Shown here: positions 1 through 44,245 of the stretch, one piece after another
Position numbering within the stretch: the first letter of the stretch is position 1
Layout of the letters: each line of letters opens with the position of its first letter
DNA from: a virus
Lineage: Duplodnaviria > Caudoviricetes
Length of the DNA stretch: 44,245 bases
Strand: one strand, 5' to 3'
Virus record (IMG/VR): IMGVR_UViG_3300034091_000010
Span: 1-44,245 of that record
Program-made: the position numbers and the translations under genes
Notes under the pieces: model-generated
Database searches by the model: none
Told to the model about the DNA's origin: nothing
What the model saw: only the letters and a program-made list of their open reading frames with translations

Positions 1-132
1 CGCCCTCACTACAGTAAAGAGAGTGGGTTGCATTCGTCTGCGCCAGAATTATGCCCAATTTTAGAAGACATTTGGAAACATCCGAAGAGAAAGAACGATT
101 ACGGGATGAAACCGAAGAAGGAGGCCGCATGA
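1..132 (+). CDS. 3' end of a hypothetical protein (partial)
   Basis: Frame +1 is open from base 1 (RPHYSKESG...KPKKEAA) to TGA 130-132, which overlaps the next ATG as ATGA. Confidence 0.55.
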   Translation, partial: RPHYSKESGLHSSAPELCPILEDIWKHPKRKNDYGMKPKKEAA

Positions 133-515
133 ATGAGGAAGTAGTAGAACGTCTTGCGGCATCTTTTGAAAAAATAGCGACAGCGTTGGAAGGTATACAT
201 GAAGAAGTCAGGAGAGCAGGAACCCGATACTGGCCAGAACCAAGAGAACAAAAAGAAGCAATCCTCAGCCATGTCCCAACCGAAGAGGACCGAATCCGAG
301 AGCGGCAAGGCGCAGGAGACGACAGACCAATTGACGAATGGCTCAGTGATCTTGGAGACCCCGAAGGAGAAGCCGGAATCGTTGGTGAACGCAGCCGCCA
401 GTGGATCATCGATCACCCGCCAGAGAAAGCCAAAGTCCCCGATGCCCGTGCCGAAGTTGCAAGCGTTGGAAAGTCGGACGCTACAAGCACTGAAGAGGCT
501 GAAAGTAAAGCCTGA
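129..515 (+). CDS. hypothetical protein
   Basis: ORF 51..515; start moved to ATG 129 because of the upstream AAGGAGG and the ATGA coupling. Confidence 0.6.
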   Translation: MNEEVVERLAASFEKIATALEGIHEEVRRAGTRYWPEPREQKEAILSHVPTEEDRIRERQGAGDDRPIDEWLSDLGDPEGEAGIVGERSRQWIIDHPPEKAKVPDARAEVASVGKSDATSTEEAESKA

Positions 516-1098
516 GACATTAAACGCGGCTCCCAAAATAACTCCGCTGCTGAAAAAGAGCCTCAAGGGTGGACTAAAAACCGCTCTTGAGGCTATGCGT
601 TTTGCAACTAACGATAAGGAAATAGAATCGTTTTTGAAGGTTTACGACAAGATTCCTGTTGGCGATAGAGAGCGGTTGCCGTGGGAAGTGATAATGATAA
701 AGGCCAAGGTAAACCCTGTATATTTACTTGGAGCTATTCAGTTGGCAGTGCAAACATACTGCTGGAATAAGAGTAGATTTATCGCAATATCGAATCATCC
801 AGACATTACAAAAGCGAGAGTTGATTTTGGAAAAGATATGGTTGGCGCAGAGAAAGACAGATTTGCGCTTGATGTTATGGTAGGAGCGCAACAATCGCCT
901 AAAGGACCAACCTTTATAGGAAAACAAGTGGCGGTTTTTGGCGGCGCAGGGAAGGACAAGGAAAGCGACGACGAAGGAAAGACAGTCGATGCGGAGTATA
1001 CTAGCAGTAACGATGAGTTTGACCGACTATTTCCAAGCCCTAACGAAATTCAAGAACGACTTGTACCAATCAGACAACGGCTATTGGAGGCGAAATGA
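199..1098 (+). CDS. hypothetical protein, candidate terminase small subunit (true start may be ATG 442)
   Basis: 299-aa ORF with a helical core and acidic tail, just upstream of the large terminase. Function is inferred from position only. Confidence 0.5.
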   Translation: MKKSGEQEPDTGQNQENKKKQSSAMSQPKRTESESGKAQETTDQLTNGSVILETPKEKPESLVNAAASGSSITRQRKPKSPMPVPKLQALESRTLQALKRLKVKPETLNAAPKITPLLKKSLKGGLKTALEAMRFATNDKEIESFLKVYDKIPVGDRERLPWEVIMIKAKVNPVYLLGAIQLAVQTYCWNKSRFIAISNHPDITKARVDFGKDMVGAEKDRFALDVMVGAQQSPKGPTFIGKQVAVFGGAGKDKESDDEGKTVDAEYTSSNDEFDRLFPSPNEIQERLVPIRQRLLEAK

Positions 1099-1367
1099 TG
1101 AGGGAATATGTTGAAGGACACAGGTTTAATGAAACTAAGTATGTTGGGAATCCATATCCAATCGTAGTAGTTAAAGGGTGCATTCGTTGTGACGGAAAGG
1201 ATAAAGCATTTATGGCATGGTGTCCAACGGGAGAGGTAGATAACGCAAAAGAATTAGCTCAACAGCATTTCAACACTTACCTTAATAAAGAATGTACTTG
1301 TATGTGGCCTGAGAATCCAGAAGGGAAATCTCCATTATGCCCAATTCACGCAGAGGCGCAAGGATGA
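1095..1367 (+). CDS. small Cys-rich hypothetical protein
   Basis: GGAGG RBS, ATGA overlaps at both ends, CxxC and CTC...CPxH motifs. Confidence 0.65.
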   Translation: MMREYVEGHRFNETKYVGNPYPIVVVKGCIRCDGKDKAFMAWCPTGEVDNAKELAQQHFNTYLNKECTCMWPENPEGKSPLCPIHAEAQG

Positions 1368-1612
1368 TACGATTCATCGACTTAGGTAAGCAGATAGCGA
1401 CGGACCCGAACGACCCTGAGTGGCTACGGGAATTTGCTTTTTACGACAGCCTACAGGCACAATTTCTATCGTTTGATGGGAGACAGGTGTTCGATTCGCG
1501 GGAGGATTTACTAGATAATTTAGACAATGATGACGATCCTGGGTACGTGAAGAAAATCTTAGGGCTGCTTCCTGAGTGGGTTCCTAAAAACAGTAATACG
1601 ATGGTGAGATGA
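1364..1612 (+). CDS. hypothetical protein
   Basis: ATG 1364 overlaps the previous stop (ATGA); begins MIRFIDLG. Confidence 0.65.
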   Translation: MIRFIDLGKQIATDPNDPEWLREFAFYDSLQAQFLSFDGRQVFDSREDLLDNLDNDDDPGYVKKILGLLPEWVPKNSNTMVR

Positions 1613-1624
1613 GGAGGTAGAGCC

Positions 1625-3775
1625 ATCTATTCCCCTAAAATAATCGAGAGCAATATACGCTTCTATGAGGCAAAAAATGGAATAGAGTTGGTGCGCCATA
1701 GCTTTGAAGAGGTGCAGGAGTTTACTAAGGGTATTAAGTCTATAACAAAATTAGGTAGTAACTCAAAAGGTGCGTGGATAGAATCTGTCTCTCCTATGAC
1801 AGATAAAAGAAAAGAAGAGATACGCCGATGGATATTGAATGAGCAAATTCTATGCGGATTGGACTATAACTATTGGAGAGATAATTATGCTTATTGTGTG
1901 GATGAAGGCGGACAGATTGTAAAATTCAAGAATCGTAAATCTCAAGATGTATTTGATGCCATAGTCGCCGACCTAGAAGAACAACAGGCAGGTATACAAG
2001 TAATCTGCCTGAAGGGTCGCCAAGTCGGAATAACTACCTTGGTATCTCTATACTTTATTCACAGGATGTTATTTGTTCCTAACACTCTTTCAGTCATGGC
2101 ATCCGTTCAAAAGGAAAAATCAGACGAGATTAAGATAAAGCTAGATACAGCTTATGATATGTGTCCTTGGTGGTTAATTCCAGTTAGAACACCTAAGAAT
2201 AGTTTTGCTAATGGATCGCGTCTATCTATTGAATCAGGTATGCAGCCGAAAGGTATTGCGCAGGGTAAATCACCTACGCTTATTCATATTTCAGAAATAT
2301 CGCTCATTCCTAATCCTCATAATGTAATCGAAGAAGGACTGTTACCTGCTACTCACTCGACCAAAAATCTATTTATGGTATTTGAAGGTACAGGATCGGG
2401 GAATGTAGGATGGTTTCCTGATTTCTGGAGAGACGCTAAGAAGAACTGGCCGCTAGGATTAGCTAGGATGTGTCCTGTATTCCTATCTTGGCCCCTTGCA
2501 ACGGACTTATATCCAGAAGCAGATTGGCTAAGATTGCATCCTGTACCTGCCGGATTTTACGAAAGGCGCTTAGAAGCAACTCGCGCACATATAACGCGCT
2601 GTGAGTCATATATTCGCAATACTCCGTATCTTGCAAAGATAATGGGGTCTGATTATAGAGTTCCCATTGAGCAGCAATGGTATTGGGAGTTTGAATACCG
2701 ACAGGCAAAAGAGAGACACGCTTTACAGCAACACGCAGCCCGTTTGCCAGCAGATGACTTTGAAGCTCTTACCGGAGTCCATGATAGCGTCTTTGACCAA
2801 GAGACGATTATGGAATTGGAAGAGGATATTTACGAGGTTAGGACGGATGGATCGAAAGCGCGTAGGACTCCAATTCAAGCCTATGCGATTACAGGACACT
2901 CGATCTTGGAGGAGTTTGAGCCAAGAGAAGACCAAATTGACTTTAGCAAGGAAATTATCCACCTGACACACAGATCGAATCGTGATGAGCGATATGATTG
3001 GGAATTAGTACCTCTGCTTCCGATTGACGAGGAGACAGAATCATTTACATTCGACATATTGTTAGTTTATGAACCTCCAGTTAAGGGAGCAATTTATAGC
3101 TGCGGAGTGGATACGGCGCACGGATTAGGGAATGAGGACGAGGATAGGTTCTGTGCATCAATGACCAAAGTTGCAACGGGCGCAGGATGTGACCAGCAGG
3201 TTGCCGAACTAACTTCTAATAGATTCTCTCCCGCTCAGTCTGTTCCATTTCTTGCTGCTATGGCAACGTGGTACGGACAAATTTCAGGTCATTACAGAGG
3301 CGTAAAGTTTTCAATCGAGCAGGTAGAAGGTCCGGGAGATACCTGCCAGAACCAATTAAAGATCATGGGCTTTAATTATCACGCCATCCCCGGAAGGCTT
3401 GACGGCAAGAAGGTAAAAGAAGAGAACAAGCATAGAGAAGGATGGTATTCAACTAAAGTAACCGTACCAATTCTTATGGATCGCTTTGTAGAGGCAGTCA
3501 ATGGTGGATGGTATGTTCCTTTATCGAAGTGGCTGATAGAGGAGTTGAAGACTCTTGAGCGCCGCACGGTAGAGGGAGGAAGAGACAAAATGATTCACCA
3601 GCAGAACAAACATGACGATAGAATAAGGGCGGCAGCACAGAGTTATTTGAATTGTCACACGTATGATGACTTGTCTGCTAGGTCTCAGCGTAGGTATGCG
3701 CAGCCGAAAAAGAAGTCAACTGACCCCAACAAGGGGCGGTGTATGTCGAACACGTTTTCTGTAGGGGAATGGTGA
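1625..3775 (+). CDS. terL: terminase large subunit (probable ATC start at 1625)
   Basis: Walker A-like LKGRQVGITT, Walker B IHISE, coupling motif FEGTG, RNase H-like GVDTAHG and HDDRI. The frame is open upstream of TTG 1688 to a perfect AGGAGGT (1612-1618) 6 nt before ATC. Confidence 0.9.
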   Translation: MYSPKIIESNIRFYEAKNGIELVRHSFEEVQEFTKGIKSITKLGSNSKGAWIESVSPMTDKRKEEIRRWILNEQILCGLDYNYWRDNYAYCVDEGGQIVKFKNRKSQDVFDAIVADLEEQQAGIQVICLKGRQVGITTLVSLYFIHRMLFVPNTLSVMASVQKEKSDEIKIKLDTAYDMCPWWLIPVRTPKNSFANGSRLSIESGMQPKGIAQGKSPTLIHISEISLIPNPHNVIEEGLLPATHSTKNLFMVFEGTGSGNVGWFPDFWRDAKKNWPLGLARMCPVFLSWPLATDLYPEADWLRLHPVPAGFYERRLEATRAHITRCESYIRNTPYLAKIMGSDYRVPIEQQWYWEFEYRQAKERHALQQHAARLPADDFEALTGVHDSVFDQETIMELEEDIYEVRTDGSKARRTPIQAYAITGHSILEEFEPREDQIDFSKEIIHLTHRSNRDERYDWELVPLLPIDEETESFTFDILLVYEPPVKGAIYSCGVDTAHGLGNEDEDRFCASMTKVATGAGCDQQVAELTSNRFSPAQSVPFLAAMATWYGQISGHYRGVKFSIEQVEGPGDTCQNQLKIMGFNYHAIPGRLDGKKVKEENKHREGWYSTKVTVPILMDRFVEAVNGGWYVPLSKWLIEELKTLERRTVEGGRDKMIHQQNKHDDRIRAAAQSYLNCHTYDDLSARSQRRYAQPKKKSTDPNKGRCMSNTFSVGEW

Positions 3776-3791
3776 TTGAAGGGAGAGGACT

Positions 3792-4034
3792 ATGGGAATT
3801 ATTCGGTGGTGGAATGACGTATGGAACAAGCCAGAAAAGGCAGCACAGGAGCCTTCGATCAGTGACGAAATCCGCGTTGGCGGGTACATTCAAAGAGGCG
3901 GAGAAATCGTAGACCTAACCAACAGGCCGAGGAAAGAGAATGACGGCTTTGCGCCTGACAGCGAACTGCTGCATCCTTGGAACGAAGCGCACAGAGGGAT
4001 GAAAGAAGGACTAATGAGGGGCGGGAAACGATGA
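3792..4034 (+). CDS. hypothetical protein
   Basis: GGAGAGG RBS; 80-aa ORF coupled to the next gene by ATGA. Confidence 0.6.
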   Translation: MGIIRWWNDVWNKPEKAAQEPSISDEIRVGGYIQRGGEIVDLTNRPRKENDGFAPDSELLHPWNEAHRGMKEGLMRGGKR

Positions 4035-4243
4035 GCGATACAGCCATGAGGTTGAGTGGACCGTTCACAGCATATTGTGAACATTGTGAAATGAACTTTC
4101 AATCTCAACAAGGACTTAAAGCCGCTGTGAGACATCCTGTGCATGATGAATGGCCTGATATGAACCCACGATTGGCGGAACTCTATCTAAAATGTCCTAA
4201 TGCGGGGAAGATATTTAAGTTCCCGGCAATGGAGGAAGCATGA
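4031..4243 (+). CDS. small zinc-ribbon-like protein
   Basis: ATG 4031 (ATGA overlap); CEHC...H...CP motif. Confidence 0.6.
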   Translation: MSDTAMRLSGPFTAYCEHCEMNFQSQQGLKAAVRHPVHDEWPDMNPRLAELYLKCPNAGKIFKFPAMEEA

Positions 4244-4371
4244 AGTTCCTCAAACTCACTAAGCGCGAAAATGAGCATGAGCGTTGTCTATACCTTTGGA
4301 CACCGTGGTTTACGGTCGTACATGATTTCGGCTCTGTGCAATGCAGAGGGACAGACGAATTTGAGGTATAA
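4240..4371 (+). pseudogene. 43-codon ORF interrupted by the TnpB insertion; paralog of the N-terminus of 5537..6214
   Basis: MKFLKLTKRENEHERCLYLWTPWFTVVHDFGSVQCRGTDEF versus MNLIKIGKRENELERCLYLWTSWTTIVLDCGSIICKGSDEF: 26/41 identical by manual alignment. GGAGG RBS and ATGA coupling. Confidence 0.7.
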
Positions 4372-4372
4372 T
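4361..4372 (+). promoter_or_regulatory. -10 element for a probably leaderless tnpB transcript
   Basis: TTGAGGTATAAT, with TATAAT at 4367-4372, 5 nt before ATG 4378; no SD present. Confidence 0.5.
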
Positions 4373-5503
4373 TAAGTATGATTCGGACGTACACAATGGG
4401 CCTGAAAATCACTCGCAAGCAGGATGAGATGTTGACGCGTCTTCTCGTTCAACTGTGCGAGTTGTACAACATGGCGCTCCAGCAACGTATAGATGTATGG
4501 AAATCACATAGAACTAGTTTAACATTATATGACCAGCAGAAACAACTAACAGAGTTACGTGCTGGTATAGAAGAATATGCTCAAAGTCCGTTAAAGGTTC
4601 AACGCGATCCCCTCCGCCGTTTGGATCGTGCGTTTAAAGATTTCTTCCGCCGCTGCAAGTCTGGCGAGAATCCTGGATTCCCGCGATTTCGCTCTCCTAA
4701 GAGATATAATTCATTTACTGTAGATTGCGAAAGGTCATATTACCGGAAGGGAGAATTGCAAATTGTTAAACTAGGAAAATTCCGTGCTAAAACACGTTGT
4801 AAAATTAAAGGCAAACTGAAGGAAATACATGTCAAACGCTGCGGCCAGAAATGGCAAGCTCAAATAGTATGTGATATTGGTCCTGCTCCAGAAAAGATTG
4901 CCGTGCGCAATGCGGTAGGGATTGACTTAGGTATTACATCGCTTGTTACGTTGAGCGATGGCACTGAGATTAGCAATCCACGTTGGACGAAGAAAGAAGA
5001 AAAGAATCTTGCTGAAGCGAACCGAGATTTAGCACGGAAGCAAAAAGGCAGCAATAACCTCAAGAAATCTAAGGAGCGTTTACGCAGAGTGCATCAACAT
5101 ATTATGGGCTTACGCCATTCATATTTAATAAGTGTAGCGAAAGAGATTGTTTCCAAATATGATTTAATTGTGCATGAAGATTTAACCATTAGAAATATGG
5201 CGAGGTCTAATTATGCAAAACAAATTTTAGATGCCGCATGGGGGAAATTAATCAGACGGCTCAATTGTGAAGCAGAATACGCTGGCAAATGGGTTATTCC
5301 GGTTAATCCACGCGGGACGACGCAACGATGCAGTAGTTGTGGCGAAAAGGTGCCTAAAGAACGAAGAAATAGAATCCACAATTGCCCGAATTGTGGATTA
5401 GTTCTTGGGCGCGATCTCAACGCCGCACTGAACATACTTAGGCTCGGCGAGGGCCTTGTGGCAACGCAGAATGCTTGAAAGAAAATAGAGCAACCGCCCC
5501 GGT
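4365..5503 (+). mobile_element. minimal tnpB-only insertion (no tnpA), bounded by GGT on both sides
   Basis: GGT at 4365-4367 and 5501-5503. Joining them restores an ORF ending in an ATGA overlap with ATG 5537. Boundaries are inferred. Confidence 0.5.
4378..5478 (+). CDS. tnpB: RNA-guided endonuclease TnpB (IS200/IS605/IS607 OrfB family)
   Basis: N-terminal LYNMAL helix, PGFPRFRS, RuvC-I VGIDLG, RuvC-II IVHEDL, zinc finger CSSC...CPNC, RuvC-III RDLNAALNI. The D-E-D triad is intact. Confidence 0.95.
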   Translation: MIRTYTMGLKITRKQDEMLTRLLVQLCELYNMALQQRIDVWKSHRTSLTLYDQQKQLTELRAGIEEYAQSPLKVQRDPLRRLDRAFKDFFRRCKSGENPGFPRFRSPKRYNSFTVDCERSYYRKGELQIVKLGKFRAKTRCKIKGKLKEIHVKRCGQKWQAQIVCDIGPAPEKIAVRNAVGIDLGITSLVTLSDGTEISNPRWTKKEEKNLAEANRDLARKQKGSNNLKKSKERLRRVHQHIMGLRHSYLISVAKEIVSKYDLIVHEDLTIRNMARSNYAKQILDAAWGKLIRRLNCEAEYAGKWVIPVNPRGTTQRCSSCGEKVPKERRNRIHNCPNCGLVLGRDLNAALNILRLGEGLVATQNA

Positions 5504-5536
5504 CTTTTATTGTTTTAGTAGCAGAGAGAAGAGGAT

Positions 5537-6214
5537 ATGAATCTCATCAAGATAGGTAAGCGAGAGAACGAACTAGAACGTTGTCTATATTTATGGACCT
5601 CATGGACAACTATAGTGTTGGATTGTGGATCAATAATATGCAAAGGCTCAGACGAATTTGGATTAGTGATTAAATATAAGGTTTGGGGGTTTACGTTTTA
5701 TTGGGGGAACCGCGACATTGAAAAGCTAGGAGAAAGGTCGAAGTTCGATAGGCTCCAGTTTACGAAAATACAGCCACGTTATGCCGAACAGAGGAAGAAG
5801 AGGATTGACTCAAGGGACTATTACGAGGCTAAGGAACAAAAAGTAAGGCAGGGAAAGAAGAAAAACCCTGCGGACATGACGTACCCTGAGCGGCATCAGG
5901 AGACACTAAAGGTCATTAGCAAGATGGAGTTCAGCGAGAATTTTGTCCATTTAATGACTACGCCAGTTGCTAAACTAGCTTTGGAGCGCGGGGATATATC
6001 GCAGGACGATGTGACAGGAGAGATTCTGACGGAAGAGATTTACGAAAGAGAAAAGGCAAAAAATCTTCGTTTAGGAGTTCCTAACGCAGGGCTTTTAGGA
6101 TTTAAGAAGGCAGAAGAGGGTGAGGGATACGAGGCGATCAATATCCCCGGCTCGGAACTGAGACAGGTTGCAAGCAGCGTAGGACAAAAACTACAGTTGG
6201 AGGACGGACGATGA
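5537..6214 (+). CDS. hypothetical protein
   Basis: GAGG RBS, 225 aa, coupled to the next gene. Confidence 0.7.
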   Translation: MNLIKIGKRENELERCLYLWTSWTTIVLDCGSIICKGSDEFGLVIKYKVWGFTFYWGNRDIEKLGERSKFDRLQFTKIQPRYAEQRKKRIDSRDYYEAKEQKVRQGKKKNPADMTYPERHQETLKVISKMEFSENFVHLMTTPVAKLALERGDISQDDVTGEILTEEIYEREKAKNLRLGVPNAGLLGFKKAEEGEGYEAINIPGSELRQVASSVGQKLQLEDGR

Positions 6215-6438
6215 TAATACGTAAAATAGATGGAGAAGACGGGAAATGGTATGCTTTGGGAGCGGAGTTCCAGTTTGAGTGCTGTGATTGTGGTCTTGTG
6301 CATGACATTGAAATAAGAAAATTCAAAGGGAAGTTTCAAATAAGATTATTTCGTAATAGACGCTCAACTTCAGCGTCTAGAAGGGAAAGAAGAAAGCACA
6401 GGAGAAATAAATGGACTGCTTATACTAGAAGTCAATAA
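6211..6438 (+). CDS. small phage protein with CCDCGLVH motif
   Basis: GGAGG RBS, ATGA overlap, metal-binding-like motif, Arg-rich tail. Confidence 0.65.
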   Translation: MIIRKIDGEDGKWYALGAEFQFECCDCGLVHDIEIRKFKGKFQIRLFRNRRSTSASRRERRKHRRNKWTAYTRSQ

Positions 6439-6458
6439 CCCAAGTTAAAGGAGGGAAA

Positions 6459-7259
6459 ATGAGTACACAAACCCTGACTGACCGTATATCTGCATTAAAA
6501 GAGGAACTTGCCGCGCTCAAGAAAGAACGTAAACTGGCAGCATTTGCTCTAAAAATATCAAGAGAATGGTTGAGCGTTAAATATGGTCTACCTGACAGCA
6601 GCACCCAAAGGGCAATCGTCTGGTGCGGCCACGCAGAACAATGCTGGTGGAATAACGATAAAAAGCAATGGTTTGTCTTTAACGGGACATGGATGCTTAA
6701 CGATAAGGATAGGCTAGAAAACGTAACCCATTGGATGATGACCGATTGGATGCAGTCTGAATACTGGCCTTCCTACGGACCAGGACTCATGAATTATGTA
6801 CGCTACATCTGGCGGCGGTTCACCCAAGGCGCGACGGATATGGCTAGGGATATGAGGCCGAGAGGATGGTCAAGCAAGGCTCAACTAGACAAAAAACCAG
6901 TCTTTTATAGGGACGCATCAGGAAAGATTATGACCGGGATGCCTGAGAACGTCCCTGCGCCGAGAGGATACGAGAAAGTCGTTTGTGGTAGCGTACAAGA
7001 GGCAGAACGGTATTCGGAGATGCAGCGGCGACAGGAACGAGTAGAGCATCGTTACCAGCAGGAACAGCGTGGAGCCATAGAGGAGAGTTTCAAACAGGAA
7101 TGGCGCAGAGATGCTCGTACTTTAATGGAAAACGCACGGGACAACAAAAACAGGGAATTTATGAGAAGAGCCTTAGAACGGAACGCAGAGAGGAAAGACC
7201 CAACAGCGTTTGAACGGGAAAGCTACCTACATGCCGAGGCATTTGAAGATCGGCACTAA
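6459..7259 (+). CDS. hypothetical protein upstream of portal
   Basis: AAGGAGG RBS; 266 aa with a Trp-rich N-half and a charged helical C-half. Confidence 0.75.
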   Translation: MSTQTLTDRISALKEELAALKKERKLAAFALKISREWLSVKYGLPDSSTQRAIVWCGHAEQCWWNNDKKQWFVFNGTWMLNDKDRLENVTHWMMTDWMQSEYWPSYGPGLMNYVRYIWRRFTQGATDMARDMRPRGWSSKAQLDKKPVFYRDASGKIMTGMPENVPAPRGYEKVVCGSVQEAERYSEMQRRQERVEHRYQQEQRGAIEESFKQEWRRDARTLMENARDNKNREFMRRALERNAERKDPTAFERESYLHAEAFEDRH

Positions 7260-7267
7260 TAAAGGTG

Positions 7268-7296
7268 TAGACGGCTGATAGAAATTGGTTTATGAT
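7268..7296 (+). promoter_or_regulatory. sigma70-like promoter upstream of portal
   Basis: TAGACG-17 nt-TATGAT in intergenic DNA. Confidence 0.5.
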
Positions 7297-7362
7297 GCTC
7301 TTTAGTTGATTCTGGAATGGGAGCCGGAATCGAGGAACGCACCGGGAGGAATGCGAGTATGA

Positions 7363-9468
7363 ATGGCAACGTATATTGTTGGCCCAACGGCTGAAACAGA
7401 AACCGTAACGTGGCAAGTTCCGCCGTGGGAAGCTCTGCCGAGCCAGAAAATAGCTTGGGTTGAAGAGCAGATCAAAGAAGGCGAAGGCTACCTAAGCGGC
7501 CAGAAATGCTATACAAATCTAAATGCCAATCTGCGTGTCTTTGATGCAATTTTTAAGGATAAAACCAAGAGCGGATTAGTCACAAACCAATTAAAATACA
7601 ACGTCAGAAAATTTTGCGAGACTCTTGCCGAAGTACGCGAGATCGCCGGTTTCAGCAGCGACGTGCCAGCCTATAAAGCAATGGCGGAGATGCTTACAAA
7701 GGTCTCAAAGTGTGTTTATTTAGAGTCAGATTTCCCCTACCAAATCCTAAAGGTTTTGCAGTACGCTACGGTCATGGGCATAGGATACCTATGGCCTAAA
7801 GTGAGGCCGACGGAGTATGGCTTTGGCCCACGTGAGATGACCTTTGACGCGCTAGGATTATTAGACGTTGTTCCTGTCCAGATACCTGCTAGAAGCAATG
7901 ACGTACAGGATGCCTACGCGGTTACAGTATACGACTACATGCCGATTGCAGAGGCAAGCGCAAAATTTCCTCTGTTTCAAGGTCAGCTACAGACAGTCGG
8001 ACGTAACAATTACAAAACTCTGATTCAGGCGCAGCGGCAGGATTTTGCTGCCACATGGCGTTATGGGATGGTAGGAGATGTACAGAGCAGGAGTTTTGGA
8101 AACCTCTATACGGAGATAAGATACACGTTTATAAGAGATATACGGATCAACACAACAGGAAAAGAAATGCAGATGGGTGATCCGGGAACCTCGTGGTTCT
8201 ACAAAGTTCCCTTTTTAGGACAGCCTATTTTTGGAGGGATGAGAAATGGTGAACCTTACATGCGCCCTGCAATGGTGGAGGATTGTCGAATCTACCCTAA
8301 CCTACGGCTCATCATTACGTCTGCTGGACTCGACCGCCCGATGTATGACGGTACTTCCTTCGACTGGGACTCAAAGATACCTGTTATCCAGTACACGGTA
8401 GATGATTGGGCTTGGGAGGCGCTAGGACGTTCATTAGTAGGGGATGTAGCGTCAATTGAGACAACGATTAGGAAGCACGAAAGGCTCGTAGATCAAGTTC
8501 AAACGGCCAAGATGAATCCCCCAATGGGATACAACTTGGACGATAATGGAGGATCAAAGATTGAGCATTTTGACATCTTTGAGCCTAATGTAAGACTTGG
8601 ATTAACAGGTGGGGAGCCTACTAAAGAGTTCCAATCGCTTCTGCCTGATTCAGTGAACGTGACAAACGAAAACTGGACGCTGCTGAAATATCTAGGAGAC
8701 AAGGAACTTGCACAGCTTGGATTGAATGATGTTGGGAATCTTGCCAACCTAAAAATCAATATGAATAGCGATGCTGCGGATAAGCAGCTAGAAACTATTG
8801 GTCCTATCGCCAAGGGTATAGCGATGAGGATTGAAAAGGCCAACAAGCGTGTTGGCGAGAGGATGAAAAACCTCATTCCTCAGTGGATGGATGCGAATAG
8901 GCTTATCGAATACGTTGGTCCAGACCATATAGCCAAGGAAATGTTTGACTATAATCCAGACGATATGGTTCCTAGCCATCTTCCAGATGAAATGGTTAAT
9001 GGAGGATTCCCCACAACTCCTTCTATGTATGATCGTTTGACTAGGGCAAAGTTCTTTGTTAAGAAATTGAGATTGATTTCAGTTCCTAGCACGCTTTTGA
9101 AGATTACTCAGGCTCAAGAGCAATTGAAGTTTCTCCAGCTTAAAAGGACTCCAGACTGTCCGATCTCATGGGAAACCGTTTTTGGAAAGTTGGACATCCC
9201 TAACGCAAAGCAGGAAATGGAGAAATATTTCAAAGAGCAATTAGAGTTGACCAAGATGAAGATTCTTGCTGCGGCTATGGCAGCGGAGGAAATGAAGAAA
9301 CTTGGTCTACAACCGCCAGAGGAACATGGCGGAAAGGGCGGTGGAGGTAAGGGTGGAGGCGGAGGATTACACGCTGGCGGACGGCCTCCAAGTGGCGGCA
9401 AGCAGCCAAAAATATCGCAAAAGGGCGGAGCAGGCGGAGCGCCCAGGACTACGGTGAAAGAAAGTTGA
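7363..9468 (+). CDS. portal protein
   Basis: 701 aa between terminase and scaffold/capsid; helical and beta segments typical of podoviral portals; disordered Gly/Lys-rich C-terminus. Call rests mainly on synteny and size. Confidence 0.75.
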   Translation: MATYIVGPTAETETVTWQVPPWEALPSQKIAWVEEQIKEGEGYLSGQKCYTNLNANLRVFDAIFKDKTKSGLVTNQLKYNVRKFCETLAEVREIAGFSSDVPAYKAMAEMLTKVSKCVYLESDFPYQILKVLQYATVMGIGYLWPKVRPTEYGFGPREMTFDALGLLDVVPVQIPARSNDVQDAYAVTVYDYMPIAEASAKFPLFQGQLQTVGRNNYKTLIQAQRQDFAATWRYGMVGDVQSRSFGNLYTEIRYTFIRDIRINTTGKEMQMGDPGTSWFYKVPFLGQPIFGGMRNGEPYMRPAMVEDCRIYPNLRLIITSAGLDRPMYDGTSFDWDSKIPVIQYTVDDWAWEALGRSLVGDVASIETTIRKHERLVDQVQTAKMNPPMGYNLDDNGGSKIEHFDIFEPNVRLGLTGGEPTKEFQSLLPDSVNVTNENWTLLKYLGDKELAQLGLNDVGNLANLKINMNSDAADKQLETIGPIAKGIAMRIEKANKRVGERMKNLIPQWMDANRLIEYVGPDHIAKEMFDYNPDDMVPSHLPDEMVNGGFPTTPSMYDRLTRAKFFVKKLRLISVPSTLLKITQAQEQLKFLQLKRTPDCPISWETVFGKLDIPNAKQEMEKYFKEQLELTKMKILAAAMAAEEMKKLGLQPPEEHGGKGGGGKGGGGGLHAGGRPPSGGKQPKISQKGGAGGAPRTTVKES

Positions 9469-9683
9469 GTGTTAATATGGATGAAAATACCGAATCTTTC
9501 CCGAAAAACTTTACTGGGAAAGCGTATGTTATTCCAGAACAAGAATGGTCAGAGTATGATGACATATATCTTCGTATCAATTCAGACGGAGGAGAAGGAT
9601 TTATGCTAGGGTTTCCAAAAGACGACCTTCATAATGCTCTCCGATTAGCGGATGCTTTGAATGTTTGGGCGGGTAAAGAGTAA
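9465..9683 (+). CDS. small acidic hypothetical protein (start uncertain, 9465 or 9477)
   Basis: ORF fills the gap after portal on the coding strand. Confidence 0.5.
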   Translation: MSVNMDENTESFPKNFTGKAYVIPEQEWSEYDDIYLRINSDGGEGFMLGFPKDDLHNALRLADALNVWAGKE

Positions 9684-9708
9684 GAAATCAAACGACATAG
9701 GAGAACAA

Positions 9709-9948
9709 ATGGCAATCAAAATTAAGGTGCAGCGTGATTACCTGAGAACAGAGGCAACCATAGAATTGCCAGCAGACGTATCTCAGGTAGATGAGATTAT
9801 GAAGGCATCCAAGACTGACGGTAAAATGGTTGTTTTGTACAATAAAGGTTACATCCAAGGGATAAACATCGAGCAAAACGAGAAGCTGACAGACGCAAAA
9901 TCTGTCGAGGTAAGGACGCTCCTAAAGGTGGGAGACAAGGAACTATAA
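9709..9948 (+). CDS. hypothetical protein
   Basis: AGGAGA RBS before ATG 9709 (MAIKIKVQRD...). Its stop overlaps the convergent HNH stop. Confidence 0.7.
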   Translation: MAIKIKVQRDYLRTEATIELPADVSQVDEIMKASKTDGKMVVLYNKGYIQGINIEQNEKLTDAKSVEVRTLLKVGDKEL

Positions 9949-10719
9949 GCCGTCAAACAGAGATGGTTGATCGGGCGCGGAAACGAATGATTTTCTTTTT
10001 AGACGAACAGGGAATAAATCTCCTATACCATCCGATTTCGCCCAATTTGCCGATAGCGATATAACGCGAACATTGCCTGAAACATATCCTACTGAGGGGA
10101 TTATCTTATCAATACTAGCCCAACAACGGCGCTCACCTTTACCGTCATAAATCAATTTCACTCCCAATACAGGACAAAACTCAGGTAGCGGGGAAATATC
10201 TTCCTTTGTAAAACCAAAAGGAAGATTTTCATTTTTAGCGCGTAACCTGCATCTCGAAACGGCAGTAGTAGCCCAATGCTTTATCCTTGATAATCTTTTA
10301 GCGACAGCATTGCGTTCTGGATGACGCTCCCTAAAGACTCTAGAATTTAGCCTATTCCTTTTCCTATAGCGTTCAGGATTATTAGCCCTGCTCTTCCGAG
10401 TTCTCTCATTAGACTTCTCGCGGTCTTCTGACTCTTGAGTACATTTCTTGCATCTTGCCCTACGCCCACTTGCAGTATGAGCATCTTTACTGAAACTGCT
10501 GAGAGGTAAAGATTGTTTACACTTAGTACAGGTTCTATGGCGAAATTCAGCGTCATTCTCTTCGAGAATCTCTTTTATTGATTGCAATGGTTCCTGCGAA
10601 CAGTCATCAAAAGAATCCTCTTCTGAATCCGTACTATTCAAATCAAACGCAAAATTTACTACCGACCATTCAGGAAGGGAGGGATTTTCGGGGTACAATG
10701 GGGAGTGTGGGGTTGGCAT
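9943..10719 (-). CDS. free-standing HNH-like (beta-beta-alpha-metal) homing endonuclease
   Basis: N-terminal CTKC...CKKC zinc finger; C-terminal CPVLG...SIDKIIPSVGYVSGNVRVIS..AN..K; AAGGAG RBS; antisense to the operon. Confidence 0.8.
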   Translation of the reverse strand: MPTPHSPLYPENPSLPEWSVVNFAFDLNSTDSEEDSFDDCSQEPLQSIKEILEENDAEFRHRTCTKCKQSLPLSSFSKDAHTASGRRARCKKCTQESEDREKSNERTRKSRANNPERYRKRNRLNSRVFRERHPERNAVAKRLSRIKHWATTAVSRCRLRAKNENLPFGFTKEDISPLPEFCPVLGVKLIYDGKGERRCWASIDKIIPSVGYVSGNVRVISLSANWAKSDGIGDLFPVRLKRKSFVSAPDQPSLFDGL

Positions 10720-10772
10720 TTATGGCTCCTTCTAGCCTGAAATGTGCGGGAGTCTCAAGCTCCCACAACCCC

Positions 10773-10781
10773 ATTATAGCA
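10773..10781 (-). promoter_or_regulatory. extended -10 promoter of the HNH gene
   Basis: Minus strand reads TGCTATAAT about 55 nt upstream of the ATG. Confidence 0.6.
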
Positions 10782-10841
10782 AAAATAATAGAGAAAAAAC
10801 AGCGAAGATATAAAAAAGTGAAGATTTCTTAAATTTACCCC

Positions 10842-10871
10842 TTGACAAACCGGCTCGTTTTGCTCTATAAC
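10842..10871 (+). promoter_or_regulatory. sigma70-like promoter of the head operon
   Basis: TTGACA (10842-10847)-18 nt-TATAAC (10866-10871), with an A/T-rich upstream tract. Confidence 0.65.
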
Positions 10872-10960
10872 TCTTTAAGACGCAAAAACGCAGAGGCGGA
10901 ACAATGCAAAAGCGTAAGGCGTCGAGACATTAGTGCGCGGCCCCCTCCTTTGGGAACAAC

Positions 10961-11001
10961 TGGCGACTAGGCGAAAATGGCCTAAGTCGCCATTTTTGTT
11001 T
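10961..11001 (+). terminator. intrinsic terminator within the head-operon leader
   Basis: Stem TGGCGACT-AGGC / GCCT-A-AGTCGCCA followed by TTTTTGTTT. Confidence 0.7.
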
Positions 11002-11038
11002 GCCATAAACAAATTAACCGAAGCACAAGGAGAACACC

Positions 11039-11143
11039 ATGGCCCGTCACAAAGTTGCAGGGAAGAAGCATGTGAAGAAGGTTTCTGGACGCAAGCGCAG
11101 GGGCGGCAAGCGGCACAGCAAGAAACTTGCGATAAAGGCGTAG
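11039..11143 (+). CDS. 34-aa protamine-like basic peptide (not in ORF track)
   Basis: AAGGAG RBS; MARHKVAGKKHVKKVSGRKRRGGKRHSKKLAIKA has 15 K+R and no acidic residue; tandem TAG TAG stop. Confidence 0.75.
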   Translation: MARHKVAGKKHVKKVSGRKRRGGKRHSKKLAIKA

Positions 11144-11172
11144 TAGTCAACCCCCTCTAACGGAGAGATGAA

Positions 11173-11475
11173 ATGGCTACAATGCCTCAACCTATGCCAG
11201 ATCAGGGCGGTTCCAGTCCTTCGGGAACAGGTTCCGCCCCTCCCCCTCCCCCTTCTGGGGGAGCGCAAGGTGGACAACAGCCTCCATCACAGGGGCCAGC
11301 AAACCAGATACAAACCCTCCTTGGTAAATGGTCCCAAGCCGCTCAAGAAATGGCGCAGGCTTATCCTCAGATCGCTGCTGAATTGAACAAGATTGTACAA
11401 GCAATAGGAGAAGCGCAGACAAAGATGATTGCTCCTCCGCAGCCAACACCTACAACACAACAACCGAGTTATTAA
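11173..11475 (+). CDS. Pro/Gln-rich small head-region protein
   Basis: GGAGAG RBS; low-complexity ends flank a helical hairpin; lies between portal and scaffold. Confidence 0.75.
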   Translation: MATMPQPMPDQGGSSPSGTGSAPPPPPSGGAQGGQQPPSQGPANQIQTLLGKWSQAAQEMAQAYPQIAAELNKIVQAIGEAQTKMIAPPQPTPTTQQPSY

Positions 11476-11506
11476 CGAACAAAGAAATCCGGGAGAATAG
11501 TGAATC

Positions 11507-12505
11507 ATGACAGTCGCCGAAGTTTTGAAGCAATCCGGTCTCACAGATGAGCAGATAGCCGCTCTTGATGCTAAGGCTATGAGTGCGTTTAGCGGAATCC
11601 TAACTACAGCAGATCAAGCTAAGGCCGATGCGGAAGCAAAGGAAAAGGCCGCAAAGGAAGCCGCAGCCAAGGCGGAAGCGGATAGGGTAGCGGCAGAAGC
11701 ATCAGCAACGGCGGCTAAGGCCGCACAGGACGCAGCAGAACTCAGTAAGAGAAGTGTAGACGAGTTCTGGACTAATACTTACAATCCCGGCGTAGCGGCA
11801 TGGGAAAAAGAGCGCAACGATCTAGCAAAGAAGGCAGCAGACAATGCGGCGGAAGCTGCATTCTATAAAGCACAGAGAGAAGGTTACCTTGGGGCGCTTG
11901 GAATCAAGCCTGAAGATGCTCCTACATTTACTCCTCCAGCCACTCCCCCGCCAGACCCGACTAAGACACCCGGAACTCCTACATTTGTCGATCCTAATGT
12001 CGTTGTAAGTCGCGTAGGAGACGGTATGTATGGCGTAATGAACATCATGCATAAGTACGCAACGCTCTACAATGGAAGCCCTCTCCCAATCTCTCCATCT
12101 GAACTTATTAAAAACGCAGATGCCTTGAAGCTATCTCCAATGGAGTATGCGGCTAGGACGTTTAAGTTTGCGGAAAAGGAAGAGGAGCAGCGTCAAGCAG
12201 CAGCGAAGAAACATGACGAAGAAGTAGCCGCCGCAGCTACAGCCGCTAAAGATGCAGAGTGGAAAGCAAAGATGGAAGAGCGGGAAAAGGAGTTTGCGGC
12301 CAAGGAACGTCAGAGAGCGGAGCAAGCTGGAAGTAATCCAGACACTAAGCTGCCTCCGGGTTCGGCAAAGTTTACCGACTTAAAGAGGGCTGTTGCGGCA
12401 GGAGAGCGTCCTGACCCAACAAAGATGACTCAGCAAGAGCGCAGGAACTTAACTCTCAACAACATCCACAAAGCTCTTGAAGAGCGCGAACAGGCAGTAG
12501 CGTAA
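11507..12505 (+). CDS. capsid scaffolding protein
   Basis: Ala/Glu/Lys-rich coiled coils, directly upstream of the major capsid gene. Confidence 0.7.
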   Translation: MTVAEVLKQSGLTDEQIAALDAKAMSAFSGILTTADQAKADAEAKEKAAKEAAAKAEADRVAAEASATAAKAAQDAAELSKRSVDEFWTNTYNPGVAAWEKERNDLAKKAADNAAEAAFYKAQREGYLGALGIKPEDAPTFTPPATPPPDPTKTPGTPTFVDPNVVVSRVGDGMYGVMNIMHKYATLYNGSPLPISPSELIKNADALKLSPMEYAARTFKFAEKEEEQRQAAAKKHDEEVAAAATAAKDAEWKAKMEEREKEFAAKERQRAEQAGSNPDTKLPPGSAKFTDLKRAVAAGERPDPTKMTQQERRNLTLNNIHKALEEREQAVA

Positions 12506-12549
12506 GAAAAGATTGAAGTTGCAGCTTAATAAGCTGAAAGGACAATAAC

Positions 12550-13839
12550 ATGGCGTTTACTCAGAACGATCCAACTTTTTCAGAAATCGACAGCACAAAC
12601 CTAGAGAGTGTGAGGCGTGAGACGGTCTGGAACAATTTTTTTGTGGGTACTCCGTTTCTCGAAGAGTTACGTCGTGCTGGTGTAGCTGACCCGTATCTTG
12701 GCGGCGCAGGCATGACGGAAGTCTTCCTGTATGGTCGTCCGCAAGGTGCCGGTGTCAATCCGGGCCAGACGATCACTGTGACCCGTCAGCAGATCACCGA
12801 CAAGCTGAAGTTCTATGAGAAGGGGTATGCGTCTTGGTTCCCGATGGACGACTGGGAAATGGATGACGGGTCCAAGCAGGGTGGTGTCATTAACTCTGGT
12901 CCTGCGCGAATCTGTGACCTCTACGCTATCTTCATGGAAGCATTGGTCATGCAGATCAATACGATGCTGGAAATGGATGCGTACCGCCATGGACAACAAT
13001 CGACCACAACGATTTCGGATAACCGTTACAAGGTATCGAATGGTTTGGATGAAGCCTTGAATAACGGTATTGACACATCGCTCTATGGAAACATCTACAA
13101 GAGCTATGGTCAGCAGTTGAGGAATGGAGCGGTAGGAGCGGCAATTAACGTCACTCCTCTTTACCTCGGCCAGCAGGTAACAACCGGAACAACGTCATCT
13201 CCTGCTACGAGCAGCCCTGGACAAATCAACTTTGGCTCTTTATTCCAACTTTGGACACAATGTAAGCAGACAGGGGGGAAACCAAAGTTGGGAATCACGA
13301 ATATGTACGGCTTCAAGGCTATTGCGATAGCTTTGGATGCTTATCGGCGTGACGTATCGAATACCAAGCATGACATTACGTGGGATGCTTTGAACTTCAA
13401 TGGAACGCAGATTTACTCCGATCCTTTGGCTCCATCGGCGATTGCTCAATACTACATCCCTCTATCGGGAAACCCTGCTACATCTGGGGCATCGGGCAAT
13501 ACAACGCTAATAGACGGCGTAGGATCGAACACGGCAACAGTCACATACACTACTCCTCAATTCGTTAATGCAACAGGAGCAGCAATTAACTTGTCGCCAA
13601 CAAACTCTGGTTTGCCATCGAATGCAAGTATTCAGCCTTCGGAAGCGGTTTATTTCCTGACGCCTGAGACTTTCAAACTTCGGACCACAGACAAGCCCGG
13701 ATGGAACTTCGGAGTTCGCAGAACGAGTCAGTGGAATAACGTGAGCGTGGATACAATCTTCATGCGGTTGGCTACAAACCTGTATTGCGTCCAACCCAGG
13801 CAGAATGCATACGCCTTTGGATTTACAGCAATTGGCTAA
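12550..13839 (+). CDS. major capsid protein
   Basis: 429 aa after the scaffold; AAGGA RBS; HK97-like pattern (E-loop region, long spine helix, NGLDEAL, ALNFNGTQIYSDP, VYFLT, C-terminal CVQPRQN). Confidence 0.8.
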   Translation: MAFTQNDPTFSEIDSTNLESVRRETVWNNFFVGTPFLEELRRAGVADPYLGGAGMTEVFLYGRPQGAGVNPGQTITVTRQQITDKLKFYEKGYASWFPMDDWEMDDGSKQGGVINSGPARICDLYAIFMEALVMQINTMLEMDAYRHGQQSTTTISDNRYKVSNGLDEALNNGIDTSLYGNIYKSYGQQLRNGAVGAAINVTPLYLGQQVTTGTTSSPATSSPGQINFGSLFQLWTQCKQTGGKPKLGITNMYGFKAIAIALDAYRRDVSNTKHDITWDALNFNGTQIYSDPLAPSAIAQYYIPLSGNPATSGASGNTTLIDGVGSNTATVTYTTPQFVNATGAAINLSPTNSGLPSNASIQPSEAVYFLTPETFKLRTTDKPGWNFGVRRTSQWNNVSVDTIFMRLATNLYCVQPRQNAYAFGFTAIG

Positions 13840-13902
13840 TGCCAGTTGAGGATTAAGTAAGCAGGAAGAGAAACAAGTTTTCAGTAGTTAAGGAGATTTA
13901 AG

Positions 13903-14769
13903 ATGCCACAACAACAAGCACTTCCCACCTGGCTTGCACTAAACAACGTGAATAGCGCGTCTCAGTCGGGTCAGACCGATCCGGTCACAAACTTCCCATA
14001 TGCGGGTGGTGGGTTAAACGCTGGCGACTACTTCGACGTGACGAATGACGAAGCTCTCTCTGCGTCTTACACGACCAACGGCATTTTGTATTCAGGTCGT
14101 TATCGTTATGTACAGGTTGACTCAGGCGCAACCTCTTCAAACGTGAAGACAGGAACCGTTGGATACCTTCGCGCAGGAACTTCAGTGAAGTCTGCCATTA
14201 CAACAGCCGTAGGTTCTGGTATGACCAACGGAACATATACGGTTACTGGGACAACGGCAACAGGCGGAGGTTCTGGAGCAATCTTACAGATCGTCGTTGC
14301 CGGAGGCGCAATTTCTGGAAACCCAACAGTAATTGCGGGAGGAATCAATTACGTTTCTCCTCCATCGTTCTCTTTGACTGCTTTAGGCGGTTCTGGAGGT
14401 TCGGTTGTCGCGCAGTTGGGAACATCGATGAACATTGTTACCAGCGCCGATGTTGCTTTATCTGGTAACGTAGCTTTGGCGGGTGTTGGATCAGTTCGTC
14501 CGGTAGTGTTCTTGAACTCGATCACTCCGGGAAACTATGGATTCATTCAAGAACTAGGAGTAGCTACAGTATTATGTGGCTCGACCAACACACAGCAAGC
14601 AAACTACTTTGCCATCGTCACTAGCGGAGGCTCTGCCAACGGGACACTGGCTGCATCTAGCCAAACCTATGGACCATACGCAATTGGCAACGTTCTTGAT
14701 CCAGTAACCTCACCACTTGCAAATACCCCAATTAAGGTATTGCTTGATGGCCCTACAGTCCAAGACTAA
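13903..14769 (+). CDS. capsid decoration/cement-like protein with inserted beta domain
   Basis: AAGGAG RBS; follows the capsid gene; YRYVQV and ITPGNYGFIQ..G motifs; Gly/Thr/Ser rich. Confidence 0.6.
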   Translation: MPQQQALPTWLALNNVNSASQSGQTDPVTNFPYAGGGLNAGDYFDVTNDEALSASYTTNGILYSGRYRYVQVDSGATSSNVKTGTVGYLRAGTSVKSAITTAVGSGMTNGTYTVTGTTATGGGSGAILQIVVAGGAISGNPTVIAGGINYVSPPSFSLTALGGSGGSVVAQLGTSMNIVTSADVALSGNVALAGVGSVRPVVFLNSITPGNYGFIQELGVATVLCGSTNTQQANYFAIVTSGGSANGTLAASSQTYGPYAIGNVLDPVTSPLANTPIKVLLDGPTVQD

Positions 14770-14777
14770 CAGAGTTA

Positions 14778-14802
14778 GGGGTGGGTAGAAATATCCACCC
14801 CA
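14778..14802 (+). other. intergenic hairpin
   Basis: GGGGTGGGTA-GAAA-TATCCACCCC with a GNRA loop and no strong U tract. Confidence 0.5.
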
Positions 14803-14826
14803 CAGGTTTATAAACAAGGAGAAGCA

Positions 14827-15174
14827 ATGGTTCTCACAACTTTAACGCCAGTGAAGTATCCGATCCATACTGGTAACCGGCAGGTGTTTATTGGATATGG
14901 TAACGGTCCTGCTTCTTACAACCAGACGACAGGCGACATTATTTCCGTTTCTTTCCAGCCGTTCTTTATTGACGCAGTGCTTGGACTGGTTGTAACAACG
15001 GACGGAACCTATATTGGCGTTCCTGTGCCGGTTGGTGGCGTAGCAACTGCGGCAACATGGGCGATATTCTGGTACACGTTCTCTCTCACGAACACTCCGG
15101 GATGGGTTCCATTAGGTAGCGGAGCCAGTATCGCCACAAAGTCGGTACAGTTGACGGTGATTGGCGGGGCATAA
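14827..15174 (+). CDS. small beta-rich virion protein
   Basis: AAGGAG RBS; 115 aa; head-operon position. Confidence 0.65.
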   Translation: MVLTTLTPVKYPIHTGNRQVFIGYGNGPASYNQTTGDIISVSFQPFFIDAVLGLVVTTDGTYIGVPVPVGGVATAATWAIFWYTFSLTNTPGWVPLGSGASIATKSVQLTVIGGA

Positions 15175-15228
15175 CAAAAGGATTTTTCAACAAGGTCTGT
15201 TTTTTCCTCTCCCGGTGGACAGACATAG

Positions 15229-15273
15229 ACGCCCTTCGTGAGTCCCGGCAGGGCAACTTGCGAAGGGCGTTTT
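15229..15273 (+). terminator. long hairpin, probable terminator after the head genes
   Basis: ACGCCCTTCGTGAGT / ACTTGCGAAGGGCGT (15 bp including G-U pairs), then a short T run. Confidence 0.55.
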
Positions 15274-15313
15274 AGGTAGAGGATGAAACAAGAAAAGGAA
15301 AAGGAGAAAGAAA

Positions 15314-15469
15314 ATGAACAAGAGTCATCATCCAAAGATTCACGCAAAGGCTGCTCCCCGGAATGCAAAGCACACAGTTAGTGCAAACGCTCACAAATCA
15401 GGGAGTTTGAAGATCAACCACCACAAGGGCGGTGGCAAGAGACAAGGGAAGAAAACTATATTGAAGTAG
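15314..15469 (+). CDS. 51-aa His/Lys-rich basic protein (not in ORF track)
   Basis: AAGGAG RBS; MNKSHHPKIHAKAAPRNAKHTVSANAHKSGSLKINHHKGGGKRQGKKTILK. Confidence 0.7.
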   Translation: MNKSHHPKIHAKAAPRNAKHTVSANAHKSGSLKINHHKGGGKRQGKKTILK

Positions 15470-15518
15470 TTTTCTCGATGCTTGAGCGTTGATGGGAGAA
15501 AAAGCGGAGGTGCGTAAA

Positions 15519-15698
15519 ATGGCGACGAAGAGCATCTACAACACATCTGGCGGAGGTTCTGCTGCGAAGGTTACGCCGACAAACTATGTCGTTGGCGGAA
15601 CCCACGCTTCGGGCGAAATTGATCTCGCTAGGAAGACTAACGAGGAGTTCCCAAGGTACTACAGACAAGCAGTTCCCGCCAACGAAAAAGAAGACTAA
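15519..15698 (+). CDS. small hypothetical protein
   Basis: GGAGGT RBS before ATG 15519 (MATKSIYNT...). Confidence 0.65.
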   Translation: MATKSIYNTSGGGSAAKVTPTNYVVGGTHASGEIDLARKTNEEFPRYYRQAVPANEKED

Positions 15699-15712
15699 GA
15701 GGAAGGAAAAAC

Positions 15713-15943
15713 ATGGCAACCAAAAAGAAGGCTACAAAGGGTACGGCGTGGATGGACGATCACGACGATGCTCATTTTGATGGTAACCCTGCTTACAGGA
15801 AGAGTCTTCCACGGAACCGGAAGAAGGCAGGAAAGAAAGCCATTCATCCTGTCAAAGTAGCGGGGAAACTCAAGATGCAAGGAACGGCTAAAAAACCTGC
15901 TACAAAGCGGTCTTCACGCAAGCGGGTAGCGGGGAAGAAGTAG
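15713..15943 (+). CDS. small basic protein ending RKRVAGKK
   Basis: AAGGA RBS; 76 aa, Lys/Arg rich. Confidence 0.75.
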   Translation: MATKKKATKGTAWMDDHDDAHFDGNPAYRKSLPRNRKKAGKKAIHPVKVAGKLKMQGTAKKPATKRSSRKRVAGKK

Positions 15944-15956
15944 AAGGTGAGAAGTG

Positions 15957-16877
15957 TCATTCGTAATCGGAGCGCGGGAAGTTGGTGTAGGCGAACTCGT
16001 CAAGATGTTCGATTACCCACCTGTCGAAAGTTCTAGCGGCGGCAAGTTTTCCTTGCTCTGTGGCTGGAAAATACCCAAAATAAGCTCCCACCCCTTTGCG
16101 TCTAACATCACATGTCCATTTGTTATGTTCTTTATTCCAAGAAACTCCTTTGTATCCCGACTTATTTCTAATAGATTTCCCATGTTTTTGAATTCGCTTT
16201 GCGATTTCTTCATCAGAATAAGACGGGCGTGGAAAGTTGAGAACGGCATCGTCTCCGAATATTACAATTGCCCTACAATCTCTGGCGCGAGCAGCATCAA
16301 TTTCTTCTTTGAAATATCCAATACCTATTGTTTTTCTATTGGTCATAAGACAACTACGCCAGAGTTTTTCATGCTTAGCCCAAGAAACTCCGATGAATTT
16401 GGAAGTACAATCTTCACGTTTGGGGCGTCTTCGGCTACACTCAGAAATCTTTTGCAACCACTCCTTCGTATTATGAAAAATAATCATTTTTCGCAACGAC
16501 TCTGGTCTATGCTTAGAGCCTTTTTCCGCTCCATCTCCACCAGATGTGCCATTTGTAAGTTCGGGGTATCCAGGGATGCTTCGATAAAAAGCAATCCATC
16601 GCCTTTCAGCTTCCCGCCAAGCATCACTATGCGTTTTTTCGAGCAATATTATACTCGGCTTAAGTTCTTGTGCGAGGAGAGATTTAATCCAGTTAACTTT
16701 CTTTGTATTTGGAGAAAGTTCAAATTTAGAAAAATGGTCATTGTACCGGCGTTCAGGATCAACTGCTTTGCCGACATAGCGAATATATCCAGTTCGCGGA
16801 TCAACCAGACCATAGATAAATGCGGTATCATTGGATGGCGGCAGGACAATAACGTGTTCCTTCACGTTGTGTTTCAT
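15957..16877 (-). CDS. free-standing GIY-YIG homing endonuclease with two AP2-like DNA-binding domains
   Basis: FIYGL...YVGKA...R...H, EAERRWI, LTN motifs; AP2-like repeats SKFIGVSW...AARARD...NFP and SGYKGVSW...AARTFD...NFP. Confidence 0.88.
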   Translation of the reverse strand: MKHNVKEHVIVLPPSNDTAFIYGLVDPRTGYIRYVGKAVDPERRYNDHFSKFELSPNTKKVNWIKSLLAQELKPSIILLEKTHSDAWREAERRWIAFYRSIPGYPELTNGTSGGDGAEKGSKHRPESLRKMIIFHNTKEWLQKISECSRRRPKREDCTSKFIGVSWAKHEKLWRSCLMTNRKTIGIGYFKEEIDAARARDCRAIVIFGDDAVLNFPRPSYSDEEIAKRIQKHGKSIRNKSGYKGVSWNKEHNKWTCDVRRKGVGAYFGYFPATEQGKLAAARTFDRWVIEHLDEFAYTNFPRSDYE

Positions 16878-17019
16878 AAGGAACCCCTGTTCCTTGTGCG
16901 ACTGTCCGCCGCACCTTTATATTTTACCGCACTCATCAAGCGGCTGGGCTACCTGTTGATGCAGGTTGCGCATGGAATTACCTCCATTGTGCGGAGCCTA
17001 GCCGCACTTAACTCTTCTA

Positions 17020-17028
17020 ATTATAACA
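17020..17028 (-). promoter_or_regulatory. extended -10 promoter of the GIY-YIG gene
   Basis: Minus strand reads TGTTATAAT, followed by a structured leader of about 135 nt. Confidence 0.6.
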
Positions 17029-17043
17029 CGATGGAGGCATTAT

Positions 17044-18282
17044 ATGGCCTTCGTTAACATGGTTCAACAGATGTTAGGCATTGCGGGCATGAACAGGGGC
17101 CTTGCAGCTACGTTAATCAATGAAGCATACACCTCAATCCAAGACGAAAATGCTTGGAATTTCCAGATACAAACTGGAGGTTGGTTAACCCCTGGAATGT
17201 TAGGCGGACCAAACTCTAACTTTTTAAGTCCCGGCACAATTACCGTCACGCCATTCACAAATACGATTACAGGAGATGCGGTTGCAACAGCAGCATGGAC
17301 GGCAACAGTTCCTTACCCTCCATTGCTTACACAGCAGCAAATTCGTGTACCCTATTATAGCCTTTACAATATTATCGCGCTAGGAAACAACGGAACGGTT
17401 GCCTATGCGACAATCCTGAGCGGTGGTTCTTCGCAGACGCCGGGAACCTATGTTGTACCTATTCTTGACCCCGGAATAGGCGCAGGAGGGACTGTTTCGA
17501 TTACGGTTAATGCCAATGGAACGGTAACTCTCCCTCCTGTTCTTTTAACAGCGGGAAACAACTATACAACTCCGTACATTACGTTTTCGCATGGAGGAAC
17601 AGCAGCGAAGTTCTCGGTCACATTGATTGCAACGCTGACAATTGATAGACCATGGGGAGAGCCTCAAATCATCAACGGGGGCTATCTTGTGTATCAGTGC
17701 TATTACCCTGCTCCAGCAGGGTTCAAAAGATGGCAAACCATAGTTGACACGACTAATAACTCTCCTATGGATTGGTGGAGTATGACACAGGAGGATTTGT
17801 CACAAGAAGACCCGCAGAGGACCGAATTTGACCAGCCAACCTTCGTTGTACCCTATGGTCCTGATACTAGGCAAGGGAGTTCGACTTATGGGCAAATGTT
17901 GTACGAACTCTATCCTCATCCTTTAAGTCAACTTCCATACACGTTTATGTGTCAGTGTAATCTACCACCTCTTGTTAACCCTACAGACACAATACCTGCC
18001 CCACTTACAGAGGAGTTGGTAAAGTGGAGAGCAATGGAGGTAGCGTATTTGTGGCGTGAGAGCCAAAAAGGGGACAAGATGGAGCGTGGGTCGGGGGCTA
18101 ATTGGCAATTCTTAGCTGGTGCGGCGAGGGCTGAATACGATAATCGCCTCAAAAAAATCAGAATTATGGACCGGCACCTTGGAGACATCTATTTCACCAA
18201 AGCCAGAATGAATGGCACATACAACAACGATTCACACACTAACACTAACGGAACGGCTTCGGTCGGCTCATTTGACCGATAG
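17044..18282 (+). CDS. head-tail adaptor-like virion protein with inserted beta-rich domain
   Basis: GGAGG RBS; N-terminal LINEAY...W helix, ELYPHP motif and C-terminal helices typical of adaptor proteins. Confidence 0.6.
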   Translation: MAFVNMVQQMLGIAGMNRGLAATLINEAYTSIQDENAWNFQIQTGGWLTPGMLGGPNSNFLSPGTITVTPFTNTITGDAVATAAWTATVPYPPLLTQQQIRVPYYSLYNIIALGNNGTVAYATILSGGSSQTPGTYVVPILDPGIGAGGTVSITVNANGTVTLPPVLLTAGNNYTTPYITFSHGGTAAKFSVTLIATLTIDRPWGEPQIINGGYLVYQCYYPAPAGFKRWQTIVDTTNNSPMDWWSMTQEDLSQEDPQRTEFDQPTFVVPYGPDTRQGSSTYGQMLYELYPHPLSQLPYTFMCQCNLPPLVNPTDTIPAPLTEELVKWRAMEVAYLWRESQKGDKMERGSGANWQFLAGAARAEYDNRLKKIRIMDRHLGDIYFTKARMNGTYNNDSHTNTNGTASVGSFDR

Positions 18283-18294
18283 GAGGAAACAGAA

Positions 18295-18696
18295 ATGCCA
18301 CCTTATCCCGGTAATGGTTTAGCAGCGCCCCTTGCATACACGAAGCAAGGATTGTTTTGGATAGGAGAAACAGTGCCAGTAGCGGCAACACAAGGATCAC
18401 TAAGTACAGCCTTTATGCTACAAAGGGTAGACTCAGCTTTCTATCCTTGGGGCTTTGCAGTAGAGGTACAGTTTTCCGGCGCTCCGGGGTCATTTGAAAT
18501 AGACATTATGGGGGCGGAAACGGAGAATGGGTATCCAAGTCCGGGGAATTATGTGAAGATTGGAAGCATTACTGCTGTTAACGCAAGCAATGTAGGGCGT
18601 TTTGAAACTACATCTTTGTACCCTAAGTATGTTGCATTGTACTTGGCCTCGCTTGCAAACTCTGGCGTTACGATAACGGCAAAGATTTCTAGGTAA
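18295..18696 (+). CDS. small beta-sandwich virion protein
   Basis: AGGAGG RBS; 133 aa with alternating hydrophobic strands. Confidence 0.65.
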   Translation: MPPYPGNGLAAPLAYTKQGLFWIGETVPVAATQGSLSTAFMLQRVDSAFYPWGFAVEVQFSGAPGSFEIDIMGAETENGYPSPGNYVKIGSITAVNASNVGRFETTSLYPKYVALYLASLANSGVTITAKISR

Positions 18697-18715
18697 GTAA
18701 AAAGGAAAAGACAAA

Positions 18716-20710
18716 ATGAAAAAATTTTTACCATTTATGTTTCTGTTCTCTGTTGGGGCAATAGCTCAGACGGCGGTTCTTCCTGTTTACGATTGCGTTA
18801 ATAATGGCACACAGGCTCTAACTTCCGGCATGAAATCAACCAATTATATGCAGGGAGTCGTACCTTACTGCACTGTTACAGTTTATCTAACCGGCACACA
18901 AATAATAGCGACAACTTCTCCTCAAACTCCATTTATAGCAAATAGTAATGGTTCAATTACTCCAATTTATGCAACTATAGGAACGGGATATGATGTAGTA
19001 TTTAGTAATAGTTCTCTAACTGTATGTCCAAATTGTTATACAAATCCAGTAACCTTAACTGATGTTTATATAATTGCAACTGGTGTTACCGTGCCCGTTC
19101 CTATTAATGAAGGCGGAACGGGCGCTGTAACGGCACCGGCTGCTTTAGCAAACTTGGGCGCTGCCGCGCTATCGGGTGCTGCATTTACCGGGCCTGTGTA
19201 TGTAAATAGCTACTTTGAAGTTGGTCCAAGCTCAATAGCAACTAGCGGCGTAGTGGGCATTACGCAGCCGGTGAACGCGACAACTTTTCCCGGTCTCGGT
19301 CCAGGATTTGCGTTTCACTCGCTCAGCACCAGCGGACTCATCTTCAACGCAGACGGCTTTTCCGGATGCTATCCCACAGATAATGATGCGTGCGCTTATG
19401 CTGATTTTGATGCAGAGGCGCAGCTTAATGGGGCAACGAATTTCAATCACTACGTCAGTGGCCAATTCAGGGGCATCTACAACGGAACCGGAGGCATTTC
19501 GTCGGGAAGCACTCCTCGCTGGGATGGCATAGATATAGCATTGGTAGCCACGGCTACCAGCGTTGGAGCGATCCCAACAATAGCAGGAATCCATATTTTC
19601 CCGCCAAACATCATGGCAGGATCAGCAGTGACTCTAGGTTCTGTTTACGGTTTGCAAATCGACAATATGCAGACGGTGATTCCGTTTGGAGGAGCGTCCA
19701 CCGCTATTTTGACTGGCACGGGATTAGTGCAGTTTGGCGATTCCACCTATATGCCACGTTTGCTACAAGGGTTTAGTGGAACGGCTCCCGATTTAGTCGA
19801 TGTTTATGCCTTACTGACCAACACGGGAATAGGAATGACAGTTTATCCGCCGAATGTTCTCGATGTTGATATGCAGTCAGGTAACATGATTGCGCTGCAT
19901 CCGTCAAGCAACAATACTGCTGATTATACAGATATAAAAGCTACATTTAGTAGCTCTACGAGTGTTTCCAATACACTGAGCTTCAATATAGCAACTGTTA
20001 CGGCGGGGACTACAAGTAACTCACTAACCTTGCGCGGCGATGGAAGTGTACTCTTGGGTAATTCCAATCTTATGCTGGTAAATGGGACTGGCTATTTCTA
20101 TGTTCCCGGTGGCGCATTTGCCACAACTTCACTTGGCACTGATGCTGTAGATATAGGAACGTCAGCAGCGAGCAGCTCATTCCCGCAATTAGTATTTCGT
20201 GGATGGAATAGTGGAGTTGGCGATCCGCGAATTGTGATTGTCACAAACGGATCATCAGACATTGGAATTGGCGATGATTCTACCGGAGGAATCAATCTCG
20301 GTTTTACTGCCGGTCCTGCTAGTGGATGGGGCACTATCGGCATGAATATCGCCATAACTTCGGGCGACGTGACAATGGGTACAATTAAATGGTTTCATGC
20401 CGCGCCTACAATCACTAGCGGTTTCGGCACGGGTGCCGCGATAAATAGTTCAGATGGACCTACGTCGTTTACGATGTCTACTGGCAGCGGTTCCTGGGGG
20501 TCAAGTGGTGTTATCGGTCTGCCATCAGCCGCAAATGACTGGAGTTGCACTTGTACTATCAGCAATAATGCCGTAAATTCAACAATCAACCGTTGTATGC
20601 AAACCAATGATTCGACAACAAGCGCGACGATCACCAATTTCAACTCAAGCGGAACGGCGACAGCATGGAATGCGAATGTTTATTTGCTGTTAAGCTGCTT
20701 CCCACACTAA
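18716..20710 (+). CDS. tail fibre/spike-like protein with N-terminal signal peptide
   Basis: MKKFLPFMFLFSVGAIA-Q signal-like start; VPINEGGTGAVTAPAALANLGA fibre motif; G/S/T/N-rich beta body. Confidence 0.7.
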   Translation: MKKFLPFMFLFSVGAIAQTAVLPVYDCVNNGTQALTSGMKSTNYMQGVVPYCTVTVYLTGTQIIATTSPQTPFIANSNGSITPIYATIGTGYDVVFSNSSLTVCPNCYTNPVTLTDVYIIATGVTVPVPINEGGTGAVTAPAALANLGAAALSGAAFTGPVYVNSYFEVGPSSIATSGVVGITQPVNATTFPGLGPGFAFHSLSTSGLIFNADGFSGCYPTDNDACAYADFDAEAQLNGATNFNHYVSGQFRGIYNGTGGISSGSTPRWDGIDIALVATATSVGAIPTIAGIHIFPPNIMAGSAVTLGSVYGLQIDNMQTVIPFGGASTAILTGTGLVQFGDSTYMPRLLQGFSGTAPDLVDVYALLTNTGIGMTVYPPNVLDVDMQSGNMIALHPSSNNTADYTDIKATFSSSTSVSNTLSFNIATVTAGTTSNSLTLRGDGSVLLGNSNLMLVNGTGYFYVPGGAFATTSLGTDAVDIGTSAASSSFPQLVFRGWNSGVGDPRIVIVTNGSSDIGIGDDSTGGINLGFTAGPASGWGTIGMNIAITSGDVTMGTIKWFHAAPTITSGFGTGAAINSSDGPTSFTMSTGSGSWGSSGVIGLPSAANDWSCTCTISNNAVNSTINRCMQTNDSTTSATITNFNSSGTATAWNANVYLLLSCFPH

Positions 20711-20719
20711 GGAGACGGA

Positions 20720-21022
20720 ATGACGAAATTTGCATTTGCATTTCTGCTTTTGGCCGGTTCGATGCTGACCTATGCTCAGGACAAACCTACCCCGAAGAAA
20801 GAGCCGACCGTGGCCGAAATGAAGCTGCAACTCGCGCAGAAAAGTGTCGAGATTGCGGACTTGAAGGAGCAGCTACTCCAGGCGACGGTGACAATTGGCT
20901 TGCTTCGGAATTTGCAGTATCAGGAGCAAGTGGTTCAACTTGCTAAGGAAAAACAGGCGGCACAACAGGCAGTTAAAGATGCACAGCCCCCAGAACCCGC
21001 GAAGAGTGTACAGGCACATTGA
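20720..21022 (+). CDS. exported coiled-coil protein
   Basis: AAGGAG RBS; signal peptide ending TYA-Q; heptad-like Leu/Gln pattern. Confidence 0.7.
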   Translation: MTKFAFAFLLLAGSMLTYAQDKPTPKKEPTVAEMKLQLAQKSVEIADLKEQLLQATVTIGLLRNLQYQEQVVQLAKEKQAAQQAVKDAQPPEPAKSVQAH

Positions 21023-21228
21023 TAAAGCCTACGGTTCTATTGCCGTTGGTGCAGCATGGAGATTGCTCGACCCGGCGCAGCAATAAACAATCGGGCCTCG
21101 CCGCCGACAGTAATAGCGGCCCCGAAGATCGGCGAGGGAGAACGGAAGTACGAGGTACGATGAGATGGCGGCACATGACGCGCAACAAGTCCGCGAGTGC
21201 ATGGGCAAATTTTCAGCGTTGGAGATAG
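21019..21228 (+). CDS. possible small ORF overlapping the next gene
   Basis: TTG start overlapping the previous stop; weak support. Confidence 0.25.
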   Translation: MIKPTVLLPLVQHGDCSTRRSNKQSGLAADSNSGPEDRRGRTEVRGTMRWRHMTRNKSASAWANFQRWR

Positions 21229-21620
21229 AGATGGCTACCGTGCAGGCAGAATTGAAACCCTTGAAAGAGGCGGTCACAAACTTCCGCTCTCTGGATCGAA
21301 ACGTAAATGAGTTTATGACCGAGTTCAGGACTCAGCGCAAGGACTCAGAGAAGGCATTGGAAACCGCTGCTCAGACTGTTGCTGCGACGCTTTCAAAATC
21401 AAATTTTCGGCGCGAAAACGCAGACTTCTGGTTCAGAATAATTATCGGCATACTCATGCTTCTTATTGCCATAGCCACTCTTCATCGCGAATGGAAGGCA
21501 TCAGGAATGGAGATGCCAAAATTCTACCAGCCCAAGACCACCGGCCAGCTATTGACGGCCCACAACCAGACGCAGGAAGCCGACACACTACCGCCCTACA
21601 AGGAGGGATACACGAGATGA
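21165..21620 (+). CDS. coiled-coil plus single transmembrane protein (holin/antiholin-like)
   Basis: GAGG RBS; coiled coil followed by FWFRIIIGILMLLIAIATL. Confidence 0.6.
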   Translation: MAAHDAQQVRECMGKFSALEIEMATVQAELKPLKEAVTNFRSLDRNVNEFMTEFRTQRKDSEKALETAAQTVAATLSKSNFRRENADFWFRIIIGILMLLIAIATLHREWKASGMEMPKFYQPKTTGQLLTAHNQTQEADTLPPYKEGYTR

Positions 21621-21823
21621 ACGCCAAACCAGAGGAACCGATTCAGTGGCCGTGCGGACATGAAGGAGAACCAGACTGCCCGCCGGTACAGTGCGTAAAA
21701 ATCCTTGCAAAGCTGACAAAGAGGGAACAGGCGGCTATTCATAGGCACTTCCAACGCTGCTATGACAACGGACGCAAGCACGAAAAGGAAGCGCAGCGGG
21801 CCTGCAAAAAAGGGCAAAAATAA
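21617..21823 (+). CDS. small hypothetical protein
   Basis: AGGAGG RBS; ATG 21617 in ATGA overlap; PCGHEGEPDCPP. Confidence 0.65.
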   Translation: MNAKPEEPIQWPCGHEGEPDCPPVQCVKILAKLTKREQAAIHRHFQRCYDNGRKHEKEAQRACKKGQK

Positions 21824-21826
21824 GCC

Positions 21827-21863
21827 TTGACAGGAAAAGTGGTAAAGTGGTAAATTCTACCAC
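21827..21863 (+). promoter_or_regulatory. promoter with overlapping operator-like repeats
   Basis: TTGACA-18 nt-(TGG)TAAATT; direct repeat AAAGTGGT x2; inverted repeat GTGGTA-AATTC-TACCAC; ATG 7 nt after the -10. Confidence 0.7.
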
Positions 21864-22055
21864 ATGAAGAAAACCGTCAAAGTTGACGAGGAACTCCATC
21901 GCCGCATCAGGGCACGTGTAGTGGAGCAAGGCGGAACTATCGAGCATTATGTGCACTGTGCGCTCTTGCACAGTCTCGGATTCAGAACGCTTGCTCCACG
22001 CAAGTCAAAAGACGCACGCAAGCGCACCAAACAGGAGGGACCATGCAAGTCCTAG
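21864..22055 (+). CDS. ribbon-helix-helix-like DNA-binding protein (leaderless)
   Basis: KTVKVDEELHRRIRARVVEQGGTIEHYVHCAL matches the beta-helix-G-x-T-helix RHH pattern. Confidence 0.7.
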   Translation: MKKTVKVDEELHRRIRARVVEQGGTIEHYVHCALLHSLGFRTLAPRKSKDARKRTKQEGPCKS

Positions 22056-22363
22056 TAGGGAATGATTGGAAATCAACCGTCGCCGGTTACGCAGGCTCCG
22101 TGCAGTCTATCGCGGCAGCACTCACAACGTTTTTAGCTGTGGTGGCCATGCAAGACCCCGCGCACAACTGGCTTTGGACTATCCTTGCAGCCGCCGTGAC
22201 GTGCGCTGCAACAATCGTTCGCATTATTATCGGCATCAAGATGAACTACGTCCAGAGCGACCCCAACATCGGAACGCTGGCAAACCCTCAAGTGGTCAAT
22301 GTAACGACTACCGGGCCTGTGCCCGAAGTAACGGCTCCCGGCGCTGTGCCGGTCAAGCAGTAG
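22043..22363 (+). CDS. two-transmembrane holin-like protein
   Basis: AGGAGG RBS; DWKSTVAG start followed by two hydrophobic helices. Confidence 0.6.
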   Translation: MQVLVGNDWKSTVAGYAGSVQSIAAALTTFLAVVAMQDPAHNWLWTILAAAVTCAATIVRIIIGIKMNYVQSDPNIGTLANPQVVNVTTTGPVPEVTAPGAVPVKQ

Positions 22364-22388
22364 CGCATCTTGCAGCGAAGGGGCGTAC

Positions 22389-22556
22389 ATGAGCGTTTTC
22401 AGCACACCGAAAGCTCCGCAGATACCATCTCCAAAAGGTGGGGTTTGCTTTGCTCACGGGAATTATGATGGCGCACAATGCCCACAATGGCCGTCTTGTA
22501 TAGCAATCGTAGCGAAACAGCAGAGGGCAAGCGGCCTGACACGGCAGGGAGGATGA
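22389..22556 (+). CDS. 55-aa hypothetical protein (not in ORF track)
   Basis: AAGGGG upstream; MSVFSTPKAPQ...CFAHGNYDGAQCPQWPSC...; fills the intergenic gap. Confidence 0.5.
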   Translation: MSVFSTPKAPQIPSPKGGVCFAHGNYDGAQCPQWPSCIAIVAKQQRASGLTRQGG

Positions 22557-22560
22557 GGCG

Positions 22561-22743
22561 ATGAATCTTGGGACTTTAAGACAAATTACTCGCGACTTGT
22601 CGGATGCCACGGAGATTTTCATCCGCGACCCACAAAAGTCGAAAGATAACGGGTATCGCGCTGTCGAGATAATCAATGTCGAATACGAGCCAGACGAAAG
22701 CGGTGAGGAATCAGTCGGCGTCGATTTCGTAATTTCTAAGTAA
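22561..22743 (+). CDS. small acidic hypothetical protein
   Basis: GGAGG RBS; MNLGTLRQIT...L.D..EI pattern common in small phage proteins. Confidence 0.65.
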   Translation: MNLGTLRQITRDLSDATEIFIRDPQKSKDNGYRAVEIINVEYEPDESGEESVGVDFVISK

Positions 22744-22787
22744 CCCCACGCGCTCCGGCGCACAACCGAATGAGAGGACACACGCAC

Positions 22788-23171
22788 ATGAAACGAATCG
22801 CAATCGCCGCAGTTCTGGCGCTGGCAGCTATCGGCGTCGTGGGCTGCAAGAGCATCAACGCACCACTCCCGCCCAACGCAATCAACGCAACGGATTCCGG
22901 CGTTAATCACACGTTACAGGCCGCTCACGCTGGCGCGAAACAATTCAACGATGATGTGCAGGCCGGGAAGTTCACTCCGACTCTCGCGGAAAAGGCCGCA
23001 TACGATTCGGTTGTGAACGCGCTTAACGTGGCCGATCCGCTCTACCAGCAATGGCATAAGGCTTTGGTTGCGAATCCTGACGCCGGGGAGCCGCAGCAAC
23101 TCATCAACGCGGTTGTGGTTGTGACCGCCAACATCAACACTGTGCTATCTGCAATCGGAAAGGTGAACTGA
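22788..23171 (+). CDS. lipoprotein (spanin-like candidate)
   Basis: MKRIAIAAVLALAAIGVVG-C lipobox; located in the lysis region. Confidence 0.7.
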   Translation: MKRIAIAAVLALAAIGVVGCKSINAPLPPNAINATDSGVNHTLQAAHAGAKQFNDDVQAGKFTPTLAEKAAYDSVVNALNVADPLYQQWHKALVANPDAGEPQQLINAVVVVTANINTVLSAIGKVN

Positions 23172-23172
23172 C

Positions 23173-23505
23173 ATGACAGCGATTATCACACTCGTTCTCG
23201 CGCTTCTGCCTTCGGTGCTAAAGTACACAGGCCTCAACACGAACCTCGACAGCCTGATTGTCGCGCTCGGTACGGCGCTCTCCGGCCTTATCTCTGGCCT
23301 TGTGAACAAACAGCCTGCTGAGGCCACCGTGCTGACCACGCTACAGGCCACAATCGCCGCGCTGGAAGCGGATACGAGCCTGGACCCGACCATCAGGGCA
23401 GATATTGCCGAGGGCGTTTCGGTATTGAAGGCTGGCATTACCGGCTGGCAGGCAGCGGACGCAAATACCGACCCGTCTACGCTGACACCGTTGCCGACTC
23501 TGTAA
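23173..23505 (+). CDS. hydrophobic helical membrane protein
   Basis: AAGGTG RBS; two hydrophobic N-terminal helices. Confidence 0.7.
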   Translation: MTAIITLVLALLPSVLKYTGLNTNLDSLIVALGTALSGLISGLVNKQPAEATVLTTLQATIAALEADTSLDPTIRADIAEGVSVLKAGITGWQAADANTDPSTLTPLPTL

Positions 23506-23522
23506 CAGCGGCTACCCCACAC

Positions 23523-23713
23523 AGCGGCGGGGCTACGGCTCTGCCGCTTACAAGTTGCGCGGGCGGGGTGCTATCCCGGAGGCTAGGGGATACCCGCCAT
23601 AACTACCAAAGAGACCAGTGCCGGATTCCGGGTCCGGTCCTCAGCGGTGGCCTAAACGGTAAACGAACCCGGCCCGCGCACAACACGTTCCCGGCTCTCG
23701 CAAGGGGGCCGGG
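23523..23713 (+). ncRNA. candidate structured RNA, copy A
   Basis: cUACGg hairpin 23524-23547; CAAGTTGCGCGGGC (23551-23564) pairing with CGGCCCGCGCA (23670-23680); internal hairpins; GCAA-loop hairpin near 23690-23713. Confidence 0.5.
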
Positions 23714-23730
23714 TTCGTGCGAAGGAGGAT

Positions 23731-23916
23731 GTGATGAGAAGGATCGAATGTGAAAATAGTACAGATGAAGTAATCCGTAGCGTCATGAAGGACATGCGTA
23801 TGTGTTCTTTCTGCGCTCGTTGTTCGTGGACGCCGCGTGAAATGTATACCGTCGTGAGAGAGATAATGCGACTGCGCTCTATGCTTGCATTGAAATCAAT
23901 GCAGGAGTCCCAATGA
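23731..23916 (+). CDS. small hypothetical protein
   Basis: AAGGAGG RBS; coupled to the next gene. Confidence 0.6.
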   Translation: MMRRIECENSTDEVIRSVMKDMRMCSFCARCSWTPREMYTVVREIMRLRSMLALKSMQESQ

Positions 23917-24176
23917 CCGCCTACGCACTAACAAGCCTACAGCCAGTAGCGCCGCTCCAGATTAAGTTCACCGATGAATTTCTTACGCACATGGTTAACA
24001 CGCCGAGACAGTATGATGCAACTTGCTGTGCTTTGGCTTTGGAAGTGATTCGACTCCGCGCCCAGATTAAGCAAGAACGCAAAGAGCATCAAGAGGATTT
24101 GCGTGACGCATCCCGAAGCGCATCCGATGAGGCGACATGGAAACACGTCCAAGGAGATGATTATGGGTCTTTCTGA
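23913..24176 (+). CDS. small hypothetical protein
   Basis: AGGAG RBS; ATGA overlap; LALEVIRLR coiled segment. Confidence 0.65.
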   Translation: MTAYALTSLQPVAPLQIKFTDEFLTHMVNTPRQYDATCCALALEVIRLRAQIKQERKEHQEDLRDASRSASDEATWKHVQGDDYGSF

Positions 24177-24360
24177 CGACGAATTAGTTGTCAAGTCGGT
24201 TTGGAAGAGCGCCCATGCCGTTCAGGACTTTCCCGGCAAGGTGACCATACGTCGTTTTAGCCCTTACAAAAAGGTTAAGATCGAGGGCGAAGGCAAGACG
24301 GTTGCAGAAGCATGGAAGAATACAGCAGACAAGATTCGCGCTATTTGGGAGGCCGCATGA
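24163..24360 (+). CDS. small hypothetical protein
   Basis: AAGGAG RBS; start at 24157 or 24163; GEGKTVAEAWKN motif. Confidence 0.65.
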   Translation: MGLSDDELVVKSVWKSAHAVQDFPGKVTIRRFSPYKKVKIEGEGKTVAEAWKNTADKIRAIWEAA

Positions 24361-24698
24361 TCTCAAGCATCCCCTGGACCGCACCCGCGCCCGTACAGCC
24401 GGCAGGACTCCTCTACACGCCGGGAGACGTGCTGGCAGAGATTATCGCCAAGAAAACGGCAAAGTTTGACGCAGCGGGATTATGCCAATGGACGTATCAA
24501 TCTTGCCGGTGGTGTCGGGAGGGTTACGGTCCTGCGGTGGAATCCTCTGTAACGCCTGGATGGTTTGTGCATCCTGATACGCCCGTGGGACGTGTTGCGT
24601 GTGGTGTTCAAGATAGGATTAGATTCCCAAAATGTGCTGATTGCGGACGCTCGGACGATCATCATGAAGAAGGATGCTCTGGGAGGTATGGACAATGA
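24357..24698 (+). CDS. Cys-rich hypothetical protein
   Basis: GGAGG RBS; ATGA overlap; CRWC and CADC...H...C. Confidence 0.65.
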   Translation: MISSIPWTAPAPVQPAGLLYTPGDVLAEIIAKKTAKFDAAGLCQWTYQSCRWCREGYGPAVESSVTPGWFVHPDTPVGRVACGVQDRIRFPKCADCGRSDDHHEEGCSGRYGQ

Positions 24699-25060
24699 AC
24701 GTACTACACAGCATCCCGCCGCCTCACGCGGTCACGACAGGACACGCCGGCTGGCTCTATACCCCTGCAACGGACCTCTGCGCGTGGGCCTGGTACGCCC
24801 TGGTAGCCGTGGCCCTGATTTGGCTTCTGCCGGGGCAGCTTGGGGAGTCGATCAAGGCGCTGTGGGGGCCTGTGGGCGCGTGGATTGCCGCCTTGCCGGG
24901 GCTGCTGGCCATGGGCTGGTGGGGTTGGATGGTGCTGGGCGTCCTAGAGTCTCCGAGGGTGCTGGAAAATGTTTTACCCGACTTTCTATGGAAAACCATA
25001 GGCAGGGAGCAGCTTCGGCGGCTTGGCTTTCCGGGGTTCATCCCACCGGAGACGACCTGA
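24695..25060 (+). CDS. membrane protein with two transmembrane helices
   Basis: GGAGGT RBS; ATGA overlap; Trp-rich hydrophobic segments. Confidence 0.65.
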   Translation: MNVLHSIPPPHAVTTGHAGWLYTPATDLCAWAWYALVAVALIWLLPGQLGESIKALWGPVGAWIAALPGLLAMGWWGWMVLGVLESPRVLENVLPDFLWKTIGREQLRRLGFPGFIPPETT

Positions 25061-25151
25061 TGGGGGTATGATTGAGTTTGCCGGTCAGATTCACGGTAAC
25101 GGATGCGCTGAGTATTTGTGTCTAATGGCAGGCATCGACCGGCACAGTTTC

Positions 25152-25256
25152 GCGGCTGTTATGGCCGCATCAAGTTGCGCGGGCAAGGTGAGCGCCTTAG
25201 TCCTATCATTCTAAAGCCACCTATGTTTCCCGGAGACGGCGAGACGGCCCGCGCAA
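25152..25256 (+). ncRNA. candidate structured RNA, copy B
   Basis: GCGGC..GCCGC hairpin 25152-25168, then CAAGTTGCGCGGGC (25171-25184) pairing with CGGCCCGCGCA (25245-25255); same flanks as copy A. Confidence 0.5.
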
Positions 25257-25299
25257 TCCGTTTCTAACGGAGGCAGAGCAGAAGCAACGGAGGCAGAGA

Positions 25300-25665
25300 A
25301 TGGAACACGCCCAAGTAGCTGTCACTGTTCTCGATGACGCGCTAATTGACGTAGATGTTGTGGATGCTGTTCTTGCCATGAACGCTATCCCGTACATCGA
25401 AACAATCAGCAGTTGTCAGGGAAATCCGGGACCGATAGATTTTCAAAAAGGAATGTATGGCCATATCGCTTTTAACCATTCTCAAGGATGGAAACCGCTT
25501 GTTGAATTTTGTCTTATTGACCTACGTGCAAAATTCTCGGAATTTATCGACGATGAAATCCGTATTGACATCTTTGCGAATAGTAATCCTTATGCGTGGT
25601 TGAATTTTAGGAATGAAATGCTCTCGCTTGTCACGACACGGCTCAAAGAATTAGCTCATCAATAG
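25300..25665 (+). CDS. hypothetical protein with ETISSCQG motif
   Basis: GGAGG RBS; VD...V.AMN.I..IETISSCQG resembles the T..SC.G phage family distantly similar to the Tyw3 N-terminus. Confidence 0.7.
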   Translation: MEHAQVAVTVLDDALIDVDVVDAVLAMNAIPYIETISSCQGNPGPIDFQKGMYGHIAFNHSQGWKPLVEFCLIDLRAKFSEFIDDEIRIDIFANSNPYAWLNFRNEMLSLVTTRLKELAHQ

Positions 25666-25676
25666 GGAGGCATGAG

Positions 25677-25751
25677 ATGGCAGCATTGAAGACGTATTGT
25701 CCGAATTGCCACTTTGACGCGCACGGAGTAGAATCGAGATGCGCGGCGTAA
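25677..25751 (+). CDS. possible 24-aa CPNC peptide
   Basis: GGGAGG RBS 6 nt upstream; MAALKTYCPNCHFDAHGVESRCAA. Confidence 0.35.
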   Translation: MAALKTYCPNCHFDAHGVESRCAA

Positions 25752-25839
25752 GTCCATGGAAAGCCCGGACGCCCCTAGCGAGGGTATCCTAAGCACGATC
25801 TAAGCGTGTTGGCCCTTGGGTGCCGCACAGGAGGACAGG

Positions 25840-25935
25840 ATGCACGAAATTGTTTGGAATTATTTCGGCTACATTGAAGGCTGTGTCTGGCGGTACAACG
25901 GCCATGTCAGTACCTTTGTGCGACTTTGGGCTTGA
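25840..25935 (+). CDS. 31-aa peptide
   Basis: AGGAGGACAGGATG start context identical to that of the endolysin; MHEIVWNYFGYIEGCVWRYNGHVSTFVRLWA. Confidence 0.45.
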   Translation: MHEIVWNYFGYIEGCVWRYNGHVSTFVRLWA

Positions 25936-25945
25936 GGAGGACAGG

Positions 25946-26482
25946 ATGGCAGATTGGAATATCGCTTACAACTGGATGATGGAATTTGAAGACCCCGCCC
26001 GCGCCTACGCTACGGTGCCGGACCGATGCCCTGCCGGATGCGCGGGGCCATGCTTCGCCATCTCCGGCGTCAACTCCGGAGTGTGGCCGAAAGAGTTTGC
26101 AACTCTCAAATTTCTTCCACAGGAGATGCGCGGTTCCGGTGTCGAGCAGTTCTACTACAAGAATTTCTGGAACGAATGGTACGCGCAGCTTGACTCAGAC
26201 GAAGTGGCAAAGCGGGTCTTTGACATGGCCGTGAATGGCGGACCGGGAACGGCGGTCAAGATTCTACAGACGGCAGCAACGCATGTCAGCATCTTCCATG
26301 ATACTCTTCCGGCGCCTACAATCGATGGAAAATGGGGGCCACAGACAGTTTCATGCGTAAACGGACTGCCGAACGATGAAATCGTCGCCGCTTTTCAGCA
26401 AGCTCGCATCGCCTACTACAAGGCCATACCCGGCGTAGACCCCAAGATACTCGCGGCCTGGATAGCGAGAGCAGAGAAATGA
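25946..26482 (+). CDS. endolysin, glycoside hydrolase family 108
   Basis: AGGAGG RBS at ATG 25946; FYYKNFW, VFDMAVNGGPGTAVKILQ, IDGKWGPQT and W..RA motifs. Confidence 0.85.
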   Translation: MADWNIAYNWMMEFEDPARAYATVPDRCPAGCAGPCFAISGVNSGVWPKEFATLKFLPQEMRGSGVEQFYYKNFWNEWYAQLDSDEVAKRVFDMAVNGGPGTAVKILQTAATHVSIFHDTLPAPTIDGKWGPQTVSCVNGLPNDEIVAAFQQARIAYYKAIPGVDPKILAAWIARAEK

Positions 26483-26486
26483 TACC

Positions 26487-26515
26487 TTGACAAAAGGAAT
26501 ATGTGATAGTATTAG
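26487..26515 (+). promoter_or_regulatory. probable promoter
   Basis: TTGACA 26487-26492; -10 ambiguous (TG-A-TAGTAT or TATTAG). Confidence 0.45.
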
Positions 26516-26521
26516 TCTATC

Positions 26522-26559
26522 GGGAGAGGTGGGCGTGAGCCTGTCTCTCTCTTTTTTTT
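26522..26559 (+). terminator. intrinsic terminator
   Basis: 13-bp stem GGGAGAGGTGGGC-GTGA-GCCTGTCTCTCTC followed by T8. Confidence 0.85.
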
Positions 26560-26570
26560 AGGAGATTAAT

Positions 26571-26780
26571 ATGCCCTCAGAAGAAATTATGAAAAAATTC
26601 CATCGAGGAACGCTTCATAGCGGAAAGAAGGTTAAGGGAAAGAAGCGTAAGATCGTTCGTAATAAGAAACAGGCTAAGGCTATCCTTTTATCGTATCTTC
26701 GGCGCGAAGGAAAAATAGGGTTACGCAAAAAAGGAAAAGGCAAGAAAACCGCACATAAGAGCGTATCAGGAAAGAGGTAA
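26571..26780 (+). CDS. small basic protein ending HKSVSGKR
   Basis: AGGAG RBS; MKKFHRGTLHSGK...V.NKKQAKAI.LS resembles a widespread small basic phage/bacterial family (DUF6496-like). Confidence 0.8.
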   Translation: MPSEEIMKKFHRGTLHSGKKVKGKKRKIVRNKKQAKAILLSYLRREGKIGLRKKGKGKKTAHKSVSGKR

Positions 26781-26784
26781 TCAA

Positions 26785-27054
26785 ATGGCTCAAGATGATG
26801 CGGCACAACCCCTCTTAGATATACGGAATAAACTGATAGACTATGCGCGTAAGGCTAAAGAGTGGGGAGAATCAGGAACTAAGAATTTAGACACCACTTG
26901 GCATGATGAAATGGTGCGCAAGGCGAATGAAAGTTTCCAAAAAGATGCGGAAAAGAAGAAGATTGTCAAGAAACCTGTCCAGAGTGCGGGGACGAGAAAG
27001 AAGCCGACCACAAGCAAACCAATCTATAGGAAACGAGTGGCAGGTAAACAATGA
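26785..27054 (+). CDS. small protein with basic tail ending RKRVAGKQ
   Basis: GAGGT RBS; 89 aa. Confidence 0.75.
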   Translation: MAQDDAAQPLLDIRNKLIDYARKAKEWGESGTKNLDTTWHDEMVRKANESFQKDAEKKKIVKKPVQSAGTRKKPTTSKPIYRKRVAGKQ

Positions 27055-27197
27055 ACGAGATTGAAAGTTGCACACAAGAGTCAATAGGTAAGGGTCGCAA
27101 GAAAGTTGCGGGAGCGCGTAAGATCGCAAGGATGAGGAAAACCACTAGGAGAGAAAAAATCACAAGGAAGTTAAAAGGAAATGGCAAAAAGACGTAA
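27051..27197 (+). CDS. 48-aa basic protein containing RKKVAG (not in ORF track)
   Basis: ATGA overlap; MNEIESCTQESIGKGRKKVAGARKIARMRKTTRREKITRKLKGNGKKT. Confidence 0.65.
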   Translation: MNEIESCTQESIGKGRKKVAGARKIARMRKTTRREKITRKLKGNGKKT

Positions 27198-27474
27198 ATC
27201 TCAGACAACAGATGTAGCGGCACAGACACCTATGCCTAGCGGCGGTAGTAATGGTAATTGGGATGTAGGAATCAGATCAGCCGATAACGGAGCGGTTATT
27301 AACATCAGCCACAATACTGGCGGGAAAAATCCAAAATACGAGTCCAAAACTCTTGTCGCTACTTCTCCCCGTCATGCTTTTCGCATAGCCGCTGCTCATT
27401 TGCCATCATTAGCGAAAAAGGTTGGCAAGAAAAAGGGTGGCAGAGGAAAGAAGTTTGCTCTTAAAAAGAGCTAG
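27181..27474 (+). CDS. small protein with basic tail ending GKKFALKKS
   Basis: 97 aa; IRSADNG..I beta core plus Lys/Gly tail. Confidence 0.75.
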   Translation: MAKRRKSQTTDVAAQTPMPSGGSNGNWDVGIRSADNGAVINISHNTGGKNPKYESKTLVATSPRHAFRIAAAHLPSLAKKVGKKKGGRGKKFALKKS

Positions 27475-27483
27475 AATAGACTC

Positions 27484-28995
27484 ATGCCAAACGGTAGCTA
27501 TTCATGGTTGACCCTCAGTACCGCTATCTCCCAATTAGGGCAGAGGCTTAATATTACTCCGTCCACGACTTCCTTTTGGACAACTGCGGAGCTTCAAACA
27601 ATAATTACGACTTCACTTCGCATTTTTAACAGTTTAACGTGGATGTGGCGGCAGGATTTTAACTATAACTCTTCTATTCTCTGGAACTCTTTAGGATCGC
27701 TTACAGGATCACCAAGGTTAAGAACACTTACAGATACTTACGCCTACACTGAAATGGAGTATATGTTGTTAGAACCGCCCTCTGGTGGAACGTGGTCGGG
27801 GACAAGCCAATTTTCAATCTCTGTACTTTCCCAAGCCCTCCAGCGGCGCAGGGACGAGATGATTCAGATTGGGAATCTTAACCAAGTTCTATCCTCTGGA
27901 ATTTCTCTTATCCCAAACACGATAAGGACTCAACTGCCTGATAATGTTATAGATGTAGAACGAGTTCGTTACCTTCCCGCTTTGGCTTCTCCTACGGGAA
28001 CGGCAATAGCTGGAGTGCAGACAATCAGCGTAAGCAACACCTACGGAATAGCGAACGGACAACTTATTTATGGGACAGGAATAGCCCTGGGAACGACCGT
28101 TACCGGAGTAGGAGTAGGAACGGTCAATATTTCTCTTCCAACGTCAGGAGCGGTTTCGGGAACGCTTACGTTTACGGTTCCTAATACCCTTTACCGAGAC
28201 GATACGATAGCCAATGAGTTTTATGAGGCTCCACTTTATCAACAAAACTCAGGAACGCCACAAACATTTTCTTTGTCATCTGAGCCGCCCTTATCGTGGC
28301 AGGTGGACATTCCTCCAGCGCAAGACGGAACCTACGAGGCAGTTGTATTGCAATCAGGAACGGCCTTTAATCCCCCTACAGCGACCCTTCTAGGCATCCC
28401 TGACGACTTTGCATGGGTATTAGAGTGGGGAGCCTTAGCAGACCTTCTAGGACAGGAATCAGAGGCAACTGACAGAGAAAGATCAGCCTATGCGCTCAAG
28501 AGGTATCAGGACGGCTTACAGTTAATGCTTAAAACTCCGTGGATTGAGTTGGGAAGGGTGAACGGGCAGGCGGTAAGCATAGACAGTATTGTTTCAAGCG
28601 ACAGATATAGTCCTGAGTGGGACTCCAATCCTACTGGCTTTGGGCCTATGATTGTGGCGGGAGGAATGGACTTCCTAGCTGCTCCCGTTTCTTCAAATGT
28701 CGGAGTGACTGTACTTGGGAACGCCCCTGTTCCTTCGGTTGGAACTGATTACTTGCAGGTTTCCAGAAGCGACTGGGAGATCGTTATTTTGATGGCTCAA
28801 TGCAGGTGTTTATTCAAAATGGGTGGACAGGAATGGAAATCTGGATTAGAATTAGAGAAACAGGCGATTCAGATGTGCGCCGCTGAAAATTCCAGACTGA
28901 GAAGCCTTGGAGCCTTCAGTGATGTGTTAGATCAGCGCGGCCAAGCGCAGGAACGGTCGATGAACAGGTACAATGTAAAGGGAGACAAGGGATGA
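27484..28995 (+). CDS. tail adaptor/tubular-like virion protein
   Basis: 503 aa; FWTTAEL...I helix, GTPQTF, IPDDFAWVLEWGALADLL adaptor-like motifs; inserted G/T-rich beta domain. Confidence 0.6.
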   Translation: MPNGSYSWLTLSTAISQLGQRLNITPSTTSFWTTAELQTIITTSLRIFNSLTWMWRQDFNYNSSILWNSLGSLTGSPRLRTLTDTYAYTEMEYMLLEPPSGGTWSGTSQFSISVLSQALQRRRDEMIQIGNLNQVLSSGISLIPNTIRTQLPDNVIDVERVRYLPALASPTGTAIAGVQTISVSNTYGIANGQLIYGTGIALGTTVTGVGVGTVNISLPTSGAVSGTLTFTVPNTLYRDDTIANEFYEAPLYQQNSGTPQTFSLSSEPPLSWQVDIPPAQDGTYEAVVLQSGTAFNPPTATLLGIPDDFAWVLEWGALADLLGQESEATDRERSAYALKRYQDGLQLMLKTPWIELGRVNGQAVSIDSIVSSDRYSPEWDSNPTGFGPMIVAGGMDFLAAPVSSNVGVTVLGNAPVPSVGTDYLQVSRSDWEIVILMAQCRCLFKMGGQEWKSGLELEKQAIQMCAAENSRLRSLGAFSDVLDQRGQAQERSMNRYNVKGDKG

Positions 28996-29132
28996 AACGT
29001 CCTATAGAAGAGATTGCCTTTCTTAGTATGGTTATGGAACGCCTTAAATCCATGCCAGCCGAGGAATATAAATTAGTGAGCGAGAAACTGGAGATTATAG
29101 GGCGTAAAGCAAGAGGAGAGAAGTTGAGGTAG
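28992..29132 (+). CDS. 46-aa hypothetical protein (not in ORF track)
   Basis: GGAG RBS; ATGA overlap; MKRPIEEIAFLSMVMERLKS... Confidence 0.55.
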   Translation: MKRPIEEIAFLSMVMERLKSMPAEEYKLVSEKLEIIGRKARGEKLR

Positions 29133-29184
29133 AATAGAACCATCTCATCGTTTTCCGGGAGAGGCGATGGAGCGCAGGTGAAAA

Positions 29185-32100
29185 ATGGCTCTCGGACCAT
29201 TCGACCACAAAGGGATCGATTTAGTTTCACCCTTGAATCGGATTCGCTCAGGTTTTACCTCACTGAGCGTCAACATCCGGTCCTACTTCAAGGGTGGCGT
29301 CACCTTCCGCAATCTCCTAACAGCGGCCATCTACACACTAGGAGCGGCAGTACACAGTCTCAAAAGGCTCAATGATTTAACGCCCAACGGTCCCCCATCC
29401 GGTTTCTCTATAATCAACGGCGCTTCGACTGTTTTATCCGCTTGGAACTCAACAATAGGTGTAAAGAACGTAGCGACAGGACTAAGTGGGAATCCTGTTT
29501 CTATGGTTCCTTTCCGTCCCAATGCATCCGTACAGCCTTGGATGTATGTTGCGGATTCAGCGGCAGCAGGATCGACTACGCTGCATACTCAGTACCTTGG
29601 TCTAAACAGTTATGGTCCCTCCGGTACTCCGGTAAACTTCGTCTCCAACGGCATGATGAAGGTTTCCTGTAATGACGGGTATACGGGAACTCCTACACCT
29701 ACCGCAGTGTGCTGGAAAATGGGAATCGAGGAGCCTCAGTTAGCTCCAGTTGTGTCTACTCAGAACTCAAGCATCGGGACAACTGGAAGCCTGTTAGCGA
29801 CGGCTATTCCGTGGACGAACTACAATACCGCAAACTCTAGTAACAATTACGGAGAAATTTATGGATTTCCATACACAGGTCCGACGCCACCAGTAGACGG
29901 AACAATATGGTATAACATTAACTGTCTCTATGCGTCATACATAACAATCAATAGTATGACTCCGGTTCTAACTCCATCTGCGCCTGTCATCAACGGAGCT
30001 ACAATCACCACCCAAGCGGAACTTGTAGCAGCTACTAGTGGGCGAGTAGGTTCTGGAAGTCCCGGTTATCCCGGTTATCCGGGGCAATTTATTCAGAATC
30101 TAGGATCAGCAACTCATCCAACTACTGCATCGTATGTCGTTGGAGCATTTGTAGACTCAAGTGGCGCTGTAATGACAACCGCTGAGTATGTATGGGTTGC
30201 TCCTCTATTTATTCCAGCCGTGGTAGATGTAGGTGTTGCGTTAGCTACGAGTACCAATATACCAGTGCCTTACGGAGCGTATGCTTTTCAGGTTGGAATT
30301 AACTCAATTGGAAATACGTTTACGCAGGGAGGAACACCAAATTCAGGTAGCATAAATATCAATTATACGGTGACTACACTTGCGTTACCTCCAGTAACAG
30401 CTACCATAGGAACATTGACGGCATATTATTGGGGAGACTCTCCCACATCAGGACCAGTGGCATCTTATATTTGGAAGAATCCTGGGGATTCTGGTGGTAG
30501 TGGTCCGACGCGATCTATTTCAGATGCGGTAGGAAGCACAACGGGAAATTCGTTTATCTTCGATGCTTCTTTTGGTACAACGGCTAGTCCTTCTTTACCT
30601 CCAGGAATACCCGGACCTCCCGGAATCGACCTAGAAACTGTTGGATCGGACGTTACATACAATCAGATGGAGTGGACTGACCTTAGCCCTGAATCTGTAG
30701 CGGTTGGAAGCAATGCTGTCTTTGCGGCTCCCATCACAACAACATATACAAATAACACGCAATATATAAACTTCAATTTCTGCTTGACGGGGAATATTTA
30801 TTTTCCTTCCGGTGGTCCGGGAGTGTACTACACATTAGTTTTGACATATAAAGATGCGGTAATGTGGGGTATTGGAGGAGGGGTAACCCTAGTACCGGGT
30901 TCAGTGAGCGGAGTCCAATATGTTTACACTACTACTCCACCTGCAACCTTATCTGCAACAAATTCCATGCCTGTAACTATTTCCGATGCAGGACAAACAA
31001 TAACGGTTTCTAGCGGTCTTCCGTTGCTTCCAAGGGTTAAGTCGCCTCACGGAGATGGTGGTCTTATATATTCAGTAACATTGCAAGTAAATCCACCAGC
31101 GGCGGGAATATATCCTATTGAGCTTGACTATGACTTCTGGTATCACTCAGGACGTATCTTACTCTTAATGGCTTCGCCAACAGCAGGAGCATCACCAACT
31201 ATTATTCCTCCGCTTACAGGGGGGTCATCGGGATCGAGCGGACCTTCGATAAGGCAGGAAGTTCAATACCGTTATGTTTATCGTTCAACTGCTACTGGAG
31301 CAGTTTCTAATCCCTCTCCAGAATCGACGGCGCAAGCCATTCCGGTAATGTCGAATACGATCACGTCGTTATGGTCACCAGACCCGCAGGTTGACGTGGT
31401 GGACTACTACCGGATTGACTCTACGGTTTCTACTTTCACTTACGTTAACACAGGACCGAATGATAACTCAGGTAGTGGAACTAACACGCCAGTCACGGAC
31501 TCGCTGCCTGATACGTCGCTTGGAGACAAACTTCTCGAATACGACAATTATGAACCTTTTCCATCAATAGACCTTCCGCAGAAAGGAACATGCTATGTTT
31601 CCGGTGGAGTGATTACATGGGTTTCCGGTGGGGCGATAGGAGGATCGGCTACAGGATTTAATATAAGGTGGCTGGCAGGAACTGAGATTCTTATAGGCTC
31701 TCCTACGTCTCTGGCCTACACGTTCATCGCTAGACCTACATCGGGTACGAGCGTAACGATTCCGGGTGTTCCAGATGGTGGGTCTATCATTGCGCCTATA
31801 GCTTACGAAATACCAGAGCCTATTCTTGCTGCACAGCCTTTGCCGTATCTTTTTGGACCAACTGATAATGTGAATTTTTGCTTTGGTGTAGGTGATCCTT
31901 TGCGCCCCGGTACGCTTTACTGGTGCAAGGGATCGAATTTAGATTCTGCTCCAGATACCAACCAAATGGATGTTACATCGCCCGATGAATCCCTTATAAA
32001 TGGCGCGATTAGCGGTGGACTGGGAGTTCTATTCTCAATTAGGCGTGGATGGCTTATATTGCCAAACTTTTCTACTGCAACGGCAACGGCATTAGGAACC

Positions 32101-32952
32101 ACAGGATCAACTTGGACGTTGCAGGAATCCTCTATAACTAGAGGACTTTATATTCCACGCTGCGTGTGCGTATCAGGCGGAGGAAATATATTCTTTCGTG
32201 TGGATGATGGAATTCATGTTTCGTCTTATGGATCAGCAAGCAAATCTATAACGGACGAAAATTTATATCCCTTATTCGCACATGAGAATTCAGACAATTC
32301 AGGTAATCAGCCACAACCAATAACAAGAAACGGAGTAACGATTTATCCTCCAGACGATACGCTCCCAAATCTTCAAAGATTCTCAATCCAAGGGGCTTAT
32401 ATTTACTATGACTATAAGGGTACGGATGGCTTGTTCCATACGCTAGTATTTGACGAAGCTGCGATGGGTTGGGTTATTGACGCTTATACTCCATCAGCAA
32501 CAATTCATGCTTCCAATGAAGGTCAAAGCCAACAGGGAGTATTGGTAGGTTGCAGCGATGGGTCAGTACGTCAATTATCAAGTGGGGGAACGGAAACGAT
32601 TACTGGAATAGTAGCAACACCCGCCTTCGGTGGACGAGGATATATGCACTGCGGACAGGCTGTGGTCGAATATTCCTCAACTAGCACCGTTACTCTTACT
32701 TTCTATGTAGCAGATGAAGGGAATGGTTCTTATGCGCCTCAACCTGGAACATTGCCAAGTACGGGCGGACAGTTGACAAAGTATTTTTTCAGACCATCGG
32801 CTGCTAAGTGGAAGTTGTTGGTTGCGCAGTTCTCCAGTTCTGTGCCATTTGTTATGAACTTTGCCGGAGCAATATTTTACCTCAAGGCGTGGGGTAGCAC
32901 ATCAGAATATTCTCCAGTTCCGATCTTTGGAGGAGCAGGAGGAGAGGGATGA
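29185..32952 (+). CDS. large tail nozzle/hub-like protein with inserted beta domains
   Basis: 1255 aa, beta-rich; YRYVYRS...SNPSP, LYWCK and propeller-like repeats; follows the adaptor as in podoviral tails. Confidence 0.6.
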   Translation: MALGPFDHKGIDLVSPLNRIRSGFTSLSVNIRSYFKGGVTFRNLLTAAIYTLGAAVHSLKRLNDLTPNGPPSGFSIINGASTVLSAWNSTIGVKNVATGLSGNPVSMVPFRPNASVQPWMYVADSAAAGSTTLHTQYLGLNSYGPSGTPVNFVSNGMMKVSCNDGYTGTPTPTAVCWKMGIEEPQLAPVVSTQNSSIGTTGSLLATAIPWTNYNTANSSNNYGEIYGFPYTGPTPPVDGTIWYNINCLYASYITINSMTPVLTPSAPVINGATITTQAELVAATSGRVGSGSPGYPGYPGQFIQNLGSATHPTTASYVVGAFVDSSGAVMTTAEYVWVAPLFIPAVVDVGVALATSTNIPVPYGAYAFQVGINSIGNTFTQGGTPNSGSININYTVTTLALPPVTATIGTLTAYYWGDSPTSGPVASYIWKNPGDSGGSGPTRSISDAVGSTTGNSFIFDASFGTTASPSLPPGIPGPPGIDLETVGSDVTYNQMEWTDLSPESVAVGSNAVFAAPITTTYTNNTQYINFNFCLTGNIYFPSGGPGVYYTLVLTYKDAVMWGIGGGVTLVPGSVSGVQYVYTTTPPATLSATNSMPVTISDAGQTITVSSGLPLLPRVKSPHGDGGLIYSVTLQVNPPAAGIYPIELDYDFWYHSGRILLLMASPTAGASPTIIPPLTGGSSGSSGPSIRQEVQYRYVYRSTATGAVSNPSPESTAQAIPVMSNTITSLWSPDPQVDVVDYYRIDSTVSTFTYVNTGPNDNSGSGTNTPVTDSLPDTSLGDKLLEYDNYEPFPSIDLPQKGTCYVSGGVITWVSGGAIGGSATGFNIRWLAGTEILIGSPTSLAYTFIARPTSGTSVTIPGVPDGGSIIAPIAYEIPEPILAAQPLPYLFGPTDNVNFCFGVGDPLRPGTLYWCKGSNLDSAPDTNQMDVTSPDESLINGAISGGLGVLFSIRRGWLILPNFSTATATALGTTGSTWTLQESSITRGLYIPRCVCVSGGGNIFFRVDDGIHVSSYGSASKSITDENLYPLFAHENSDNSGNQPQPITRNGVTIYPPDDTLPNLQRFSIQGAYIYYDYKGTDGLFHTLVFDEAAMGWVIDAYTPSATIHASNEGQSQQGVLVGCSDGSVRQLSSGGTETITGIVATPAFGGRGYMHCGQAVVEYSSTSTVTLTFYVADEGNGSYAPQPGTLPSTGGQLTKYFFRPSAAKWKLLVAQFSSSVPFVMNFAGAIFYLKAWGSTSEYSPVPIFGGAGGEG

Positions 32953-33062
32953 AGAATCCGGTCACGCCACGTCGCTGTACACGCTGCGGAGCGATAGGCC
33001 ACCAGCCACATCCAAATGGTTATTGCCAAATGTGTAATAAGTGGAAGCAGAAAGGTAAGTAA
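32949..33062 (+). CDS. 37-aa zinc-finger peptide (not in ORF track)
   Basis: GGAG RBS; ATGA overlap; CTRC...CQMC. Confidence 0.55.
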   Translation: MKNPVTPRRCTRCGAIGHQPHPNGYCQMCNKWKQKGK

Positions 33063-34061
33063 ATGGCTATATCGCGTTTCCCATTTGAAGCTCAGATCAC
33101 AGCTATGCCACCTGAGCATCAGTATGTAATTCGTAACTTATGGAACGCGGTAGCGGACGTGCAGAACGCTATACCTATATTGAAATCACAAATCGGAGGT
33201 AAAACAACTTCGTCAACTACATCGTCTACTTCCAGCGGGAGCGGAGGAGGAACGGAAACGATTATTTTAGGAACAAACACTGCTGGAGTAACGTCATTCA
33301 ATAATTTAACAGGCGCAGTAACTTATATGCCACAACTAGGATTTGTGAATCTACAAACCGGAGTCACTTCATATACAGTACAGCAGAGTGACGGAGGAGG
33401 AGAGATTGTATTAAACGATGCTTCTCCTATCGCGGTGACGCTAAATAATGCGGTCATACAAGTTCCTTGGTTTAGCATAATTTCTAATCAAGGAAGCGGC
33501 ACGGCAACAATAACGCCAACACTGGGTACGATCAATGGCCTAGCATCCCTTACTCTACCGGGAGGAAGTTGGGTAACAATATTTTTTGATGGGACAAATT
33601 GGTGGGCAGATTCTCCGGGAGGGACGGTAGGTGGCGTAACGAAGATTGTTGCTGGGACAAACGTTACCATTTCGCCAGTTGGCGGCACAGGGGCAGTGAC
33701 GGTTAATACGACTGCAACCGGCAGCGCCCCAGCCATGACTTCCAATGCTAACGGAAGGGCTGCAACCTACAGTAACGGCTATGTCCATGAGTGGGGGTTG
33801 GCTGGACCGGCAACAACAGGAGTAGCTAGGACCACGGTTGCAGTGACGTTTCCGGTGGCGTTTGCGGGGGTTCCTGTCGTGAATTGCAGCGCAGCGGAAA
33901 ATCCAGACAGCTACGGAACGGCAGTTTTTCCGTGCTATCCGACGAATATCACAGTAAGCGGATTCACCGCCAATCTTGCGTGCGGCGTGACCATAGGAGG
34001 CGGTGGTCCATCGAACATCGTAAATAACGTGTATGTAAATTGGATGGCCGACTATTACTAG
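33063..34061 (+). CDS. tail fibre/needle-like protein
   Basis: GVTSFNNLTGAVT and GVTKIVAGTNVTIS fibre motifs; C-terminal EWG...VTFPVAF..P.V...WMA domain typical of tail fibre tips. Confidence 0.7.
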   Translation: MAISRFPFEAQITAMPPEHQYVIRNLWNAVADVQNAIPILKSQIGGKTTSSTTSSTSSGSGGGTETIILGTNTAGVTSFNNLTGAVTYMPQLGFVNLQTGVTSYTVQQSDGGGEIVLNDASPIAVTLNNAVIQVPWFSIISNQGSGTATITPTLGTINGLASLTLPGGSWVTIFFDGTNWWADSPGGTVGGVTKIVAGTNVTISPVGGTGAVTVNTTATGSAPAMTSNANGRAATYSNGYVHEWGLAGPATTGVARTTVAVTFPVAFAGVPVVNCSAAENPDSYGTAVFPCYPTNITVSGFTANLACGVTIGGGGPSNIVNNVYVNWMADYY

Positions 34062-34076
34062 GACGGGGGAAAAGAG

Positions 34077-34110
34077 TTGCACTATTTGGAAGTTGAGGTA
34101 TAATGTGCAA
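34077..34110 (+). promoter_or_regulatory. promoter of the ejection-protein operon flanked by an inverted repeat
   Basis: TTGCAC-16 nt-TATAAT, immediately followed by GTGCAA (reverse complement of the -35). Confidence 0.6.
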
Positions 34111-34193
34111 GTAGAGAAATACATGAGTAGGGCCGACCGGGAGCAGCCGTACTCGTTTCGCAACGACTATCTAAGTCGTTAGGAATGAGGAAT

Positions 34194-34739
34194 ATGGGCT
34201 TCTTCAGTTCACTTTTTGGTGGCCAAAACGAAACCCTAAATGCCAACATCGCCAAGACGGGCGCTATAGGCGATTTTAGTACAGGCATGGGCGAGAAGAA
34301 CCTCACTACTGCGTCAGACTTTTGGAATTCGATCCTTTCAGGAGACAGTTCTAAGCAAATGGCAGTGTTAAACCCAGCCATATCCTCAGTCAAGACCTCA
34401 ACCGCACAGGAAAACAAAAGCACAGCAGAAATGGGAACTCGCAGTGGAGGAAATGCTGCGTCCACGGCGGCTACTAATGATAAGGTTCATGATTATATAA
34501 CAAAACTCATTGGAGACTTAACAGGGAAGGCGGCGGGAGAAGTAGGAAGCATAGGAAGCAATCAGCTTAACGTGGGCTTAGAGGCATTAGGAAAGCAAAC
34601 AGATATGTCCCAGCAGAGAATGCAGAATTGGTCTGACAGTATCCTCGGACTAGGCGTAACAAAGGCTGCTGGAGCCGCTGAGGGTATGGCGTTAGGTGCT
34701 CTCACTGGTGGAGGTGGAGGCGGTGGTGGAGGCGGTTGA
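34194..34739 (+). CDS. small internal virion/DNA ejection protein
   Basis: GAGG RBS; MGFFSSLFGG start; G/A/S/N-rich; GTRSGG motif; C-terminal hydrophobic helix and poly-Gly. Similar in character to P22 gp7-type proteins. Confidence 0.65.
   Translation: MGFFSSLFGGQNETLNANIAKTGAIGDFSTGMGEKNLTTASDFWNSILSGDSSKQMAVLNPAISSVKTSTAQENKSTAEMGTRSGGNAASTAATNDKVHDYITKLIGDLTGKAAGEVGSIGSNQLNVGLEALGKQTDMSQQRMQNWSDSILGLGVTKAAGAAEGMALGALTGGGGGGGGGG
34629..34717 (+). repeat. 89-bp exact direct repeat, copy 1
   Basis: TGGTCTGACAG...GGTGGAGGTGG is identical to 35372-35460. Confidence 0.9.
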
Positions 34740-34798
34740 GGCAATTACTAATGAGTAATTCATTGTAGGAATGCAAAGAAACTAAAAAGGAGACAATC

Positions 34799-35113
34799 AT
34801 GGCGAACGATGCAGCATGGCAAGCAGGAGTGGACATCGCACAGAAGCACAAGGATGACAAGAAGAACAAAGGTTCATGGGGAAACTTTGGTCAAATCCAG
34901 CAACCGAAGGAGAGTGGCTGGAAGAAAGCCATGCACGTCCTGTTTCCGATCTCTAACTTCGACAAAGGCGGCAGGGTCAAGAAGACGGGCGTTTACAAGT
35001 TGAAAAAGGGTGAGCGTGTATTGACCGTTGCTCAGCAAAAAGCGCATGGATTGAAAAAGGGCGGAAAGAAAAAGCCGAGTGAGAGGAAGCGCGTAGCATC
35101 GAAGAGGGGATAA
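34799..35113 (+). CDS. basic protein, paralog 1, ending RKRVASKRG
   Basis: AAGGAG RBS; FDKGGRVKKTGVYKLKKGERVLT core. Confidence 0.8.
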   Translation: MANDAAWQAGVDIAQKHKDDKKNKGSWGNFGQIQQPKESGWKKAMHVLFPISNFDKGGRVKKTGVYKLKKGERVLTVAQQKAHGLKKGGKKKPSERKRVASKRG

Positions 35114-35117
35114 TTGG

Positions 35118-35252
35118 ATGGCAAGTGACCAAGCGTGGGCAATAGGCGCACAAATAGGGACAGAACGCGCTAAGGAGCGTCGTGCGCGTAAGCAAGCCTT
35201 GTCTGATACAGAGCTATACGGAAAGATCAACGATCTTACTTCACCAACTTGA
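35118..35252 (+). pseudogene. truncated 5' fragment of a second allele of the 35874 ejection protein
   Basis: MASDQAWAIGAQIGTERAKERRARKQALSD...; 29 bp (35178-35206) identical to 35934-35962. Confidence 0.75.
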
Positions 35253-35479
35253 TTGGCAGTCTTACGGGGAAATCCGCTGAGAGTCTTGCTAATCTTGGAA
35301 GTACCGAGATGAGTACAGGGCTTGGAGCATTAAACCAACAGGGAGGAGAGATTGAAAAGCGTATGCAGGCATGGTCTGACAGTATCCTCGGACTAGGCGT
35401 AACAAAGGCTGCTGGAGCCGCTGAGGGTATGGCGTTAGGTGCTCTCACTGGTGGAGGTGGCGGCGGCGGTGGAAGCTAA
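35237..35479 (+). pseudogene. 3' fragment of a second allele of the 34194 ejection protein
   Basis: YFTNLIGSLTGKSA aligns with YITKLIGDLTGKAA; shares the 89-bp repeat; no clear RBS/ATG. Confidence 0.75.
35372..35460 (+). repeat. 89-bp exact direct repeat, copy 2
   Basis: Identical to 34629-34717 (offset 743 bp). Confidence 0.9.
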
Positions 35480-35509
35480 TCGGTTAAGTCAACAAAAGGA
35501 GGAAGATCA

Positions 35510-35869
35510 ATGGCAAATGTAGATGCGTTCAACAGTGGATTTGATATGGGTAGTGGAAAGAAGTCACCCAAGAAGAAGACCGGGGAAAAAGATGGACAGG
35601 ATAGCGGTAAAGCGACGGGACTAAAAGGCTATCTAGGGAAGAAATTTGGAAAACATAATAATTCTCCTAAGCAATTCTCAGAGCCAGAAGAAGGACCTGT
35701 TGCGTCTGCGTATTCTTTCCATAAAGGTGGAACCGTAAAAAAGACAGGCAATTACCGTCTCCGAAAAGGAGAAAAAGTCTTAACCATTTCGCAGCAGAAG
35801 GCCGCAGGAATTAAGAAGGGCGGAAAGAAAAAGGCTAACTCTCGCAAGAGAATAGCCTCGAAAGGTTAA
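35510..35869 (+). CDS. basic protein, paralog 2, ending RKRIASKG
   Basis: AAGGAGG RBS; FHKGGTVKKTGNYRLRKGEKVLT core. Confidence 0.8.
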   Translation: MANVDAFNSGFDMGSGKKSPKKKTGEKDGQDSGKATGLKGYLGKKFGKHNNSPKQFSEPEEGPVASAYSFHKGGTVKKTGNYRLRKGEKVLTISQQKAAGIKKGGKKKANSRKRIASKG

Positions 35870-35873
35870 AGGA

Positions 35874-37583
35874 ATGGCTAACGTCCAAGCGTTTGAGAGT
35901 GGCTATAATCAGGGATACGGCGCTATGGAACATCGTCGTGCGCGTAAGCAAGCCTTGTCTGACGCTCAATTTCAAGAAAAACATAATGAAATTCAGGGCA
36001 TGATCGACAACCTGCAAACCCAAGCAGCGGCTATCCCTGATAAGAAAAGCGACGATTATACCAAGGTAAAAACGCAATTAGATCAAGCATTGCAGGAACG
36101 TGACGCGCATTGGAGAAGTCTAGAACATCCTAACGCTATAATGAGATTTGGGAAGATGCTTGGCAAGGATATGCATTTTCCTCAAAAAGCTGCTCCTGAT
36201 TACGCCGCGTCTGCCGGTAAAGAAGCCGATCAACTTTTAGCGGCTGGACCGCTGACTCCTGAGCAACAAGCGGGCGTAGGGGTTAGAGGGAAGCTGGCTG
36301 AGTTTAATGCGAACCTTAAAGCACAGACAGACATTTGGGATAACCTGCATAAAGGCGCATCGCAAGAAGAAAAAGATACGGCTCACTCTGAAATCGGACA
36401 GAGGTTGATGCAGACAATGTTTGGGCTTACTGGAAAAGGTCATTGGAAGCAAGTAACTGGGAAGATTTATGATAAGCCAGCTACACTGAATTATGATTCT
36501 GACTTAAACAGATACACATATCAAACAGGAGAATCAGTTCCTCAAGAGGCTCTGGATACTTGGGTTCCTGATGTAAAGCCTTCTGGAACGATAGCTTCTC
36601 TGGAGATGGATCAATACAATAAAGCTGTCGCCGGAGGATACAAAGGAACATATTTACAATGGAGAACAGAACAAACAGCAGGAAATAAGCCCAAAAATGC
36701 TGATGAGGAATTCCGTATTCTTCTTAAAAAGAAGGATTTAGGAGAGCCTCTTAGCAAAGATGATATTGCCACCATGAGAGCATATCAGGAATGGATCAAT
36801 GTCAAAACAACTCAACCTAAAGTTGCTGGCTATCAAGCATTGGCATGGTCAAGGATTGTTCCTGCTGTAGTTCCCGGAAGACCGGGAGAGACACAATATG
36901 TTCCTGCTGGAATCGCATACAAAAATAACATGAAGGCTCCTTCTAGCCTTAGTCATTTAATGACTATTTATTATGGGACAGGTAAGGGAGGACAAGATTT
37001 ATTGCGGTTTAACACGGCCACCCACCACTTAAAGTTAATGGCACAATTAGCTGACAACTTGGATAACACACAATCACCTGTATATAATCGTCTGAAGAAT
37101 GAATGGACAACGCAACTTCTTGGAGGCGAGGCACCTACGGATTTCAATGGTATCCGCGATGCCGTAGCTGGAGAACTTTCTAGGCTGTATACGGGGGTAG
37201 GTGCGACAAACGAGGAACTTGAAAACATAAAGTCTACAGTAAACAATGCTCAATCTCCTGAGCAATTGGCGGGAATAATCTCTACCTCGCTGGCTACAAT
37301 GCACGGTAAGATCGAAGCGTCAGCACAACAATATATTTCTGGGACAGAAGGAATTCCCGCCTTTCCGGAGGATGTCGTTCCACCTCCTCCGCAGGGCGCA
37401 AATCCACCGCCGAATCCTAACAACCCGCTGGCAGGTAGAGCAACCAATCCGCAGGCTCAAACTAAATCCAAGGGAGCGCGTAGCCTAGCGGCTGCAATGG
37501 CGCTGCCTATCAACAAAGGAAAGAGCGCCGCTGAAGTTGAAAAACATCTAAAAGACCTTGGCTATACCGTAACGAGGCCATAA
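35874..37583 (+). CDS. internal virion/DNA ejection protein
   Basis: 569 aa, predominantly helical composition; position after the tail genes. Confidence 0.6.
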   Translation: MANVQAFESGYNQGYGAMEHRRARKQALSDAQFQEKHNEIQGMIDNLQTQAAAIPDKKSDDYTKVKTQLDQALQERDAHWRSLEHPNAIMRFGKMLGKDMHFPQKAAPDYAASAGKEADQLLAAGPLTPEQQAGVGVRGKLAEFNANLKAQTDIWDNLHKGASQEEKDTAHSEIGQRLMQTMFGLTGKGHWKQVTGKIYDKPATLNYDSDLNRYTYQTGESVPQEALDTWVPDVKPSGTIASLEMDQYNKAVAGGYKGTYLQWRTEQTAGNKPKNADEEFRILLKKKDLGEPLSKDDIATMRAYQEWINVKTTQPKVAGYQALAWSRIVPAVVPGRPGETQYVPAGIAYKNNMKAPSSLSHLMTIYYGTGKGGQDLLRFNTATHHLKLMAQLADNLDNTQSPVYNRLKNEWTTQLLGGEAPTDFNGIRDAVAGELSRLYTGVGATNEELENIKSTVNNAQSPEQLAGIISTSLATMHGKIEASAQQYISGTEGIPAFPEDVVPPPPQGANPPPNPNNPLAGRATNPQAQTKSKGARSLAAAMALPINKGKSAAEVEKHLKDLGYTVTRP

Positions 37584-39943
37584 TGCCAGAACCTAAGAAA
37601 CCGCCATTAGCCGACCCCTACGCTTCCCTGCCGGATACATCGACTCAAGCGCAGCAAGACCCTTACGCGAATATGCCGGATGCTTTTATTGCCCCTAAAA
37701 ACAATAAAGAAGGTCTGTATCAAATGCAGAGACCTGATGGAACTATGGTTGAGGGAGGCGTCCCCCATAGTAAGGTGATGGATGCGTATAAAGCAGGTTA
37801 TTTGATTGCGCCTAAAGATTACGAAACTTACGCTAAGAACCACGAATATGAACTAAAGAAAGCGGGAAAACCTTTCGATCCTAATGTTGATCTCCCGCGT
37901 TCGTTTGATGAAGTTACGGCATCTCCAACTCCGTATACTCTCCCTTGGATAAAACAGAAAGCAGAGAACATGAGAGAGGGAGTCCTTAATCTACTTCCTA
38001 CTGCTTTTGGTATCGGTGGAGGACTATTAACTGGTGGTGCGGGGTTGGAATCTGGACCGGCAGATATTGCTATAGCGACCACTGGAGCTACTATGGGTGG
38101 GGCGCTAGGAGAAGATGTTCGTCAATCAGCAGAACGGAGACTGCACCCTTACGAACACAGGCTAACGCCAGCAGAATCCGCTAGGAAGATTGCGGTGCAG
38201 GGAGGCATACAGGGAATAAATGAATTAGGGGGAAGGGTTGGTTCACGGTACGCCCTTGGTCCAGCAGCCGAGTATTTCAGAAATACTGCTGCTGCATCTA
38301 AAAAGGCCGGAATTGCATTACTCCCGTCAGAGGCAGCAGGAAAGTCGCCAAGCATAGTTGAGAAGTTAGCTAAAGAATCCATTTTTACTAAAGGTAAAAT
38401 GGAGAGATTTCGCGCATTGCAAAATTCTCAATCACAAGTAGCCGTAGAATCGCTTGCAAACAGTATAGATAATTTTAGAGGAACTCCAGAAGAACTAGGA
38501 AAAATGGTAAAAGGGGGAATTGAAGCGCACAAGAAAACCTTCCGGTTATTGCAAAACTCTCTCTACGGGGATATTGATAAGGCTATTGGACAGAAAACAA
38601 TTCAAGTCCCTATCTACAAGTCAGTCTCGACGGGTATATTAGATGCGTCTGGGAACCCGGTAATGAGAACTATGCAGACCGGCACAGAAGAAAAAATAGT
38701 AGATAGCGTGATGCCTTCTTTAAATGGGCATTACGATGCAAGCGGACAATATATTGAAGGATTGAAAGACTTTGCTACCAAGGAATTAAAGGAATTAGAT
38801 CAAGAAGAAAAAGTATTCTCCCCTGCCCTTCTTAAAAAGGGAAGGAGAATGCTCCAAACCATTATTAAAGCTCCTGATAATATGAACTATCAGGCAATGG
38901 CAAATGCTCGCTCGGACGCACTAGGGATCGCAAGGAAACTAGATAGGGCTATGTCTGGTAAAGAGTCGGGATTCGCTAAGAGGATGGCACAACTCTACGA
39001 TGAATCTATGATGGATGCAGCCAATAAGAGCGGAATCCAAGGACTGCCGGAAAAAATCAGAGAAGCAAACCAGATAACGGCTGAGGAGCATGTAAGATTT
39101 GAGCAGGCTTTGATAAAGAAGATAGTGAAAACAAAGAAGCCAGAAGCTATTGCTTCACTTTTGACTGGAGATATAGCAAATCAGGAAGCGCGTGATTTAT
39201 TTTCCGTACTTCCTGCTGACTTACACGCGCCAGTCCAACGGGAAGTAATTATGGATACAATGAGAGAGGCTACAGACCCTCTATCTAAGGCATTTAACGA
39301 AAGACAATTTGCTAAGAATGTTGCAGAAATGGGAGACGAGAGAGGAAATATAATCTTTGGAGATAACTGGAAAAATATTAAAGAACTATCTGCAATATTG
39401 GAAAAGATCAAAAGTCCGATGGGAATGAGTGGATCGGCAGCATCCCTACAAAATGCTGGAATTATTAAAGGTGCCCTTGGAGGTTCTGGAATAGGAGCGG
39501 CTGCTTTAGCAACAGCTACCGGACATCCTGCGGCTGGAGCAGAAATACTTGGCGCTGAAGCTGTAATGATTCTTGGATACGCATATACCTATCGTGCATT
39601 AGCTAGTGCATTAACCAATCCAGAAATGGCTGTAAAGATTATTAAGGCGGCGCAAGCACTGAATCGCGCAACACCTTACGCTATAATGGGAGCCGTAAAT
39701 GAGACAGGTGGTGTTAATAAGAACGTACATAAAGTCAAGGATTTACTAGACGAGTGGAACAAGAATCATCCTAGCAAGACGATTCATCCTCCAGAGTCAA
39801 AGGCGGAAGACCTTCAAAACGAGTTTCACAAATCAGGTTTAGCTCCTGCTCCTGCTCCAGCAGAGGGAACAGGGCCGCAATTGTCTCTAAGACCAACGCA
39901 TCGGTTCGACGAATCCACTAATAGCATTGTTTCTATGGTTTAG
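37583..39943 (+). CDS. large internal virion/DNA ejection protein
   Basis: 786 aa; DPYAxxPD repeated twice at the N-terminus; Gly/Ala-rich hydrophobic hairpins; TAATG coupling. Confidence 0.65.
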   Translation: MPEPKKPPLADPYASLPDTSTQAQQDPYANMPDAFIAPKNNKEGLYQMQRPDGTMVEGGVPHSKVMDAYKAGYLIAPKDYETYAKNHEYELKKAGKPFDPNVDLPRSFDEVTASPTPYTLPWIKQKAENMREGVLNLLPTAFGIGGGLLTGGAGLESGPADIAIATTGATMGGALGEDVRQSAERRLHPYEHRLTPAESARKIAVQGGIQGINELGGRVGSRYALGPAAEYFRNTAAASKKAGIALLPSEAAGKSPSIVEKLAKESIFTKGKMERFRALQNSQSQVAVESLANSIDNFRGTPEELGKMVKGGIEAHKKTFRLLQNSLYGDIDKAIGQKTIQVPIYKSVSTGILDASGNPVMRTMQTGTEEKIVDSVMPSLNGHYDASGQYIEGLKDFATKELKELDQEEKVFSPALLKKGRRMLQTIIKAPDNMNYQAMANARSDALGIARKLDRAMSGKESGFAKRMAQLYDESMMDAANKSGIQGLPEKIREANQITAEEHVRFEQALIKKIVKTKKPEAIASLLTGDIANQEARDLFSVLPADLHAPVQREVIMDTMREATDPLSKAFNERQFAKNVAEMGDERGNIIFGDNWKNIKELSAILEKIKSPMGMSGSAASLQNAGIIKGALGGSGIGAAALATATGHPAAGAEILGAEAVMILGYAYTYRALASALTNPEMAVKIIKAAQALNRATPYAIMGAVNETGGVNKNVHKVKDLLDEWNKNHPSKTIHPPESKAEDLQNEFHKSGLAPAPAPAEGTGPQLSLRPTHRFDESTNSIVSMV

Positions 39944-39947
39944 TCTT

Positions 39948-41171
39948 ATGCCCGATCCCAGGAAAAAACTCGTTATGGTGAACGGGGTAGGAGTCGTGCA
40001 GTTTCCCGGCGCGATGGACGATAAGAAGATTGCTGAGGCTATTCAAACGCATAAGGAATTGAAAGTTACTCCATCTCTCCCGTATGAAAGTTCTGCCGCA
40101 ATAATCCCTCCAGAGTTACAGAGAATAGAGAACGCTGTAGGAGTTCAATACAAACTAGGCAAGCCCGTAGAGGGAAGTGATTCTATTGCATCAGTAGGAG
40201 AGCATGAGCCTCACGTTATAGAAATCAACGATAAGACAAGATGGAATCAAGGACCAAGGCAAACAAAAGGCCATGAAATAGTCCATATATGGAAAAACAA
40301 TCTTCCGGCAAAAATGCAAGCAGCCATTCCTCCAGATGATCCAGACCCTAAGAAGCGTTACGACATTAGCGATGCTGATACTTTAAGGGCAATGGGAAAC
40401 ACTTTAGTTACCATTCCTCAAGAGAAAGCCGCAACGATTATACAGACATGGATAGCAGACCCTAGCCAAAGGAAACGCCTTCAGCCATGGATGGACGATC
40501 TAACAACTATTCCTTTAAGCGTAATGCAGCCCACCTCTCCTAGCGACAAAGGAATCAACACAAATATAAGACCACCAATACCTCCGATTGAAGCGTATCT
40601 TACTCCAGCGCAGATGAAGGAAAGAGCAATAAGAGCAAGAATGAATTTAGGTAAAACTCAAGTTACGGACGCGGGAATAAACTTAATCAAGAAGTCAGAA
40701 TCTTTTCGTCCTAATGTCTATAAAGACTCGGCAGGAAATCCCACAATAGGATATGGTCATAGGATTGAACCTGGAGAATTCTTTCCCAATGGAGTCACGC
40801 ACGATGAAGCATTGGCGATGCTGCATAAAGATTTACATACTGCCGAGAGCGCAGTAAAGCGTTATGTTAAAGTCCCATTGACCAAAGGACAATATGATGC
40901 CTTAGTTAGCTTTACTTTTAACCTTGGGGTAGGAAACCTAGCAAATTCTACACTCCTGAAGCAACTAAATTCTGGAGATTATGACTCAGCAGGAAAACAG
41001 TTATTGCTTTGGAACCACTCTAAAGGAAAAGTAATAAAAGCATTGACAGATCGCCGTAAGGCAGAGTTAGCTTTGTGGAACGGCTCTACCGCTATTCCTA
41101 ACCCGCAGGACGTAAAGAGAAAAGGTGAGGAGTTGCAAGCAAAACTTAGGATGCCGGGAGGAATGAAATGA
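39948..41171 (+). CDS. virion-associated protein with C-terminal GH24 (phage) lysozyme domain
   Basis: GINLIKKSESFR...YKDSAGNPTIGYGH (E-D-T triad), QYDALVSFTFNLG, RRKAE; the N-terminal half contains HEIVH. Confidence 0.85.
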   Translation: MPDPRKKLVMVNGVGVVQFPGAMDDKKIAEAIQTHKELKVTPSLPYESSAAIIPPELQRIENAVGVQYKLGKPVEGSDSIASVGEHEPHVIEINDKTRWNQGPRQTKGHEIVHIWKNNLPAKMQAAIPPDDPDPKKRYDISDADTLRAMGNTLVTIPQEKAATIIQTWIADPSQRKRLQPWMDDLTTIPLSVMQPTSPSDKGINTNIRPPIPPIEAYLTPAQMKERAIRARMNLGKTQVTDAGINLIKKSESFRPNVYKDSAGNPTIGYGHRIEPGEFFPNGVTHDEALAMLHKDLHTAESAVKRYVKVPLTKGQYDALVSFTFNLGVGNLANSTLLKQLNSGDYDSAGKQLLLWNHSKGKVIKALTDRRKAELALWNGSTAIPNPQDVKRKGEELQAKLRMPGGMK

Positions 41172-41368
41172 TTGAAATATTAGAAGGTCACTGGTTTAAT
41201 CCAGATCAGATCGTTTCCGTAAAAGCAACTGGAAAAGATAAATGTATCCTTTGGACGGCAGGACAGCCAGCTACGGAAGGACACGTTTTAGAATACAGTG
41301 CTGAAGAAGTAGTTCAAGCAATAGAGGACTGCTACTCTGAAGGCGAAGAAGAAATAGAGGATGAATAA
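41168..41368 (+). CDS. small acidic hypothetical protein
   Basis: GGAGG RBS; ATGA overlap; WFNPDQIVSV motif (FlbD-like small fold). Confidence 0.7.
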   Translation: MIEILEGHWFNPDQIVSVKATGKDKCILWTAGQPATEGHVLEYSAEEVVQAIEDCYSEGEEEIEDE

Positions 41369-41383
41369 GCGTAGAATAACGGA

Positions 41384-42310
41384 ATGGGAACAGACGAACT
41401 CCTTAGTCAACTTGAAGTCTGCGAAAGAGCAGCCTACTGGTCACTAGACTGGGAAAAGAACCAAATCACGCCTAACCAGCTACTCCAAGAGGGTATCCGC
41501 GAAGGACTTCTCTCAGGTAGAGGCGATTTTGGGGAATGCGCTGGAGAGAAAGTAGTTGAAATCGGCAGCAAAAGAGAACTGACTACAGATTATCCACAGG
41601 TCTATGACCAAATAATCCACATGGCTTCCCTTGCTGATATACTCTCCCACGCGCTCAGGAAGGCCGTAGGAGAGCCTTGGGGCCTACCGGAGCCTACTAC
41701 CATCCCTGGAGGCCACGAATGGAGTAGCACCGCCTACCTAGCGCCGTCAGGAACGTCCCTAAGAAGGGTTGTACTCGTCTCTCATTGGGATAAAGATCGA
41801 CATTACTCTTTCTGCCGTTCATGGGAGACGGTAGGAAACATCTGCGCCTATTCTTTGCCTATGCAACTTGCGGTTTGCGTTCTCGGCCAAGTTCGGGATG
41901 GAAAGCATTACGGATATTTTTCACGAGGGTACAGGCATCCGGTCAACCGAGGACTTCGATTTCGTAAAAAAACAGACGTAAACTCAAGATTTAAGGACAG
42001 TTGGCAGCAGGTATTTCGAGAGGATTTTGATGATATTCCTACGCTTGACTGGCTTTCAGCGATGCACAAGGATGGAGTTTTGGAGGATAGTTGTTTTAGT
42101 GTGACAGTTGACGTGCCGCAGGAAAATGCACGGACTCACGTTCTGGATTTAGCGGCTAGGAAATTAGATAGGCTGATGAACCTTAAAACAGTACCAGATG
42201 AGCAATTTACAGGATGCTCTTGGCCTACGAGATGCCCTTACATTACTCCATGTCATTCGGGATATGAGCCGTCAGGGAAGTATGGGTTTGTCAGGATTGA
42301 ATCCCTGTAA
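41384..42310 (+). CDS. Cas4/AddB-like PD-(D/E)XK-fold protein, possibly inactive
   Basis: N-terminal CERAAYW plus C-terminal C-x5-CPY-x3-C cluster; no recognisable D...[DE]xK. TAGAAT lies 6 nt before the ATG (leaderless). Confidence 0.55.
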   Translation: MGTDELLSQLEVCERAAYWSLDWEKNQITPNQLLQEGIREGLLSGRGDFGECAGEKVVEIGSKRELTTDYPQVYDQIIHMASLADILSHALRKAVGEPWGLPEPTTIPGGHEWSSTAYLAPSGTSLRRVVLVSHWDKDRHYSFCRSWETVGNICAYSLPMQLAVCVLGQVRDGKHYGYFSRGYRHPVNRGLRFRKKTDVNSRFKDSWQQVFREDFDDIPTLDWLSAMHKDGVLEDSCFSVTVDVPQENARTHVLDLAARKLDRLMNLKTVPDEQFTGCSWPTRCPYITPCHSGYEPSGKYGFVRIESL

Positions 42311-42479
42311 TCACAGCAGATGCTTTAGCGGTAGCGTTCCAATCTATCTCTTCACGGAACTTAGGCGGCTCCCCTACGCAGACAGGAATAGTCTTGTACT
42401 TTGGATCGAACAAGTAGAAGGTGTTAGGATTGGCGTTCTTGTCCTCAATAACATCGAAACTTCCAAACGGAAAGCTCAT
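42291..42479 (-). CDS. small hypothetical protein
   Basis: Last gene of the convergent operon; ATGA overlap with the upstream gene. Confidence 0.55.
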   Translation of the reverse strand: MSFPFGSFDVIEDKNANPNTFYLFDPKYKTIPVCVGEPPKFREEIDWNATAKASAVITGIQS

Positions 42480-42691
42480 AACAATACCCTCATATCATTC
42501 TCTATTGGTTTCAAATCTGTTCTATCGACATTAAACATTGTCTTTCCGTCGATAACCAGAGAGAAGAATTCGCAAGTTTCATCGTGTTCAAATTGGATAG
42601 TATGGTAATGCTCATCTGGAAGTAAACCATCTTTCCAAGCATCGCAAAACGCACATCTCGCCTTCACTGGTCCGAACGTGTGGTAACTCAT
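42476..42691 (-). CDS. small Cys/His-containing protein
   Basis: GGAGAGG RBS; CAFC...H...C. Confidence 0.6.
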   Translation of the reverse strand: MSYHTFGPVKARCAFCDAWKDGLLPDEHYHTIQFEHDETCEFFSLVIDGKTMFNVDRTDLKPIENDMRVLL

Positions 42692-42710
42692 GGTTTATCC
42701 TCTCCCAGCA

Positions 42711-42747
42711 AATAAATGTGGCAGCATTCTTACAAAATACTGCCACA
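42711..42747 (-). terminator. intrinsic terminator
   Basis: Minus strand TGTGGCAGTATTT-TGTAA-GAATGCTGCCACA then TTTATT. Confidence 0.65.
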
Positions 42748-42754
42748 CCTTGAA

Positions 42755-43027
42755 TTAGTCCCGTACTGGCGCACGTCCCCAATCGTTTACTTCGGTTGCA
42801 ATGCGGATTCCCCACTCTGTACCGGAAGGAACCGCAGCGGGCTTATGCTCTTGGTGTTGAACCGTCGCTCCTTCGCCTACGATCCGCACAAATGTTTGAC
42901 CGTCTTTTTCGTACATCTCGACGGCTTCGGCCTCATCACAAACGATTGAATGGTGATGACCTGTCGCTTCGCCAAGTGCGAGAGGGCGCACAGGAATCTT
43001 CTTTGCATCCTTCGGAATACGTTTCAT
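42755..43027 (-). CDS. His-rich partner of the DUF6745-like protein
   Basis: GGGAG RBS; LALGEATGHHH and HQEH motifs of the small protein usually encoded beside DUF6745. Confidence 0.8.
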   Translation of the reverse strand: MKRIPKDAKKIPVRPLALGEATGHHHSIVCDEAEAVEMYEKDGQTFVRIVGEGATVQHQEHKPAAVPSGTEWGIRIATEVNDWGRAPVRD

Positions 43028-43044
43028 TTGTTTTCTCCCTTCGG

Positions 43045-44245
43045 TTAACTGTGCTGTTGAACGATGCGTTCATCTGCTTGGTCTAAACTCCAGAGTAACA
43101 CATCACCTTGTCTGTAAAAGCGCCCATTCTTGTACTCCTGTTCCGTCATGCCAAACGCCTTACCTACGGCAGCGTAAACTCGCGTTTCATCATGAGATAC
43201 ACGCTGAATATACTGCTTTCCTGTACTCGGACAGGTCAACCTAACAAATCGGATAGGGCGATCCTCAAAGTCTTTCAGAAAAGAGGATTCCAAAAGTTCC
43301 GCTTGCTCCTCTCCTTCTTGATACTGTAAGGCGGCAGGATCAGAATTATCGACCAATTCTGACATTGGCAATACGGGAAATCTTGCTTGAAGTGTATCAG
43401 TGTGCAAGGTTTTCAGTTCTGAAATCTCAACAAACTTTGACCATCCCATACGTTCCACCATGCAGCGCCTTACCTCTGCGTTATCCTCCTTCTTGATTTG
43501 CTCAACGGTGATTGTATCTGGAGATTCAATCACCTGTGCAGGAACCGATGTACCGTGATAGGAGTAGATTTTCCATCCATCCTTGAATTCCATAGCTGGT
43601 AAGGATTCATGATGGAGTCTGCGTTGTTCGTCAATAGTACAACGAATAGGTCGTTCACTTACAAAGCAGAATCCTTCATACGGAAACCACCAATTTGCCG
43701 ACTCTGCAATGTCCTGCCACCATCCAAGATGCTCTGATTTCTCGTGATCGTAAGCAATCTTTAAGTGTAATTCCATGAAACGATAGAAGCCTATCCAGTA
43801 TTGTTCCTGCTGGCCCCAATAAGAACTCCCCAGAGAACTCCCCAGAGAACTCCTCAGAGAACTCCTCAGAGAACTCCCCAGAGAACTCTCCAGAGAACTC
43901 TCCAGAGAACTCCTCAGAGAACTCCCCAGAGAACTCCACAGAGAACTCCCCAGAGAACTCCACAGAGAACTCCTCAGAGAACTCTCCAGAGAACTCTCCA
44001 GAGAACTCTCCAGAGAACTCCTCAGAGAACTCCTCAGAGAACTCCTCAGAGAACTCCACAGAGAACTCTCCAGAGAACTCTCCAGAGAACTCCTCAGAGA
44101 ACTCTCCAGAGAACTCTCCAGAGAACTCCTCAGAGAACTCTCCAGAGAACTCTCCAGAGAACTCCTCAGAGAACTCTCCAGAGAACTCCACAGAGAACTC
44201 CTCAGAGAACTCCCCAGAGAACTCCACAGAGAACTCCCCAGAGAA
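43045..44245 (-). CDS. DUF6745-like protein with N-terminal tetrapeptide repeats (5' end outside the window)
   Basis: The frame of ORF 43045..43776 stays open upstream: ...(SSL[G/R/E/W])n-SSYWGQQEQYWIGFYRF-MELH...; WWFPY..FCFVSERP, LH....PA..F.DG..IY..HG, NAEVRR, CPSTG motifs. Confidence 0.85.
   Translation of the reverse strand, partial: SLGSSLWSSLGSSLRSSLWSSLESSLRSSLESSLESSLRSSLESSLESSLRSSLESSLESSLWSSLRSSLRSSLRSSLESSLESSLESSLRSSLWSSLGSSLWSSLGSSLRSSLESSLESSLGSSLRSSLRSSLGSSLGSSYWGQQEQYWIGFYRFMELHLKIAYDHEKSEHLGWWQDIAESANWWFPYEGFCFVSERPIRCTIDEQRRLHHESLPAMEFKDGWKIYSYHGTSVPAQVIESPDTITVEQIKKEDNAEVRRCMVERMGWSKFVEISELKTLHTDTLQARFPVLPMSELVDNSDPAALQYQEGEEQAELLESSFLKDFEDRPIRFVRLTCPSTGKQYIQRVSHDETRVYAAVGKAFGMTEQEYKNGRFYRQGDVLLWSLDQADERIVQQHS
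43822..44245. repeat. 12-bp coding tandem repeat, at least 35 units
   Basis: AGAACT-nnn-CAG with nnn = CCC, CCT, CTC or CCA; on the minus strand it encodes S-L-[G/R/E/W]-S. Confidence 0.97.

Follow-up and report, generated by a model that had tools for sequence, protein, structure and literature searches.

The window analysed here, a stretch of 44,245 nucleotides that makes up a whole Caudoviricetes record of a peat-soil phage in IMG/VR, carries an intact tnpB gene together with its predicted guide RNA region within a conserved phage gene, referred to below as gene X. The best explanation for this arrangement, to which we give a probability of about 0.58, is one recombination between two diverged phages by which a foreign segment was inserted. 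Gene X is kept whole by a diverged replacement start, with an ATG that probably falls within the right end of the element itself. By analogy with the published biology of TnpB, the transposase-free protein encoded here is a candidate RNA-guided nuclease, and the element in the window can no longer transpose. The region is composed of the following features, with coordinates in the window:

3977–4243, + strand: upstream phage gene W, 88 aa, from the list of open reading frames
4240–4371, + strand: resident gene X stub of 43 codons, with codons 1–42 (4240–4365) family-typical, followed by GTA and TAA from the element's left end
4360–4365, no strand: left junction, TTTGAG, a microhomology common to gene X codons 41–42 and the element's inner left end
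4366–4377, + strand: left-end remnant of the element, including TATAAT at 4367–4372, with the 22-nt terminal repeat missing
4378–5478, + strand: tnpB, intact, 366 aa, from profile, alignment and structure matches
5424–5545, + strand: predicted guide RNA (omega-RNA) scaffold, from a covariance model and the terminal motif, overlapping the tnpB 3' end and reaching the right end
5473–5516, + strand: extra hairpin-forming segment of ~43 nt after the conserved CAGAAT, absent in the closest relative L021, from alignments and fold
5530–5545, + strand: probable right-end terminus AGAGGATATGAATCTC, containing the downstream gene X ATG (5537)
5537–6214, + strand: complete gene X of 225 aa, composed as a mosaic of probable right end (5537–5545), atypical codons 4–53 (5546–5695) and typical codons 54–225
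5546–5565, + strand: predicted guide, the flank directly after the right end, equal to gene X codons 4–10

The TnpB protein

The protein matches the Pfam families OrfB_IS605 (PF01385, 1.6e-24) and Cas12f1-like TNB zinc-ribbon (PF07282, 1.2e-20), with ISDra2 TnpB (8bf8/8exa/8h1j) as the nearest solved structure (E 2.8e-49 over residues 9–362). In an alignment with three phage homologs, D183, E267 and D346 as well as C318, C321, C336 and C339 are invariant, which bears out the intact D-E-D triad claimed in an earlier note on this DNA. These we take to be the catalytic and the zinc-finger residues, respectively, a naming that follows ISDra2 TnpB, and the D183/E267/D346 region aligns to the DLG, ED and RD.NAALN motifs of a solved TnpB-like nuclease. 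The absence of tnpA, which had been claimed as well, also holds, as the record contains neither a Y1 transposase (PF01797) nor a serine recombinase (PF00239), and none of its 35 ORFs of at least 130 aa, tnpB excepted, matches a transposase family, DDE transposases included. There is only one copy of tnpB in the record. Its closest relatives by identity are L021 (73%), L016 (70%) and L003 (67%), and a search of genomes gave matches of at most 32% identity, save for one 26-residue fragment at 54%.

Ends of related elements and the right end

For related TnpB elements, 38 loci were examined, and the 36 distinct right ends among them have a sharp boundary at ...TATAA(N)TCCC. Of the 36 relatives whose right end is thus defined, 16 retain a left end, which is the inverted repeat of the right one over 22 nt; four of these 16 are flanked by exact 8-bp repeats, and the other 12 by repeats of 0–3 nt. 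The ORFs flanking 44 relatives' loci were scanned for transposases, which covered 138 of 161 ORFs with lengths of 115–330 aa, and neither Y1 (PF01797) nor serine recombinase (PF00239) nor DDE transposase was found among them.

Comparison with these 36 elements favours 5545 (ATATGAATCTC) over a site near 5500 as the most likely right end of the element in the window. The window terminus is identical to that of L021 (AGAGCATATAAATCTC) at 14 of 16 positions, and the two share a TCTC variant that is seen in none of the other 35 right ends examined. On a position-weight score for the terminus, the motif at 5532–5545 reaches 11.4, the third best value over both strands of the window, compared to 1.6, -3.5 and -3.9 for natural gene X starts. 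In light of the terminus scan and the alignment with L021, 5545 was preferred to a right end near 5500, which keeps a terminal CCC, or at 5522. With the right end at 5545, the gene X ATG (5537) would lie inside it and the last 9 nt of the element would supply the ATG-AAT-CTC of gene X. This triplet series is one base from natural MKL-type gene X starts, and part of the right-end match could therefore be native.

The predicted guide RNA region and guide

The earlier note had suggested a covariance model from the 3' ends of homologs. A model built from the right ends of 34 relatives gives a single significant match in the window, at 5424–5522 (27.7 bits, E 2.9e-5), and stops at 5522 when aligned end to end. 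The stems of the scaffold covary in the family, with 92% of cells paired and with changes in both partners for 13 of the 17 pairs, and none of 500 shuffles was as good. An Rfam search of 4000–6000 with E up to 10 gave no family and no group I intron, and no RNA runs are among the sequencing runs listed as holding the stretch. The extra segment of ~43 nt is found nowhere else in the window and in none of the relatives' loci, and it contains no copy of another phage gene.

The same anatomy could also belong to a nuclease that is dead or idle, with a guide RNA ruined by the recombination and by insertions into the scaffold; tnpB would then be a recently stranded passenger or have another role, and the gene X start would be a tolerated scar. 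Such a state would fit the scaffold of the window, which compared to L021 has the ~43 nt and a 7–8-nt purine insertion in addition, and whose predicted fold is not more stable than that of shuffled sequence (z -0.06 and -1.36). The loss of the left end and a terminal hairpin that keeps five of seven pairs, by our reading of the L021 alignment, point in the same direction. However, the 366-aa ORF is intact and has lost none of its catalytic and zinc-finger residues, standard base pairs are seen in stem 1 and throughout the modelled pairs when the window is aligned to the covariance model, and the terminus agrees with that of L021 as described above. The GC content of tnpB (40–44%) is the same as that of the phage, which suggests long residence in such phages, not decay. 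A dead or idle nuclease is somewhat unlikely on balance.

By the published rule, the guide of a TnpB is taken from the DNA next to the right end, and a right end at 5545 would put the guide at 5546–5565. With up to three mismatches allowed, this sequence occurs only once in the window, and its only real match in IMG/VR is an identical contig (a 16-nt seed gave 15 matches, 14 of them unrelated). Resident-type gene X alleles of the relatives match it at 12–13 of 20 positions, and for this reason no cleavage of these available alleles is expected. The proposal that a TnpB right end has been turned into the start of a phage gene, with the ATG, the two codons after it and the purine-rich ribosome-binding tract all inside the scaffold and with codons 4–10 as the guide, is a tentative one that we consider unlikely as a whole. 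Two short resemblances, of TCTTTTATTG (5503–5512) to codons 53–56 of the L010 gene X and of TTTTATTG to its recurrence at 5696–5703, were rejected as both are within chance.

The left end and the left junction

At the other side of the element, only the inner 12–18 nt of the left end are present, compared to ~26–42 nt in relatives including their 22-nt terminal repeat; the description of the element as having almost no left end was thus accurate. As the window copy has lost one repeat, it is not movable as an inverted-repeat (DDE-type) element. Gene X relatives read GAATTTGAA / GAGTTCGAG at the position of the left junction, and the left ends of the elements L017–L019 read CC(T)TTTGAGGTA. The 14-mer TTTGAGGTATAATT of the window's left end is identical in L019, and GGTATAAT, which carries TATAAT, occurs in the left ends of L019, L020 and L021. 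An extension of the gene X homology up to 4377 with a 1-nt deletion was rejected since TTTGAGGTATAATT is element sequence in the relatives' left ends. The TATAAT had been noted before as a -10 box straddling the junction: the hexamer is indeed there, but it does not straddle the junction, being part of the element's own left end in L019–L021, and no promoter was called at 4367–4372 by a promoter scan. The ribosome-binding motif GAGG (4363–4366) spans the left junction.

Upstream, the stop codon of gene W overlaps the ATG of the stub as ATGA (4240–4243). No family match was found for gene W, and its stretch has no counterpart in L010–L012.

Gene X and its two starts

The related contigs L010, L011 and L012 each contain one uninterrupted gene X (222–225 aa) and no tnpB. 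The stub in the window is a member of this family, with 79–80.5% nucleotide identity and 35–38 of 42 identical residues to L010/L011, and it deviates from the family's consensus (at least 80%) in one of 29 columns. It matches the downstream gene X at 26 of 41 residues (E 7e-19).

These empty sites bear directly on the first reading of the locus, in which the element ends at GGT (~4365 and ~5501) and an IS607-style excision at a GG core rebuilds a 54-aa gene, with a guide at 5503–5522 and a TAM ending in GAGG. The letters on which this reading was built, the TATAAT and the ATGA overlap at 5537–5540 among them, are all present in the sequence, and the joined frame does end at a TGA overlapping the ATG at 5537. 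However, the stub is the N-terminus, in fact the first 42 codons, of a 225-aa family that is uninterrupted in the relatives, and excision at a GGT core is therefore wrong; the "rebuilt gene" does not exist. The relatives end at a fixed ...TATAA(N)TCCC, no serine recombinase was found, and the empty sites do not fit GGT junctions. The right-end motif of the family sits at 5535–5545 and not at CGCCCC-GGT (~5500), and the boundaries, guessed from short repeats, were off by ~45 nt. The proposed guide falls within the predicted guide RNA scaffold region and has no target-like match to gene X beyond shuffles: 16-mers of 5479–5545 compared with the stub, L010, L011 and the downstream gene reached at best 11–13 of 16, within the shuffled range. 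Nor is there any ground for a TAM ending in GAGG, since these four letters (4363–4366) belong, like the TATAAT, to the element's left end. Different boundaries in relatives with an empty site are the outcome that the earlier note had itself named as refuting, and this first reading is very improbable.

The downstream gene X differs in its two parts. Residues 1–53 are identical to L010 and to L011 at 33 of 53 positions each, and residues 54–225 at 144 of 170 (p 8e-4). The deviations from the consensus shared by at least 80% of 60 homologs lie at N2, S22, I26, L28, C30, S38, G42, V49 and F52, with none in residues 61–120, and the start retains the invariant residues of the family. No counterpart of the atypical N-terminus exists among the 60 full-length homologs; residues 1–60 have no match in a database of 5.8 billion proteins, and the N-terminal 48 aa give at most the identical contig in IMG/VR. 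Gene X was not found in genomes and had no usable match in the Protein Atlas. Between the stub and the downstream copy, synonymous sites are saturated (pS 0.80), and dN is 0.06–0.11 for the stub, without an excess of amino-acid changes, and 0.27–0.29 for the downstream start. Saturated pS together with the low dN of the stub implies that the two copies are old alleles joined recently and not a fresh duplication. No donor-type phage or allele was found in IMG/VR, the protein database or genomes, so that the foreign origin of codons 1–53 is read from their divergence alone.

A history without any foreign donor would require that the 5' part of gene X was duplicated by the insertion, or that tandem copies suffered a deletion that took the end of the first copy and the left terminal repeat, and that codons 1–53 of the downstream copy then diverged fast in place. 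This would account for an N-terminus that is matchless in homologs and protein database, for which the donor lineage has otherwise to be entirely unsampled, and diverged repeats would shield tnpB from loss by recombination between the copies. By contrast, an old duplication, as a pS of 0.80 would demand, should have led to decay of the stub, which instead looks selected by its dN and its single consensus deviation. Gene X occurs only once in each of the three related contigs, and the downstream start keeps invariant residues and therefore evolved under selection, not by free drift. As a whole, a history without a foreign donor is improbable.

The arrangement is not confined to one assembly, as a second contig (12.3 kb) is 100% identical over 4,501 nt and has the same arrangement. 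Two peat sequencing runs contain the whole stretch, and are possibly the source samples, and two more contain fragments; in contigs of the four runs there is no joint that skips the insertion. A blastn search with 3000–7500 against GenBank phages gave no match. Among the 58 loci listed for the test, a real flanking duplication is found in the window only, and the runner-up candidates at other TnpB loci were dismissed as low-complexity translations with stops.

A proposed model of insertion by recombination between phages

In the preferred model of one recombination with a foreign phage, the segment would have come from a donor that has so far escaped sampling, with the element located at the very start of the donor's own gene X. 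The inserted segment (~4366–5695) would comprise the truncated left end, tnpB, the guide RNA region and the foreign gene X start. On the left, it would have been joined by the microhomology TTTGAG (4360–4365), and on the right by a homologous crossover near the conserved FYWGN codons at ~5696–5720. The last 9 nt of the element are predicted to serve as the first three codons of gene X, closely preceded by a purine-rich ribosome-binding tract. An RNA ending in 5546–5565 would direct TnpB to donor-type alleles of gene X without the element, the cutting of which may favour the element's retention or spread, and resident-type alleles of the relatives would be spared given their 12–13 matches in 20 guide positions.

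Comparison with known systems

A homing role for IS605-family TnpB is described in PMC10055086 and PMC10690162. The window shares with the ISDra2-type TnpB of IS200/IS605 the protein family, the domain order, the D-E-D triad and the C4 zinc finger; its predicted structured RNA region, conserved in the family, would likewise overlap the gene's 3' end and run to a sharp right end, and by analogy the right flank should provide the guide here too. The two differ in that TnpA is absent from the window and from the relatives' 138 flanking ORFs, and in the truncated left end of the window. According to PMC13565253, the IS200/IS605 family has neither inverted-repeat ends nor flanking repeats. By contrast, 22-nt inverted repeats occur in 16 of the 36 relatives of the window element and exact 8-bp flanking repeats in four of the 16. 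TnpB branches that are solo or associated with a DDE transposase and have inverted terminal repeats are described in Altae-Tran et al. 2023 (PMC10691335). Some of the relatives here (16 of 36) resemble these branches in the inverted repeats around a solo tnpB, a 3' end near the transposon end and, in four cases, 8-bp direct repeats, but no DDE transposase was found among the relatives' flanking ORFs of 115–330 aa.

The free-standing homing endonucleases of T-even phages, the "intronless homing" of which is described in PMC13565253 as co-converting the flanking DNA, are similar in that a nuclease gene is wedged between or inside conserved phage genes with a donor-type flank carried along, and in that self and non-self are separated by sequence differences in the neighbouring gene. 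In contrast to these, recognition here would be RNA-guided, by analogy with other TnpB proteins, and the resident sequence is kept as a stub and not replaced, so that one of the junctions is illegitimate.

IStrons are fusions of IS605/IS607 elements with group I introns (PMC10690162). As in IStrons, the element in the window lies within a gene to which it is made harmless. Here, however, this would be achieved by a replacement translation start and not by RNA splicing, with no intron or other Rfam family found in 4000–6000 at E up to 10.

The element e14 and phage 21 integrate into icd of E. coli and bring with them a diverged replacement for the end of the gene. There as here, the gene stays intact through a diverged copy of the displaced part that arrives with the insertion, and the displaced part itself persists as a leftover; the difference is that e14 and phage 21 rely on an integrase and exchange the 3' end of the gene, whereas no recombinase was found here and the 5' end is replaced.

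Implications

If this interpretation is true, the locus would be a natural example of a transposase-less TnpB that persists in a tightly packed phage operon, with the right end of the element supplying the start of the interrupted gene and the first codons of that gene serving as the guide. Under the less likely proposal of a right end turned into a gene start, production of the guide RNA and its binding by TnpB would also be tied to the translation of the phage gene that contains the element. The element would then be harmless and act as an RNA-guided gene drive, passing from phage to phage in co-infections through cleavage of alleles without it. RNA-guided homing between phages is an idea raised in reviews, for which the window offers a concrete sequence, with the predicted guide, the stub and the mosaic tract usable as markers. 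Such elements would also be movable by recombination between diverged phages rather than by transposition.

A phage gene interrupted by a solitary tnpB

The tnpB gene and gene X, a conserved phage gene, lie between the terminase and portal genes of a 44,245-bp record with an estimated completeness of 45% (IMG/VR), in which genes are for the most part on the + strand and lysozyme-type genes follow farther along.

1688-3775, terminase large subunit
3977-4243, gene W, an upstream phage gene
4240-4371, stub, the resident 5' end of gene X (43 aa)
4378-5478, tnpB, 366-aa TnpB (Pfam OrfB_IS605, 1.6e-24; Cas12f1-like TNB, 1.2e-20)
5537-6214, gene X, full copy (225 aa), immediately downstream of tnpB
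7363-9468, portal

On the - strand, 15957-16877 encodes a 306-aa ORF with GIY-YIG (1e-05) and AP2 (8.3e-06) domains, a pairing typical of free-standing phage homing endonucleases; it is antisense to a 367-aa + strand ORF (15954-17057) without a family match.

The closest structural match of TnpB is the solved ISDra2 TnpB (8bf8/8exa/8h1j; E 2.8e-49, residues 9-362), and D183, E267 and D346, which we take to be the catalytic residues from the ISDra2 protein, are invariant in an alignment with three phage homologs, as are four zinc-finger cysteines. A search across the record found one tnpB copy and neither a Y1 transposase nor a serine recombinase, and apart from tnpB none of the 35 ORFs of at least 130 aa matches a transposase family. 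Together with the Pfam matches, this bears out the earlier note's description of a transposase-free tnpB with an intact D-E-D triad. The base composition of tnpB is like that of the phage, and judged by its sequence the protein looks functional. The relatives compared here are 7 loci from IMG/VR and the best 80 of 159 confirmed metagenome stretches. The prokaryote genome set holds no close tnpB (at most 32% identity, except one 26-residue fragment at 54%), and the clade may reside mainly in phages.

The stub matches the N-terminus of the downstream 225-aa ORF (26/41 identical, E 7e-19). The 54-aa gene which the earlier note obtained by joining the flanks at GGT is thus nonexistent, the 43-aa ORF being the N-terminal part of gene X, and the comparison with empty alleles that it proposed disagrees with its GGT junctions: the related viral contigs L010, L011 and L012, which represent only two distinct sequences, lack tnpB, and in each of them gene X (222-225 aa, 79-80% identical) is a single unbroken ORF. 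The protein database contains 71 homologs of gene X; searches of Pfam, PHROG and the prokaryote genome set gave no match, and the Atlas no lead. The downstream copy keeps the invariant family residues K8, R9, N11, C16, W20, D29, G31, C35, G37, D39 and E40 as well as eight positions common to 51-59 of 60 homologs, and its N-terminal region is therefore probably translated. Its protein-database entry has 198 aa and starts at TTG, codon 28, so the automatic gene call skipped the conserved first 27 codons.

The right end and the predicted guide

Of 49 loci whose 3' regions were compared, 38 entered a boundary search, the other 11 being duplicates, rearranged or devoid of the motif; this gave 36 distinct ends, with none in L024 and L041 duplicating L040. 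Each of the 36 terminates in ...TATAA(N)TCCC, and the flanks beyond are unrelated. A covariance model of 34 of them (L031 and L049, with long insertions, were excluded) has three covarying stems with 92% of cells paired and 13/17 pairs changed on both sides, and 0/500 shuffles were as good. Two relatives have repeated 3' modules: L038:2058-2131 carries tandem right ends (…TATAATTCCC then …TATAAGCCCC), as if the guide-RNA end had been duplicated, and in L023:3440-3700, where tnpB has an internal stop, the 3' segment is repeated and two copies of the conserved GATCACAACGCC…GCCTTGCC stretch are present.

The model has a single match in the window (5424-5522, 27.7 bits, E 2.9e-5; the next has E 0.59), so a guide-RNA region is probably present. 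The alignment was forced end to end, which makes its stop at 5522 weak evidence on the boundary. Close to the record end (43905-44214), short repeats in tandem, with units such as GGAGTTCTCTG, surfaced as weak spurious matches of the model.

The boundary was placed by scanning the window in full, on both strands, with a position-weight model of the last 14 right-end columns. Positions 5532-5545 (AGGATATGAATCTC) rank third of all, with a score of 11.4 (family range 3.8-23.8), and are the only 14-mer starting in 5465-5550 above -6; natural gene X starts score 1.6, -3.5 and -3.9. Over 5530-5545, 14/16 positions match the terminus of L021, the closest relative, including a TCTC ending that occurs in 0 of the other 35 ends. 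The 16-nt match and the rank point to 5545 as the right end of the element, to which we assign a probability of roughly 0.75. Two insertions set the window apart from L021. One, at 5473-5516 within the predicted guide-RNA scaffold, follows the conserved CAGAAT (5467-5472), forms a hairpin in the predicted fold, measures about 43 nt and has no copy elsewhere in the phage; the other consists of 7-8 nt of purines. If the element ends at 5545, the purine insertion would be a ribosome-binding-like tract just upstream of the gene X ATG, and the ATG (5537-5539) and the next two codons would lie inside the right end.

Guides of TnpB come from the flank past the right end, which makes 5546-5565, or gene X codons 4-10, the predicted guide. 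No other stretch of the window matches it with 3 or fewer mismatches, and by count from the alignment only 12-13/20 positions match the stub and L011, so the resident-type alleles seen would not be targets.

A truncated left end

The closest complete relatives have a left end in which a 22-nt terminal repeat precedes ...CC(T)TTTGAGGTA(T/C)(A/G)AT... and which finishes about 26-42 nt ahead of the start codon. The window has only the inner part, in which TTTGAGGTATAATT is identical in the relative L019 and GGTATAAT is common to L020 and L021 too; the terminal repeat is missing, in agreement with the earlier remark that there is almost no left end. Codons 40-42 of gene X are GAA-TTT-GAG, which puts the left junction within TTTGAG (4360-4365). 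The left end of the element therefore includes GAGG (4363-4366) and TATAAT (4367-4372), and TATAAT does not straddle the junction as had been proposed. The stub reads on into this left end and stops at TAA 4369-4371. Having lost its terminal repeat, the element is immobile for whatever enzyme recognises its ends.

Of the 36 relatives, 16 have a left end that repeats the right end in inverted orientation over 22 nt (18-20/22 positions in 14, 14-15/22 in two), and four of these 16 (L018, L020, L035, L059) have exact 8-bp direct flanking repeats, the other 12 having 0-3 nt; by eye, L019 and L053 show flanking repeats of 7 and 9 nt. In both features they differ from IS200/IS605 elements, which according to the review PMC13565253 have neither inverted ends nor flanking repeats, and the inverted ends resemble those described in PMC10691335 for DDE-associated and some solo TnpB branches. 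The ends look like those of cut-and-paste (DDE-type) rather than IS200/IS605 elements. The 138 flanking ORFs scanned, out of 161 of 115-330 aa from 44 loci of relatives, include no transposase. The remaining 20/36 relatives, including L021 and L036, fail the left-repeat test as the window does; three of them are left-end-like by eye and in two the sequence upstream is shorter than 50 nt. The tnpB start of L036 overlaps an upstream ORF stop (ATGA), and 8 nt ahead of the right end of this element an ATG begins an ORF longer than 816 aa.

Mosaic gene X and a probable origin of the locus

The stub shares 79-80.5% of its first 123 nt with L010 and L011, as these two do with each other, whereas the downstream copy is 62-63% identical there and 75-79% over the rest of the gene. 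At the protein level the downstream copy matches each relative at 33/53 residues in 1-53 and 144/170 in 54-225 (p 8e-4), compared with 47/53 and 134/168 between L010 and L011. It departs from the at least 80% consensus of 60 full-length homologs at N2, S22, I26, L28, C30, S38, G42, V49 and F52, with no departure across residues 61-120, while the stub departs at 1/29 consensus columns; the atypical N-terminus has no counterpart in the protein database. At synonymous sites the two copies have diverged to saturation (pS 0.80), and dN is ordinary for the stub (0.06-0.11) and 0.27-0.29 for the downstream start. The two are thus old, separately selected alleles, and the stub belonged to a working gene until recently.

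Most likely, the element stood at the extreme 5' end of a diverged gene X in an unsampled donor phage, and during co-infection a segment reaching from inside the left end, via tnpB and the right end, to about donor codon 53 would have been copied into the gene X of the resident phage. The left join would have used TTTGAG microhomology and the right join homology around the conserved FYWGN codons (about 5696-5720), which would leave gene X whole, tnpB stranded without a left repeat and the resident 5' end as a stub. This reading concerns one locus.

Among 58 loci listed for comparison, a flanking gene duplication around tnpB occurs in the window only, the next scores being low-complexity artefacts. 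A second contig of 12.3 kb has the same arrangement (100% identical over 4,501 nt), as do contigs from four peat runs, two of which, possibly the source samples, hold the entire stretch; no joint bypassing the insertion occurs in the contigs of these four runs. A related-phage contig from one peat sequencing run passes from window position 4026 directly into a gene X start (…ATGAAGCTCC…) and therefore lacks gene W.

Implications for nuclease activity

The fold of the guide-RNA region is not more stable than shuffles, and no target allele was found in IMG/VR, the protein database or the prokaryote genome set. We put the odds of an active nuclease system at slightly better than even. Provided that guide RNA is still produced, donor-type gene X alleles without the element would be cut by TnpB. 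In an active system such cutting would favour retention or spread of the element, a role described for IS605-family TnpB in PMC10055086, PMC10690162 and PMC13565253.
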